Below the pieces are notes generated by a model that ran no database searches, was not told the origin of the DNA, and worked only from the letters and a program-made list of their open reading frames with translations. Below are positions 1-64,000 of a stretch of DNA of 64,000 nt, one piece after another. The DNA comes from an uncultured Verrucomicrobiae bacterium (GTDB lineage: Bacteria > Verrucomicrobiota > Verrucomicrobiia > Limisphaerales > Palsa-1400): positions 2,336,001 through 2,400,000 of the forward strand of contig CAVXRD010000002.1 of the NCBI GenBank assembly GCA_963764165.1, read 5' to 3'. Numbering within the stretch: the first letter of the stretch is position 1; each line of letters opens with the position of its first letter. The position numbers and the translations under genes are program-made.

Positions 1-10
1 AACACCGCAG

Positions 11-2215
11 GTGGGCATTACAGGCACTCCAGTCATCGACCTCGCCACCATGACGCTCTATGTGGATACCTTTGAACATACAGCCTCCAATTACATACAT
101 CGCATGCACGCGCTCAATATCGAAACCGGGAAAGAGCGATCCTACAGCCCAGTCATTGTATCCGCGGCGATTCGGGGCGCGGGAGTTGGCGGTTCCAATG
201 GGATGGTGAGATTCGAGGCCATGCAGCAGTTGCAGCGCGCGGCGCTGACGTTGTCGGACGGAATTGTTTATGTTCCTTATTGCGGATACGCGGACAGCGA
301 TCCGTATCACGGCTGGATTCTCGGCTACAATGCCAGCAACCTGAAGCTAACCACCAATAATATCTTCAACACGACACCCAATAGCGTCAACACAGATACC
401 AACGGCGATGCCGGGGAAGCGGGCATATGGATGGGCGGATGCGGGCTGGCGGTGGATGCTTCCGGAGATTTGTATTTCGCCACGGGCAATGGAAGTTTCG
501 ATGCCTACAACGGCACCAACGGAACCGAATATGGCGATAGCTTTATAAAGCTATCCACCGCGCATCATTTGCAGGTGGCGGACTATTTCACGCCTTATAA
601 TCAGGCTTACATGGCCGATAATGATTTGGACATCGGTTCAGGCGGAATACTTCTGCTGCCCAATCAGCCAGGCCAAACTCCCCATCTGATGCTGGCCGGC
701 GGGAAGCTGGGAACGATGTATCTGCTCAATCGCGATGCTTTTACCGAAGGCAACAATCATTATAACGCAGGCGGCACCTCGGACGCCGTATTGCAAACGG
801 TAGCCATGAACGGCGGGCATTTCGACACGCCGGCCTATTTTAATGGCTCAGTCTATGTAACGGCGGCCAATGACTCGCTTTCTTCCTTCGCGGTTGCGGA
901 CGGAATGCTCAACTTGCCCGCGACGTCGGTGGCGAATCGCATCCTGCCGTTCCCCGGGGCGACCCCGAGCGTCTCGGCTTATGGTGGAATGGATGGCATC
1001 ATTTGGATTATTCAATACGGAAATCCGGCCACGCTGGTGGCGGACGCGGCCACCAATGTCTCCGCTGAACTCTATAACAGTGACGAAGCTGGTTCGCGTG
1101 ATCAGCTTGGAGAGGGAACGAAATTTGCCGTGCCCACTGTTGCCAATGGAAAAGTGTATGTCGGAGGCCGCGGAACTCTTTCTGTGTTTGGCTTGCTGGG
1201 CACGGTGTCCACAAACTATCCGCCTTCAGGAACCTACAACGGGCTGTTCTATAGCACGAATGCGGTGGAAATCGGGCAATCAGGATACCTGTCCGTTGTT
1301 GTGAATACAAAAGCGGACTACTCGGGGCGTATGACTTTGGGCTCGAAGGTCTACTCGTTCTCCGGAAAATTCGATGCATCTGGCGCCGCTTACAACGCGG
1401 TGAACGTCGCGGGCCAGGATCCGGTGCAAATACAGCTCCAATTCACGGCCAATAACCCCGAACAACTGGCGGGCACGGTGGGCAATGATGTGTGGACGGC
1501 GCAAGCCCTCGCGGCCGAATCAACCTACAACACCCGCACAAATCCGTGCCGCTACGCGGGCCGCTACAATGTGGTTATCCATGGTCCCGGAAACGGCAAC
1601 GCGCTGGAGCCGCAGGGCGACGGCTACGGAATCGTAACCATCGGCGGCGCCGGCGGACTGGTCTTTGAGGGAACGCTGGCCGATGGCACTCCTGTCAGCC
1701 AGACCACCACCATTTCTGACGCCGGGCAATGGGCGCTTTATTCGTCCATGTACACCGGACAGGGCGAACTCATCGGCTGGCTCAGTTTCACGAACGCCAG
1801 CGCCTCCGGGTTGTCGGGTAAACTTGTCTGGACAAAATCGCCCATTCCGAAAGCCTCTGCCTATAAAGAGGGTTTCTCGCAAAGCGCCGCACTTGAGGGA
1901 TCGCCGTTTAAAGCCGGCACAACAAAATCGCCGCTCTTAACATTTGGCTTTGGGCAATTGGTTTTGAGCGGAGCCGGCCTCGCGGAGAATGCGACCAACG
2001 ACTTTTCAGTGGCCGCAAGCGAACGGATCGAGGCGGCAAAAGGGATCACCATTAATTTTGCCCTCTCATCGGGCGTGTTTCGAGGTTCCGTTCCGAATCC
2101 CGCTGGTGGACATGATTTAAGCTTTATTGGGATATTTTTGCCCGACCAGGATTGCGGTTATGGATATTTCCTGAACAATGGATTGAGCGGCGAAGTCTAC
2201 TTCGGCCCGCAGTAA
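11..2215 (+). CDS. Secreted PQQ-like beta-propeller protein with C-terminal beta-rich domain (5' partial)
   Basis: GITGTPVID, QRAAL, YHGWILGY, GIWMGG and DYFTPYN motifs are typical of PQQ-like propeller proteins. The frame is open to the window edge. Confidence 0.65.
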   Translation: MGITGTPVIDLATMTLYVDTFEHTASNYIHRMHALNIETGKERSYSPVIVSAAIRGAGVGGSNGMVRFEAMQQLQRAALTLSDGIVYVPYCGYADSDPYHGWILGYNASNLKLTTNNIFNTTPNSVNTDTNGDAGEAGIWMGGCGLAVDASGDLYFATGNGSFDAYNGTNGTEYGDSFIKLSTAHHLQVADYFTPYNQAYMADNDLDIGSGGILLLPNQPGQTPHLMLAGGKLGTMYLLNRDAFTEGNNHYNAGGTSDAVLQTVAMNGGHFDTPAYFNGSVYVTAANDSLSSFAVADGMLNLPATSVANRILPFPGATPSVSAYGGMDGIIWIIQYGNPATLVADAATNVSAELYNSDEAGSRDQLGEGTKFAVPTVANGKVYVGGRGTLSVFGLLGTVSTNYPPSGTYNGLFYSTNAVEIGQSGYLSVVVNTKADYSGRMTLGSKVYSFSGKFDASGAAYNAVNVAGQDPVQIQLQFTANNPEQLAGTVGNDVWTAQALAAESTYNTRTNPCRYAGRYNVVIHGPGNGNALEPQGDGYGIVTIGGAGGLVFEGTLADGTPVSQTTTISDAGQWALYSSMYTGQGELIGWLSFTNASASGLSGKLVWTKSPIPKASAYKEGFSQSAALEGSPFKAGTTKSPLLTFGFGQLVLSGAGLAENATNDFSVAASERIEAAKGITINFALSSGVFRGSVPNPAGGHDLSFIGIFLPDQDCGYGYFLNNGLSGEVYFGPQ

Positions 2216-2376
2216 ATGCCCAGTGTTTTTCCGCTTGAAGTCACAACGCAAGCGCCATTCGTTCCATGACCCCTTTCATCGTCTCGGCTTAATCCGAGGC
2301 GACCCTGTTCACGCATCAAGATGAAAACAATTCAAAACGATTAGTGCGCGGGCCGATACCGCGCCACGCGACCCCC

Positions 2377-2566
2377 CAGGGCAGACGCATCTAAATTCCG
2401 AGGTGGGGACGCCTCGCCGAGGCGTCCGGTTGCGCGCGAAAATGCTTTTGGCGTTGTCCGCGAATAATGCCTCACCCGGACGCCTCGGCGAGGCGCCCTA
2501 CCAATCAACGAGCTGGGCGCTCGTTGATTTTCAATAGATTACAAGAATTAAGATGCGTCTGCCCTG
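2377..2566. mobile_element. MITE with 22-bp terminal inverted repeats and a nested REP doublet
   Basis: CAGGGCAGACGCATCTAAATTC at 2377 pairs with GAATTAAGATGCGTCTGCCCTG ending at 2566 (1 mismatch). Imperfect 10-bp flanking repeat cgcgaccccc/cgcgagtccc. Confidence 0.7.
2403..2502. repeat. REP doublet (REPIN-like), GTAGGGACGCCTCGCCGAGGCGTCC family
   Basis: Inverted pair of the same palindrome seen at 17477 and 19945. Confidence 0.8.
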
Positions 2567-2622
2567 CGCGAGTCCCGCATGGGAACTTGCCTTCGCCATT
2601 TACCCGCCTTATGCTTCGGTTC

Positions 2623-2844
2623 ATGGCAACGATATCAGAAGTTGAAAAGCTGGCGTTGGATTTGCCGGAAAGCGACCGAGCCGTTCTGGCGGCCCATTTG
2701 CTCGAATCGCTGCCGCCAGTCCTTCGCGATGAGGACGAAGGCGTCGCTGAGGCACTTCGCCGCGATGCCGATTTGGACAAAAATCCGTCGTTGGGTATTT
2801 CGCTGGAGCAGCTTGACAAACTTATGGGGCGTGGCTGCGGCTGA
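2623..2844 (+). CDS. Putative addiction module antitoxin (TIGR02574-like)
   Basis: MATISEVEKLALDLPESDRAVLAAHLLESL. TGATG overlap with the toxin gene. Confidence 0.8.
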   Translation: MATISEVEKLALDLPESDRAVLAAHLLESLPPVLRDEDEGVAEALRRDADLDKNPSLGISLEQLDKLMGRGCG

Positions 2845-3137
2845 TGCGGTTGATTCTTCACCGTGCCGTTCATTCGGACATAAATCAGATCGTGGCGTAT
2901 TACGTGCAAGCGGGGAATCAGGAGCTTGCGGCTGAATTCTACGACGAGTTGCGCCAATTAATGCTCGAAGCATCCGAGAGGCCGGAGAGTTTTTCAATTC
3001 GAGAGCGTAAGCTGCGCCGCGCGAATCTGCGTCGGTTTCCGTATCATTTTCTATTCCGTGTCGTCGGTGATTCGGTCAAAGTTCTCGTTGTGCGTCATCA
3101 TTCCCGGCATCCGGCTTTGGGGCGTGGGCGCCGCTGA
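2844..3137 (+). CDS. RelE/ParE family toxin
   Basis: 97 aa with RRANLRRFPYHFLFRV...VLVVRHHSRHP, coupled to the antitoxin. Confidence 0.85.
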   Translation: MRLILHRAVHSDINQIVAYYVQAGNQELAAEFYDELRQLMLEASERPESFSIRERKLRRANLRRFPYHFLFRVVGDSVKVLVVRHHSRHPALGRGRR

Positions 3138-3181
3138 TGGTGGACCGTCGTTGAGTTTGAACTGTCCAGCCTTTTTTCCGC

Positions 3182-3209
3182 TTGAAGTCAAGACGAGGGC
3201 AGTTAGGTT
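3182..3209 (+). promoter_or_regulatory. Putative sigma70 promoter (TTGAAG-N16-TAGGTT) for a leaderless transcript starting near GTG 3216
   Basis: Hexamers seen directly. The -10 lies 6 nt before the start codon. Confidence 0.4.
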
Positions 3210-3215
3210 GTGTGA

Positions 3216-3503
3216 GTGGCGGAAAAGCGCAAAAGAAAAACGAAGGCTCTCATGCTCGGCGTCGGTTTGGACACCGACGGGCATAAGCGCCTGACCACCG
3301 GCCCCAACTTTGCCCTCGTCGGCGGCACCGCGGAAACTCACGAAGCGATGACCGAAAAGGCCATCCGCATCAACGAAAAGCTGACGGCCAAAGGCAAGAC
3401 GCTCGATAGTGTCAGCCGCGAGGAATTCGACGACATCGCCCAATCCGTCGGGCTCCAGTCCCCCGAAAAACTGAAGGACAAGAATCAGGACGACAAGAAC
3501 TAA
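3216..3503 (+). CDS. Conserved hypothetical protein
   Basis: LGVGLDTDGHKRLTTGPNFALVGGTAETHE. First gene of the uppS-cdsA run. Confidence 0.7.
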   Translation: MAEKRKRKTKALMLGVGLDTDGHKRLTTGPNFALVGGTAETHEAMTEKAIRINEKLTAKGKTLDSVSREEFDDIAQSVGLQSPEKLKDKNQDDKN

Positions 3504-3518
3504 GTCGATTCCTCTCAC

Positions 3519-4259
3519 TTGACCTTGAATCCGCGCGGCACATTAAGTCCCCAGGCTCAGGCGGGCATTCCCACTCACGTCGCCGTCATCATGGATGGCA
3601 ATGGCCGCTGGGCCAAACAGCGCCACCTTCCGCGCGTCGAAGGCCATCGCAATGGCGTTGAATCCGTGCGCGCCGTGGTCCGGGCGGCGGGCGAAGTCGG
3701 CATCAAATTCCTGACTCTCTACGCATTCTCAGTGGAAAATTGGAACCGGCCCAAGGACGAGGTCGACACGCTGATGAAATATCTGGCCCGGTTTCTCAAA
3801 GGCGAAATCGGCGAATTGAACCGGAGCAATGTCCGGCTCGAAGCCATTGGCCAGATTTACCGGCTGCCGGAATTTGTGCAGGAGCAGTTGGCCAAAACGA
3901 AAGCGGCGCTCTCGAAGAACAACGGACTGACGCTCATCCTGGCCCTCAGTTACGGCGGACGGACGGAGATGGTTGAGGCTGTTCGCAGCATCGCGCAAAA
4001 GGTCAAGGAAGGGCAATTGGAGCCGGCGGAGATCAACGAGCAATTGGTTTCGCAGCATCTCTACACCGCCCATTTTCCCGATCCCGATTTGCTCATCCGC
4101 ACCAGCGGCGAAATGCGGCTCAGCAATTTCCTTCTCTGGCAAATATCCTACGCTGAATTGGTCGTGACGCCGACGTTGTGGCCGGATTTTCGCAAGCCGC
4201 AATTTTTCGAGGCGCTGGAGGAATTCACGCGGCGGCACCGGCGGTTTGGTCTCGTGTAA
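3519..4259 (+). CDS. uppS: Isoprenyl transferase (undecaprenyl diphosphate synthase)
   Basis: HVAVIMDGNGRWA, YAFSVENWNRP and IRTSGEMRLSNFLLWQ motifs. Confidence 0.95.
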   Translation: MTLNPRGTLSPQAQAGIPTHVAVIMDGNGRWAKQRHLPRVEGHRNGVESVRAVVRAAGEVGIKFLTLYAFSVENWNRPKDEVDTLMKYLARFLKGEIGELNRSNVRLEAIGQIYRLPEFVQEQLAKTKAALSKNNGLTLILALSYGGRTEMVEAVRSIAQKVKEGQLEPAEINEQLVSQHLYTAHFPDPDLLIRTSGEMRLSNFLLWQISYAELVVTPTLWPDFRKPQFFEALEEFTRRHRRFGLV

Positions 4260-4261
4260 TT

Positions 4262-5191
4262 ATGCCTGCGCCCATTCCGCCCGCCCCAGCATCCGCGCCC
4301 GTTCCGCTCTCGAAGAAGGCGATATTTTTTCGGCGACTGACCAGCACCGTTATTTTATGGACGGTGGTCATTGGCGGATTGTTTTCGGGTCACAAGATTC
4401 TTTCCGATTACGTTTTTCTTGCCATTGTCCTGCTGCTGGCGGTGACGGGGATGATCGAGTTTTACGGCATGGCGGAACGGCTAAAGTATGCCTGCTATCC
4501 GAAGCTGGGATTATGCGGCGGCATCCTGCTGATTCTGTTCACCTTCGCCTGCACTTCCGGCGAAGTCGGCCGGGCGGTGACACCATCGCGGATGAATGAC
4601 CGCGAGACGATATTCATCATTCTCTTCGTGCTGGGATTGTGTGTGCGGCAATTCGTGTCGCGCAAAGTCTCCACCGGAATTCTCGCCATTTCGATCACGC
4701 TGTTTGGGTTGATGTATGTGCCGTGGCTGCTGAACTTCATCCAAAAAATCAATTTCTTCACCCAGGCTGGAGTGGAGGGGCAATATTACGTTTTGTATTT
4801 TGTGCTGGTGACGAAGTTCAGCGATTGCGGCGCGTACTTTGTCGGCTCGCTGATCGGCAAACACAAAATGATCCCGCGCATCAGTCCGGGAAAAACATGG
4901 GAAGGCTTTGGCGGCGCGATTGTGGTTTCGACCGCCGCCAGCGTCATTTACGCTCACCTCGCGGCGAAACATCTCGTGGGCATGAACCTGATGCACTCGA
5001 TCATTCTCGGCGTTATACTGAGCTTGACAGCCGTGATCGGAGATCTAATCGAATCGCTCTTTAAACGCGAAGCGGGACTAAAGGATTCCGGCGCCATTTT
5101 CCCCGGCATCGGCGGCATTCTGGATTTGCTCGACAGCCTCCTTTTCAACGCCCCCATCATGTATCTCTACTTGCGGCATGTTCTTACGTAG
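4262..5191 (+). CDS. cdsA: Phosphatidate cytidylyltransferase
   Basis: SDCGAYFVG, ISPGKTWEG, GDLIESLFKR and KDSG motifs. Multi-TM protein following uppS. Confidence 0.93.
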   Translation: MPAPIPPAPASAPVPLSKKAIFFRRLTSTVILWTVVIGGLFSGHKILSDYVFLAIVLLLAVTGMIEFYGMAERLKYACYPKLGLCGGILLILFTFACTSGEVGRAVTPSRMNDRETIFIILFVLGLCVRQFVSRKVSTGILAISITLFGLMYVPWLLNFIQKINFFTQAGVEGQYYVLYFVLVTKFSDCGAYFVGSLIGKHKMIPRISPGKTWEGFGGAIVVSTAASVIYAHLAAKHLVGMNLMHSIILGVILSLTAVIGDLIESLFKREAGLKDSGAIFPGIGGILDLLDSLLFNAPIMYLYLRHVLT

Positions 5192-5199
5192 AAGATCTC

Positions 5200-5229
5200 G
5201 GTAGGGCGAGGCTGCCGCCGAGCCGCCCT
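5200..5229. repeat. Single GTAG-type REP palindrome (GTAGGGCGAGGCTGCCGCCGAGCC)
   Basis: Same family as the pair at 20548/20707. Confidence 0.6.
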
Positions 5230-5342
5230 ATTATTGCCATACTTCCCATGAAAATGGGAGTGATGGGAATATTGGGAGGAATGGGAAGCCCGAGCGGCAA
5301 TCCAAAATACTTTGTCACCTCGGGATTGGTTTTTCGGACGTA

Positions 5343-7568
5343 ATGAGTAATATGATGACAAACCTCATGATCGCTTCGGAACCCAATGACGCAAGTCTCG
5401 TGGCCGCCTCGCTGCAAGGCAATCGGGAAGCCTTTGGGTCCATCGTCCGCCGTTACCAATCGCTCATTTGCGCGCTGGCTTACAACGCGACCGGCAACCT
5501 CAGCCAGAGCGAAGACTTGGCGCAGGAAACTTTCCTCGCCGCGTGGCGGCAATTGCCGGGCTTGCGCGAGCCCGCCAAATTGCGCCCCTGGCTCTGTCGC
5601 ATCGCGCGCAATCTCAGCTGCGATTTGCTTAAGCGCGAGGGACGCGAGCCCGTGGGCGCGGCCGAGTCGCTGGATTCCGTCGCGGAAAGCCACGCCATCG
5701 AGCCGACTCCAATGGAGCGCACGATGTCGCGCGAGGAGGAAGCGATTTTGTGGCGTTCGATTGAGCAATTGCCAGAAGGCTGCCGCGAACCACTGATTCT
5801 TTTCTATCGCGAGCATCGCTCCATCTCGAGTGTGGCGGAGGCGCTGGACTTGTCCGAGGACGCTGTCAAACAAAGACTTTCCCGCGGGCGCAAACTCCTT
5901 GCCGATCAAGTGATGGCGTTCGTGGAAGGCGCATTGGAACGCACCGGCCCGGGACCGGGATTCGCGGGCAACGTCCTGGTGGCGCTGCCAGCGATGACAT
6001 CGACAGTGACAGGAGGCGCAGCGGTGAAAGCTGGGGGGGCCGGACTGAAAGGCCTTCTCGCTGCGGTGTTCCCGATTTTTCTCGGCAATTACGCAGGCTA
6101 CCGGGCAAGCCTTGCCTTGGCTTCGACTGAACAAGAGCGGTTTTATGTCAGGCAATTCTACCAACGGCTTCTCGCCGCCGTCGTCGGTTATTCCGTCCTC
6201 CTATCCGCGCTGGTTTGGTGGGGATCGTTGGAGGGCCGGCATCACAAACAATTGTTGACATCGCTGGTGGCCGGATTGTCTGTGGCGGGCGCTGGAACGT
6301 TTCTCGGGCTGGGGCTTTGGTCGTTCCGAACTGGCCGCCGCTTCGCGCCCACGCGCGCAACTCCGGTGGCGTGGGAATATCGAAGCGCCACTGCGTTTTT
6401 TGGACTGCCGCTGGTGCACATTCGCGTTGGCGGGGCTATGCGCGGGAAGGATTGCGTGGTTAAAGCATGGATTGCGGCTGGCGGATGCGCTGTTGGCGGG
6501 CTGTTCGCCTTCGGCGGGATGGCGGTTGCTCCGATTTCCATAGGAGGGTGCGCGCTCGGAATTATTTCGTGGGGCGGGACGGGCATCGGGCTGCTGCCTG
6601 TGGGAGGACTCGCAATCGGCGCATGGGCGATCGGGGGATTGGCGTTGGGTTGGACCTCTTTCGGCGGTTGCGCAGTGGCCTGGAAAGCGGCGACGGGCGG
6701 AGTCGCCGCTTCCCACGACGTGATGAGCGGCGACGCGACAACAAATGCGTTTTTCCGTGGCGCGACGTGGTTTGTGAGCCATTCATTGTGGTTGAATCTA
6801 GTCTGGGTGGTGCCAATGGTCGGCTGGTGGGCTTTGGCCTCGCGAGCCAAACGCCGGTTGCTGGCTGTCGCATTTACCACAGCGCTCTTCACGTTGACGG
6901 CCAGTCGCCCAGCCATCGCAGGCGATGCGCCTGCGCCGACAAATTCCATGCCTGACCGCTTCGACAATCTCATCCGCGACGATTTCTTTTCCGGCGACCC
7001 GGAGAAATTCAAGCAGGCGATGAAGCTGTGCGAAGACCGCCTGGCCAAGGACCCGAAATATGCGCCCGCGCTGGCCTGGAAAGGCTCGGGCGACCTGGCG
7101 TTGGCGGGAAAGGCGTTCCAAAGCAATGACATCCCGGAAGGCATGCGCCTTTACGAACAAGGTTTGAAGGAAAGCGATGACGCGGTCGCAATGCGGCCCG
7201 GCGATCTGCAAGTTTTGATCCCGCGCGGATCGACTTATCTCGGGATTGCCAAGTACAACCCGGTTCCGCAAGTGTCGCGCCACCTTTACGAGACCGGCGT
7301 GAACGATTACGAGAAAGTGCTCCAATTGCAGCAGCCGCGCTTTGCCCAAGTCTCACGCCACGCCAAGGGCGAGCTTCTTTCGGGTCTGGCCTATGGATAC
7401 CTCGAGCTTGGCAATCTGGAAAAATCCCGCGCCATCCTCGAACGCATAAAAAAAGAATGCCCCGATTCCGCGTATTCCCGCCGGGCGGAGGAATGGCTCG
7501 CCATCAAGGATGTGGCGATTCTAAAGAAAAAAGGCGATGCCATGTCCTGCATTGGCTGTCACGAATAA
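5343..7568 (+). CDS. ECF sigma factor fused to a Gly-rich membrane region and a C-terminal helical (TPR-like) domain ending in CxxCH
   Basis: Sigma region 2 (SEDLAQETFLAAW...WLCRIARN) and region 4 (EDAVKQRLSRGRK), several hydrophobic segments, C-terminal SCIGCHE. Confidence 0.8.
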   Translation: MSNMMTNLMIASEPNDASLVAASLQGNREAFGSIVRRYQSLICALAYNATGNLSQSEDLAQETFLAAWRQLPGLREPAKLRPWLCRIARNLSCDLLKREGREPVGAAESLDSVAESHAIEPTPMERTMSREEEAILWRSIEQLPEGCREPLILFYREHRSISSVAEALDLSEDAVKQRLSRGRKLLADQVMAFVEGALERTGPGPGFAGNVLVALPAMTSTVTGGAAVKAGGAGLKGLLAAVFPIFLGNYAGYRASLALASTEQERFYVRQFYQRLLAAVVGYSVLLSALVWWGSLEGRHHKQLLTSLVAGLSVAGAGTFLGLGLWSFRTGRRFAPTRATPVAWEYRSATAFFGLPLVHIRVGGAMRGKDCVVKAWIAAGGCAVGGLFAFGGMAVAPISIGGCALGIISWGGTGIGLLPVGGLAIGAWAIGGLALGWTSFGGCAVAWKAATGGVAASHDVMSGDATTNAFFRGATWFVSHSLWLNLVWVVPMVGWWALASRAKRRLLAVAFTTALFTLTASRPAIAGDAPAPTNSMPDRFDNLIRDDFFSGDPEKFKQAMKLCEDRLAKDPKYAPALAWKGSGDLALAGKAFQSNDIPEGMRLYEQGLKESDDAVAMRPGDLQVLIPRGSTYLGIAKYNPVPQVSRHLYETGVNDYEKVLQLQQPRFAQVSRHAKGELLSGLAYGYLELGNLEKSRAILERIKKECPDSAYSRRAEEWLAIKDVAILKKKGDAMSCIGCHE

Positions 7569-8273
7569 AGATTTCACCGAAAGGTTTCTTCAACGATTTC
7601 GGTGGAGTAGAAGTGCCCAATTTCAAGACTCGAAGGAGCCGAATTATTTAGAAAGGAGCTGTTCGTCACGCGCCCTTGAAATATTCAACTATGCTGGCGA
7701 CCTGTTTCCCGCTGCATGCAGCGGATTAACTTTGTGATTCTGTTCGTCTGACACCTTCCTCAGGAGTGCAGCATTGAGGGTGAAATCCGCCTCGAAAAAC
7801 CAAGAGTGCAATAGGGTGCAATACCGTGCAATGCCCCGATCACGATTTCTGTTCCTCTGCGCACTCATCTTCTCTGCGCGAGAATTCTTTTCCCGCTGTG
7901 GTTTCATCGCGGCATGAAACGCAATCGCGCGCAGAGGCGCGGAGAACGCAGAGGTTCCTCGCGGCCTGAAATGAACCGCAAAATATCAAAGAACACGCCT
8001 TGACGGCGACAGGGAGAAAAATAAGCCCAAAAATCTTTTTTGTCAATTATGCTTGCAGTTCCACGTTTCTGTGGTCTTTTCGAAAGCGTATGACAGCCGT
8101 ATCATCGATTGTTCAGCCGGGGCCGGAGGCGAAAACAGCGCCGGCAGCGCCGGGCCAGGAGTGCCGCGGGCCGACCGGCCGCGCCCGCACCAGCAAAATC
8201 GCGCGCCTGCCCGCCGATAAATGCCCGTCAATCCCGTTGGGATTGCTGGGCGGGCTGCAAGCAGTAACACGAC

Positions 8274-8584
8274 GCGGTTTTTACGGTCCCGGCGCGAGTC
8301 GCGGGAATGGCAGTGGATGAAGACGGATTCCCTTTTCCGAAGACAAAAGTGTAAAAAGTGAGGATTGACGCCGGCCTCGTGCTCACCTCGTGCGCACCTT
8401 TTGGTGGCTTCGGCTGGTCAGACTCAGAATCCTTTTTGCGTCTTGGCGACTTTGCGACTTTGCGTTGAAATTCTTGCCGCCGACATGCGGTTCTTACGGC
8501 CCGGGCGCGAGCGGCGGGAATGGCAGCGGATGAAGACTGATTCCCACTTCCACATACAAAAGTGTCAAAAGTGAGGATTGACGC
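8274..8584 (+). repeat. Two ~98-bp direct repeats (8274-8371, 8487-8584) ending in the end motif; partial third copy at 9410-9465
   Basis: GGATGAAGACKGATTCCC...CAAAAGTGTMAAAAGTGAGGATTGAC seen in two copies and a variant in the third. Confidence 0.85.
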
Positions 8585-8669
8585 TGGTATGACGCTGTTG
8601 GTCTGTTAAACCCTTTTTTGGGAGTTGATTTGGGCTGAGAAGGTTTGCATCTTGGCACCTGTTGGCGGC

Positions 8670-8855
8670 GTGAAAATTCGGGACATGATACGTCTGATTG
8701 AAGATGATGGCTGGTTCTTGGATCGAACTCGCGGCAGCCATCGGCAATACAAACACCCGGTCAAGCGAGGGCTGGTAACTGTGGCTGGCAAGCCGGGCGA
8801 TGACCTTGCGCCGGGGACAAAAAACAGCATATTAAAACAGGCAGGATTGAAATGA
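8670..8855 (+). CDS. hicA: HicA family mRNA interferase toxin
   Basis: DGWFLDRTRGSHRQYKHP...VTVAG...GTKNSILKQAGL. Confidence 0.9.
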   Translation: MKIRDMIRLIEDDGWFLDRTRGSHRQYKHPVKRGLVTVAGKPGDDLAPGTKNSILKQAGLK

Positions 8856-9067
8856 GCCGATACTTGATCGTTATTGAGAATACCGTCACGGGCTTCTCAG
8901 CGTATTCACCGGATTTGCCTGGCTGCGCCGCGACGGGCGAGACCCGCGATGTGGTTGAGTCCGAGATGCACGACGCGATTGAATTCCACATCGAGGGCCT
9001 GCGAAGGGCTGGCGAGCCCGTGCCTCAGCCCCGATCTCACGCCGCGTATTGCGACGTGGCAGCTTAA
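8852..9067 (+). CDS. hicB: HicB family antitoxin
   Basis: YLIVIE...FSAYSPDLPGCAATGET...AIEFHIEGL. 4-nt overlap with hicA. Confidence 0.9.
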   Translation: MSRYLIVIENTVTGFSAYSPDLPGCAATGETRDVVESEMHDAIEFHIEGLRRAGEPVPQPRSHAAYCDVAA

Positions 9068-9571
9068 CAGACTCTGTCCGTCAAGGCAGCGAGGAACTTC
9101 CCACCGCCCCAAAAACAGCAAGAAGGGGAATTCCCGAAACCTTTGCGTCCTTGCGTTAAGAATGTCTTTGCTGCGGGGACCGAAGGGAAAACGGAGGGGA
9201 ATTAACGCCATGAGGCCAAGGCCCATGGACGCGGAGATTCTGCCGATTTTTCAGACGCCTCTTCTCAGCGTTGAAATAAATATGTAATTATGTTGGGCTG
9301 ACCCCTCGCTCGGACCGGTAGGGCGGCGCTGCGTCGCCGCCCCAGTATCGCTTTCCCGCAACAAGCCCGCAGGACACGAAGAAATTTGGCTTTTATCTGA
9401 CGGATGGGCCGGATGAAGACTGATTCCCATTTCCAAATACAAAAGTGTCAAATGTGAGGGTGATGTTAGCACCGATTTGAAAATGCAGATGGATGTGGCT
9501 GGCGGCGCGCAGAGGGGCTGGATTATTGTGTTTCAATAAGTGAAGCGGTCGCATAATAAGGGCTTGATCGC

Positions 9572-10228
9572 ATGTCCTTTTTTGACCGTCAATATGAAGT
9601 GTTTGCTGTGCTTGGCGACCCAAAAGCCGAGCCGGCTTGGAGCGAGCCAAGATGGGAGCGCATCGCAGACATTTTCGACCCGATCGTCCAGAAGGCACGA
9701 GATCGTGCCGCCGTGCGCTCGACCCAATTGAGTATCGGGCCGGGATCTCCCAACCAACGGGCGATCTCATTTGGTCGTATCGGCTGGAACGCCCCAAGTC
9801 ACAAGAAGTGGGTTCACGCGGCCGCAAGGGGCGATAGAGCCGAGTTTATAAGCACAGAAGTGTGGGCGCCATCGTGGACCACCTGTGAACGGGAGGGCCG
9901 TGCTCCAGATGTTTACCTCGCGGTTCGTAATGAGCAGTCAGTTCCCGGAGAGCGAGTTGGTTTTAATCCTGGTTTCATATTTGCTTTAGCGCTCGACCAG
10001 GATAGTAAGATCGTTTCCCGTGGAAAACCAAGCGCTGAAGCCTTGGCCACTCTGCTCGGCTCCCTCCTTCGCGTGCGCTGTGTTCGGCCGTGGGGCTATC
10101 GGCATGGCGACGTTGGGTTTACCAGTGCGATTGGGGATTTATATGTTACAGGGCTATTCAAACCGGGGCCGCGAAATCAGCAACCACTTTCTCCGAATAT
10201 GTTGACGGGGCATTGGGAGGTGTTCTGA
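9572..10228 (+). CDS. Hypothetical protein (cassette-like cargo)
   Basis: 218-aa clean ORF between end motifs, followed by an attC-like hairpin. Confidence 0.7.
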   Translation: MSFFDRQYEVFAVLGDPKAEPAWSEPRWERIADIFDPIVQKARDRAAVRSTQLSIGPGSPNQRAISFGRIGWNAPSHKKWVHAAARGDRAEFISTEVWAPSWTTCEREGRAPDVYLAVRNEQSVPGERVGFNPGFIFALALDQDSKIVSRGKPSAEALATLLGSLLRVRCVRPWGYRHGDVGFTSAIGDLYVTGLFKPGPRNQQPLSPNMLTGHWEVF

Positions 10229-10312
10229 AGTCTTTGCAGCGAACGCGCTGGGTGCACCGGATTTCAAACCGGAGCAATTGACGGCGCGTCGTTGATCGTC
10301 ATCTTTAAGGCG
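10224..10312 (+). other. Degenerate attC-like imperfect inverted repeat
   Basis: CAGCGAACGCGC pairs with GCGCGTCGTTG leaving an extra base. Starts at the ORF stop codon. Core RYYYAAC/GTTRRRY boxes are decayed. Confidence 0.45.
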
Positions 10313-10386
10313 TTTCGATCTGATCCTTCATACGGTAACTTTGCCTTCGATGATCACCGTTTCAGCGTGCCAGTGTCAGTGCCAGT

Positions 10387-10555
10387 GTCAGTCCCCACTA
10401 TTTGCACTTTGGATTTGATATTGGGCACGGGGTGCAGGAGGGTCGCCGCATGCCGCGCCAATTGCGCCTGGAATATCGCGGGACGGTCTATGGGCAGTTG
10501 GCGCCTGTGTCGAACCTTTTGCGAAAAGCAAAAAGTGCAAAAAGTGAGGACTGAC
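10387..10555 (+). mobile_element. Non-autonomous mini-element: internally deleted REP-associated Y1 tyrosine transposase between outward-facing inverted end motifs
   Basis: ORF 10450-10554 reads MPRQLRLEYRGTVY-GQLAPVSNLLRKAKSAKSED, i.e. RAYT-like N- and C-termini. Inverted ends at 10387-10410 and 10531-10555. Confidence 0.7.
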
Positions 10556-10562
10556 GCGGAGA

Positions 10563-10766
10563 CTGACATGTCCTGGCGCGACATGTAGCCATACAGGTTG
10601 TGTAGCCTGCTGTACGGGGGGACTTGCATTAGGAACAGCAGGAATAATTGCCGCTAGTAGCTCAGGATTGTTGTCTTGGCTCAGCGGATCAATTCTTCTT
10701 GCGGGGCAAGCTGCGTTGACTTATGATTACGCCCAATGTATGGCAGGGTGTCAAGGTAAACCATAG
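10563..10766 (+). pseudogene. Headless Cys-rich hydrophobic C-terminal fragment resembling a polymorphic (Rhs-type) toxin tip
   Basis: Open frame with no start codon: TCPGATCSHTGCVACCTGGLALGTAGIIAASSSGLLSWLSGSILLAGQAALTYDYAQCMAGCQGKP*. Confidence 0.5.
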
Positions 10767-10786
10767 GTTTGATTTTTGACATTTGT

Positions 10787-11152
10787 ATGGATTCAACAAC
10801 GACTGCACGCGAAAGAGACCCAATGGGCCGCACCAAAATGTGGGGACTTGCTCTTTGTTTGTTGCCCATACTAATACAAACTTATTATGTGTGCTATAGA
10901 TGTTATAAAAGTGCCGTAGATGCCGCAAAGAGGGGTGGGCATTCGTTTTTCGGGGCGGGTGGAGGGGTGATGGAGACGGCTTTTCTCAGCTTGTCGTACG
11001 TCATCTTCTTGCTGGCTATAGGACTATATCTTATTTTGCTTTTGGCAGGTTTTAGCAAGAGCACCCGATTATACTGGACCGCATACATCGCAAGTAGTGT
11101 TTTACTACTAATCTGGATTTCCGTTGGAGTCATCGGTCTGTTGATAAAATGA
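10787..11152 (+). CDS. Small AT-rich 3-TM membrane protein (possible immunity protein)
   Basis: Three hydrophobic helices, directly after the toxin-like fragment. Confidence 0.6.
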   Translation: MDSTTTARERDPMGRTKMWGLALCLLPILIQTYYVCYRCYKSAVDAAKRGGHSFFGAGGGVMETAFLSLSYVIFLLAIGLYLILLLAGFSKSTRLYWTAYIASSVLLLIWISVGVIGLLIK

Positions 11153-11316
11153 ACTGGTACGAATCCATTTTGAAATCGTGTTTTCGTCAATTACGAAATC
11201 AAGAACCCATGTTCGATGCGGAAGGTGAAAACGAGCAATCTTTCCGATTCTTTCCAGAATTATTCGAAGCGCAGGCTAAAGCGCTCGCACTTTTAGAGTG
11301 CAGGTGTCATGCAGGT

Positions 11317-11339
11317 GTCACCCCTCACTTTTTGCACTT
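11317..11339 (-). repeat. End motif copy (AAGTGCAAAAAGTGAGGGGTGAC)
   Basis: Reverse-complement match to 10531-10555. Adjacent 11-bp tandem duplication. Confidence 0.8.
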
Positions 11340-11481
11340 AACGAGACCGGCTGGAATTTCGGCGGCTCCAAGACGATTTGCTGAATAGCCGGAAACCGGA
11401 GTCTCAGCCCGCTTTTAATCCCGCTCTTCTGATTCTCGGCGAATCCAATTCGGATCTCGTCTCAAATCCACAAAGCTTTCC

Positions 11482-11700
11482 TCATGCCTTATCCCGGGCA
11501 AGCCGCCGCTTTAGCTGCGAGGCCGTGAGAAACTTCCCTTTGCCACCTTTAACTTTGGCGAGACGTTTTTCCAGTATTTCGCCATGCCAAGCTGGCGATT
11601 CAAGTTGGTTGGGGTTTGAAGCGAGCGAGCGCCAAAGGAGCTCCATGGCTTCCAACCGCTCTGCCACACTCATGCGCTCGACTTCCGCTGATCCAATCAC
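11482..11700 (-). CDS. Orphan addiction module antitoxin (TIGR02574-like)
   Basis: MSVAERLEAMELLWRSL...SPAWHGEILEKRL. No intact toxin downstream. Confidence 0.8.
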   Translation of the reverse strand: MIGSAEVERMSVAERLEAMELLWRSLASNPNQLESPAWHGEILEKRLAKVKGGKGKFLTASQLKRRLARDKA

Positions 11701-11762
11701 GTCGAAAGGCTAGCTCCCCGGCGGCACGGCCGCATGTATGGGATTTTGTGTTTCTCTCGCCG

Positions 11763-12026
11763 GGGCGCATCTCAGTTTTTGTGAGGGCGGACTTCTGCCA
11801 AAAGCTCGGCAGGTCGACAAGTGATCGCTCTCACCCCGCCAAGCTTGGCGGGGAGAAAGAAGGAGAGATGGGCAACTCATTAGAAATCGGAGAGGCCAGG
11901 CGCATTGAGGGCCGATGGATTTCAGTCGTTGCCTAACCGCCCCTCTCCCTAACCCTCTCCCCGCTGCGCGGGGCGAGGGAATCCGCGATTCGTCGGCAAG
12001 GGATTGCCAATAAGTGAGATGCGCCC
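11763..12026. mobile_element. MITE with 12-bp TIRs and 9-bp target site duplication
   Basis: GGGCGCATCTCA / TGAGATGCGCCC. Perfect TSD ctctcgccg at 11754-11762 and 12027-12035. Internal CCCTCTCCC-type palindromes. Confidence 0.85.
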
Positions 12027-12177
12027 CTCTCGCCGGTGTCGTCGGTCAGCGCGTCGATTGAAAAATGGCGTTCATTTTAGGATGAATAATTTCAGAGACG
12101 TGATCTGAGGTCTAAAAAATATTCTGTTCATCCCGTACATCCTGTCAAAATTCCGCGAAAAACCCAGTTCAACTCGA

Positions 12178-14674
12178 TTGACAGGTATTCCTCGCGGACT
12201 TATAAAGCTCCGCGTCGTGCCGCGCCTGAAACACATTCTCTTCCTTTGCGTCACCGCTGCCGTGTCCCTTCTTGCAGGCGCTTCGCCCAGCGCCGCAGCC
12301 GAGACCATTTCCAATCTTCTCGCCAACACCCGAACTCTGCCGGGCTTTTTTCCGCTGTTTTGGGACACCAACAGTGGCCAGCTCTGGCTTGAAGTTTCCC
12401 ATCTCGACGAAGACTTCATCTATTACGACTCGCTTCCCGCCGGGTTCGGCTCCAGCGACTTGGGGCTGGATCGGGGGCGAGCTTGGGCGCGAACGCCTTT
12501 TGCGCTTTACCCGCGTCGGCAAGAAAATCCTTCTCATGGAATCCAACCTCGGCTTTCGCGCCACGGGAGGTTCGGCCGCCGAACAGCGCGCTGTTCACGA
12601 TTCCTTTCCGCAATCCGTCCTCGCGGGTTTCACTGTCGCTTGCGAGAACGCCTCGCATCCGGTTGTGGACGCCACCGGCTTTTTCCTGCGCGACATCCAC
12701 AATGTCGCATCCCGCCTCCGCGAAGCCAAACAAGGCAGCTTCAGCATTGACGATGCCCGCAGCGCCGTTTACATGCCGAACACGAAAAACTTTCCCAGCA
12801 ATACCGAAGTCGAATCTCTCTTGACCTTCACCGGCTCCGACGCTGGCCCTGTCTTGCGCAATTTGCTGACCGATCCCAACGCCTTTACTGTTCGCCTTCA
12901 TCATTCGTTTGTGGCCCTGCCGCCGCCGGGATACACTCCACGAGCCTTCGACCCGCGTGCCGGCTATTTTGATTTCGAATACGCGGATTATTCCGCGCCT
13001 CTTGGCGACTCCATCGCCCGCCGCTTTATCACCCGTCATCGCCTTGCCAAAAAAGATCCTTCCGCGGCGCGCAGCGAACCCGTTGCGCCCATTATTTACT
13101 ACCTTGATCCCGGCACGCCCGAACCCGTGCGCGGAGCCCTCCTCGATGGCGCCCGCTGGTGGAATCAGGCCTTCGAGGCCGCCGGATATATCAACGCTTT
13201 TCGCGTCGAAATGCTGCCCGATGACGCTGATCCCATGGACGCCCGTTACAATGTGATCGAATGGGTTCACCGCTACACGCGCGGCTGGTCTTACGGCAGC
13301 TCCATCACTGATCCGCGCACCGGCGAAATCATCAAAGGCGTCGTCACCCTGGGTTCCCTCCGCGTGCGCCAGGATTATTTGCTCGCCGAAGGACTCCTTG
13401 CTCCTTACGAAAGCGGCCAGCCGGCTTCGCCCGAAATGGCGAAATTGGCCCTCGCCCGCATGCGCCAGCTCGGCGCGCACGAAGTCGGACACACCCTCGG
13501 ACTTGCCCACAACTTCATTGCCAGCGCCTTTGACCGCGCGTCCGTCATGGATTATCCGCCGCCTTTTGCCCAATTGCGCCCCGATGGCTCTATCGATCTT
13601 TCGCAAGCCTACGCCACCGGCATCGGCGAATGGGACAAAGTCGCCATCGCCTACGGCTATCAGGATTTTCCATCCGGCACGGGTGAACCGAGCGCGCTGA
13701 CCGCAATTCTTGACTCTGCGCGCGCGCGCGGGTTGATTTTCCTCACCGATCAGGACGCCCGCCCGGCGGGCAGCGCCCATCCTCTCGTTCACCTTTGGGA
13801 CACGGGTACAAATGCCGTCGATGCGCTGCAAAAAATGCTCGCCCTGCGCCGCGCCGTCCTCGCCCGTTTCGGCGAAAACAACATCAAGCCCGGCGCGCCG
13901 CTGGCCACCATCGAAGACGTCCTTGTCCCCGCCTATTTGATGCACCGCTACCAGCTCGAAGCAGCGGCCAAATCCATCGCCGGCGTCACTTACACCTACG
14001 CCCTGCGCGGCGACGGCCAAATCCCGACCATACCCGTGCCGCCCGACGAACAACGCCGCGCTCTTAAAGCCATCCTCGGCTCGCTCGCGCCGAGCGAGCT
14101 CAAGATTCCCGATGCCGTGCGAAAACTTATTCCGCCGCGGCCCGAAGGCTTTGCTCGTCACGAGGATTTCGGCAACCACACCGGCGGAACGTTCGACGCC
14201 CTCGCCCCAGCCGAAGCCGCCGCTGAAATCGCTCTCCACGTCCTCCTCGATCCCACGCGCGCCGCCCGCCTGGTCGAACAGCACGCCCTCGACGCCGATC
14301 AACCCTCTCTAAACGATGTCGTCGACGCCATTCTCAACGCCACCTGGCTTCAAAGCGCGGGCGCCGATGAACTCGGCGAAATCCAACGGGCTGTCAACTA
14401 CATTACCCTACGCCACCTCATCGACCTTCTGGCGAATGCTTCCGCCACGCCCCAAACCAAGGCCATCCTTGCGGACAAGCTCGAATCGCTCGCCCGCCAA
14501 CTCCGCCACGCGAACCCTGCCCAATCGCCCGAGGCGCAGCGCCAGCATCTCTCTGAAGGCGCCCGCCTCATTGAAAATTACTTCGCCCATCCCGCCGAAT
14601 ACGTTCCGCTCCCCGCCGCTGCTGTGCCTCCCGGCCAACCCATAGGCTCCCTTTCCGACTGTGGCGCATGGTAA
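12178..14674 (+). pseudogene. Secreted zinc-dependent metalloprotease (DUF5117/DUF4953, EcxA-like) with a one-base frameshift
   Basis: Signal peptide and N-domain in frame 12178; HEVGHTLGLAHNF and SVMDYP in frame 12272. The frame switch is at the G5 run 12473-12477. Confidence 0.8.
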
Positions 14675-14850
14675 TGTCACCCATAATGTGGAACACCTCA
14701 TCCGCATGTTAAGTAGGACGATGTGACGTGACGCCTTGCGCTCTCGACACCGGATGCCGGAAAATGGGCGGCAACATTTCTTCCGAGAAATTTAACCGAA
14801 TGGCCTGCGCACCGAGACCAGGCTCTCCCCGAGCGAAGCTACGGGCGACA

Positions 14851-14888
14851 TGCGCAACCATTGCGCAGCAGTGAGCAACAAATGCGCG
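14851..14888. promoter_or_regulatory. Tandem enhancer-like palindromes (TGCGCA-N5-TGCGCA and a degenerate copy 21 bp away)
   Basis: tgcgcaaccattgcgca and tgagcaacaaatgcgcg, about 70-100 bp upstream of the sigma-54 box. Confidence 0.6.
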
Positions 14889-14951
14889 GAGTGAAGACCC
14901 CATCCGAGGCCGATTCCTGCGCGATTCATTCATTCTCAACGGCTTACACAG

Positions 14952-14969
14952 TTGGCCCGGCGGCTGCTA
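14952..14969 (+). promoter_or_regulatory. Sigma-54 (-24/-12) promoter
   Basis: TTGGCCCGGCGGCTGCTA: GG-N10-GC spacing upstream of the operon. Confidence 0.65.
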
Positions 14970-15048
14970 TATATGTGGCGACGTCACGTTCTTCGGTACG
15001 CAACTGAGCGTCGCCGAAACAGTTTAACCGGTAAAATTAACAGATTAT

Positions 15049-15591
15049 ATGAATGCATTGAAAAAAGCTCTAATCGCAGGCGGTTGCGCCGTTCTCCTGG
15101 CTTTGGGAACCAACACCGTCATGGCCCAAGGCAACAATGGCGGCGGCCGCGGCCGCGGCAATTACGATCCGGCCCAAATGAAAGCCGCCCGGCTGGACCG
15201 GACCAAGACTGAATTGGAAATCACGGATGACACCGAATGGAATGCCATCTCGCCAAAGGTCAGCAAGGTTTTTGATGCCCAAGGGGAAGTGTTTGCCAAT
15301 GCCATGCGCGGTGCTCGTGGCGGTGGAAACCGCCGCGGCGGAGGGGAAGACAATGCCCAGCGCCAGCCGCGCAATAACGGATTCGGCGGCGAACCGAGCG
15401 CAGCCGTCACGGCCCTCGAAAAGGCCATCGAAGACAAAGCGCCGACCGCTGAAATCAAGACCAAGCTGGCTGCAGTCCAAGCCGAGAACAAAGATAAAGT
15501 GGCCAAATTGCTTGCCGCCCAGGAGGAATTGCGCGGAGTTTTGACACCCCGCCAGGAAGCGATCGCGACGCTGCATGGTTTGCTGCAATGA
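15049..15591 (+). CDS. Secreted helical hypothetical protein, first gene of the secretion operon
   Basis: Signal peptide, Gly-rich linkers, helical LTPRQEA C-terminus. Confidence 0.75.
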   Translation: MNALKKALIAGGCAVLLALGTNTVMAQGNNGGGRGRGNYDPAQMKAARLDRTKTELEITDDTEWNAISPKVSKVFDAQGEVFANAMRGARGGGNRRGGGEDNAQRQPRNNGFGGEPSAAVTALEKAIEDKAPTAEIKTKLAAVQAENKDKVAKLLAAQEELRGVLTPRQEAIATLHGLLQ

Positions 15592-15666
15592 TTTGAAGGT
15601 GGCAGTGTCTAAGGACTGCAAATGTGTGGCGGCGTTCCCATGGTGCCGCCGCGCGAAATCAAAGGT

Positions 15667-17433
15667 ATGAACGAAAAAACAGTTGATAGCCCGTCCCAGT
15701 TGCTTGAACAGATGGTTGCCGCGCGGCAATTGTCTGCCACCGATGCTGCCATTCTCAATTCGCAAACGCGCTCCGGCGCGCAAAAGCAATTCACGGCCGA
15801 GGAAGATGTCCTCCAGTGGCTGGCCCATGAATATGGCCTCAGCTACACCACCCTGGAAAATGTCGAACCCGACCGCCAGTTGCTTTCACTTTTTCCCGCG
15901 CGCGTGCTCTTGAAGGAAGAATTGCTTCCGCTCCAGCGCGTCAACGGCGTGGTGGAAGTCGCCACCAGCCGGCTCTTTGCCACTCAAGGATTGGATACGC
16001 TCAAGACCTTGACTGGCCTGAAAATCAAGCCCGTCCTCGCCCCGACCGAAGCCATCCGCCGCGAAATGAAAGTCCGCCTCGGCGTCGGCGCGGACACCAT
16101 TGATACCCTCGATGACTCCGCTCCGCTGCAAGTGGTGGACGAAGATGGCGAGGATGATTCAAACCTTGAGAATGCCGCGGAAGACGCTTCGATCATCAAA
16201 TTCGTCAACCAAGTATTGACGGACGCGATTGAACTGCGCGCTTCCGATATTCACGTCGAGCCGTTCGAGGATGAGTTGCGCATTCGCTACCGCATTGACG
16301 GTGTGCTGCAGGAAATTCCCGTGCCGGCGGCCATCAAGCGCTTTCAACCGGCCATCGTCTCGCGCATCAAAATCCTGAGCCATTTGAACATCGCCGAAAA
16401 ACGGCTTCCGCAAGACGGTCGCATCAAGATCCGCCTCGCCAACAACGAGGTGGACATCCGCGTTTCGATCATCCCGATGCTGCACGGTGAAGCGATGGTG
16501 CTCCGCTTGCTGCGCCAGAAGGCAACGCTGCTGGGCGTTGAGCAGCTTGGCATGTCGGATGAAGTGGTGAAGGCGTTCAACGCCGTCCTGGAACTGCCGC
16601 ACGGAATTATACTTGTCACCGGCCCGACCGGTTCCGGCAAGACGTCCACCCTTTACACCGCGCTGGCGGCCATCAATGACGATATCCGCAAGATCATCAC
16701 CATTGAGGACCCGATTGAATACCAGATGCGCGGCATCAATCAGATTCAGGTCTCGGAAAAATCCGGGCTGACCTTCGCGCGCGGATTGCGCTCGGTGCTG
16801 CGCCATGATCCGGATGTGATTCTGGTCGGTGAAATTCGCGACCAGGAAACGGCGCAAATCGCCGTGCAAGCCTCGCTGACCGGCCACTTGGTTTTCTCCA
16901 CCCTGCACACGAACGACGCGCCCGGCGCATTGACGCGGCTGGTCGATATGAACGTCGAGCCCTATCTGGTTGCCTCCTCCCTGGAAGCCGTGCTCGCGCA
17001 GCGCCTTGTGCGGGTGCTCTGCAAGGACTGCAAGATTGAAGATACTTCCGCCACCACCGCCCTGCTGCGGGATCAAATGGGCATGCCCTCCAGCGTCAAA
17101 ATTTATCAGGGCGTCGGCTGCCCGAATTGCCGCAACACCGGTTATCATGGCCGGCACGCGATTTTTGAATGGATGGATTTGACGAGTGAAATCCGCCAGA
17201 TGGTTTTGAAAAACGCCTCGAGCGGCGAGATGCGCGAAGTCGCCGTCCGCAATGGCATGCACAGCTTGAGCGACGACGGCTGGCGCCTGATCGGCATGGG
17301 ACTGACCACGCCCCAGGAAATCATGCGCGTGGCCAAGGATCAATCGCTCCACGGTGGCCGCCCGAAACCCGCAGCCCCCGCAGCCGCGCCCGCGGAAACC
17401 GATTTCACCGTGAAAACCGCCAGAGTGGCTTAA
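15667..17433 (+). CDS. gspE: GspE/PulE family secretion ATPase
   Basis: ASDIHVEP, RLPQDGR, GPTGSGKT, TIEDPIE, LVGEIRD, STLHTND, and a tetracysteine motif. Confidence 0.95.
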   Translation: MNEKTVDSPSQLLEQMVAARQLSATDAAILNSQTRSGAQKQFTAEEDVLQWLAHEYGLSYTTLENVEPDRQLLSLFPARVLLKEELLPLQRVNGVVEVATSRLFATQGLDTLKTLTGLKIKPVLAPTEAIRREMKVRLGVGADTIDTLDDSAPLQVVDEDGEDDSNLENAAEDASIIKFVNQVLTDAIELRASDIHVEPFEDELRIRYRIDGVLQEIPVPAAIKRFQPAIVSRIKILSHLNIAEKRLPQDGRIKIRLANNEVDIRVSIIPMLHGEAMVLRLLRQKATLLGVEQLGMSDEVVKAFNAVLELPHGIILVTGPTGSGKTSTLYTALAAINDDIRKIITIEDPIEYQMRGINQIQVSEKSGLTFARGLRSVLRHDPDVILVGEIRDQETAQIAVQASLTGHLVFSTLHTNDAPGALTRLVDMNVEPYLVASSLEAVLAQRLVRVLCKDCKIEDTSATTALLRDQMGMPSSVKIYQGVGCPNCRNTGYHGRHAIFEWMDLTSEIRQMVLKNASSGEMREVAVRNGMHSLSDDGWRLIGMGLTTPQEIMRVAKDQSLHGGRPKPAAPAAAPAETDFTVKTARVA

Positions 17434-17476
17434 GACTATGCGCACCGCTGCCGGCCAAAAATTCGAAGCGACAAAG

Positions 17477-17630
17477 GTAGGGACGCCTCGCCGAGGCGTC
17501 CGGGGGCATTCGTCAATAAGAGCGCGCAAAAACTGGTTTGAGAGTTCGGATGAATCGACGAAGCCTTCGGAAGAATTGTCAGCGCCAACAAATTTTCAAG
17601 CCCCCGGACGCCTCGGCGAGGCGTCCCTAC
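17477..17630. repeat. 154-bp REP doublet between gspE and gspF
   Basis: GTAGGGACGCCTCGCCGAGGCGTCC...GGACGCCTCGGCGAGGCGTCCCTAC. The spacer is homologous to 19945-20098. Confidence 0.9.
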
Positions 17631-17649
17631 CTTTCATTTGCCAATAGGT

Positions 17650-18921
17650 ATGCCCGTCTTCCAATACAAAGCATTGCAGGCCGACGGCAAATCCGCCGAG
17701 GGCACGCTCGAGGCGGGTGGCCGGCAGGAGGCGTTTCGCCAGATGGAGGAGAAAGGCCTTCGTCCAATCAGTCTCGCCGAAAGAGCGGCTGGTTCCGCTG
17801 CCGCGAAGAATGGAAGTTCCAGCTCCAGTTCGAGCAATGGAGCCGCAGCCTCGAAAGGCCTGAGTTTCAAAATCGGCGGGAACCGCGTCACTCCGAAAAT
17901 GCTGGAAACGTTTACGCGCCTGCTGGCCAGTTTGCTGGCGGCGGGCGTGCCGTTGAGCCGCGCGCTCGTGATTCTCTGCAAGGAATCTTCCAACCCGGTC
18001 GCGCAATCCAAATGGAAGGCGATTTACGATTCTGTTATTGACGGTGTCTCGCTGGCGGATTCGATGGCGACGATGCCGGAGACATTCCCGCGCGTTTACG
18101 TCGCAATGGTCTCGGCGGGCGAAACGGGCGGGTTCCTCGACCTCGTGCTTTCCCAGATCGCGGATTTCCAGGCGCGTGAGAAAGACCTCAAGTCCAAGGT
18201 AACCGCCGCGATGCTTTACCCGGCGATTTTGCTGCTGTTGTCCATCGGCGTGCTGATCGTGCTGATGACGTTTTTCGTGCCGCGCTTTCAAACGATGTTC
18301 GCGGGCTTCGGCGGGGAGTTGCCTTTGTTGACGCGCATTATTGTTGGAACCAGCCATTGGATTCGTTCCTACGGACTTTTCATCGCCATCGGGCTTGGCA
18401 TCGTGGGATTCATGGTGCGCAATTGGCTTTCCTCCGAACGCGGACGGCGCGCCTGGGAAGGACTCATCCTGAAGGCGCCGGGCATCGGCCCGCTTTTGAG
18501 CCAATTTGCCATGGCCCGCTTTTGCCGGATGCTGGGAACGCTGCTGAACTCCGGCGTGCCGCTGGTGCAGGCGCTCAACGTGGCCCGCCGCTCCATTGGC
18601 AACCAGATTCTTGTTGACGCGGTGTCCAACGCGATTGACCGTGTGAAGGAAGGCGCGCAATTGGGCGCGAGCCTCTCGGATTGCAAAACGCTTTTCCCCA
18701 GTTCCGTGCTGGAAATGATTTCGGTCGGCGAGGAAAGCGGCAAGCTCGACCAGGAATTGGTGCGCATCGCGGCTGTGACCGAAGGCGATTTGGATCGCAA
18801 CTTGAAAACAGCAGTGGCGTTCATGGAGCCGATGATGCTGTTTTTCATCGCCGGATTCATCGGGACCATTTTCATCGGCATGATCTACCCGATTTTTGCC
18901 ATGCAGGATTTTATCAAATAA
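17650..18921 (+). CDS. gspF: Type II secretion system F family protein
   Basis: MPVFQYKA, LAAGVPL, AGETGG, AMLYP, VGEESGKL and MEP motifs. Confidence 0.93.
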   Translation: MPVFQYKALQADGKSAEGTLEAGGRQEAFRQMEEKGLRPISLAERAAGSAAAKNGSSSSSSSNGAAASKGLSFKIGGNRVTPKMLETFTRLLASLLAAGVPLSRALVILCKESSNPVAQSKWKAIYDSVIDGVSLADSMATMPETFPRVYVAMVSAGETGGFLDLVLSQIADFQAREKDLKSKVTAAMLYPAILLLLSIGVLIVLMTFFVPRFQTMFAGFGGELPLLTRIIVGTSHWIRSYGLFIAIGLGIVGFMVRNWLSSERGRRAWEGLILKAPGIGPLLSQFAMARFCRMLGTLLNSGVPLVQALNVARRSIGNQILVDAVSNAIDRVKEGAQLGASLSDCKTLFPSSVLEMISVGEESGKLDQELVRIAAVTEGDLDRNLKTAVAFMEPMMLFFIAGFIGTIFIGMIYPIFAMQDFIK

Positions 18922-18939
18922 ATAAATGAAAGGACTGAT

Positions 18940-19380
18940 ATGAACATTACAACCCGCATCACCAAACGCGCCACTCGAAAGGGCAAAGGCGCATTCACCC
19001 TCGTGGAATTGCTCCTGGTCATGACCATTCTGGCCATTCTCGCCGGCATCGTTTTGCCCAAGATGGCAGGCCGCGGCGAAGAAGCCCGCGTCAAGGCGGC
19101 CATAACTCAAATCTCCAACCTTGGAACAGCGCTGGGCGCTTACGAGGTCGATAACGGCAGCTATCCGCGCGGACAGACGGGATTGTCGGCGTTGATGGTC
19201 AAGCCGCGCGATGCGATGAATTGGCACGGGCCTTACATGGAAAAAGAAATTCCCAATGATCCCTGGGGCAAGCCGTATGTCTATCAATGCCCGGGCCGCC
19301 ACAATCCTTCGGGTTATGATCTTTCCACGACCGGCCCGGATGGCACCGTTTATGGCAATTGGACTGAAAAAGCGAAATAA
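18940..19380 (+). CDS. gspG: Major pseudopilin
   Basis: GA|FTLVELL, YEVDNGSYP, WHGPY, DPWGKPYVY. Confidence 0.92.
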   Translation: MNITTRITKRATRKGKGAFTLVELLLVMTILAILAGIVLPKMAGRGEEARVKAAITQISNLGTALGAYEVDNGSYPRGQTGLSALMVKPRDAMNWHGPYMEKEIPNDPWGKPYVYQCPGRHNPSGYDLSTTGPDGTVYGNWTEKAK

Positions 19381-19915
19381 CGTCCGGCCGCAAGCCGCCT
19401 TTACGTTGATCGAGCTAATTCTAGTCATGACAATCATGATGGTCATCGTCGGAATTGCCGCGCCGTCCTTGAAAGGATTCTTCAAGGGGCGAAACCTCGA
19501 CAATGAGGCGGTGCGTTTCCTGGCCGTGACTCGTTACGGCCAGAGCCGCGCCATCAACGAAGGCATTCCTGTGGAATTGTGGGTCAATGCCAAGGGCGGC
19601 GCCTACGGATTGGAAGCAGTGTCGGGCTACACGGAGACGGAAAAGAAACAGCAGCAGTATAATCTGTCGCCAGGCGTGATGATCGAACTCTCGAAACCTC
19701 CGACGCTCACGGCCACAGCCACGACGCATTCGAATTATTGGATGCAGACTAAGGCGCAAGTCGGCAACACGACGCGCATTCGTTTTCAGCCGGACGGGTT
19801 TATAAGTGACATGAGCCCGCAGAATATTTACCTGCGGCAGGAGGACCGCAGCCAGATAACGATTGCAGAAGCGCCGACGCACATGGGGTACGTTATTAAA
19901 CCTGCGCAGCCATAA
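19352..19915 (+). CDS. Minor pseudopilin (GspH/FimT-like)
   Basis: AA|FTLIELILV prepilin motif and IRFQPDG. Confidence 0.8.
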   Translation: MAIGLKKRNNVRPQAAFTLIELILVMTIMMVIVGIAAPSLKGFFKGRNLDNEAVRFLAVTRYGQSRAINEGIPVELWVNAKGGAYGLEAVSGYTETEKKQQQYNLSPGVMIELSKPPTLTATATTHSNYWMQTKAQVGNTTRIRFQPDGFISDMSPQNIYLRQEDRSQITIAEAPTHMGYVIKPAQP

Positions 19916-19917
19916 CA

Positions 19918-20511
19918 ATGAACCTCGGCTCTAATCTGAATAAGGTAGGGACGCCTCGCCGAGGCGTCCGGGGGCTATCGTCAATCGGGACGCGCAATGC
20001 CTCGCTTGAGCGTTCGGATGCACGCGCGAGGCATTCGGAGAAGTATTCAGCGCCTGCAAATTTTCACGTCGCCGGACGCCTCGGCGAGGCGTCCCTACCT
20101 TCTAAGCGCCGCGCCGCTGGCTTCACGCTGGCCGAAGTGCTGGCGGCGCTATTGCTGATGGCGATCGTCATTCCGGTGGCGCTTGAAGGATTGCGCGTGG
20201 CCAGCCGGGCTGGCGAAATGGCCCAGCGCAAAATGATCGCCACCCGCATTGGCAATATGGAAATGAATCAGTTGAAGGTGATGAACCAATTGCGCGGCGG
20301 CGGCCAGGCTGGCGTGGTGGTGGATCATGGCATTTCCTACCGTTGGTCCCTCAAGAATGAGGGTTGGACAGGCGATTCCCTCAGCCAGCTTTCGCAGGCA
20401 ACCATCATAGTGAGCTTCCCGGTGCAGGGAAGAGACTACGAGGTCCATTTGAGCACGCTGGTTTCGGCCCAAACACAGCAGGCCAACGCCACGAGCTCGG
20501 GAATGTATTGA
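19918..20511 (+). CDS. Minor pseudopilin (GspI-like) with REP-derived extended leader
   Basis: AG|FTLAEVLAAL. ATG lies 2 nt after the previous stop. Confidence 0.8.
   Translation: MNLGSNLNKVGTPRRGVRGLSSIGTRNASLERSDARARHSEKYSAPANFHVAGRLGEASLPSKRRAAGFTLAEVLAALLLMAIVIPVALEGLRVASRAGEMAQRKMIATRIGNMEMNQLKVMNQLRGGGQAGVVVDHGISYRWSLKNEGWTGDSLSQLSQATIIVSFPVQGRDYEVHLSTLVSAQTQQANATSSGMY
19945..20098. repeat. 154-bp REP doublet inside the GspI-like leader coding sequence
   Basis: Same ends, length and spacer family as 17477-17630. Confidence 0.9.
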
Positions 20512-20514
20512 TAC

Positions 20515-21438
20515 ATGAACGCGCGCATTGAACCCAAGACGTTGTCAGGGCGAGGCTCCCGCCGAGCCATGCCTTGCTTGGTCTTTGCGCGCATCTCCGC
20601 CGGAGCGCGGCTGTGTCGAAGACCAGCCGCAGCAGCATTCGAATTGGCTGGCGCGTCTCTCATTTTGGCGTGGCTGCGGCTGGTCTTCGACACAGCCGCG
20701 CTCCGTCATGGCTCGGCGGGAGCCTCGCCCCACCGTGCTCATGGGCATAATCACGTGCGACGCGCCCGCGCATTCACGCTGATTGAATTGCTGCTGGCTA
20801 TTTCCATGATGGCCATCGTTCTGGTGGCGGTGGGCGGAATGCTTTTCACCGCAATGCATCTGAGAAACACCGCCATTAATTCCCTCGAGGCGACCCTGCC
20901 CGTCGAACAGGCCCTGGACATCATGCAGCGCGATCTGGCCAACATCAATTGCAGCACCAACACCAACGGAATTTTCCTCGCTCCATTTCAGAGCATTCCG
21001 ACGAACGCCATACCCAACCAAATCGGCCCGAGTTTTTACACATCCGACGGCGAGTTGGATGGCAACACGCCGTTCGGCTGCATGCAGAAGGTCAACTATC
21101 TGCTGGCGCGATCCACCAACGGCTATCGCGGGCCGGGCCTCGATTTGATCCGCGCCGTGACGCGCAATTTGCTGTCCGTCAACCAGCCGCCGATGCCGGA
21201 CGAGCAGCACGCCATTCTCAGCGGGGTGCAATCGCTGACGTTCCAATATTACGACGGCACCAGCTGGGACCAGGTCTGGGACACCACGCAGCAAACAAAT
21301 TTGCCGCTGGCGATCAAAGTGCAAATCAAAATGGCCGCGGATCCCAACTCAGGCCCGCTTGCCCAGGCGTCGCCTTTGGAATTGGTTGTTCCTATCGACG
21401 TTCTCCTGACCACCAACACGGTCACCGCGATCCAATGA
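20515..21438 (+). CDS. Minor pseudopilin (GspJ-like) with REP-derived extended leader
   Basis: RA|FTLIELLLA, MQRDL, FQYYDGTSW...LPLAIKV. Confidence 0.8.
   Translation: MNARIEPKTLSGRGSRRAMPCLVFARISAGARLCRRPAAAAFELAGASLILAWLRLVFDTAALRHGSAGASPHRAHGHNHVRRARAFTLIELLLAISMMAIVLVAVGGMLFTAMHLRNTAINSLEATLPVEQALDIMQRDLANINCSTNTNGIFLAPFQSIPTNAIPNQIGPSFYTSDGELDGNTPFGCMQKVNYLLARSTNGYRGPGLDLIRAVTRNLLSVNQPPMPDEQHAILSGVQSLTFQYYDGTSWDQVWDTTQQTNLPLAIKVQIKMAADPNSGPLAQASPLELVVPIDVLLTTNTVTAIQ
20548..20730. repeat. Nested REP doublets (outer 20548-20571/20707-20730; inner 20601-20633/20673-20705)
   Basis: Two perfect inverted pairs from different palindrome families. Confidence 0.9.
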
Positions 21439-22862
21439 AAACTTGCGCCAATAACAACCCATCCAATCGCGGCTCAGTGCTCGTGATCGTCATGTGGGTC
21501 GCGCTTGGGCTGGTCGCCGTCACGCTTTATTTCGGAAATTCGATGCTAATGAATTTGAAAGCCGCCGACAATCGCGCGGCCGGAATGGAAGCCGATCAAG
21601 CCATCGAAGGGGCGGCCCTTTACGTGAGCAACGTGCTGGCCAACCGCCTCAACATGATGACTCTTCCCGGCACGAACAATTTCCGCGTCAACGGCGTGAA
21701 ACTCGGCGAGGCGAAATTTTGGATCATCGGCCGCGATACCAATTATACTCAGGCCAGCCTGGCTGCCGACACGCCGACGTGGGGATTGATTGATGAAGCG
21801 GCCAAGGTCAATTTGAACTATTTGACCGGCTCGAACGCCGAAAACCTGCCGGGTGTGAGCCTCAACGTGGGGTCGGCGATGAACGATTGGCACACCACCA
21901 ACACCAACCCGAGCACTTACGGCGCGAAAACAGAAACGTATTCAGGTCTGCAGCCTGCCTACAGTTCTAAGAACGCCCCGTATGAAACGGTGGATGAATT
22001 GCGCATGGTTTACGGAATGAGCCTGGACCTTTTTTATGGCGAGGACGCCAATTGGAACGGCGCGCTGGATCCCAATGAAGACGACGGCCTGAAATTGCCT
22101 CCCGCCGACAATCAAAACGGCACGCTGGATTCCGGCTTGGTCGAGTATTGCACGACCTGGACACATGAGTCCCTCGTTTCCACCAACGGGACAAACCGGG
22201 TCGTGGTGACCAACCTCACCGCCTTGCAGGGGCTCATCAATAGCAATTTTTATGGTTTTCCCATGGGAAAATTTGCCGCCTCCTCGTCGTCTTCCAGCAG
22301 CGGCGGAGCGGGTTCGGGGGGGCGTTCCACCGGGGGATCGACTGGCTCCGCCGCCGCGGCCTCCGCCACCGCGCCGACCAGCGTTCTGGATTTTTATGTG
22401 AACAGCGGCATGACGCCGAGCCAGTTTGAGCAAGTCGAGCCGTTCCTCCTCAATAATCCAACCGGCACCGGGTTGCTGAATATCAACACGGCCTCGCAAG
22501 CGGCATTGGGCTGCATTCCGGGCATCGGCAGCAACACCGCCGCGCAAATTCTGACTTATCGCCAATCCAATCCCACGCTCGCCCCCACGGTATCCTGGCT
22601 GGCGACTGCCATGGGCGGCAACACGCAGGGGATCGAAGCCGCCGGCCCCTACATCACCGCCTACAGCTACCAATTCACCGCCGACATCGTGGCTGTGGGC
22701 CACAACAACCGCGGCTACCGGCGCGTGATGTTCGTTTTTGATTGCACCACGGGAGTCCCGCTGATCATATTCCGGCAGGACTTGACCCATCTCGGCTGGC
22801 CATTAGGCAAAAAGCTGCACGACCAAATGTTAACCGGGCAACTTGCCCTTAATTCCCGATGA
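21435..22862 (+). CDS. gspK: GspK-like pseudopilin with helix-hairpin-helix region
   Basis: RGSVLVIVMW, DEAAKVNLN, ETVDELRMV, LNINTAS...IPGIG. Confidence 0.85.
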   Translation: MKTCANNNPSNRGSVLVIVMWVALGLVAVTLYFGNSMLMNLKAADNRAAGMEADQAIEGAALYVSNVLANRLNMMTLPGTNNFRVNGVKLGEAKFWIIGRDTNYTQASLAADTPTWGLIDEAAKVNLNYLTGSNAENLPGVSLNVGSAMNDWHTTNTNPSTYGAKTETYSGLQPAYSSKNAPYETVDELRMVYGMSLDLFYGEDANWNGALDPNEDDGLKLPPADNQNGTLDSGLVEYCTTWTHESLVSTNGTNRVVVTNLTALQGLINSNFYGFPMGKFAASSSSSSSGGAGSGGRSTGGSTGSAAAASATAPTSVLDFYVNSGMTPSQFEQVEPFLLNNPTGTGLLNINTASQAALGCIPGIGSNTAAQILTYRQSNPTLAPTVSWLATAMGGNTQGIEAAGPYITAYSYQFTADIVAVGHNNRGYRRVMFVFDCTTGVPLIIFRQDLTHLGWPLGKKLHDQMLTGQLALNSR

Positions 22863-24298
22863 TCAACCTGTTCAAACCCAAACGCGGCTCGTCCGTTCTC
22901 GGAATCGCCCTCGACGGCAACCGGCTGGAAGCCGTCGTCCTGCGCCGTTCCAATGGCACGCTGCAAGTCCGCCAGACCGTTTCGGTTCCGCTGGCGCTCT
23001 CGCCGCTGACCGACGATCCGCTGCTGGCCGGACGCGAAATTCGAAATCATCTTGACGCCGCTGGCGTGCGGGAAAAGAACTGCGCCGTCTGCATTCCGGT
23101 AAGCTGGCTGCTGACACTGCAAACGAAGCTGCCGGAGTTGGCGGAGGCGGATCGCGCGGGTTTTTTGCAATTGGAAGCTGAACGCGGATTCCACAGCGGG
23201 CCGGAAAGCCTCTTCACAACGACTTCGATTTTTCAGGCCGGGCCGAACGAGCAATACGCCTCGCTGCTGGCCCTGCCGCGCAACAATCTAGAGACGCTGG
23301 AAAAAGTTCTTCGCGCCGCCAGGTTGAAGCCGGTCACCTTTGGCCTCGGCATCAGCGCGGTGCAGCCGGCGGCGGCTGAGAACAATCGGGTCATCACCAT
23401 TTTAGTCCGCAGCAACGCCATTGATCTGCAAGTCACCGGCGGCGGCGGCATCGTCGCCCTGCGCGCGCTGGACGGCGCGATGGAAACGCAAGGGGCCATG
23501 AAGCGGATTTCCTCGGAATTCACCGCCCGCGAAATCCGCATCACGCTCGGCCAGATGCCCGGAACGCTGGCGGACGGGGGCGGGAAGATTCGCGTCGTCG
23601 GCCAGGGCGAATTGGTGCGGCAGTTCGTCCACGAAATTTCCCCGCGCCTTGAAGCGATGGGGCTGAAATTGGAGACGTCCGAAAAGGCAAGCAACGCCAG
23701 TTTCGACCGGACGCTGCCCGCCGATCTGGCTGCCTCCGGCGCGGTCGCTCTCGCGGCGGCTTGGGTGCGCGGGGCCGATACGATGCCGGAACTTTTGCCG
23801 CCCAAGGTTCAGCCATGGCAGCAATGGATGAGCAAAGGGCTCTCCGCCAAGAAACTGATCTGGGTGGGCGAAGCGGCGGGAGTCGTGGTCGGCTGCGTGG
23901 TGCTCGCGTTTGGCTACCAGCAATATCAGCTCACCAAATTGCGCAACCAATGGGCCCGCATCGCGCCGAAATACAATGAGTTGATGGCCATGCAGCAAAA
24001 CATCCAGGAATTTGCGGACTATTACAAGCAGGCAGGCCGCAACGTCGCCATCTGGGCGAAGCTTGCTTCCACGTTTCCGAAGGACAACTCGGTCTCGCTG
24101 AAGACACTGGAAGTGCGCGATCAAAATAGCGTCACCTGCACGGGCGTCGCGAAGGACAATGACGCCTTCGCCAAGGTCTTCAGCAAATTAAGCGATGATT
24201 CAACCAACATTAGCAACGTGCATCCCGAAACCCGAGGCAATCGACCCATGCAATTCACGCTGACTTTTCAATGGACCGGAGGCGCCAATGGAAACTAA
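22859..24298 (+). CDS. GspL/PilM-PilN-like assembly platform protein
   Basis: Actin-like N-terminus (VLGIALDG), one TM segment, coiled coil, PilN-like C-terminus, operon position. Confidence 0.7.
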   Translation: MINLFKPKRGSSVLGIALDGNRLEAVVLRRSNGTLQVRQTVSVPLALSPLTDDPLLAGREIRNHLDAAGVREKNCAVCIPVSWLLTLQTKLPELAEADRAGFLQLEAERGFHSGPESLFTTTSIFQAGPNEQYASLLALPRNNLETLEKVLRAARLKPVTFGLGISAVQPAAAENNRVITILVRSNAIDLQVTGGGGIVALRALDGAMETQGAMKRISSEFTAREIRITLGQMPGTLADGGGKIRVVGQGELVRQFVHEISPRLEAMGLKLETSEKASNASFDRTLPADLAASGAVALAAAWVRGADTMPELLPPKVQPWQQWMSKGLSAKKLIWVGEAAGVVVGCVVLAFGYQQYQLTKLRNQWARIAPKYNELMAMQQNIQEFADYYKQAGRNVAIWAKLASTFPKDNSVSLKTLEVRDQNSVTCTGVAKDNDAFAKVFSKLSDDSTNISNVHPETRGNRPMQFTLTFQWTGGANGN

Positions 24299-25340
24299 GA
24301 ACCGCGAAAAACTCCTCCTGATCGGGGTCGCCATCTGCGTCGGCATGTATCTTATCGTGACGCTGGTGATTGATCCTTTGGTTGACAGCTGGCACAGCCG
24401 CACGGAGGAAATCGCCAAGCTGAACAAGCAAATTGCCGATGGATTAAGAGTGATCCGTTATCAGGATGAGACACGCGACAAATGGGATTTCATGCGCGGC
24501 AACGCGCTTTCCAAAGACCAGACGGCCGCGGAAGGCCAGATGTTCGGCGAGTTTCACAAGTGGGTGGAATCCGCGGGCGTCGCGCCTGGCTCGTTCCGCC
24601 CGCAAATTCAGGAGTCCGACAGCAACTACACGACGATCGATTGCCGTTCCGATGTCAGCGGCAGCCCGGAGTCCGTGCGCGACTTTCTCCGCAACATGAG
24701 CCGCGACTCGATGTCCGACAAGGTGCAGTCCTTTGAGTTATCCACCAAGGATGACAACGGCCGCCAACTGTCGCTGGGATTGAACACGAGCGGATTGATC
24801 ATAGCCGACAACGATCCCACCCAGGTCCAGCTTCCTCCTTCCGCGACCAATGAGCCGCCGGCCGAGACAAACATGCCTGATCCCTACCGCATCATTGCGC
24901 GCAATAATATATTTGACCAGACACGGATTGACAGGGTGGAAGGCCCGGTTCGCGAACGGCCGCGCGTGGTGAAAGTGGAAACGATCAGCGTCCATGGAAT
25001 TGGCGCGGATACCAATGGCGATGCCAATTTCGAGGGCACGGGCATCGACAGCACCAGGTTTTATCCGAAGGGCGCGAAGGTTGGGGACTTCACGCTGGCC
25101 AAGATTGGATTTGATACCGTGACCCTGGTGGATTCGAGCAGCAACACCTTTGTCCTCCCCGCCGACGGCACCTCCTCGCTCAAGCGTGAAGACGGAGGTC
25201 CGTGGGCCCGCGTCGGCTATATTCCTCCGCCGGAAGCTCAAGTGAGCAATGCCACCGCTTCGTCCGGTGGCTCCGCGCCGCCCTCTTCGGTCAGCGCCGT
25301 GGAAGAAATGTTGAGAAAACGCCGCTTGGAAGCCAAATAA
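24288..25340 (+). CDS. GspM/PilO-like protein with C-terminal GspC/PilP-like extension
   Basis: REKLLLIG N-terminal anchor, coiled coil, RNNIFD and a beta-rich tail. Confidence 0.55.
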   Translation: METKNREKLLLIGVAICVGMYLIVTLVIDPLVDSWHSRTEEIAKLNKQIADGLRVIRYQDETRDKWDFMRGNALSKDQTAAEGQMFGEFHKWVESAGVAPGSFRPQIQESDSNYTTIDCRSDVSGSPESVRDFLRNMSRDSMSDKVQSFELSTKDDNGRQLSLGLNTSGLIIADNDPTQVQLPPSATNEPPAETNMPDPYRIIARNNIFDQTRIDRVEGPVRERPRVVKVETISVHGIGADTNGDANFEGTGIDSTRFYPKGAKVGDFTLAKIGFDTVTLVDSSSNTFVLPADGTSSLKREDGGPWARVGYIPPPEAQVSNATASSGGSAPPSSVSAVEEMLRKRRLEAK

Positions 25341-25374
25341 CACCTAAACCCATTTCATTTAAACTATTCCAAAT

Positions 25375-26973
25375 ATGAAAAAACAACAATTCACCGCGAT
25401 CCTGCTGGGCACGCTGACGAGTGCGTGGCTCGCCAGCGCGCAGGAGGCCGCCAGCACTGCCCCCGCTCCGGCCGACGCCGCGGCCACGAACTCCGCCGCA
25501 ACGAACGCTCCTGCGCCGCCGCCCGCGCCAGCCATTCAAGCCGATGCCGAGGCAAGTTCGACGAACGGCTTGGTGCTCAATTTTCATGATGTTCCCCTGA
25601 CCGCCGTGCTCAACTATTTGAGCGCGAAGGCGGGGCTTATCATCGTGTCCGACGTCAACCTGCAAGGGAAAGTGACCGTCGTTTCCAAGCAGCCTGTCGC
25701 GACCAATGAAATTGTCCAGCTTCTCAACGATCAATTGGGCAAGAACAATTATTCCGCCGTCATGGACGGCCGGACGCTCTCGATCATGGACAACGAGCGC
25801 GCCAAGACCTACGCGCATACACCGGTCCGCGTCGCCAATGGAACCAACAACATCCTCTTCACAGATCAAATTGTGACGGAGATCATTCCACTGCACACGC
25901 TGCAGGCGCCGCAATTGGTCAAAGACTTGTCGGATTTGATTCCGCGCAGCGCGGTTGTGACGGCGAATGAAGCCGGAAATTCCATCATCATGACAGCGCA
26001 GGAAAAGGACGTTCGCCGCGTCGCGGAAATCATCGATTCCCTGGACGGCTCGGCAGTATCGCAAGTGGAAGTTTTCAAATTGGATTACGCGGATTCCAAA
26101 TCAGTGGCCGATGAATTGAAGGAAGTTTTTCAAAGCGACGATTCGCAAATCGCCCGCGCCAACACGCGCAATAGCTTCGTTCGCGGTGCGGGCGGCGGCG
26201 GTCGCGGAGGTGGCGGCGGCGGCTTTGGTGGCATGGGAGGATTCGCGGCCATGATGGGTGGCGGCGGAGGCGGCGGCGGTGAGGAAGGAAGAAACGTTGC
26301 CACGCACGCTGTCTTTGTGGCGGATGATCAAATGAACGCCGTGATCGCGAGCGCTCCGCCGGATTACATGCGCATGATTACAAATGTCATCAAAGTGCTT
26401 GATCAGCCGAGCCAGGAAGTCACCGTGCTCCGCGTTCTCAAGCTGAAGCATGCGGATCCCGGCGAAATTTCCGATGAATTGAACAACATGTTCAATCCCA
26501 CCAGCAGCACCGATCAAAGCACCCGCTCCATGGGGATGCGGTTCATGGGCTTCGGCGGCGGCGGACCCTTTGGCGGCTTCGGCGGCGGCGGCGGCAACAA
26601 TAATAATCAAAGCCAGCGCATGAAACGCCAGATGGCAGTCTCCGTGGTGCCAGATCGCCGCAAGCAAGCTGTCATCGTCAGCGCCTCACGGGAAATGATG
26701 GCGGAGATCGAGGGCGTGGTGAAGGATTTGGACGAGGGCAACGAAGGAGTCCAGCACGTGGCGGCGTTTGACATCGGCACGGCCGATCCCGCCCAAGTGT
26801 TCGAGACCTTGTCCGGCCTCTTCATGAGCACGACGAAACCCAATTCGGCAAATTCCACCACGCTGACCCAGACGCCTCAAACCACCCGCTACACTGGCAA
26901 CGCCAACGCGCAAACCAGCGCGGCGCAAAACGCGCAAACAAGCACCACCAGCATGGGATCCAAAGCTCCTTGA
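25375..26973 (+). CDS. Secretin N-terminal (N0-N3) domain protein, no secretin barrel
   Basis: Signal peptide, LNFHDVPL, repeated secretin_N units (VFKLDYADSKSVA, LKLKHADPGEI). Confidence 0.8.
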   Translation: MKKQQFTAILLGTLTSAWLASAQEAASTAPAPADAAATNSAATNAPAPPPAPAIQADAEASSTNGLVLNFHDVPLTAVLNYLSAKAGLIIVSDVNLQGKVTVVSKQPVATNEIVQLLNDQLGKNNYSAVMDGRTLSIMDNERAKTYAHTPVRVANGTNNILFTDQIVTEIIPLHTLQAPQLVKDLSDLIPRSAVVTANEAGNSIIMTAQEKDVRRVAEIIDSLDGSAVSQVEVFKLDYADSKSVADELKEVFQSDDSQIARANTRNSFVRGAGGGGRGGGGGGFGGMGGFAAMMGGGGGGGGEEGRNVATHAVFVADDQMNAVIASAPPDYMRMITNVIKVLDQPSQEVTVLRVLKLKHADPGEISDELNNMFNPTSSTDQSTRSMGMRFMGFGGGGPFGGFGGGGGNNNNQSQRMKRQMAVSVVPDRRKQAVIVSASREMMAEIEGVVKDLDEGNEGVQHVAAFDIGTADPAQVFETLSGLFMSTTKPNSANSTTLTQTPQTTRYTGNANAQTSAAQNAQTSTTSMGSKAP

Positions 26974-27002
26974 CGGCTTAATCTGTCAACCAAACAAATT
27001 CT

Positions 27003-28244
27003 ATGACGATTCAAAACTTGAAACACACGGCCTGCCGAGGCGCGGCCTTGATTGCATGCGCCCTCGCGATTCCCGCGCTGGCCCAGGGAACTGGTGGCCG
27101 CGGCGGCGGCGGCGGCGGCGGAAACTTTGGCGGCGGCGCAGGAGGAGGAGGCGGCGGCGGCGGGCGCGCCGGGACGGCCAGCACGGCCACCACCAGCGCC
27201 ATTGACCGCCCCGGCAACGGCCAGATTGGCTCCGCCAACTTTTATGTCGACAGGGATACCGGCCAGGTTTTCGTCATTGCCGATGATCAGACACTGATGA
27301 GTGTCAGCAATGTCGTCGCCGGCCTGGCCAAGCCCAAGCCGCAGGTCTTGATCAAGGTCGTCTTCCTTGAAGCCACCTACAACAAGGGCTACGACGTTGG
27401 AATTGAAGGCGGCGTGACCAAGAACATCAACGCCAGCACATCGCTGAGCGCGTCCAACTTGTTTGGCCTGGCCTCGCAGGGTGTGACTCCCACCTCGGGC
27501 GTCAACACGCTGCCGGGAGCCGGCCTGTATACCATCGCCGGCAATAACTGGGAAGCGACGGTTCGCGCCATTGCTGAGCACGCGCACGTTGAAGTTCTCT
27601 CCCGTCCGACCATCCTGGCCCGCCATAACCAGATGGCAACCATTCAGGTTGGCCAGAATGTCCCGCTCATCACCAGCGTCAACTTCGGCGCGCTGGGCAA
27701 CCAGGAAAACGGCATCACGTATTCACCGGTCGGCATCATTTTGAACGTGACGCCCTTTATCGGCTCCGACGGCACCGTGGAAATGATATTGAACCCGCAA
27801 ATCTCGGCGGTGGACCCAACCTTGTCGCAGGCGGTTTCCTACACCACCAACGGCACGGCCATCACCGCGCCTTACATTGATATTGAATCGGCCAATACAG
27901 TGGTCGCCACACCCGACGGCCAGACAGTCGTCATCGGCGGCTTGATGAAAAACAGCAAGTCCGACACGGACAGCAAAATTCCGCTGCTGGGCGACATTCC
28001 GGGCCTGGGCGCGCTGTTTCATCATAAAGTTCACTATATCGCCAAGCAGGAGCTGATCATTATGCTGACACCGTATGTGGTGCGGACGCCCGCCGACCTG
28101 GCCCGCATGAGCTCCGACGAGCGCGGCCGCACTGAGATGGCGCCGAAGGCTTTCACGGAGAAGGAAATGAACCGGTATCTGGAAGGCGGCAAACCGACCC
28201 TGGCCCCGGAGCCGGCGCCGCCGGTTGCCATTCCTCCACGATAA
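27003..28244 (+). CDS. gspD: Secretin core (GspD C-terminal domain) protein with its own signal peptide
   Basis: PQVLIKV, VLSRPTI, VGIILNVTP, DGQTVVIGGL, KIPLLGDIPGLGALF, ELIIMLTP. Confidence 0.85.
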   Translation: MTIQNLKHTACRGAALIACALAIPALAQGTGGRGGGGGGGNFGGGAGGGGGGGGRAGTASTATTSAIDRPGNGQIGSANFYVDRDTGQVFVIADDQTLMSVSNVVAGLAKPKPQVLIKVVFLEATYNKGYDVGIEGGVTKNINASTSLSASNLFGLASQGVTPTSGVNTLPGAGLYTIAGNNWEATVRAIAEHAHVEVLSRPTILARHNQMATIQVGQNVPLITSVNFGALGNQENGITYSPVGIILNVTPFIGSDGTVEMILNPQISAVDPTLSQAVSYTTNGTAITAPYIDIESANTVVATPDGQTVVIGGLMKNSKSDTDSKIPLLGDIPGLGALFHHKVHYIAKQELIIMLTPYVVRTPADLARMSSDERGRTEMAPKAFTEKEMNRYLEGGKPTLAPEPAPPVAIPPR

Positions 28245-28258
28245 GATTAATTTGACTC

Positions 28259-29719
28259 ATGATCACCGTTCGCAGCTGGGGAATTTACGCGATGCTGGCG
28301 GCCATTTGGGGCGGCCTGCTGGGGTGGCAGGCGGCTGAGCACCTGCGTGTCCGCAAACAACTGCACGATCATTTGACAGACGTCGCCCACGCGAAGGTCG
28401 ACAGCTATGCCAAGCTCATGCGCTCCCGGAGGTTTTCCGGCGGCGTCATCGGCAAGGAGCGGCTCGAGGGCGCCCTGGACATGATGGTCGACAACCTGGA
28501 AATCCGGGCCGTCGAACTGCTCAATAACGCCAATCATGTCGTCGCCGCCGCTGGCGCGACCAATTTTTCGCTCCCGCCCGACAATGAATTCAACCACGCC
28601 GCCTACTTCGGCGGTGGCACGGCGATTCTGAAGTATCCGATGGATTTGGGGACAAACCTCGGCACGAATCTCATGGCCGAACTTATTATTCCCGGCGAAG
28701 AATTCCGCTCTCTCAACAGCAATTTGCTGGCGGCCGCTTCCAACACGATTCCTTCCATTCCCGCCACCACCAATCGTCCACCGCGCGGCGAGCGTCCGCG
28801 TTTTGATCTTAGCCACGAGCGGCCATACTGGATGACGGAGGATCAATACACTCGTTTAATTGACAGCAAAACAGCCCACACGTTTGTGGTGGTGCTTGCC
28901 GCCGGGCAGACCATTGAGGCGGAGCACAGTGATCTTTTGACCCGCATTGTTGTTTGCCTGCTGGGCACCATTGGAATAGCCGGTTACGCGGTGGGATGGC
29001 GCGCGATGGTTAAGACTTCCGAGCTGCAAGTGCGCCTCGTGCGGGCGAGCGAGCAGAACACGCACTTGAAGGAATTGAGCGTGGCCGCCGCCGGGCTGGC
29101 CCACGAAACGCGCAACCCCCTTAACATCATTCGCGGCCTCGCCCAGCTTATCGGCAAGCAATCGGGCGTGCCGCCGGAAATTTCCTCCAAGGCGCACGAA
29201 ATCGTCGATGAAACCGACCGCGTCACAGCGCAGTTGAACGAGTTCATCAATTACTCGCGCCCGCGCGAAGTCCGCCGCGCGCCGACAGATCTCGCGGCAG
29301 TGGCGGGAGAAGTTGCGCACGCGTTGAAATTCGACATCGAAGAAAAAAAGATTCAGCTCGAAGTGCTGGTCGAATCGGTGGTCATCGAAGCCGACGAACA
29401 GCTTTTGCGCCAGGCGCTTTTCAATCTTGTGTTGAACTCGATCCAAGCCGCCCGCCCCGCAGGCGTCATTCGCGTCCGCGCCAGCCGCCGCAGCACCGAG
29501 GAGGCGTTTATCGAAATCTCCGACAACGGCCCCGGAGTGCCCGTGGAAAATCGGGCCGAGATTTTCAAACCGTATTTTACAACCCACGCGGAAGGCACCG
29601 GACTTGGGCTGGCCGTCGTGCAGCAAATTGTGCTCGCTCACGGCTGGGAAATCGAATGCTTGGGCAACGAGCCGGCGGGTGCGCTTTTCCGGATTTCCCA
29701 CGTGAAATTGAAAACATAA
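28259..29719 (+). CDS. Membrane sensor histidine kinase
   Basis: Two TM segments, AHETRNPL H-box, N box, DNGPG, GTGLGL. Confidence 0.92.
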   Translation: MITVRSWGIYAMLAAIWGGLLGWQAAEHLRVRKQLHDHLTDVAHAKVDSYAKLMRSRRFSGGVIGKERLEGALDMMVDNLEIRAVELLNNANHVVAAAGATNFSLPPDNEFNHAAYFGGGTAILKYPMDLGTNLGTNLMAELIIPGEEFRSLNSNLLAAASNTIPSIPATTNRPPRGERPRFDLSHERPYWMTEDQYTRLIDSKTAHTFVVVLAAGQTIEAEHSDLLTRIVVCLLGTIGIAGYAVGWRAMVKTSELQVRLVRASEQNTHLKELSVAAAGLAHETRNPLNIIRGLAQLIGKQSGVPPEISSKAHEIVDETDRVTAQLNEFINYSRPREVRRAPTDLAAVAGEVAHALKFDIEEKKIQLEVLVESVVIEADEQLLRQALFNLVLNSIQAARPAGVIRVRASRRSTEEAFIEISDNGPGVPVENRAEIFKPYFTTHAEGTGLGLAVVQQIVLAHGWEIECLGNEPAGALFRISHVKLKT

Positions 29720-29735
29720 TTGCAAAAAGGAACCC

Positions 29736-31130
29736 ATGCCGCCGGCACCGCCAGATCACCATCCAGACTCGCCCCGCCTTCTCATCGTGGACGATGATGC
29801 CGGCCAGCGCAGTCTGCTGAATTCGTTTCTGGCCAGCCAGGGTTTTGACACTGTGCCCGTTTCCACCGGCCAGCGCGCCCTCGAAATTTTGCGCGAGCAA
29901 AAAATCGACATGATGATTTCCGATGTCCGCATGCCCGGCTTGACCGGCTTGGAGACGCTGCGGCTGGCGCGCAAGGAGCACGGCTCATTTCCAATCCTGC
30001 TGGTCACTGCCTACGCAGACGTCCGCGACGCGGTCGGCGCGATGCGCGATGGCGCTGTCAATTATCTTTCCAAGCCCATCGACCTTGATGAGCTGCTCGT
30101 TTCCGTCCGGCAGGCGACCGGCCTCTCGCAAACCACGCCGCTGAAATTTGACAAGAACAAGCAGTTGCCGGCGAACATCATTGCGGCCAGCCCGCTGATG
30201 CAGGCGCTGTTCCAGGATATTTCGCTCATCGCGGCTTCCGAAAGCCGTGTGCTGATCACGGGAGAGAGTGGCGCCGGCAAGGAAGTCGTGGCCGATGTCA
30301 TTCACGCCTGGAGCACGCGCGCGGCGGGCGCGTTGATCAAAGTCAACTGCGCCGCCATCCCGGAAACGCTGCTCGAGAGTGAATTGTTCGGGCACGAAAA
30401 AGGCGCCTTCACCGGCGCCACCGCACAGCGCAAAGGCCGCTTTGAAATGGCGGACGGCGGCACCATCTTTCTCGACGAAATCGCCGACATGGCCCCCCAG
30501 CTCCAGGCCAAGCTGCTGCGCGTCGCGCAAAACGGCAGCTTCCAGCGCATCGGCTCCAACACGGAAATTCATTCGGACGCGCGCATTCTCGCCGCGACCA
30601 ATCGCCACCTTGAAGATGAAGTGAAAGCAGGGCGGTTTCGCGAGGATTTGTTCTGGCGCCTGAATGTGGCCGAGCTGACCGTCCCGCCGCTGCGCGAACG
30701 GCGTGAAGATATTCTTCCTCTCGCGCATTCGATGCTCGCCTCGCTGACGCAGAATCACGCCCGGCTTTCCGCCGCCGTTTCCAACTGTTTGGAAAATTAC
30801 GCCTGGCCGGGAAACGTCCGCGAGCTTCGCAACGCGATGGAGCGCGCGGCGCTGCTGTGCCGCGGCGACCTGATTGTGCTCGAACATTTGCCCGCGCGCA
30901 TTCGTCCGGGGGCATCGGCCTCCATCACGCTCGCCACCACCGAGGCCAAGAGCCTGGATGATGTGGAATCGCAGGCCGTCTTGCAGGCCCTGCGCAAAAA
31001 TGATTTCAATCGCACCGCCACCGCCAAGGCTTTGGGCATCAGCCGCCGCGCTTTAATCTACAAGCTGCAGCGCCTGCGTGAACAAGGCCATGTCGTCGAC
31101 GGCCCCTCCAAAACCGACACGAACACATAA
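29736..31130 (+). CDS. Sigma-54-dependent response regulator (NtrC/AtoC family)
   Basis: Receiver domain, GESGAGKE, ESELFGHEKGAFTGA, WPGNVREL, Fis-type HTH. Confidence 0.95.
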   Translation: MPPAPPDHHPDSPRLLIVDDDAGQRSLLNSFLASQGFDTVPVSTGQRALEILREQKIDMMISDVRMPGLTGLETLRLARKEHGSFPILLVTAYADVRDAVGAMRDGAVNYLSKPIDLDELLVSVRQATGLSQTTPLKFDKNKQLPANIIAASPLMQALFQDISLIAASESRVLITGESGAGKEVVADVIHAWSTRAAGALIKVNCAAIPETLLESELFGHEKGAFTGATAQRKGRFEMADGGTIFLDEIADMAPQLQAKLLRVAQNGSFQRIGSNTEIHSDARILAATNRHLEDEVKAGRFREDLFWRLNVAELTVPPLRERREDILPLAHSMLASLTQNHARLSAAVSNCLENYAWPGNVRELRNAMERAALLCRGDLIVLEHLPARIRPGASASITLATTEAKSLDDVESQAVLQALRKNDFNRTATAKALGISRRALIYKLQRLREQGHVVDGPSKTDTNT

Positions 31131-31144
31131 CAAAAAACGTAAGC

Positions 31145-31888
31145 ATGAAAGGACCTGTAATGAAATCTCTATTAGCGTATTCCGTGGCATTCTTCGCCGC
31201 CGCCTCATTGATGGCGGCCGACAAGGATGATGTGACAAGCGCCGCCCAGAAATTGGCCGCCGCCGACAATTATAGCTGGACCACGACGACCGAGGGCGGC
31301 CGCGGACCCGGCGGCCCAATGGAAGCCAAAACCCAGAAGGACGGCCTCATCTGGACGAAAATGACCAGGGGCGAAAACACGATGGAAGCTTACATCAAGA
31401 GTGGCAAAGCTGCCTACAAGGGCGCGGATGGCTGGACAAATGCTGACCTGACCGCAACTCCTCAACGCGGCGGCGGAAATGGTGGCGGTGGCGGCGGCGG
31501 TGGTCGCGGGGCCCGGAATCTGGCCATGGCCTTGCGCAATCTGAAGGCCCCCTCCTCGGAAGTCACCGATCTGATCGGCAAGACCAAGGAAATCGCCAAG
31601 GTCGGCGACGCCTACGCGGGTGATCTTACCGAAGAGGGCGCGAAGTCGATGTTGACGATGGGCGGGGGACGCCGGGGCGGCGCGGCGCCCGCCATTTCGG
31701 GCGCCAAGGGTTCCGTCAAGTTCTGGATCAAGGACGGCATCATCACCAAGTATCAAGTGAAAGTCTCCGGCACGGTCACCTTCAACGGCAATGACAACGA
31801 CGTTGATCGCACCACCACCGTTGAAATCAAAGACGTCGGCACAACCAAGATCACTGTGCCGGACGAAGCCAAGAGCAAATTGAGCTAA
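31145..31888 (+). CDS. Secreted hypothetical protein (paralog 1)
   Basis: Signal peptide (probable start at the second Met, 31160). Clear similarity to the next ORF. Confidence 0.8.
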   Translation: MKGPVMKSLLAYSVAFFAAASLMAADKDDVTSAAQKLAAADNYSWTTTTEGGRGPGGPMEAKTQKDGLIWTKMTRGENTMEAYIKSGKAAYKGADGWTNADLTATPQRGGGNGGGGGGGGRGARNLAMALRNLKAPSSEVTDLIGKTKEIAKVGDAYAGDLTEEGAKSMLTMGGGRRGGAAPAISGAKGSVKFWIKDGIITKYQVKVSGTVTFNGNDNDVDRTTTVEIKDVGTTKITVPDEAKSKLS

Positions 31889-31924
31889 GGCGATGGTTTT
31901 CGCGTCAATCATGCGACGAAAATT

Positions 31925-32629
31925 ATGAAGTCACTTCTCGCCTGCTCCGCCGCCCTTTTTGCCGCCGCGTCTCTAATGGCGGCGGACAAGGACGACGTCA
32001 AGAGCGCCGCCCAGAAATTGGCCGACGCCGAAAACTACAGTTGGACCTCCACCTTGGAGAGTCCGCAATTCAGCCCGCCTCCAACGCAGGGCAAGACCCA
32101 GAAGGACGGTCTTGTGTCGTTGAAGGGCGCATTCCGCGACACCTCATGGGAAGCCATTGCCAAGGCAGGCAAAGGCGCTGTCAAGGACGACGAGGGCTGG
32201 CACTCATTGGATGAGGAGGCCAAGGACGGCGGGAACGGCGGATTTAACATGCGCGGATTCCTCAAGGTCTACTTGCGCACTTACAAAGCTCCCGCGGCCA
32301 ACGCGGCGGACCTGGTCGACAAATGCAGCGCGATCACAAAGTCTGGCGACACCTACACGGGCGACCTGACCGAAGACGGCACCAAAAGCCTCATGACCAT
32401 GGCGGGGCGCGGCGGCGGCAAGGGCCCTGAGATCAGCAAAGCGAAAGGCACCGTCAAATTCTGGGTGAAAGACGGCGTGCTGACCAAATTCCAAACCAAA
32501 GTCTCCGGATCAATGAAAGACCGCGACGGCGATGACATGGATGTCGACCGCACCACCACGATTGAAATCAAGGACGTGGGGGCGACCAAACTTGCAGTCC
32601 CCGACGAGGCTCTGAAGAAACTGAGTTGA
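31925..32629 (+). CDS. Secreted hypothetical protein (paralog 2)
   Basis: AADKDDV.SAAQKLA.A.NYSW...KFW.KDG...VDRTTT.EIKDVG shared with paralog 1. Confidence 0.8.
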   Translation: MKSLLACSAALFAAASLMAADKDDVKSAAQKLADAENYSWTSTLESPQFSPPPTQGKTQKDGLVSLKGAFRDTSWEAIAKAGKGAVKDDEGWHSLDEEAKDGGNGGFNMRGFLKVYLRTYKAPAANAADLVDKCSAITKSGDTYTGDLTEDGTKSLMTMAGRGGGKGPEISKAKGTVKFWVKDGVLTKFQTKVSGSMKDRDGDDMDVDRTTTIEIKDVGATKLAVPDEALKKLS

Positions 32630-32652
32630 GCCGGGAAACTTAATAAATTACG

Positions 32653-32682
32653 AAAGCCGCAGGCGAATAACCTGCGGCTTTT
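32653..32682. terminator. Bidirectional rho-independent terminator
   Basis: AAAGCCGCAGG-cgaataa-CCTGCGGCTTTT between the convergent operon and tRNA. Confidence 0.8.
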
Positions 32683-32700
32683 ACAAATTTGAAGGCCGAT

Positions 32701-32788
32701 TGGTGCCGGAGGCGGGACTCGAACCCGCACGTCCTGTTACGGACCCAGGATTTTAAGTCCTGTGCGTCTGCCATTTCGCCACTCCGGC
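32701..32788 (-). tRNA. tRNA-Leu (TAA)
   Basis: GCCGGAGTGGCGAAATGGCAGACGCACAGGACTTAAAATCCTG...GGTTCGAGTCCCGCCTCCGGCACCA with long variable arm and encoded CCA. Confidence 0.97.
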
Positions 32789-32869
32789 CACCCTGATTTT
32801 ACGAGGTAAATTGCATTTTCCTGAGATCGTTGTTTGACATTGCGACACTTTTTGTGACACTGTTACGGT

Positions 32870-34084
32870 ATGAAACCTATTGAAACCGTAAGCAATCAAG
32901 CAACAGCCGCTAATGTTCGTTCTTCTCATTCGCGGTTCAAGTATAAGAAGGTCTTGGACGGGCGCAAGCAACCAATCCGGGGACTTTGGGAGCGCAACGG
33001 TAGATTTATTGCGCGGATCGCCGTTGAAGATACGGACGGCATGAAACGCACGCGCTGGGTGCCCCTGGATGGCGCGGAGACGGTTCCCCAAGCATTGGAG
33101 CGGCTAAAGGGGCTTCATGTTGACCGGACGCGCAACGCCCTGCCTGTGCTCAAGCGCGGGCCGACGTTCGCGGCCTACGCTGACGAATACTTTCAACGGC
33201 TCGCACAGACACCAGACGCTAAACGCCCGGCCACGGTGCAAAAGGAGCGCGGCGCCATCGCCCTTTGGATTGAACACATGGGAGGCATCCGGCTTGAAAA
33301 AATCCGCCGTATCCACATAAACAAGTTTATCGAAAAACGTCAGGCCGCCGGCATTTCCGGGCGCACGGTGAACCTTGACGTGATTGCGCTTCGCAACGTG
33401 TTAAAAAGGGCAATCGACGACGAATGGTTGAAAGTCCTGCCAACGGAGAATATGCGGCCGCTCAAGTGGACACCAAAGACAAGCAAGCTGGTTTCCGAAG
33501 CCGATGTTGACGCCCTGTGCAAAGCCGCGCTTGACGAATCAAAAAACGGGCAGGAGTTCGCGGATTATGTCCGGCTCATGGCCTACACTGGCGCGAGGCG
33601 CGACGAGGCTTTGCGGCTCAAATGGGTGGACGTGGATTTCGAGCGCGGACAAATTACCATTGGCGCGGACGGCTTGAACAAAGGGCGTGAAGTCCGCCAT
33701 GTTGACTTCAACTCGAAGTTAGACAGCCATTTGAAGAACATGGCCACACGACGCGCGCCGGACTCGGAATTCCTGTTTCCATCCCCGCAACGGGGCGACC
33801 AAGACCTTCGCACCAAGACGTTCAAGAATAGCCTTTGGATCGCCCGAAACAAAGCCCGGTTGCCGCAATTCAAGTTTCACGATTGCCGCCATTTTTTCAT
33901 CAGCCATTCCGTCATGTCCGGCGTGGATTTTATGACCATTGCCAAGTGGGTTGGCCACAAAGACGGCGGCGTCCTGATCGGCAAAGTCTATGGGCACCTT
34001 GCTGACGCCCACACCAAGCGGCAGGCGCAAAAGCTGAACTTCGGTCCGGCGATTATGACGCTGCCGGAGCTGGCTACGGCCTGA
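32870..34084 (+). CDS. Tyrosine recombinase/integrase
   Basis: YTGARRDE, HDCRH, WVGHKD and KVYGH catalytic motifs. Next to the att site. Confidence 0.95.
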   Translation: MKPIETVSNQATAANVRSSHSRFKYKKVLDGRKQPIRGLWERNGRFIARIAVEDTDGMKRTRWVPLDGAETVPQALERLKGLHVDRTRNALPVLKRGPTFAAYADEYFQRLAQTPDAKRPATVQKERGAIALWIEHMGGIRLEKIRRIHINKFIEKRQAAGISGRTVNLDVIALRNVLKRAIDDEWLKVLPTENMRPLKWTPKTSKLVSEADVDALCKAALDESKNGQEFADYVRLMAYTGARRDEALRLKWVDVDFERGQITIGADGLNKGREVRHVDFNSKLDSHLKNMATRRAPDSEFLFPSPQRGDQDLRTKTFKNSLWIARNKARLPQFKFHDCRHFFISHSVMSGVDFMTIAKWVGHKDGGVLIGKVYGHLADAHTKRQAQKLNFGPAIMTLPELATA

Positions 34085-34167
34085 CGGCGGCTAGGTACGT
34101 ACCACCACGGGCAGGTGATTTCCGGTTGCGCTATATCACGGTGGGGCTACGATGCTGGCCAACCTGT

Positions 34168-34362
34168 ATGGCCAAAAAAACGGAAACAACGGCGAAAAAG
34201 ACCGTGGCCAAGAATCTCAGGGCCGAGATCAGCGAGACGTTGATCGAAGCCTACTGCGGCACCGTGTCGCTACCGTTTCCGTCCAGCAAGCATGGCCGCG
34301 TGGCCGTGAAGATCGTGGACGACTGGGGGGGCGAGAGCTTGAAGATTCTGGAGATGCAATAA
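34168..34362 (+). pseudogene. Remnant of a type III R-M-associated DNA methyltransferase (C-terminus)
   Basis: LRAEISETLIEAYCGTVSLPF...RVAVKIVDD.G.ESLKI resembles the C-terminus of such methyltransferases. Confidence 0.65.
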
Positions 34363-34373
34363 GCAATACCAGT

Positions 34374-36275
34374 ATGGCGTTCGACATCGTCCAAATCACC
34401 GACCTTACGGAAGGAATCGATTTTGAAGCGAAGAAAGCCGCTGGTCGCGACGGACAAGGCCAACTGCCTGACAGTTTTTTCTCAACCTACTCCGCTATGG
34501 CGAACACTGAGGGCGGAGTAGTATTATTTGGCATTGAAGAGGTCGCCATCGACCAGTTTGAGATTTTCGGAGTTATTAATCCAAACAAGGTCATCAAAGA
34601 ATTGTGGAGCGGCCTGAACAACAAACAGAAGGTCAGTTCAAATATTCTGACTGAACGTGATGTTCAGACCATTGAGGTTGAGGGCAAAAAAGTCATTCAG
34701 ATCATTATTCCGCGAGCAACTCGGTTTCAGTTGCCAGTGTACCTAGGCAAAAATCCTTTGGTCGGTACTTTCCGGCGACACGGCGACGGAGACTTTCGTT
34801 GTGACGAAGAGACGGTGAAGCGAATGCTGGCCGACCAGGTGGAAGACGCCCGCGACGCCAAGCTGCTCGAAAAGTTCGCCTTTGAAGACTTGAATCTCCC
34901 AACATTGCGCGCCTACCGGAGCGCCTTCAAAACCGTCAAGCCCGATCATCCTTGGGTTGATTTAGAAAACGACGAATTTCTACGAAATATCGGCGGTTGG
35001 ACGATAAACCGTGAAACCAAGCGCGAGGGGCTGACTCTGGCCGGTTTACTGATGTTCGGTAAACTTCGTTCTATTCTCGATGCCGTTCCGAACTACGTGG
35101 TGGACTACCAGGAACGACCGCCCGAGGCGCGAGAGGACAGCGACCGCCGATGGATTGACCGAGTAACAACTGACGGGTCATGGTCGGGTAATCTCTACGA
35201 TTTTTATCGCATAGTCATTCTGCGACTGACCCACGGTTTGAAAATCCCGTTCAAGCTGAAAGGCAATACCCGGATTGATGATACTCCAATCCACGAGGCG
35301 TTTCGTGAAGCCCTCACAAACACTATCATTCATGCGGATTTTACAGGGCGCGTTTCTCTCTATGTTGTCAAACGCCAGGATATGTTTGGTTTCCGAAATC
35401 CAGGATTGATGCGTGTCCCACTCTATTTGGCGATTCGCGGCGGACAAAGCGATTGTCGAAACCGGAACTTGCAAAAAATGTTTCAGTTAGCCGGGCTGGC
35501 AGAACAGGCCGGGTCAGGTTTGCCGAAGGTTTATCGCAACTGGACTAAACAGCACTGGCGCAGACCTGAACTGATCGAGCAACACGACCCGGACCAGACG
35601 ATATTACGACTGCGGATGGTGAGTCTCCTCCCGGAGGACACGTTGACGGAATTGGACGCGAGATTCGGAAAGCGTTTCCGTGAACTTCCTGAAACCGCCC
35701 GGCTCGCGCTGGCAACTGTGGCTGTTGAAAAAAGCGTCACGCACGCACGACTCAAGGAAATGTCCGCCGATCATCCGAAGGACTTATCAAAGACGTTGGC
35801 AAGTTTGGTGGAGGATGGCTTCCTAATTTCACGAGGCGCAACGCGTGGAACCATTTACTTTTTCAAGGATACGGTGCCTGACGCCACCTCAGACGGTTTG
35901 GTTTCGGGCTTCGGCCCCGTACAAGAAGGGGGGGACTCCCAACATTTGCCCGCGGACTCCCAACATTTGCCTGCGGACTCCCAACATTTACGTGCGAGCG
36001 TTGAAAGGTGGCACCTCTTAAAGGAAATGGCTCGACCGGTTCAGGAGAAGGGAAAGGTGCCGCGCCGGGTCGTTGAGGACACCATCATAAAACTGTGCAA
36101 TGGGGATTTTCTCACCGTGAGGAATCTGGCTGAATTACTAAACCGCGACTCAAACTCCCTGCTGAATCATTATCTCAAGGACATGGTTGCGAGTGGCGGG
36201 TTGGAACTTCGATTCGCGGACAAGCCAAATCATCCACAACAGGCATATCGAACAAAAGCGACTCCCGCGTCCTAA
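34374..36275 (+). CDS. AlbA_2/Schlafen domain + HATPase_c_4 + winged-helix protein
   Basis: EGIDFEAKKA, YSAMANTEGGVVLFG, REALTNTIIHADF, RNRNLQKMF, EQAGSGLPKV, PNHPQQAY. Confidence 0.85.
   Translation: MAFDIVQITDLTEGIDFEAKKAAGRDGQGQLPDSFFSTYSAMANTEGGVVLFGIEEVAIDQFEIFGVINPNKVIKELWSGLNNKQKVSSNILTERDVQTIEVEGKKVIQIIIPRATRFQLPVYLGKNPLVGTFRRHGDGDFRCDEETVKRMLADQVEDARDAKLLEKFAFEDLNLPTLRAYRSAFKTVKPDHPWVDLENDEFLRNIGGWTINRETKREGLTLAGLLMFGKLRSILDAVPNYVVDYQERPPEAREDSDRRWIDRVTTDGSWSGNLYDFYRIVILRLTHGLKIPFKLKGNTRIDDTPIHEAFREALTNTIIHADFTGRVSLYVVKRQDMFGFRNPGLMRVPLYLAIRGGQSDCRNRNLQKMFQLAGLAEQAGSGLPKVYRNWTKQHWRRPELIEQHDPDQTILRLRMVSLLPEDTLTELDARFGKRFRELPETARLALATVAVEKSVTHARLKEMSADHPKDLSKTLASLVEDGFLISRGATRGTIYFFKDTVPDATSDGLVSGFGPVQEGGDSQHLPADSQHLPADSQHLRASVERWHLLKEMARPVQEKGKVPRRVVEDTIIKLCNGDFLTVRNLAELLNRDSNSLLNHYLKDMVASGGLELRFADKPNHPQQAYRTKATPAS
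35933..35989 (+). repeat. 21-bp tandem repeat x~3 encoding DSQHLPA
   Basis: ggactcccaacatttgcc(c/t)gc repeated. Confidence 0.9.
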
Positions 36276-36276
36276 A

Positions 36277-36559
36277 ATGCCCACCGGCATCACCCATCTT
36301 ATCGTCAATTCGCCCTACGATGAACCAAAGCATCATTGGCATTATCGCCGGGTGACACAGAAATTTTTCACTCAAACCGACGAAAAGCTCAAGAAGCGAC
36401 TCACCGTGGATAAGCGGGGAGCAAAAAGCGACGAGGCTCGCCGAGTGGGTGAAGGCTGTCAACAAACACGGCGGATTCGGAAAATGGGTTTCGGAAATAT
36501 GCTTCAATCCATCCGACTTGCCGACGGTCATTTGCGCGGCGGCGGCGGTTTCGGGCTAG
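36277..36559 (+). pseudogene. Internally deleted type III restriction (Res) subunit
   Basis: N-terminus HLIVNSPYDEPKHHW, followed in a shifted frame by C-terminus EWVKAVNKHGGFGKW. Confidence 0.7.
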
Positions 36560-37199
36560 AGGGATTCCATTTCATTGAGCGCGGCACATGAAAAGTTCTC
36601 TTTTCGGACAACCGGTCTTTGCCCAAACCCAATTCGGGAGAATCCTGAAATCCAACCTGCTTCGCCAACCCTGGCACGTATCGAAGGTCCGCCAGTGTAT
36701 AGGTTTCCTCGCGAATGATTTTTCTGTCTTTTAGTTCACGGTCAATCGCTTCCCCTAATTTGAAATCCTCCCGCACGTTTTTCAGCCAGTCAATTAGGGA
36801 ACTATAAACAGGAGCAAACCGCTTTTTGTCGTCCGCTGCCGTCAAGGTCAACTCTACCCACCCCAGCACCGCCTTTAAGTGGGTTTGAGTCCATTCCTGC
36901 CCCTTCGGTTCCCCAAGGTGATTCTGGAATTCTTGAAACGTCTCTTTTGTGTAGGGTGCGCCAAAGAGATCAACTGGCTTTCCGTCAAAGTTCTTCACTA
37001 ATTCAGTGGGATCACATGCCGTTGCGCCGTGAATTCTCCAGGCCATTGCCCTGCTCACGCGGAGACGCCCCATTTCGATGCTTTTGATCGTGTCGGCACT
37101 GCAACCGACCATGATTGCAAAATGTGCGCGGGACTTGCCGCTGGCCATGCGGATGGATTTAACCGGATGGCAACCCTTTTTTTTCCGATTTTTTATCAT
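36528..37199 (-). CDS. XRE-type HTH transcriptional regulator (repressor-like)
   Basis: IRMASGKSRAHFAIMVGCSADTIKSIEMGR. Divergent from the excisionase-like gene. Confidence 0.75.
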   Translation of the reverse strand: MIKNRKKKGCHPVKSIRMASGKSRAHFAIMVGCSADTIKSIEMGRLRVSRAMAWRIHGATACDPTELVKNFDGKPVDLFGAPYTKETFQEFQNHLGEPKGQEWTQTHLKAVLGWVELTLTAADDKKRFAPVYSSLIDWLKNVREDFKLGEAIDRELKDRKIIREETYTLADLRYVPGLAKQVGFQDSPELGLGKDRLSEKRTFHVPRSMKWNPSSPKPPPPRK

Positions 37200-37279
37200 G
37201 GGGTATCCATACCCAAAACAATACCTTTTGTCAACGAGTGGGTATTGCTTATATTAGAAATACCCCTTATTGTCAACGC
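37200..37279. promoter_or_regulatory. Back-to-back promoters with operator repeats
   Basis: TTGCTT-N17-TATTGT (+) and TTGACA-N17-TATGGA (-). Repeated GGTAT/ATACC half-sites. Confidence 0.6.
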
Positions 37280-37513
37280 ATGAAATCACTGGAAAGTGAG
37301 ATGCCAAGGATGATCGCCCTTGGCCATTGGCTTAAGCAAAGCGGCGTTAGCAGCGTTACGGCTTGGCGATGGAGGCGGCGAGGCTGGCTCCGAACGGTCA
37401 ACGTCTCCGGGCGAGTTTACCTGACGGCTGATGCCATCGAGGAATTTACCAGGCGTGCAGAGCGCGGCGAATTCTCCGCGCCGCATCCAGTCCCCACCTC
37501 TGCCGCACAATGA
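37280..37513 (+). CDS. Excisionase/AlpA-like DNA-binding protein
   Basis: WLKQSGVSSVTAWRWRRRGWL...GRVYLTADAIEEF. Confidence 0.7.
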   Translation: MKSLESEMPRMIALGHWLKQSGVSSVTAWRWRRRGWLRTVNVSGRVYLTADAIEEFTRRAERGEFSAPHPVPTSAAQ

Positions 37514-38376
37514 ACACCCCGGAATTACCAACACGTCCCGGCATCAGCGTTGAGACATTGCTCGCGGCTAACATTCGCCTGAGCGCAACGCCGGAGCCGG
37601 GCAGTATTGAAATCCCGTATCACGACCTGCAAGGCAACCCGACCGGCTTCTCGCGCTGGCGGCTGCCTCGTGAAAGAGCCACCGGGCAAAAGTATCATCA
37701 GGAGCCTGACACCGGGACGCGCGCCTATGTTCCGCCGCAGTTCCACTCCTTCGCGCCAGGCGGCGACTTAGTGTTCGTCGAAGGCGAATTCAAGGCGCTG
37801 GCTCTGATAGACGCCGACATCAAGGCCATCGGCTTGCCGAATTTCAATACCTACGTCCGCGATGAAAAAGGAGAGCCTCAATTACTGACCGGCATCGCCG
37901 ACACCATCGCCTACACGAAGCCAGAACGGATTTTGTTCCTGGGTGACAGCGACACGGCCACGAACCCTGCGTTTGCCGTCAACGCGCTGTTTCTCGCCAA
38001 CGCGCTCAAGACGATGCCGGTGCTGCTGCCGCGCATACCTGTCGGCGGTCCGGGAAAGGGCATTGACGATTGCCGGGAGGCCCTGGGCGACAAGTTCCCT
38101 GAATTCTGGCACGCTCGGATTGATTCCGCCGAGAAGATTGACCTCCAGGCCAGCGCCAACGCTTTAGCCGTGCGGTTGTTGGAGCGCGAGGCCGAGGCAA
38201 TCACGGGCACTACTGGTGTTGAGCGTGACAAACTCGAACGCCGCATTGCGGCCAACCGTATCCGCCTAGTCCTTTCATCGAGCGAGTCCGCCGATTACCT
38301 CACCGCTTCCGCTTTTTTCGGGAGAACTTTTGGTATCGCCTTCGCCGCATGGTGGCCAAAGTGTTTCTCGCGTTAG
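37510..38376 (+). CDS. Toprim (DUF3854-like) primase, apparently C-terminally truncated
   Basis: KYHQ, VFVEGEFKA, FLGDSD, KGIDD. No helicase domain follows. Confidence 0.7.
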   Translation: MNTPELPTRPGISVETLLAANIRLSATPEPGSIEIPYHDLQGNPTGFSRWRLPRERATGQKYHQEPDTGTRAYVPPQFHSFAPGGDLVFVEGEFKALALIDADIKAIGLPNFNTYVRDEKGEPQLLTGIADTIAYTKPERILFLGDSDTATNPAFAVNALFLANALKTMPVLLPRIPVGGPGKGIDDCREALGDKFPEFWHARIDSAEKIDLQASANALAVRLLEREAEAITGTTGVERDKLERRIAANRIRLVLSSSESADYLTASAFFGRTFGIAFAAWWPKCFSR

Positions 38377-38424
38377 CAACAAAACTTGATCGCAACGTCA
38401 TTTACGCCAATCGCGCTGACAACC

Positions 38425-38901
38425 ATGAAAATTCCGCTTGAATTCATGCTGCTGCGAAAAATCCACCTGGCTTTTTGGCACCGCCGCGAAAACGGCTGGG
38501 TGCGCGCCTCCAGAACAGAAATCACCAGAAAATTCTTATACCGGCGGCGACGCGACACGCTTACGGCTCAGGAGTTTTACGACCGCGTCCTGCCTGGCTG
38601 GATCGAGCGCGATCTGGTTCGCGTCGTTGCTCGCCCGCGCCAGCGATCGTACTACCTTCTGCGCCCAATGAACCTGATGGAAATCAATGGCCGCATCGCC
38701 GAAATCGAACGCGAGGCGCGAAGACTTGGGCCACTGCTGAACACCGGAAACCCGGATTGCCAGCAGGGCGACCTTAACCGTCTCGGCGAAGAGCGCATGG
38801 CTCTGCTGGTTGAACGCAAGGCACGCAGCGACCAACGTCTGACCATCGCCAGCCATCGAGCAATTACCGCCAACGTAATGGCACACGGACAAAAAACGTG
38901 A
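38425..38901 (+). CDS. Hypothetical protein
   Basis: ORF co-oriented with the primase. Start uncertain. Confidence 0.45.
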   Translation: MKIPLEFMLLRKIHLAFWHRRENGWVRASRTEITRKFLYRRRRDTLTAQEFYDRVLPGWIERDLVRVVARPRQRSYYLLRPMNLMEINGRIAEIEREARRLGPLLNTGNPDCQQGDLNRLGEERMALLVERKARSDQRLTIASHRAITANVMAHGQKT

Positions 38902-39292
38902 GTGACACGCTCGGCGTTAGATCGATATTTCGCCTTAACGTGCGGGTTTTCGACGGGGTGGGCCTGAGAATGCGTTCTGAAAGTCGAGCAATCCTTGCAA
39001 ATCTCGCAATCCCGGAAAAGCCTTGTCGCACCCCGGCCATTGCGGTAAACGTGCCTGTGGCGTGAAATTAAACGCCGACGGGGCGGTTGGTATCCAGCCA
39101 TCCCGAACATGACATTTTAGCGTAGCGGTAAAGGTCAAACGAAAACCTGAGAATTTTCGAGTCACAAGACCTGCCACTGGACGCGCCTACCTGGCGCGGC
39201 TTGGTGCATTCTTGTGACGGGCCTTCTCAGGTGCCTCGTTTGGGTGCGTCGGGTCCGCGCCTTTTCCTTTTCTGGCTTCAAAGGACACATGC

Positions 39293-40061
39293 TATGAAAA
39301 AATCGATTCGTGTATCGCTCGCCCTTTTTCGCGCGTGCTTGTGTTTCGTCCTGAGTGGATCGCCTGCTTATGGACAAGGCTGGACGACAATGACCGAGCT
39401 GAGTCAAAACGTTTCCATCGGCACGAAGCAAATCGCCGGAAAACGTGTCAACGTGGCCGAATATGCGCCGATGCGCCAGATCGGGGAAAATGTTTATGAT
39501 CTTAGCGCCGTAATTCAGAGTCAACTTCGTCACGATTACCCGAAGTCAAAATATCTTGTGGAAGGAACCGTTGAGGCTGTTACCGAAGAAGGTGCTTCGA
39601 TTTATCTCTATCGCACTACTTATACGTTTCATAACGGATTGGTGATTGAGGCTCCCTATTTCACTCCACAATCGAACATGTCGCCCGCCCCCGTCGAGCG
39701 TGTTGAAGTTCACCATTATTTTGTCAAAAATGCACCGTTCAAGAAGGAACATGTTGGACGAAATGTTTCTCTGTTTGCCGTTCCTACCGGCAGAGACAGT
39801 TTCGACTTCGGTACATCCCTGGCGAACATTTTAGAGTCCCGTGATGTCCTGCTAGTCACGGAGCAAGGAGTGTCGAAAATCAAATACGTGTTGCCCGGCG
39901 AAGCTCGCCACTCGGAACGCAATTCATTACTCGGCCAAAGCGATGACGTAATTGTGCGAGCGGTATCCAGCGCGCCGTCGCCGACAAGGCCACGGTGCCG
40001 ATCCTATTCGAAGGCCGGATTTCCAAACTCATCCCGAACGTCGCGGGACCGGCGACGCTGA
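39293..40061 (+). CDS. Secreted hypothetical protein
   Basis: MKKSIRVSLAL...AYG signal peptide. The C-terminus may be degenerate. Confidence 0.55.
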
Positions 40062-40218
40062 CAGGCGTCCCCTCAACACTCCAAATCAGCGTCGTTTCCC
40101 AATCCGCCTCATCTGGTTTTTGGCTGGCTTTGCTGGACAAGTCCAGTAGAGTTTAACGCTGAAGCCGTTGGTTCCCTGTAATCGCGCCCAGGAGTGGTGG
40201 ATTGCGGAAAGGTTCCTT

Positions 40219-40425
40219 ATGCAAGAACGCTGGTTATCGGTGGACGAGATCGCAGCGCATCTCGGGGTTAATCCGGACACGATCTACAAGTGGATCACCC
40301 GGAAGAGCATGCCCGCGCACAAGGTGGGAAAGCTTTGGAAGTTTCTCGCTTCGGAAATCGACGAATGGGTCAAGGGCGGACATGCAGGGAAGGCGGACCA
40401 CCTACCAAGACAGAGCCCGAAATAA
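40219..40425 (+). CDS. HTH_17 (excisionase-family) DNA-binding protein heading the defence operon
   Basis: [22 protein letters not shown]...[14 protein letters not shown]. Confidence 0.88.
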
Positions 40426-40426
40426 C

Positions 40427-43400
40427 ATGATTCGCCTCGAAGAAATCGCATCCGGCCTCGCGCTCACGGGACTTGAGCCTGCCGTGATTGGCAGTGTGGT
40501 CGCCGTCGTGCCCATCGCCGAGGGAACGGTGCAGGTGCTTTACAAAACCCCCGACGGGACGCTCAAGGAACGCCTCATCAATCGCGCCGACGAACCAAAC
40601 CTGACGGTTGCGACCACCGAACGCCCGTGGTCATTCAACGGCGATGGCGAGACTTTCAAGCTCGTTGTCGAAGCCAAGCGCATTGACCTCGCCTTTTTGT
40701 TCGATCCCATGATGGCTGTCCACACGTCCAACGTGGAAGCGTTGCCGCACCAGATCACGGCGGTCTATGAATCCATGCTGCCGCGCCAGCCGTTGCGGTT
40801 CGTTCTCGCGGACGACCCCGGCGCGGGCAAGACCATCATGGCGGGCCTTTACATCCGCGAACTCATCATGCGCGCCGATGCCCGCCGCATCGTCATCGTC
40901 GCCCCCGGCAGCCTGGTCGAGCAGTGGCGCGATGAAATGTTTGAGAAATTCGGCCTCGAATTTCGTGTGTTCACGAAAGACTTGGAAGCCGCCACGCCCA
41001 GCGGCAATCCGTTTGAAGACATTGACCATCTCATCGTCCGCCTGGATCAAATGGCGCGCAACGAGGAGCTTCAAGAAAAGCTTTGCGCCGCCGGTTGGGA
41101 TCTCGTCGTGTTCGACGAGGCGCACAAACTCGCCGCGCATTTCTTCGGCAGCAAGCTGGAAAAAACCGGGCGGTTCAAGCTGGCGGAAAAACTCGGCGCT
41201 CACACCCGTCATTTGCTGCTGATGACCGCTACGCCGCATAACGGCAAGGAGGAAGATTTCCAGTTGTTCCTGTCGCTCCTCGACTCCGACCGTTTTTACG
41301 GAAAATTTCGCGATGGCGTGCATAAGGTGGACACCAGCGACCTCATGCGCCGCATGGTGAAGGAGGAACTTGTGAAGTTCGACGGCACGCCGCTCTTTCC
41401 CGAACGGAAAGCTTACACCGTAAATTACAAGTTGTCGGACATTGAAGCCGCGCTTTACGAAGCCGTCACGCAGTATGTCAAAACTGAAATGGGCAAGGCC
41501 GACCAGCTTGGCGGACAGCGTAAAGGCTCCGTTGGTTTTGCGCTGACATCGCTCCAACGCCGTCTCGCATCCAGCCCGGAAGCAATTTTCCAATCCTTGA
41601 AACGCCGTCGCGAACGACTCCAGCGTCGCTTGCGTGAAGAAAACATCGCCAATCGCGGCGGACATATTCTCGCCGAGACGCTCGCACCCGCGCCGCCGCC
41701 GTCTGATTTTGCGGGCGACAATTCCGCCACCAGTCAGGAACTCCCAGAAGTGCCGGATGATGACGACGACTTGACGGCCAACGAGCAGGAGGAATTGGAA
41801 GAATCCCTCGTGGATCGGGCCACCGCCGCCGAAACCATCGCCGAACTGGAGGACGAAATTGATATTTTGATTGGCCTTGAGAATCAGGCTCGCAAAGTTG
41901 TCGCGTCCGGTCAGGATCGTAAGTGGGACGAACTTTCCCGCATCCTTCAGCGCGACTCGCACATGCAGGACGCCGGTGGTCGCCTCAGAAAAATTATCAT
42001 TTTCAGCGAACACCGCGACACGCTCAATTATCTCCACGAGAAAATTGCCGGGGTGCTGGGCAGTCACGATGCCATCGTCACCATTCACGGCGGCACGCAC
42101 CGCGACAAACGCCTGGAAGCGCAGGCGCTTTTCCGTTCCGACCCCGAAATCCGCGTGCTCGTCGCCACCGACGCCGCTGGCGAAGGCGTCAATTTACAGT
42201 GCGCGAACCTGATGGTGAATTACGATTTGCCGTGGAATCCCAACCGCCTTGAACAACGGTTCGGACGCATCCACCGTATCGGCCAACAGGAGGTTTGCCA
42301 TTTGTGGAATCTCGTCGCCAACGAGACGCGCGAAGGCGATGTTTATTTTCGGTTGCTCGAAAAATTGCGCGTCGAAAGCGAGGCGTTGAAAGGCCGCGTG
42401 TTCGACATTCTCGGCGAAGTGTTCGAGGGCAAAAGCCTCAAAGAACTTTTGATCGAAGCCATCCGTTACGGCGACCAGCCGGATGTCCGCGCCCGGTTAC
42501 GAAACAAAATTGACCACAATTTTGACCGCCAGAATTTGCTCGCGTTGCTTGACCGCAATGCGCTCGCTCAGGAAACGCTTGGCCCGGAACGGCTCTTTGC
42601 CGTGAAAGAGGAAATGGAGAAGGCCGAAGCCCGTCGTTTGCAGCCCTATTTCGTCCGCTCCTTTTTTATGAAGGGGTTTGAATCGCTGGGCGGTTCTATC
42701 TACCCGCGCGAACTTAATCGCTTTGAAATTGCCCACGTTCCCGCCGTGTTGCGCGAACGCGACCGGCTCATCACAGGGCGCAACCGTCGCGACCTTGCGC
42801 CGGTGTTGAAACGCTACGAACGGGTTTGTTTCACCAAGGATGCCGTCCGCCCGTTGGAACGCCCCGGCCTTGCATTCGCCAACATGATTCATCCCGGCCA
42901 TCCGGTCATGCTCGCGTTGAGCGACGTGTTGTTGGAACAGCACGCCAATTTGCTCCGGCAAGGCAGCATTCTCATTGACCCGTCCGACGACGGCGAAACG
43001 CCGTCACTTTTGTTCCTGCTTACGCATGAAGTGAAATCCGGCGACGGCCAGGTTATTTCAAAACGCCTGCAATTCGTGCGCGTGCTGCCGGACGGCAGCG
43101 CGACGTTTGCCGGTTGGGCACCGCACCTTGACCTTGAACCGCTCGCCGTTGCTGACCGGCCGTGTGTCACGCAATGGTTGTCTTCCAATGGTGGCCCGTC
43201 CGGCACGGACTGGTTGACGGCTGGACTTGAACAACGCGCTTTGGCACTCGCCGCGTCCACGCTCGTTCCCGAACACTTCGGCGAAATTGCCGGACGCCGC
43301 ATCGCCCATGTGGACAAGACGCTCGCTGCCGTCCACGAGCGTTTGACGACGGAAATCAATTACTGGTCCGACCGCTACATCAAACTTTCGGACGACAAAG

Positions 43401-44026
43401 CCGCCGGTAAAGAAATCGGCCCCAATCTGGATAACGTCCGGCGCACCATTGCCGACCTTGAATCCCGGCTGGAAAGCCGCAAGCGCGAACTCCAATCCAT
43501 GCGGCACGTCACGTCGGCCACGCCGGTAGTATTGAGCGGCGCACTGGTTATTCCCGCCGGTTTGCTTCGCAAATTGCGCGGCGAAACGCCGCCAGCCGAC
43601 GCGACGGCAGCCATGTTTTCAAGTGACCCCGCCGCTCGCGCTCGCATTGAAAAACTCGCGATGGACGCCGTTCGCCGCGTTGAAGAATCACGCGGCTGCC
43701 GTGTCGTGGATGTTTCCGCGCAGAAATGCGGCTGGGATATTACCTCCTACCCGCAGGCCGTGGACGGCAAACACCCGGAAGCCCGGCACATTGAAGTCAA
43801 AGGCCGCGTCAAAGGTGCAGGCACGGTGACGATCACGCGGAACGAAATGCTCTACGCCTTGAACCAGTCTGATAAATTTCTGCTCGCCATCGTGCTTGTC
43901 GGCGAGGGCGACGCCGTGGAAGGCCCGTTTTATTTGCGCAACCCGTTCGACACCGAACCCGGCTGGGGCGTGTCATCGGTTAACTACGAACTCAATGCGT
44001 TACTTGAACGCGCAGAAATACTTTAA
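40427..44026 (+). CDS. SNF2-family helicase with C-terminal DUF3883 (PD-(D/E)xK-like) domain
   Basis: [42 protein letters not shown]...IEVKGR...TRNE. Confidence 0.92.
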
Positions 44027-44038
44027 CTCCAGAATAAA

Positions 44039-44551
44039 ATGAACGACCAAGACGTGATCCCAGCTAAAGCTACGAAGCCCGAAGAACAGTCTGATGCAAT
44101 TGTTGTCAGCTTTGGTTCTGAGTGGCAGGAACATCTGAATGCCAAGCGTTTTAGCGTAGTAATCCGAAAGCGGGTTCCAAAATCCGCCTCATTCAAATGG
44201 CTTTATTTCCATATCAATAATCCGGTGAGTGCCATCTGTGCGCGTGCCCCAATTGATAAGATATTTAGCGCCAATCCAAAAGAGGTTATTGCCCTGGCAA
44301 AGAAAATTAATCTGACACCAGCCGAAATATCGTCATATATCGGCAACGATACCACGATGGGATGCTACGCACTGGGAGCCTTCCAGTTTGCTTCAAAACC
44401 AGTCACTTCAGCAACTCTGGCCGAGCGTTTGGCCTATTATCCACCCCAAAGTTTTTTCATACTTTCAGGCGCGGCCAAGGTAATCATTGATCAAATGGCC
44501 GGCTTTTCAAAAAATGATGGTAGTCGTCTGCCGAAATCTAAAACTAAATGA
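44039..44551 (+). CDS. Hypothetical protein, possibly ASCH/PUA-like
   Basis: IRKRVP...[16 protein letters not shown]...YYPPQSF resembles ASCH-type patterns. AT-rich. Confidence 0.55.
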
Positions 44552-47433
44552 CGACCTCGATAAAATCCCCACGCAAGTTGATTGAAGTTGCCCTGCCGCT
44601 TGACGCCATCAATGTCGCGGCAGCTCGCGAAAAATCCATTCGCCACGGACACCCATCAACAATGCATTTATGGTGGGCAAGACGTCCATTGGCCGCAGCC
44701 CGAGCGGTAATTTTTGCGCAGATGGTAAATGACCCCGGATACCAGCAGGGCAGTGGTTTCAAATACGGCAGGAACAAGAAGGAGGCAGCTATTGAACGTA
44801 AACGGCTCTTCAAAATTATCGAAGACCTCGTTTTGTGGGAAAACACATCAAATGAGGAGGTGCTTGAACGCGCTCGTGCTGAAATTCGTCGTTCGTGGCG
44901 CGAAGTGTGCGAATTAAACAAGGACCACCCGCAGGCAGCCGAGCTTTTTAATTCAGAAAAATTACCAGCTTTGCATGACCCATTTGCCGGAGGTGGATCT
45001 ATTCCTTTGGAAGCCCAGAGATTGGGTTTAGAAGCTTATGCCACTGACCTAAATCCGGTAGCAGTTTTGATAAATAAGGCTTCTATTGAAATACCACCAA
45101 AGTTCGCCGGCCAACCTCCAATTGGGCCAATGGTCAAAGACGAAAAAGGAAGTAAACTCAACTTAAATAGTGTTTGGCCAAAAGCATCAGGCATTGCAGA
45201 AGATGTTCGCCGCTATGGAGCGTGGATGCGAGAAGAAGCAGAAAAAAAGATCGGCTATATTTACCCTACCATTGAAATTACAAAAAAACTTGCCGAGGAT
45301 AGACCTGATCTCAAAGCGCTTGTTGGACAAAAACTCACGGCGATAGCTTGGCTATGGACTCGCGCAATCAAATGTCCTAATCCGGGTTGTGGTGCAAATA
45401 CGCCAATGCTTGGCTCATTTTGGTTATCAGAAAAACCGGAGCAAAAATGCTATACCAATCCAGAAATAGACCATAAAAACAAATCAGTTCGTTTTAGTAT
45501 TGCGACAAAGGGGGAGCCACGTCTTCGCAATTCTGACCGCACGGGAGCTAGTTGTTTGTTTTGCGAGACATTTTTTGAGAAGGATCAAGTTCGTAATCAA
45601 GCAACAAAATATGGAATCACCGAAATCCCACTGGCAATTGTCGTCGAAGGTCCGAAAGGACAAATATACTTACCTGGCGATTCGGCTCCTATTCCAAATC
45701 TTAAAAGACCGGACGTTGAATTTCTTGAAAAACCTATGACCAATGATCGTCGCTGGTTTTCGCCACCATTATATGGAATGCCCAATTTTTCGGACATCTT
45801 CACCGTAAGACAACTCGTGGCTCTTACTACTTTTTGCAACCTCGTAACATCAGCTAGGGATAAAGTTCTGAAAGATTGTATTTCGTGTGGCATGGTCAAT
45901 GACGGTATCGGACTCGACGAGGGCGGCAATGGAGCAACTGCCTACGCCGATGCAATTGCGACATATTTAGGTTTGGCCGTAGGACGATGCGCGAATTACT
46001 GGTCATCCCTCACACCATGGGGCGGGAATTTTATAGTTCAAACTTTTGGCCGTCAGGCAATCCCAATGGTTTGGGATCACGCGGAAGGAAATCCGTTTTC
46101 AGATTCTACGGGCAATTGGAGTGGCGCTTTAGAATGGATTCAGCGGGTAATCGAAAATGCTTTTCCTGCATCGCGGAAGAGTTTTGCAGCACAGAGCGAT
46201 GCCCAGACACAAACGACGAGTCTTAACAAGGTAGTTTCCACTGATCCTCCCTATTACGACAACATAGGATATGCCGATTTATCCGATTTTTTTTACATTT
46301 GGCTTCGCCACGCATTAAAACCCATTTACCCAAGCCTTTTTGCTACACTTAATGTGCCTAAAGCAGAAGAATTGGTGGCAAGTCCACATCGCCACGGGGG
46401 CGCAAAAAAAGCAGAGGCATTTTTCCTTGATGGCATGACAAAAGCCATTAGCAGACTTCCAACGCAAGCGCATTCAGCATTTCCGGTGACAATTTATTAT
46501 GCTTTCAAACAATCCGAAACAAATAGTAAATCGGAAACATCTTCTACTGGATGGGAAACATTTCTAGAAGCTCTGATTCGAGCTGGCTTTTCGATCACTG
46601 GCACTTGGCCAATGCGAACAGAGAGAGATCAAGGCTTGAAAACTGGCACAAATGCCTTGGCATCTTGTATTATCCTTGTTTGTCGCAAGCGGAATGCTGA
46701 GGCCACGACTGTATCTCGCAGAGAGTATCTAAGAGAATTAAATTGCGTGTTGCCAGAAGCACTTGATGAAATGACCAAAGGATCGGGAGATGAACGGTCG
46801 CCAGTAGCGCCAGTAGATTTGTCTCAAGCCATCATCGGACCAGGAATGGCTGTCTTCTCAAAATACTCCGCCGTCCTAGAAGCCGATGGTTCCTCCATGA
46901 GCGTCCGAACCGCTCTGCAACTTATCAATCGTTTCATTGGCGAGGATGATTTCGACGCCGACACCAGATTCTGCCTGCATTGGTTCGAACAGCACGGCTG
47001 GACCGAAGGAGTTTTTGGCGACGCGGAAACACTGTCGCGCGGCAAAGGCACAAGTGTTGATGGAATGAAAGAGGCGGGCGTTCTCAAAAGTGGCGGCGGC
47101 AAAGTCCGTCTGCTCAAATGGTCGGAATATCCCACAGATTGGGACCCGCGCACCGACAAGCGCACGCCAATATGGGAAGCGCTGCACCAACTCATCCGCG
47201 CCTTCCGGCAAGGCGGCGATTCCGCGTCCGGCGCGTTGCTGGCCGCGCTCGGCGGCAAGGCCGAGGCCGTGCGCCAGTTGGCTTACCGCCTTTACACGCT
47301 TTGCGAACGTCTTGGCCAGGCCGAGGACGCCCGCGCCTATAACGAACTCATCACCAGTTGGACGGGCATCGAATCCGCCGCCGCCACCGCACCCAAACCC
47401 GCAGAGCAGGAATTGCCCGGCTTTCAACGATGA
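44548..47433 (+). CDS. DUF1156 adenine-specific DNA methyltransferase
   Basis: [39 protein letters not shown], internal Zn ribbon. Confidence 0.92.
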
Positions 47434-47473
47434 ACTTGCCAAGTTACATGGGGAACCATCCAATCCAACAATT

Positions 47474-48469
47474 ATGAAAATAGTAAAATACCTTCTACCC
47501 GTGCCCATTCTACTGCTTTGCGTATATGGTGCCTATTACTGCCTAAACTCCACCGCAAATGCCGCGAACCTCACCCCCCGCGAGAGCGCTCTGATGAATT
47601 ACCTACTCTGCTTGTTCTCGGTTTTGGCGACATGGTTAGCCTCCCATTATTACGCAATTTACTCAGCTAATGCAACTACAGCGGAGAAGATTGACACGAT
47701 AGCACAGCAGTCAACCGAAAAGATCATGAATCAATCTGCCCAACTCTGGGAGGTTGAGCGGTTCCTAGAAACATCAGTTGAGATTGCCGACAATGAGGAA
47801 AATGAATCGGTGGCAAACAATACGTTTCGCAACCGAATGCAGTCAACAGCCCAGATGATTCGGCTCTTGCGCTCGTCAAACACCACCTTCACAAGCGACT
47901 GGGCCGGAGTAGCCTCCGATAAAGTCCGAAAGAACCTTGAGTCGCAGGTAAAAAAGCAGCAGGAACTTCTGACAATTTATGAAGAGGTGCAAGCTGCGGA
48001 GCCTGAACCCGAAGGTGAGGGAGCAGACCAACGTGAAGACGAACGGACGCGAGAACCAAACCGCAGGCTCCAAGAATTTACAAGAACCCTCCCGGCTGCT
48101 GCCCTACCAACCGCCCAGCCCGCCAAAACCAGAGCCGTAACGACCACGCAGTTCCCGCAACCCGCCACAAATACCTTGGCCCAAGGCGGTGCAATTCTTC
48201 GAGTCCTCAGGCCTGTGGCCAATGTCACTGGTTATCTGCGATTCGTTCCCGCGCTTGAATTGCCAGCGAATGTAACATTAAACCTCGCAGCGTTACCCGA
48301 AGGTGTCCAAGTTGCCCAACTCTCAGCCCATGCGGGTGCGATAACCAGATCAGGTTGTCCTATCCACATCACCAAGAATGGGGGCGGCAAGCTCCCTGTC
48401 GGGGACTACGAAATTCACTACGAGGCTCATCCTGCGCATCCGCCAGCGCCCGAACCACAAGAAGCATAG
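47474..48469 (+). CDS. Two-TM membrane protein with coiled-coil and C-terminal beta domain
   Basis: Two N-terminal hydrophobic helices. Sits between the methylase and the ATPase. Confidence 0.65.
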
Positions 48470-48504
48470 GCACTCAACCCTCAATTTCAACTAACCGCCA
48501 CGAT

Positions 48505-51360
48505 ATGAGCCTGAAACCTTGGAGAGAAATCGCCGTGCCGCACTCGGATGTTTTGGAAGGCACGTTTCAACAGTCCGAGTTTGCCGCCGACATCACGGCG
48601 GTTCGCACCGGCAAGGCCACGCCGGAGTATCGGGACGCGGCGCAGTTTTTCGAGCGGACGTTCATCACGGAGGGAATGCGCCTGCTGCTAACCTCCGTTG
48701 CCCGCCGCTTAAATAGTCAGGGCGGCGATCCGGTCATCCAACTTCAAACCGCCTTCGGCGGCGGCAAAACGCACACCATGCTGGCGGTCTATCACCTCGC
48801 CACGCGCACATGCGCCCTGAAAGATTTGCCCGGCATTCCCGCGCTGCTGGATCAGGCCAAACTCATGGACATGCCCAAGGCGCGGGTCGCCGTGCTGGAC
48901 GGCAACCATCACTCTCCCGGCCAGCCGTGGAAACATGGCAAGCAATCCATCCACACGCTTTGGGGCGAACTCGCCTGGCAGCTCGGCGAGTCTGCGGGAG
49001 GCCAAACGGGAGCCGAGGAAGCGTTTGCATTACTAAAAGAGTCGGATGCCAACGGCACATCACCCGGCAAAGAAGTTTTGCAGACGCTCTTGGAAAATCA
49101 TTCGCCGTGCGTCGTGCTGGTGGATGAATTGGTCGCCTACATCCGGCAATTCTCGAATGGCCAAGTCATAAGCGGAGGCACTTACGACAGCAATTTGTCT
49201 TTCGTGCAGGCACTCACGGAAGCGATGAAGCTGGTGCCGAACGCCGTCTTGCTCGGTTCCTTGCCGGAATCCGATGTTGAGGCCGGCAGTCAAAAAGGTG
49301 TCGCCGCATTGCGCGCCCTGGAAAAAACTTTTGGCCGCGTGCAGGCGCTTTGGAAACCCGTCGCCACCGAGGAGGCATTTGAAATCGTGCGCCGCCGGTT
49401 GTTTGAACCCATCGTTGATTTGAAAAACCGCGACGCAGTTTGCCGCGCTTTTTCCGACGCCTACATTTCCGAAGGCTCCAAACTGCCATCCGAAACACAG
49501 GAGGCGCGTTATTTCGACCGGCTCGTGCAGGCGTATCCCATCCACCCAGAAATTTTTGATCGGCTCTACGAAGATTGGTCAACGCTCGACGGATTCCAAC
49601 GCACACGCGGCGTGCTTAAACTCATGGCGAAAGTGATCCACCGACTTTGGAAAGAGCCGAATCATGACTTGATGATTCTCCCCGGCAGCCTGCCGCTTTA
49701 CGACGGCGAGACGCGCAACGAACTCACCTACCACTTGCAAAACGGCTGGGATGCCGTCATTGAAGGCGACGTTGACGGCGAGCGCGCCGAGACGACCGAA
49801 CTGGAATCCAAGGAACCGCGTTTCGGGGCCATCCAAGCCGCCCGTCGCGTGGCGCGCACAATCTTTCTCGGCACCGCGCCGTCAGCCGTGGCGACCAAAT
49901 CCGCCGGCACGCGCGGCCAAGAACGCGCCCGCGTCTTGCTGGGCTGTTTCCAGCCGGGACAGGTATCCTCCACCTATTCCGACGCGCTTAACCGACTCGC
50001 TGACCGGTTCCACTACTTGAACACCACCGGGGACAAGGCGCAGGAGACGACGCGCTTCTGGTTCGACACGCGCGCAAATCTTCGCCGCGAGATGGAGGAC
50101 CGCAAACGCCGATTCAACGACGCGCACGATGTCCGCCCCAAACTTGCCGAGGCATTGCGGAAACTTACCGCTGGAGCCACGTTCTTTGAAGGTGTCCACA
50201 TATTCACTCCGCACGCCGATGTTCCCGATGATACCGGTTTGCGGCTGGTATGCCTGCCGCCAGAGAACTTTTTCAGCCGTGCGGAAACGCGGCTGGCGTT
50301 CGATGAAGTGCTGACGTTCACGCGCAGCAACGGCACTAAGCCGCGCTATCGCGGCAACCGTTTGATTTTTCTCGCGCCGGATCATGCGTCGCTCACGCGG
50401 GTAAATGATTGTGTGCGGACAGCGCTGGCGTGGAAATCCATCGTGGATGACGTCGAGGCCAGCCGCTTGAACATTGACCTTGTCCAAAAGAAACAGGCCG
50501 AGAAGGAACTGAAAACCGCCGAAGAAGTCGTGCCGAAAGCTGCCCGCGAATGTTACCGCTGGCTGCTTTGCCCGTCGCAAGCGTCGTCAACGGCCGCGCA
50601 GGTCAACGTCGAGTTTTTCCCGCTGAATACCAGCGGCGCGGCACTTGGCGCGGAAATTGAGCGCGTCAGCTTGGATCAAGAATTGGTCATCGGCACCTGG
50701 TCGCCCATTCACCTGCGCGACCGGCTGAAAGAACTTTATTGGAAAGAAAATAAATCCGCCGCGTCAGCGATGGCCTTTTGGGAAGATACGTTGCGCTATC
50801 TTTATTTGCCGCGCTTGAAAAATCGCGGCGTACTGGAGCAAGCCATCGTTAAAGGTGCGGGCACCCGCGACTTTTTCGGCACCGCCTACGGCGAACACGA
50901 TGGCAAGTTTGACGGATTCAAGTTCGGCGACGCCAATGTGCAGCTCGACGACACACTGTTGCTCATCGAGCCGCCGGCTGCCACCAGCTACGCCGTCAGC
51001 ATCCAGCCGCAACTGGCCAAGCCAGCCACCGGCGGCAGCACGCCGGATTTGCCGACGGCCACGCCACCAGCCAAGGGAACCACCGGCACGCCCGGCCAAC
51101 TTCCCGGCATGGAAGGCACCCACTCGCCCAAGCCGCAATCATTCCACGGCAACGTCACGGTCAACGCCGCCACCGCGAAAATGCGCCTCGTCCAAATCGC
51201 CGAGGAAATCATCGCCGTCCTCGTCGCCGACCCCAACGCGGAGGTGAAAGTCAGCGTTGAGATTCAGGCCACCTTCCCGAACGGTGCAAAAGACCAGACC
51301 AAACGTGCCGTCTCCGAGAACACCAAAACCCTCGGCTTCAAAAACGCCGACTGGGAGTAA
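48505..51360 (+). CDS. DUF499 AAA+ ATPase
   Basis: [54 protein letters not shown]. Confidence 0.92.
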
Positions 51361-51412
51361 CTATTTATTCTAGGCCTGTTCACTTCACCCACCCCACAAG
51401 CGCGAGCGCACA

Positions 51413-51760
51413 TTGCAATCCGAAGTTCCCGAAATCATTTTGCGCTTTGCCATCCCGGCTGACGAGGATGACGAGCGGCGATTGCATGGCCGGTTTGACC
51501 CGCAACGCAAGCGCGGGGAATGGTTCTTTCTGACGGCGGACGAGCTGCTGTGGATCGTTTCGTTTCTCAAAAAGCGAGGAGATACTTCCCGTGTCACGGC
51601 GGATTACGAATGGCTGGGTAAAATCACCTTCCAATATCCGCCAAGGGCGAAGGCGAATAGGCGAGAGGTTTTATGGTCAAGGCAACCCATCCAACAGCAG
51701 AGTTCTTATGAGCCTGAAAGGTATGTGCTACAAGGCTGGGCGCTACGCGCGGCGCAGTGA
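51413..51760 (+). pseudogene. Possible GIY-YIG/T5orf172-like fragment
   Basis: ERRLHGRF...RGEWFFL. N-terminus missing. Confidence 0.4.
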
Positions 51761-52247
51761 TCCTTACCGCCGCGAGTATTATTCCACCTACCAGCGCCAC
51801 CCTGGACAATCACGAACGCCAGCGCCCGGGCCGGACGTTTCGCCAGTTGGCGGCTGCGGAGTCGCCATTTTCGTGCTCGGCGGATTGTTCGCGCTCGCGT
51901 GCCCTCCACTTGGCGTCATCTTCATTTTGGTAGGCGGTCTTGTCGCCAGCGGTTCCGCCGTCGCATCCAATCGGCGCGAGCAATCTCCTGCCACTACGCC
52001 CCCATTGCCGCCCACACCCGCCGCAATTCAGCCAGACGAAAAGAACCGAGCGCGATTGATCTTTCTACCGCTCCCGCCGCGAATCGGGAAGCCGGTCAAG
52101 CCAGAATACACGAAGTGCTCGTGCGGTTGCTGCGACCAGGTTTTGGAATACAACGCCGAGTGCTGCGGAAGGACCGTTACATGCCCTGCCTGTCAGCAAC
52201 AGATCGTGTTGCCGCGCGCAGACCCCACGAATGAGAATGAAACGTGA
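51708..52247 (+). CDS. Membrane protein with C-terminal zinc ribbon
   Basis: Two TM segments; CSCGCC...CPAC. Confidence 0.55.
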   Translation: MSLKGMCYKAGRYARRSDPYRREYYSTYQRHPGQSRTPAPGPDVSPVGGCGVAIFVLGGLFALACPPLGVIFILVGGLVASGSAVASNRREQSPATTPPLPPTPAAIQPDEKNRARLIFLPLPPRIGKPVKPEYTKCSCGCCDQVLEYNAECCGRTVTCPACQQQIVLPRADPTNENET

Positions 52248-52667
52248 GCGGTGTTCTCCATCCCCCGGTCTTCATTCCAGCGCGATGCCCGCGCCAAAAC
52301 CCCCGCCCCGGTCTGGCTCGCAAGACCAGTGTTCTCCTGGTGCAAGTTCGTCGGTCTTGTCCGCAACTCCGGCAATCTGACAGATCGAGACAAATTCGTG
52401 TGGCACTGATTGCGACATTAATTGCGACACTACGCCCATTTTTCAGAAGGGCGTTGCAAATACGCCAAAAAGTGAGTTTTAGCCTGTAAACACAAGGGGT
52501 TAGCGATGGTTTAAGCAATCAGAAGAAAGCCCTTGAAATTGGCAAAACCAGAATTTTAAGTCCTGTGCGTCTGCCATTTCGCCACTCCGGCAACCTGCTT
52601 TATTTTAACGACTTACATCTGTCATATATAGTCGCAATTTTTGCTTTGTATCCCATAGTTTTTGATC

Positions 52668-53221
52668 ATGCGGGAAAAGCCAGAAACAGAAATCGGCTTT
52701 AGGAAACGGGAAGAGAACCTGTCCAAGGATGGCAAGTGGCGCTCGTTTCCAAAAGTGCCGCATCTGCTTCAATACGTCAGCAACGGAAATTACTATGGCC
52801 GAATAAAAATGGGCGGCAAGCTCATTCGGGAAAGCCTCCAAACGACCGTCTGGACGACAGCCAAGATTCGACCGACCGATTTTCTAAAAACGCGTCAAGA
52901 AAATCGGAACCAAGTTGAGCCGCCATTATTCAGCGAGGCGGTGAAGCTTTTTCAAAGCGAGATTGAGAGGAACACGACGATCAAAAAGCGGAGCAAGGAA
53001 TACCGGCGGTGCCTGAACAAGATTCAAAAACCTGGCCGGAACTTTGGACTCTTCGTTTGGATGCAATTACTGTCGATGCCTGCAAGGAATGGGCGGCGAA
53101 CTTGAAGGCGAAAATCGCCAGCCATTATTACAACAACACCATTGCGACGCTCAGACAGGTTCTCGATGTTGGGATCAAGTCGCACAAGACGAACGGCGGA
53201 ACCGGATTGGAAAACCCTTGA
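52668..53221 (+). pseudogene. Truncated, frameshifted tyrosine integrase (N-terminal part)
   Basis: YYGRIKMGGKLIRESLQT arm domain and a core-binding region split over two frames, stopping at ENP. No catalytic domain. Confidence 0.75.
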
Positions 53222-53236
53222 CGTAATTTTTGTCCA

Positions 53237-53625
53237 TTAGGGGCGGATATTAAGGAGGGTTCCGTTTTTGAGCCGGGCGGTCCACCGGCTGTGGCGGCGG
53301 GTTTTCGTTGCGGTTCGGGCCTCGGCTGCCCAAGGGAGATTGAGTTCCTCCGCCCACGCAACACAAAGCAAGCGCACCTTTACCCTCCGACAGTTTACCA
53401 ATAACTTTGCGAGGGTGTCGATTCTAAGTGACCTGATTCCTTCCATGATGTTGCGTGCTTCCTCCACGCTTTGGCGAACGCCAACTTCACTGAGCATCTC
53501 CAACAGGGTTCATCTTCCGGTCTTGCGCCAAGATCGAGCCCCAAGACTTGTGCAAAAGCTTGTGAAAGAGAGAGACCTGTCAGACATGCTGAACAAATCC
53601 AAGCTTGTGAGTTGACTGGGGACAA
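53237..53625 (-). pseudogene. AbiEi-type (type IV TA) antitoxin remnant
   Basis: EMLSEVG...EEARNIMEG..SLR...LLVNCRRVKV.LL...AEELNLPW. Confidence 0.65.
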
Positions 53626-53815
53626 AAATGGGCCGGGTGAGGTTGCGCGCGGCGGCCCATCAACAAAGAGGCTCTAAAATTTATATTGCAGTTTTCGACC
53701 ATGGAGGCAGTTGACGCATTGACATCCAATCCGCGCGATTCGCTCCCGCTGTGCGCCTCGCTGCCGTTGTCATCGGCGTTTTCAATTTTCTATAATTTTT
53801 AGTCTGGTTAGGGTA

Positions 53816-56800
53816 ATGCTTTCGCATCGCTTGAAACGAGAGTCGGACTCAATTGCAAGTGGCGCCATGCTGCGCGCCAACACGGCGGTTGCGCTTGTGC
53901 TGGTGGCGGTGCTGCTACTGGCCCTGGTGGCGGCCTTGGCTGGCATGCGCGCCGCGCGAAATCAGGCACGCGTGGAAAATGCCGAAGTGGATGGTCGCAA
54001 CCGTTTGTGGAATGCCTACCTTGCGGAGGCGCGGGCCGTGCGCGTTTCGGGCGAAGCGGGCCGCCGGGCGAGGGCGCTGTCGGTTATCAGCAACGCGGCT
54101 GCGCTCCGTACTTCGAGCGCCCTGCGGACGGAGGCCATCGCCAGCCTGGCGCTCTCTGATTTAGCCGAGGAGGTCGAGTTGGTGCCGGTTTTGCGTGATT
54201 TGACCACCTATGATTTTGATGCCGATTTGCGCCGATATGCCTATGGCGACTGGCAGGGGAACGTAACGATTGGCGGCATTGCCGAGCGAACGAATATGTT
54301 CACTCTGCAAGCCAGCAACCTGGCCGCCGGTACACCAAGCAGAGTGGCGAATGTGTGCTTCAGCCCTGACCGAAGGCGCCTTGCGGCGCGCTTTGCCGGC
54401 GGAGCGGTTGTGATCTGGGATTTGGAAACGCGCGCGCAATTGACTGCAATTAATCCGCTGTCGACCAACAGCATCTTGTCCGATCTTGCCTTCTCGCCTG
54501 ACTCCCAGAAAGTTATTTTCACGGATGTGGAAGATCACTCGCTGCTCTCCATATTTGACGCCGCCACGGGGCGCAAATTAGTGAGCGGGGGGCAAGTGGG
54601 TCAAAACTATTTCAGTCTTCGACCTGACGGAAGACAAGTGGCAAAAGTGTCCAACGGTGATGTGGAATTGCAGGATTATCCCGCGGCGACAAATCGGCGG
54701 ATACTCAAACACTTTTCGCCGGTTTACGTCCTCGCGTGGTCGCCTGACGGAAACTTGCTCGCGGCTTCTTGCGAGGATGGAGACATTTATGTTTGGGATT
54801 TCAAGCGCGATACGCAACGTGTCCTGCACGGACAAACCGAACGGGGCATCAGACTCGGTTTCAGCGCGGACGGCACGAGGCTGTTTGCGAGCTCGCTCGA
54901 TGGAACCACCCGGCTGTGGCAGGTGTCGGAAGGCCACGCCATCGCCGTAGGAGAGGGCATTGGACGATCCATATCCGCCGATGGATCACGGTTGGGTTAT
55001 GTCCGGCCTTTGAAGGGTTTTGGGACCTGGAAATTGTTGACAAATTCCAACTACCGCGTTTTCGCCTGCCCAAGAAGCGAGGGCCCGCTGCTAGCCTTGG
55101 ATTTGTCGGACAGCGGAAGGTGGTGTGTGGCCACTCAGAACGAGGGCTTCCGGCTTTGGGATCTGCACGCGGATACGCCTCCGCTTGTCGTGCCTTTGCG
55201 GGATGTCTATTGCGTGCGTGTATCGGTCGATGAGCACTCGCTGATCCTTTGCGGAAAGAGCGGAATGGAAGTTTGGCGGTTCAGAACCAACGCCAGCGGC
55301 GGCATCGAGTTCCATCCTTGGGACAAAAAAAGTATTCCCCTGCCCGGCGCGCTTGGCGCGCGCGCCGCGGCCCTCAGTCTGGACGGCCGTTCGGCGGCGG
55401 TGGAGTTAACCGACCACCGTCTGATGGTAATGGATCTCGCGGGTGAACATGCGCCTGTCGAGTTGAAGGGCCGATGGCGCAACGTGTATTTCTTCAACGA
55501 CCCTGCCAGCACCACGGGCTCGGGACGGTTTGCCATCAGTCCAGACGGACGCTGGGTGGCGACCGGTTATGATTTTGGCGGCTCGGAGGTCCCGCGAATT
55601 TGGGACGCCCGTACTGGCGAGTTGGAGGCAACACTAAACGCGGACACTTCGGTGGTCACCTTTAGTCCAGATGGCCGCCGTCTCGGCCTGGTCGGAATGG
55701 ACCGGTATTCAATCTGGTCGGTCGGAGACTGGAGCCGAACGGCGTCTTACGAGCGGGACGAAGCCAGCTATGCGCGTGGCACAATGGCGTTTGCGCGGCA
55801 ATCCGATTGGCTGGCTGTGGCCAGCACAAGACAGAACATCGTGCTGCGCTCCACGGTCTTGGAGGAGAAGTTCTGCGATCTTGTCAGTCCAGAACCCCAA
55901 AGTGTGGTTAGCGTCCGAATGTCGTCCGATGGCGCCGTGCTGGTCAGTTCCACTGGCAACGAGATGATTCAAGTCTGGCGCCTGGAACACTTGAACCGCG
56001 AACTTGCCGGGATGAATCTGGCCTGGAGGGAAACTTCGGCCGACCATCCCGAGCAACGAGCCACGCCAGAGCCGGCACAGGGCGCCCTGCGCGCAACCCT
56101 GATGCTCAGCCTGGCCGGAGTCGTTGCCGCCAGTCTTTTCGCAGTGATCATTCTTCGCCAGCATCGCCTCAGCATCGCGCGCTTCGTCAGCGCCGAGGCG
56201 GAAGCCTCTCAGCGCAATCGAGAACTTGACATCGCGAAGGTCGAGTTGATGCACAGCCAGAAAATGCAGGCTCTGGGCACGCTGGCCGCGGGCTTGGCCC
56301 ACGATTTCAACAACCTGCTTTCAGTCATCCGCATGTCCAACAAACTGGTGTCGCGCAAGACGACCCATGACGGCGAAATCCAGGAGCATCTTGCGGACAT
56401 TGAACAAGCCGTTTTGCAGGGCAAGGGGGTGGTAAGTTCGATGCTGGATTACGCCAGAAATCGGGACGGCGACGGCGATCCGGTGGATGTCAGCAGCGTG
56501 GTGGAGGACGTCGTATCGCTCTTAAGCAAGGAATTCCTTCGCGGCATCACGCTGGATTTGCAGTTGGAACGGGAGATGCCGAAAGTTTACGTCGGGCGCG
56601 GCGCGTTCGAGCAAATCCTGCTAAATTTGGTGGTCAACGCCTCGGAGGCGATGCAGGGCGAAGGCCGGTTGAAAATTGTGGCGCGCGCCTGCGCTTCACT
56701 GCCCGCGGGAGATTTTGTGCTGCGCCCGCGCGCTGCCAGCCGGTTTGTGGAGCTTGCCGTCAGCGATTCCGGGCCGGGCATCGCGCCGGAATTGCGGAAT

Positions 56801-57025
56801 CGCCTATTCGAGCCATTTTTCACCACCAAGCGAGGCATTTCCAAGCCGGGAACGGGCTTGGGGCTTTCGCTGGTTTATTGGACGGCCGAGCAGAACGGCG
56901 CGGGCTTGAGCGTCCACACAGGTTACGGAAGCGGCGCATCTTTCACTGTGGTCTTTCCGGTTGGACCGCCCGCGCCCGTGCGCCAGACGCACAGTCCATT
57001 GAAAGGCACGCCCCATGTAGACTGA
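53816..57025 (+). CDS. Histidine kinase with WD40 beta-propeller sensor between two TM segments
   Basis: Many FSPDG/WD repeats, AHDFNNLL H-box, NLVVNA, DSGPG, EPFFTTK, GTGLGL. Confidence 0.88.
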   Translation: MLSHRLKRESDSIASGAMLRANTAVALVLVAVLLLALVAALAGMRAARNQARVENAEVDGRNRLWNAYLAEARAVRVSGEAGRRARALSVISNAAALRTSSALRTEAIASLALSDLAEEVELVPVLRDLTTYDFDADLRRYAYGDWQGNVTIGGIAERTNMFTLQASNLAAGTPSRVANVCFSPDRRRLAARFAGGAVVIWDLETRAQLTAINPLSTNSILSDLAFSPDSQKVIFTDVEDHSLLSIFDAATGRKLVSGGQVGQNYFSLRPDGRQVAKVSNGDVELQDYPAATNRRILKHFSPVYVLAWSPDGNLLAASCEDGDIYVWDFKRDTQRVLHGQTERGIRLGFSADGTRLFASSLDGTTRLWQVSEGHAIAVGEGIGRSISADGSRLGYVRPLKGFGTWKLLTNSNYRVFACPRSEGPLLALDLSDSGRWCVATQNEGFRLWDLHADTPPLVVPLRDVYCVRVSVDEHSLILCGKSGMEVWRFRTNASGGIEFHPWDKKSIPLPGALGARAAALSLDGRSAAVELTDHRLMVMDLAGEHAPVELKGRWRNVYFFNDPASTTGSGRFAISPDGRWVATGYDFGGSEVPRIWDARTGELEATLNADTSVVTFSPDGRRLGLVGMDRYSIWSVGDWSRTASYERDEASYARGTMAFARQSDWLAVASTRQNIVLRSTVLEEKFCDLVSPEPQSVVSVRMSSDGAVLVSSTGNEMIQVWRLEHLNRELAGMNLAWRETSADHPEQRATPEPAQGALRATLMLSLAGVVAASLFAVIILRQHRLSIARFVSAEAEASQRNRELDIAKVELMHSQKMQALGTLAAGLAHDFNNLLSVIRMSNKLVSRKTTHDGEIQEHLADIEQAVLQGKGVVSSMLDYARNRDGDGDPVDVSSVVEDVVSLLSKEFLRGITLDLQLEREMPKVYVGRGAFEQILLNLVVNASEAMQGEGRLKIVARACASLPAGDFVLRPRAASRFVELAVSDSGPGIAPELRNRLFEPFFTTKRGISKPGTGLGLSLVYWTAEQNGAGLSVHTGYGSGASFTVVFPVGPPAPVRQTHSPLKGTPHVD

Positions 57026-57032
57026 GTTTTGC

Positions 57033-57698
57033 GTGAGTGCGATACAATCCATAATGGCTTCAATCCTGATTGTTGAAGACGACCCGAAGCAACTCAAGCT
57101 TTATGGCAAAGCGCTGGGAGGCTATCGTCTCACCTGCGTTGCTTCTGTGACGCGCGCTCTTCAGGCGATGGAGAAGACGAAGCCGGACCTCATTATTCTT
57201 GACAACATACTCGATGAGGGTGAGCGAGGCATGGAACTCCTGCCCAAGCTCAAGTTGGCGGCCGCGCACGTGCCCATCATCATGATTTCCGGCACGCTAA
57301 AAATTCGGGAGCAGCTCAGCGTGCTGCAAGGCCCGCGCTCGGCCCACTTTGTGTTGGAAAAGCCCGTTGACTTGGATGAGCTGGAAAAAACCATCGAAAT
57401 CGCTTTGACAGAATGCGGCTTTGCCGAAACTGTCGCGGCGCTGCAGTCGCTGGAGCGCGCGGAAAAAATCGACCTTTCCGAGCCGGACCGCCGGTTCACC
57501 GCGCGGCTGGCCCGCCAGCACGAAATGATCAAGCAGCTCCGGGGCATCCAGGAGCGTCCGAATGTTTCCGGCCTCTCCCGCCATTTTGGCGTGTCGCGGA
57601 AGACAATCATCCGCGATATTCAAGATTTGATTCGGCGCGGCCAGTTGGCGGAAGAAGCTTATCCCGAGTGGCAGGTGGATATTGGGGGCGAAGAATAG
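57033..57698 (+). CDS. Response regulator with C-terminal DeoR-like HTH
   Basis: ILIVEDD, DLIILD, MISG, EKP; LSRHFGVSRKTIIRDI. Confidence 0.88.
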   Translation: MSAIQSIMASILIVEDDPKQLKLYGKALGGYRLTCVASVTRALQAMEKTKPDLIILDNILDEGERGMELLPKLKLAAAHVPIIMISGTLKIREQLSVLQGPRSAHFVLEKPVDLDELEKTIEIALTECGFAETVAALQSLERAEKIDLSEPDRRFTARLARQHEMIKQLRGIQERPNVSGLSRHFGVSRKTIIRDIQDLIRRGQLAEEAYPEWQVDIGGEE

Positions 57699-57901
57699 TC
57701 GGGCCTCGAGCGCTTAAGCCAGACACTACACTAGCTGTGGTCGCGCGACTCCGTGACTTGGTTTCAAGCAATAGGGATTTCCTGTCCATATCTCCCCGGC
57801 TCCCCCATGTGCGCCAGTGGCACGCCCCTGTGCGCGAGACGCACATTTTCTGGCCCGTCGCGCGGATGATAGCGTGATACCCTTAAGCGAATTAACAACT
57901 A

Positions 57902-60900
57902 ATGAATACAAAGAATCTGCTAGTGCCAGTATCCAGCCTTGCGCGACGGTTTTGCCCGATGCGCGCACTTTGGCCCAAGACGCAAACTATGAACAATGCC
58001 TGCATTCCTCGCGGAAATAGAGTCCTGGGAGTTCTGGTCCTGTTGGCAGCCATGCTTTCGTGCATGGCTTCAACAGCTGCAATAGTCATTGCCACCAAAC
58101 AGTTGCCCCCGGACACGAACGGCGTTCCCTACAATCAAACTATTAATGTGACCGGAGGCCAGCCGCCTTACAAATGGCAGGTTCTGGCCGGGGCCTTTCC
58201 TGACAGTTTGGTGCTGAATGCCACCAACGGAACAGTTTCCGGCACGACGCACGCGGCAGCGTGGGAATACCAGTACCCTTTCAACGCTTATGTGTCGGTC
58301 ACCGACAGCGCCGGCGCCAGCGCGGGAGCCACGTTCAGCGTGCCCTTGGTGCCTCTGTCTGCCGGTGGTTCATCGAGCCCGACTAATTACTCCTTGACCG
58401 TCGCGGGGGGATCGGGGAGCGGAAGTTATGCGGCTGGAGCCAGTGTGGCCATCTTCGTGACCAACACCCCGGCTGGACAGATATTCAGCAGTTGGACCGG
58501 CGCGGCAGTCGCGAATGCCCAGTCTCCCAGCACCACTCTGATAATGCCAGCCGCCGCCACTGTTGTGACGGCAACTTTTCAGGCGGCCCCGCCGCCAGCC
58601 ACAACCAATTATGTATTGACTGTGGTGGGCGGCTCAGGAAGCGGAAGTTATGCGGCTGGAGCCAGTGTGGCCATCTCCGTGACCAATACCCCGGCTGGAC
58701 AGGTATTCAGCAGTTGGACCGGCGCGGCGGTTGCTAATTCTCACTCTGCCAGCACGACTTTGACCATGCCCGCGGCCGCGACAGTGGTGACGGCGAATTT
58801 TCAGTCGACCCCGCCGCCATCCGCGCCATTGACCCTGGCCGCCGCCACCTTGCCGCCAGCAATGGTAGGAACTTTCTATAGCCAGTCGCTCAATGCTTCT
58901 GGAGGCCATCCTCCATATAAATGGACTCTTGCCTCGGGAAATCTGGCGCAGGGCTTGGCGCTGGATGCCAGCGCAGGAGTTATTAGCGGCATGCCTGCCG
59001 CCTCCGGCGCCTGGGTTTACACATCGACCACGCTTGCCTATATAACAATCACCGACTCCGCCGGGGCCACTGCCGGCATGACATATCAAATGTCAACCGT
59101 CCCCTCCACCAACATTACCTACAATCTTATGGTCAACGGTGGCTCGGGGGGCGGAACGTACGTGGCAAACACTTCAGTCACCATCAAGGCGACGCTCCCC
59201 AATTCCAGTTCAACATTCACCGGCTGGACGGGCGCCGCAGTGGCCAATCCGTCGGCGCAGTCCACCACGCTGGTGATGCCAGCGGCAAATACGGTGGTGA
59301 CCGCCAACTTCATCAATAATGCCCCGTCGTTCCAACTGTTGGTCTCGGGAGGCGGTTACAGCGGTGCGTATCCGGCGGGATCCACAGTTCCCATAACGGC
59401 ATGGTCCGCACCCGCAGGGCAAGTGTTCCAGGCATGGATAGGCGGAGCTGTTGCCAATCAATTCGCAGCCAACACCACATTGGTGATGCCATCCAACAAT
59501 GTCTCTCTGACAGCCGTCTTTGGAGCGACTGCCAATCCGCCCGCCACCATTGCGCAGCCAGTCGCCTCGCATCCGCGCCTTTGGGTCACTACCAACGATT
59601 TGCCGCGCCTTCAAAGCTGGGCTAGCGCCACGAACCCAGTCTACACCCAGGCAGTTCAGGCGTTGCTAGGCAAGGCGATCAACGATTACAACACTTTGTT
59701 CTTCCCGGGAGGCGTGGCCAATCCCAACTGGCCCGATTCCGGTGACAACAACGCCTACGGCGGCGTGATAACGGAGAATTACATTTATATTTTTGGGTTG
59801 AATGCCCTTATTGATCCAAACCCCGCCAATCGCAGCCAGTATGCGCAGTGCGCCCGCAACCTGATCATGTATGTCATGAACCTGGCAGCGCAGGGACCTC
59901 TCGCCAATGCACCCTTCCGCGATCCGAATATGGTCATCGGAAACCGTGACAACTTCTTTTTGGAAGCCTATCCCCTGGTCGTGGATTGGATTTACAACGC
60001 CACCGACACCACGGGCGCGCCGATCCTATCCGCCGCTGACAAAGCGACTATCCGCCAGGTATTCTTAATGTGGGCCGCGCAAGAGGTCAGTGTGATTGAA
60101 ACCGGGTCCAATCCGGAACCTTCCGGCACCTTGAACAACCCCGCGCTTTTGCCTGGCGGGAACGCATTCCGCATGGCGGCAAACAACTATTACAGTGGCC
60201 ACGCCCGGCTGGTGACGATGATGTCGCTTGTCTTTGATCCAGCGGATGATCCGCCCGTCAATCCTTCATTGCCAGTTTCCATTCTTGGCAATTCCCTGCG
60301 CAGTTATATTGCTGATGCGACGGGGGCATGGCTCTATCAGCAGTACGCGATGTATGGCGACCCGGCCAGCGTCTGCGCCGACTATAACCTTCCGGCCAGC
60401 GCCTCAGTCGGTCTCGCTTCCGGCGGATTGCCAGCCGAGGGCATGTTGTACGGGCATTCCTACACCTATATTCTGGGCGAGTTGCTTGCTTTGAAAACCG
60501 CCGGTTTCGCCACTCCGCAACTCGGCGGGCCGCAAACGGCTCTCGCGAATAACGCCCCGATTTGGGATCGTTACGTGCAAGGCATGATTTCTTCCCTGAC
60601 TCCGCTCCAGGGCATTCCCGCCACCGAACCGTATCAGGGGATGACGTATGAGCTGGCCTGCTACGGCGATGTCCTGCGGATGTTTCCCACGGCTGAGTTC
60701 ACGACGATGTTTGCCATGCTCGGCATTCTGGACCAGCACAACGGCTACACGAATCGGCTGAACGCGGAACGCTGGTTCATCATTGACGCGCTTCAGGGCG
60801 GGGCCTCCCAATTTCTCTCGCGCTTGAGCAACCCGTGGTCTTGGGGCGTCCAGGAAACCGTGCTGGCTTACCTGTTTCTTGATCCGTCCCAGCTTTCCCC

Positions 60901-61996
60901 AACCGATCCGCACGGCGATTATCCGGTGACCTTTTATGATGCTCCGGCGGCTCGCCTGGTGGATCGCACTGATTGGGGGCAAATGGCCACCATGTTCGAC
61001 TACCGGGCAAGCTGGCAAACCATTAACCACCAGCAATTAGACGCCGGGCAGTTCGAGTTCTACCGCAAAGGCGAGTGGCTGACCAAGGGGCTGGCCAATT
61101 ATGACGTGGGCGAAAATGGCGCGAGCTCGTTCATGCACAACACCCTCTCCTTGCAAAACTGGTGCGCCAACGGTGTGCCAACCGATCTGCAATGGAATGA
61201 AGGGGATTTCTGGACCAACGGCTCCTCGTGGTCTTTGGGAGCCTGCGCAGGGGATCCTGTCACGCTGACCAGCTTCCAGCCAGCTTATGACTTTCTGCGC
61301 ACCGATTTGACGCCACTTTACAACCGGCCCGGCTCGTCCGCGGCGAATGCCGCGATGGACAACACTAATGTCGTTCGGTCTGTCCTCTGGATCAAACCCG
61401 ACTCCGTTGTGGTTTATGACCGGGTCACTTCGCGGCATTCCGGCTTGTTTAAGCGTTTCAATCTTACCTTGATCGGAAAGCCGCAAGCGACAAATAACGT
61501 GATCACCAGCGCAACTGCTGGCGGTCAAGTCCTGACCGTCACAGAACTATTGCCAATCAATTCCCAATTGACGGTCACCCCGGTTGGAACCTTGGTGAAT
61601 CCCATCGCTGATTTGGAGCCCTCCCAATATCAACTCTCATTGGAAGACCCCAGCTTGCCAGCCGACACCCGGTTTTTCCACGTGTTTCAAGCCACGGATG
61701 CGGGCGTTCCGGCGGAGCCTGTCGAGTTCGTCCAGTCCACGGACGGAATGCCGATGGACGGAGCGGTCTTTGGAAATACGTTCGTTTTGTTTCCCCATGA
61801 CGAGACGGTGCCTTTTGTTGGAACAGCTTACACGGTCCCGGTCTCCGCTACTCAGCATTATGTGATTGGTTGCGTGCCTGGGGCCACTTACTCGGTCATC
61901 GCCTCAGCTTCAACCACCGGCCTTTCCGTCACGATCACGCCCGCATCCAGCGGGTTGACCGCCGACTCGGCTGGAGTCCTGGTTTTCGGGTTTTAG
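57902..61996 (+). CDS. Large secreted protein: Ig-like and InlB-B-type repeats plus heparinase II/III-like lyase-type region
   Basis: GGQPPYKW Ig units, four LTVxGGSGSG...WTG repeats, HPRLW, RTDW, NHQQLDAGQF, HNTL. Start may be 57989. Confidence 0.7.
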   Translation: MNTKNLLVPVSSLARRFCPMRALWPKTQTMNNACIPRGNRVLGVLVLLAAMLSCMASTAAIVIATKQLPPDTNGVPYNQTINVTGGQPPYKWQVLAGAFPDSLVLNATNGTVSGTTHAAAWEYQYPFNAYVSVTDSAGASAGATFSVPLVPLSAGGSSSPTNYSLTVAGGSGSGSYAAGASVAIFVTNTPAGQIFSSWTGAAVANAQSPSTTLIMPAAATVVTATFQAAPPPATTNYVLTVVGGSGSGSYAAGASVAISVTNTPAGQVFSSWTGAAVANSHSASTTLTMPAAATVVTANFQSTPPPSAPLTLAAATLPPAMVGTFYSQSLNASGGHPPYKWTLASGNLAQGLALDASAGVISGMPAASGAWVYTSTTLAYITITDSAGATAGMTYQMSTVPSTNITYNLMVNGGSGGGTYVANTSVTIKATLPNSSSTFTGWTGAAVANPSAQSTTLVMPAANTVVTANFINNAPSFQLLVSGGGYSGAYPAGSTVPITAWSAPAGQVFQAWIGGAVANQFAANTTLVMPSNNVSLTAVFGATANPPATIAQPVASHPRLWVTTNDLPRLQSWASATNPVYTQAVQALLGKAINDYNTLFFPGGVANPNWPDSGDNNAYGGVITENYIYIFGLNALIDPNPANRSQYAQCARNLIMYVMNLAAQGPLANAPFRDPNMVIGNRDNFFLEAYPLVVDWIYNATDTTGAPILSAADKATIRQVFLMWAAQEVSVIETGSNPEPSGTLNNPALLPGGNAFRMAANNYYSGHARLVTMMSLVFDPADDPPVNPSLPVSILGNSLRSYIADATGAWLYQQYAMYGDPASVCADYNLPASASVGLASGGLPAEGMLYGHSYTYILGELLALKTAGFATPQLGGPQTALANNAPIWDRYVQGMISSLTPLQGIPATEPYQGMTYELACYGDVLRMFPTAEFTTMFAMLGILDQHNGYTNRLNAERWFIIDALQGGASQFLSRLSNPWSWGVQETVLAYLFLDPSQLSPTDPHGDYPVTFYDAPAARLVDRTDWGQMATMFDYRASWQTINHQQLDAGQFEFYRKGEWLTKGLANYDVGENGASSFMHNTLSLQNWCANGVPTDLQWNEGDFWTNGSSWSLGACAGDPVTLTSFQPAYDFLRTDLTPLYNRPGSSAANAAMDNTNVVRSVLWIKPDSVVVYDRVTSRHSGLFKRFNLTLIGKPQATNNVITSATAGGQVLTVTELLPINSQLTVTPVGTLVNPIADLEPSQYQLSLEDPSLPADTRFFHVFQATDAGVPAEPVEFVQSTDGMPMDGAVFGNTFVLFPHDETVPFVGTAYTVPVSATQHYVIGCVPGATYSVIASASTTGLSVTITPASSGLTADSAGVLVFGF

Positions 61997-62183
61997 CCCG
62001 GCTCGAAATCCCGGGGGTGAGCTCCGCCCCCGGGATCAAGTTCTTGAAATCAAGGGAGTTCCTCAAAAGGTTTCTACTAGAAGGACTCGATCATCTCGGT
62101 CTGCCATGCTTTGATTTCTGAGGCAGCCAATAGGGCACCGATAGATCGCCCTGTTTTTGACAGCTTCCTCGGTGCGGCTAGAA

Positions 62184-62264
62184 CTATCCACTGCACCGCA
62201 TGATTTCCCGCCGCGCTTCATGCGACAACTTCGGTATTTCCGGGATGATTTCCGCTCTGCTCAT
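62184..62264 (-). pseudogene. Truncated antitoxin-like fragment
   Basis: MSRAEIIPEIPKLSHEARREI. Confidence 0.4.
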
Positions 62265-62365
62265 GCCGGAAGGATAAGCAACAACTGAGATTCGGTCAAC
62301 AGCTTGCCGTGATTGGACACTGAAAACCGGGCGCTGCCGGAAATGCCGCAAGCCACGCTCTAGCA

Positions 62366-62632
62366 TAGTGTCTCTTAAATCGCTTTACATTCGCGGCAAG
62401 GGATTTTTGACGAGGGCAAGGCACGAGCGACGAGCATATCCGCATCGTTCCGCAAGGAGCGAGCAACGCCGCCCTCGTCGAAAAGACCTCCCGCCCTGCG
62501 GGTAGCGCCGCATTTGGCCTGTGGTGTCGTTGCCCCTCAGTCACAGCCCCCATTGTGGGCGATGCTCCTTCGTCGCGTCTAGCCACAGGCCAAATGTGAC
62601 GCAACGAATGTAAAGCGCTTTAACAGACACTA
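62366..62632. mobile_element. MITE with 28-bp TIRs bounded by TA (IS630-like ends)
   Basis: TAGTGTCTCTTAAATCGCTTTACATTCG / CGAATGTAAAGCGCTTTAACAGACACTA (2 mismatches). Confidence 0.8.
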
Positions 62633-62901
62633 CACCAGGTGCTGCGCTGGGATGAACGCGACAAGCGTCTTCTCATAAAAGAGGCCCAACAGATTGCCTA
62701 AATCAAGTAGCAAGGGGGCGGGTGCGCCGGCTTCAGCCAACGCCCCGCCCCTTAACCTTGTTTAATACTCTAATAACTGTCCCGGATAAAACGGGAGGCA
62801 TCGCCCGCCGCCTTTTTGGGCTGGTTGCATGACGTCGTTTCAAATTAGCAATGTGAGTTGAGAAACGATGTGCAAGCTGTATTATCGATTAAGTTTGGAC
62901 C

Positions 62902-63222
62902 ATGAAAATCGTTCCGGACAACAAACGTGATTGGACGCACATGGCTTCCCTGCCTTTTGTAGGCTATCTTTTCGCGATCGCTTTGATGTTTCCTTACTGG
63001 CGGCTGCACACGGAAGGTCATCCCGGCGGTATTGGCAGTGCTGCGTTAAATGGGGGGCTGGACTTATTCTCGCGCGGGGTGTTCATTTGCTTTGCTGGTT
63101 TGACAATCGTCGCTGTCCTTCAGTTCAGGCTCGAGGAACGCAAGCGGGCCATGTGGAGCTTTATATTCGCAATCGTTGCTTTGGTTTTCTCAGATCAATT
63201 CACGCCACCTTTAATAAAGTGA
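62902..63222 (+). CDS. Small membrane protein
   Basis: Three hydrophobic segments. TAAGTT -10 lies 6 nt before the ATG. Confidence 0.6.
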   Translation: MKIVPDNKRDWTHMASLPFVGYLFAIALMFPYWRLHTEGHPGGIGSAALNGGLDLFSRGVFICFAGLTIVAVLQFRLEERKRAMWSFIFAIVALVFSDQFTPPLIK

Positions 63223-63249
63223 ATCGCTATCAGATAATTGCCGTAATCG

Positions 63250-63618
63250 ATGAGTCTAGAAATGAAAAAAACGCATCTTGCTCCATATTGCATATTTCTT
63301 ATAGTGGGAAACTGTTTCCTTCCCGGCTCGCTGCAACCCCTTGCGCGCTTCATGCGGGAGGAGGTATTCCGTCGAGCGCTGGGCGCAAAAGCGCCGCTGC
63401 CTGATATTACCGAAAGAGCGCTCGCAATGCCATCGTGGTTTTGGGTATTGGCCGGTTTATCCATTTTAACGGGCGTCGGTCTATTTATCCAAAAGGTGCC
63501 CGCTTCGCTTCTCGTACACGCGCTGCTGATAATCTGTATCCTAGACGGTCTCGCGTTGCTATTATTTGCGTGGGGAAATTGTTATCCTTGGCTTGGGGTC
63601 ATATGGAGTATCGATTAA
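63250..63618 (+). CDS. Small membrane protein
   Basis: Three hydrophobic segments, PLPDIT motif. Confidence 0.6.
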   Translation: MSLEMKKTHLAPYCIFLIVGNCFLPGSLQPLARFMREEVFRRALGAKAPLPDITERALAMPSWFWVLAGLSILTGVGLFIQKVPASLLVHALLIICILDGLALLLFAWGNCYPWLGVIWSID

Positions 63619-64000
63619 ATGCGGCATGGGGCTTGTGCTAGATTTTGTGCTAGTTTCATCAAAAAACCTCGCCACATTGAATAGCATGGAAAATCCACGC
63701 AAAAGAAACATAACATCAAAGAGGTCAACGCTTTAGCATGGGCGTCAAGTGATGATGCGCAATGGCCTGAAATCGCCAAAAGCGGATTTTTTAAGTCCTG
63801 TGTGTCTGCCAGTTCGCCATTCCGGCATTTCGTTTGCTTATAACGCCTTGCGTCTGCCACATGCGTCAGTACCCGCCAAATCAGCCGCCATTCTTCTTCC
63901 TCTTTGGCTTCGACGTACTTGCCGGTTGGGGAGCTGTTTGATGACCTTGTCAAAATCGCCCCCGGCTCGGTCGTCTTGTTTGGAGCTTGGCGATCCAGTC

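What the first reader, a model, noticed from the sequence alone, without database searches (positions are those of the whole stretch)
8274..11339. Candidate Y1-transposase-end gene-capture array: inward-facing 25-bp motifs bracket unrelated foreign fragments
Seen: six copies of AAAGTG(C/T)(A/C)AAWWGTGRGG..TGA(C/T) at 8345, 8558, 9441 and 10531 (+), and 10387-10410 and 11317-11339 (-), plus a divergent ...TTGGGCTGACCCC at ~9278-9306. DNA changes character right after the TGAC ends. The pairs 9465/10387 and 10555/11317 face inward and each encloses a 0.75-0.9 kb, less GC-rich insert; hicAB follows the 8558 copy. One insert starts in mid-gene, so capture appears to ignore gene boundaries. No integron integrase and no full transposase lie in the window. 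Inference: these are recognition ends of a REP-associated HUH (Y1) transposase acting in trans, and they assemble a cassette-like array of TA, immunity and hypothetical genes. That would be an integron-like acquisition system built on different chemistry.
Basis: partly seen in the sequence, partly recalled or inferred. Interest (0 to 1): 0.85.

Follow-up and report, generated by a model that had tools for sequence, protein, structure and literature searches.

The report
TIRtron ends framing swapped gene cargo
The repeats are the end sequences of a named but untested single-strand-DNA transposon (TIRtron); left-over ends face each other across unrelated toxin-antitoxin, unknown and broken genes that join at a nearly fixed point seven bases beyond the repeat, so the transposase likely splices new DNA onto single ends, although a dedicated integron-like system is not shown.

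Summary
The motif is real. It is the terminal inverted repeat (TIR) of TIRtron elements (TIRYT, Y1-HUH subclass 2.1), not a REP: it brackets three cognate transposase genes elsewhere in this genome and 68 of 80 related genes, and it does not fold. Window 10387-10555 is an internally deleted mini-TIRtron; the other copies are solo ends. Ends show no target duplication, the two flanks of an element are not one interrupted gene (12/59, shuffled 59/300, intact DNA 103/163), and ends are re-joined to 5'-variable pieces of themselves. Seven islands here share the same arms with different middles. Best reading: one-ended joining of a TIR end to new DNA, which swaps cargo as a by-product. No circles, empty sites or activity were shown, most relatives (55/68) lack arrays, and the only full-length cognate ORF here has a changed HUH motif. 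The scan noted TIRYT-end arrays in at least 33 genomes before.

The parts
7784..8272 (+). Shared left arm: repeat A1 (7784-7848), repeat A3 (7973-8219) and the first 73 codons of a Mu gp27-like gene that is complete in sister islands
8274..8376 (+). Solo end, stub type B (about 95 bp), GAC ends 8369, 7-nt tail to 8376
8487..8600 (+). Solo end, stub type B, GAC ends 8582; terminal 11-nt unit repeated once
8625..9067 (+). hicA-hicB toxin-antitoxin pair (cargo)
   Evidence: PF07927 E 7e-22, PF15919 E 3e-9
9195..9309 (+). Solo end of a second TIRYT subfamily (TGACCCC type), GAC ends 9302
   Evidence: same end follows transposase 3' fragments at C4:165-167 kb
9410..9471 (+). Solo end, shortened stub B, ends TGAT at 9464, tail to 9471
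9472..10228 (+). Cargo 1: 100 bp leader plus a 218-aa protein of unknown function; 84% identical to G001:C80, where no matching end was found; homology starts at +8
10305..10369 (-). Stub of a multi-copy IS (read by eye as the 3' end of an IS21-type istB), cut at the tail of the 10387 end
10368..10562 (+). Mini-TIRtron 10387-10555 (left TIR, transposase codons 1-14, last codons, right TIR) with tails; left terminal 12-nt unit repeated once
   Evidence: (I1)
10563..11298 (+). Cargo 2 (GC 0.46): start-less frame of about 69 codons ending at 10766, then a 127-aa hydrophobic ORF 10769-11152; no family found
11299..11379 (-). Solo end, stub type C (shared right arm), GAC at 11317; terminal 11-nt unit repeated once

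Best explanation
The repeats are TIRtron terminal inverted repeats, and the TIRYT HUH transposase likely nicks one strand about 7 bases beyond the GAC of a single end and joins that fixed 3' end to another DNA strand at a loosely chosen site. Shown: identity of the ends, position of the join, lack of target duplication, mismatched flanks, different middles between shared arms. Inferred: the chemistry, the enzyme and the single-end mode. If the partner site lies just upstream in the same end or element, the end is reiterated (11-13-nt units, or up to 600-bp end-anchored pieces); if it lies downstream, neighbouring DNA is deleted in mid-gene; if it lies on other DNA, that DNA is gained. Two ends facing each other then bound a replaceable middle, and toxin-antitoxin and defence-like genes would be the pieces that persist. 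Cargo turnover would be a by-product of transposition, probably historical in this genome.
For: TIRs bracket three transposase genes at C4:238-242 kb and 68 of 80 related genes. Motifs NHFH, YVHLNP, WSS fit subclass 2.1. Donor homology starts exactly at +8 in 6 of 9 mapped junctions, at +9 in 1, and is compatible with +8 through 2-3 nt of microhomology in 2. Base bias outside GAC fades by +9/+10; first base after the tail is C or T in 96 of 118 flanks and in 7 of 7 window ends. Terminal unit reiterated in 10 of 134 related ends against 14 of 1433 control sites, and 5 of 24 own ends against 120 of 24356. G004 holds five left ends in tandem, four followed at +7 by a differently truncated piece of the same element. 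No exact target duplication in 51 of 59, the rest 2-3 nt; joined flanks open in 12 of 59, shuffled 59 of 300, intact DNA 103 of 163. Seven islands share left arm and right arm with mostly unrelated middles. Outermost ends face inward in 8 of 9 two-orientation clusters, outward in 0. An 856-bp end-to-end unit with a PIN-toxin pair is 96.5% identical in two islands with different next cargo.
Against: No read-level or in vitro evidence. Donor-mapped junctions are a selected set: 30 of 38 own ends had no informative outward homology near the end, and four of the nine come from one locus. 55 of 68 related elements have no extra end within 8 kb, and the nearest extra end faces the element in 7 cases and runs in tandem in 9. 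Flanks are less often coding than random DNA (78/125 against 195/232), so part of the flank mismatch can be intergenic insertion. The C4 cluster turns 'mixed' if its weak leftmost end is counted (7 of 9 inward). The only full-length cognate ORF has NYFH. Ordinary IS also lose target duplications by adjacent deletion and recombination (PMC11708052, abstract). The G001 copy of cargo 1 is only 84% identical and is not proven to be the donor.
Confidence: 0.55

Rival explanations
1. Insertion hot spot and graveyard: whole TIRtrons insert into dispensable DNA; host recombination between copies and ordinary deletions leave solo ends beside unrelated accessory genes. Single ends do not join new DNA.
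For: 55 of 68 elements stand alone; flanks are partly intergenic; islands also hold other mobile debris (IS stub, RAYT gene, REP-like repeats); loss of target duplications is common for IS (PMC11708052, abstract).
Against: Host recombination does not predict joins fixed at +7/+8 without homology, end-anchored tandem pieces, or inward polarity with no intact lone element orientation.
Confidence: 0.27
2. Dedicated integron-like acquisition platform: facing ends, with the gp27-like left arm, are a maintained site that takes up gene-sized cassettes through a transposase in trans.
For: Seven islands keep the same arms with different middles; L040 has one full element and three mini-elements spaced by gene-sized pieces including a whole SMI1/KNR4 gene; G001:C45 shows the same layout with whole genes; cargo includes HicAB, DUF433, ParE-like, PIN and HEC-01-like genes.
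Against: Many inserts are broken fragments; no cassette-borne site, no excess of promoter-like sites (2 found, 2.2 expected), no circles or empty sites seen; no clearly intact cognate enzyme in this assembly; stub B found in only 2 of 30 family genomes, weakly. Cargo enrichment was not tested against other islands.
Confidence: 0.13
3. The reiterations and joins are made by host repair synthesis (template slippage at a break or hairpin) or are assembly errors, with the transposase only marking the place.
For: Two of nine junctions have microhomology; some reiterated ends look like slippage tracts (L058, L071); reads could not be checked (one search listed none).
Against: Reiterations occur in many independent assemblies and stop at the same +7/+8 position; six junctions have no microhomology.
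Confidence: 0.04
4. REP/RAYT system: the motifs are REP-like recognition hairpins of a RAYT.
For: Seven other Y1 genes lie in the genome and one lies inside the C5 island.
Against: Six ends tested fold no better than shuffles (z -0.66 to 1.63); the motif flanks the 316-aa TIRYT as inverted repeats; below the RAYT model cut-off.
Confidence: 0.01

Closest known systems
TIRtron / TIRYT (Di Nocera, De Gregorio, Rocco 2013, PMC3733652), equated with TnpA-Y1 subclass 2.1 (Quentin et al. 2018, PMC6006769)
   Same: Y1-HUH gene with C-terminal extension between terminal inverted repeats; GGGGTCAG (GGGGWSAS) ends in most relatives; solo and clustered TIR copies; no REP hairpin.
   Different: This lineage has GTGTCAG ends. 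The passages read do not describe the join position, the 7-nt tail, end reiteration, lack of target duplication, or cargo between facing ends, and report no activity.
IS91 family one-ended transposition (PMC13181058, passages)
   Same: HUH chemistry, no target duplication, one end can mobilise adjacent DNA.
   Different: IS91 has unlike oriIS/terIS ends with palindromes and a tetranucleotide target; here both ends are inverted copies without hairpins and the enzyme is of the IS200-like Y1 fold.
IS200/IS605 TnpA and TnpA-REP (PMC3479197, abstract and one section)
   Same: Y1 fold (Foldseek best hits 2fyx, 2a6m, 4er8, E about 0.01); low-specificity cleavage (CT for TnpA-REP) is a precedent for a loose partner site.
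   Different: Those recognise subterminal or REP hairpins; these ends do not fold.
Integrons (from my own knowledge)
   Same: Variable gene-sized pieces, often toxin-antitoxin or unknown, at a repeated site.
   Different: No cassette-borne attC-like site, joins cut genes, ends belong to the platform and face each other; no tyrosine recombinase implicated.

Membership tests
TIRtron / TIRYT (subclass 2.1) | Y1-HUH core with NH[YF]H, Y[IV]HLNP and SS motifs | tested here: met
   NHFH in 7 of 8 aligned proteins, YVHLNP and WSS in 8 of 8 (table); the own full-length copy has NYFH
TIRtron / TIRYT (subclass 2.1) | Gene flanked by terminal inverted repeats | tested here: met
   (68 of 80)
TIRtron / TIRYT (subclass 2.1) | GGGGWSAS motif in the TIR | tested here: met
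   GGGGTC-type ends are the commonest among relatives and at window 9302; the main window motif is the GTGTCAG variant
TIRtron / TIRYT (subclass 2.1) | C-terminal helix-turn-helix domain | tested here: inconclusive
   Confident all-helical C-terminal domain (pLDDT about 89, residues 241-300), but no Pfam HTH hit and no fold match for it
REP / RAYT (TnpA-REP) | Repeat folds as a hairpin | tested here: not met
   six ends
REP / RAYT (TnpA-REP) | Protein passes the RAYT model NF047646 | tested here: not met
   39-54 bits against cut-off 80 for three proteins
Classical TIR insertion sequence | Target-site duplication, continuous flanks | tested here: not met
Integron | IntI tyrosine recombinase and attC sites | not tested
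   no search was run for IntI or attC in the window
Integron | Circular cassette intermediates, empty sites | not testable with these tools
   no sequencing run was listed
IS91 / ISCR | Unlike oriIS and terIS ends | tested here: not met
   both ends are inverted copies

The most novel reading that the evidence does not exclude
TIRYT ends are a gene-acquisition device on HUH chemistry: a fixed 3' end seven bases past the repeat is joined to almost any incoming pyrimidine-initial strand, two facing ends form a reusable landing site that needs no site on the cargo, and the host lineage has copied one such platform (gp27-like left arm, stub B, stub C) to seven places where toxin-antitoxin, defence and surface genes are swapped.
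Probability: 0.28. Interest if true: 0.8.

Novelty: new variant of a known kind. Interest (0 to 1): 0.55.

Why it matters
Subclass 2.1 is the second largest Y1 group (14.9% of strains in PMC6006769), and the papers found report no activity for it. The mapped join (+7/+8 after GAC, pyrimidine next, no duplication) gives exact substrates for a first cleavage and strand-transfer assay. If single ends join foreign strands, TIRtrons would be an overlooked source of variable defence and toxin-antitoxin islands and a site-independent DNA joining tool.

Tried and rejected
Sequencing runs: none was listed, so no reads were laid. Viral contigs: 0 exact motif matches. Empty site in relatives: flanking genes fall on different contigs or places in the genus genomes, no syntenic locus was obtained. 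Hairpin model: rejected. Promoters and terminators: at chance level. Cargo 1 protein: 109 homologs, named hypothetical or unnamed, 2 of 301 order genomes, Atlas hits under 0.8, no Pfam, NCBIfam or PADLOC hit. Cargo 2: an Rhs origin suggested by an RDPMG motif (recalled) was not confirmed; the wider search had not finished at submission. Rhs-like motifs near related elements are few (9 flank-bin hits within 4 kb, 1 beyond) and are not used as evidence. PDB sequence search with the alignment: 0 hits. The structure model is weak overall (pLDDT 58). Metagenome scan for stub B: 9 loci, one unrelated, no transposase in any, three share downstream DNA with degenerate own copies. Two look-ups in earlier findings for the junction or reiteration returned nothing, and the sequence look-up none.

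Full report
Observation. The six copies and the divergent seventh site are in the sequence. A profile built from the 23 pattern hits finds 44 sites in the 7.0-Mb genome against 7 in the reversed genome. hicA and hicB are confirmed. Insert 2 is GC-poor (0.463), insert 1 hardly (0.548). No Y1 gene lies in the window.

What the motif is. At G000:C4:237.8-242.5 kb three copies of a transposase gene each sit between the motif in inverted orientation, with 0.9-1.1 kb of unrelated DNA between the copies. One is a full 316-aa frame, one is frameshifted, one is internally deleted. The best 80 of 435 related loci (titles mostly Verrucomicrobiota) gave a TIR pair in 68. The protein motifs fit subclass 2.1 in Table 1 of Quentin et al. 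2018, which that paper equates with the TIRYT of Di Nocera et al. 2013. The family is common: 27 of 31 family genomes have a match. The ends do not fold and the protein is below the RAYT cut-off, so 'REP-associated' is wrong. The 9302 site is the end of a second subfamily whose 3' gene fragments lie at C4:165-167 kb.

Where the join lies. Outside GAC the base composition stays biased to about +9 and is flat from +10 or +11. Where a homolog of the outward DNA exists, homology begins at +8 in six cases (window 9464; C2:3331959; L030; three in L165), is compatible with +8 through microhomology in two (window 10387, judged by eye; one in L165), and begins at +9 in one (C1:318738). These nine are selected by having a donor: of 38 own ends, 30 gave no informative homology near the end or only shared dead-end DNA (my count from the listing). 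The first base after the 7-nt tail is C 55, T 41, G 19, A 3 in 118 flanks. There is no target duplication (51 of 59 none, 8 with 2-3 nt), and the joined flanks of an element carry a spanning frame no more often than random pairs (12/59 against 59/300; intact DNA 103/163; 9 of the 68 were left out for short flanks). Flanks are somewhat less coding than random DNA (78/125 against 195/232), which explains part but probably not all of that gap.

Ends are re-joined to themselves. The last 11-13 bases are repeated in 10 of 134 related ends (control 14 of 1433) and 5 of 24 own ends (background 120 of 24356), three of them in the window. The commonest restart position is +7 (17 of 69 repeated copies; 33 of the 69 come from one tract, L071). 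L058 carries a 400-bp tract of end fragments with variable starts and the same stop. In G004 (L165) five left ends lie in tandem, and four are followed by a piece of the same element that starts at a different internal point and runs to the same end. Fixed 3' end with variable 5' start is what joining of one TIR end to loosely chosen sites would give (inference).

Island layout. 60 ends form 31 clusters; in the nine with both orientations the outermost ends face inward in 8, outward in 0 (control 2 hits). Counting a weak end makes C4 mixed. Seven islands, the window among them, share a left arm (A1, A3, a Mu gp27-like gene, 91-95% identical over 1.0-1.45 kb in the complete copies, stub B) and a right arm (stub C), while the middles are mostly unrelated; three share a RAYT fragment and two a DUF433 block. 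Cargo with a family hit includes HicAB, a HicB-like gene, DUF433, ParE-like, DUF4062, an AAA_21 plus DUF4276 pair (HEC-01-like), Ig, LRR and cadherin surface proteins and TetR with a dehydrogenase; 30 of 46 frames scanned had no Pfam hit, some being wrong frames. An 856-bp unit from one stub to the next end, holding a PIN-toxin pair, is 96.5% identical in two islands 2.3 Mb apart and is followed by different DNA. G001:C45 and L040 show the same layout with whole genes. Against generality: only 13 of 68 related elements have an extra element-specific end within 8 kb (33 ends, control 0), and the nearest faces the element in 7 cases and runs in tandem in 9.

Mechanism. Shown: end identity, join position, no duplication, mismatched flanks, reiteration, shared arms with different middles. 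Inferred: TIRYT nicks at +7/+8 and joins the TIR 3' end to another strand; upstream partners give reiteration, downstream partners deletion, foreign partners gain. HUH one-ended mobilisation without duplication has a precedent in IS91 (PMC13181058), and loose CT cleavage in TnpA-REP (PMC3479197). The rival is an insertion hot spot reshaped by ordinary deletions (PMC11708052). The system may be inactive here, since the only full frame reads NYFH; whether that is real could not be checked without reads.

Literature. Seven searches; 'TIRYT' occurs in two works only, and none of the listings describes cargo capture by TIR ends. Seen: PMC6006769 passages and sections 17 and 20; PMC3733652 passages; PMC3479197 abstract and section 19; PMC11708052 abstract; PMC13181058 passages. 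Figures and supplements (TIR sequences in Fig. 9 and the additional files of PMC3733652) were not seen and may hold related ends. Subscription journals are mostly outside the library. Names recalled and not tested: IS21 istB, IS4-like repeat, YbbR-like, Rhs motif, integron features. The scan itself has 40 earlier notes on TIRYT-end arrays in at least 33 genomes; they agree with the family call but are not independent evidence.

Verdict. Real feature, known element family, undescribed end behaviour. New variant of a known kind; interest 0.55.

Noticed in passing
window 7784-7848 and 7973-8219: Repeat A1 (tandem GGGTGCAATA units) has 70 pattern hits and A3 about 50 hits in the genome; A3 is the promoter and start of a Mu gp27-like gene complete at only about 7 places. 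Several A1 copies abut a TIRtron left-end remnant.
   Followed up: partly
L019, L038, L050, L056, L058, L065, L075: 7 of 136 tails are replaced from +3 by the same GAATGG..TTAGTTAAG sequence, which I recall as an IS4-type end: another IS may target TIRtron ends.
   Followed up: no
L058 right end; L071 left end; L028 right end: Telomere-like tracts of 100-400 bp built from scrambled end fragments.
   Followed up: partly
L165 (G004:C2:2546-2548 kb): Near-identical left ends carry different tails and mix left-end and right-end TIR variants, as if the two TIRs exchange sequence.
   Followed up: partly
window 11757-12035: A 270-bp repeat with at least 10 near-full copies in the genome (54 hits in all).
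   Followed up: no
window 11482-11700 (-): Lone addiction-module antitoxin (PF09720) just outside the right arm.
   Followed up: no
window 5343-7568: ECF sigma factor fused to a long hydrophobic glycine-rich stretch and a TPR-like domain ending in a CxxCH motif; possibly two genes run together.
   Followed up: no
G000:C2:1129585, 1334761, 2571142, 3514310: Four stub-B copies that lost the TGAC share the same 70 bp downstream, whereas copies that keep it each have their own neighbour, consistent with dead ends inherited as a block.
   Followed up: partly
L103 (G001:C80): The cargo-1 homolog sits between a relaxase-like gene (read by eye) and small plasmid-type genes, with no matching end found.
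   Followed up: partly
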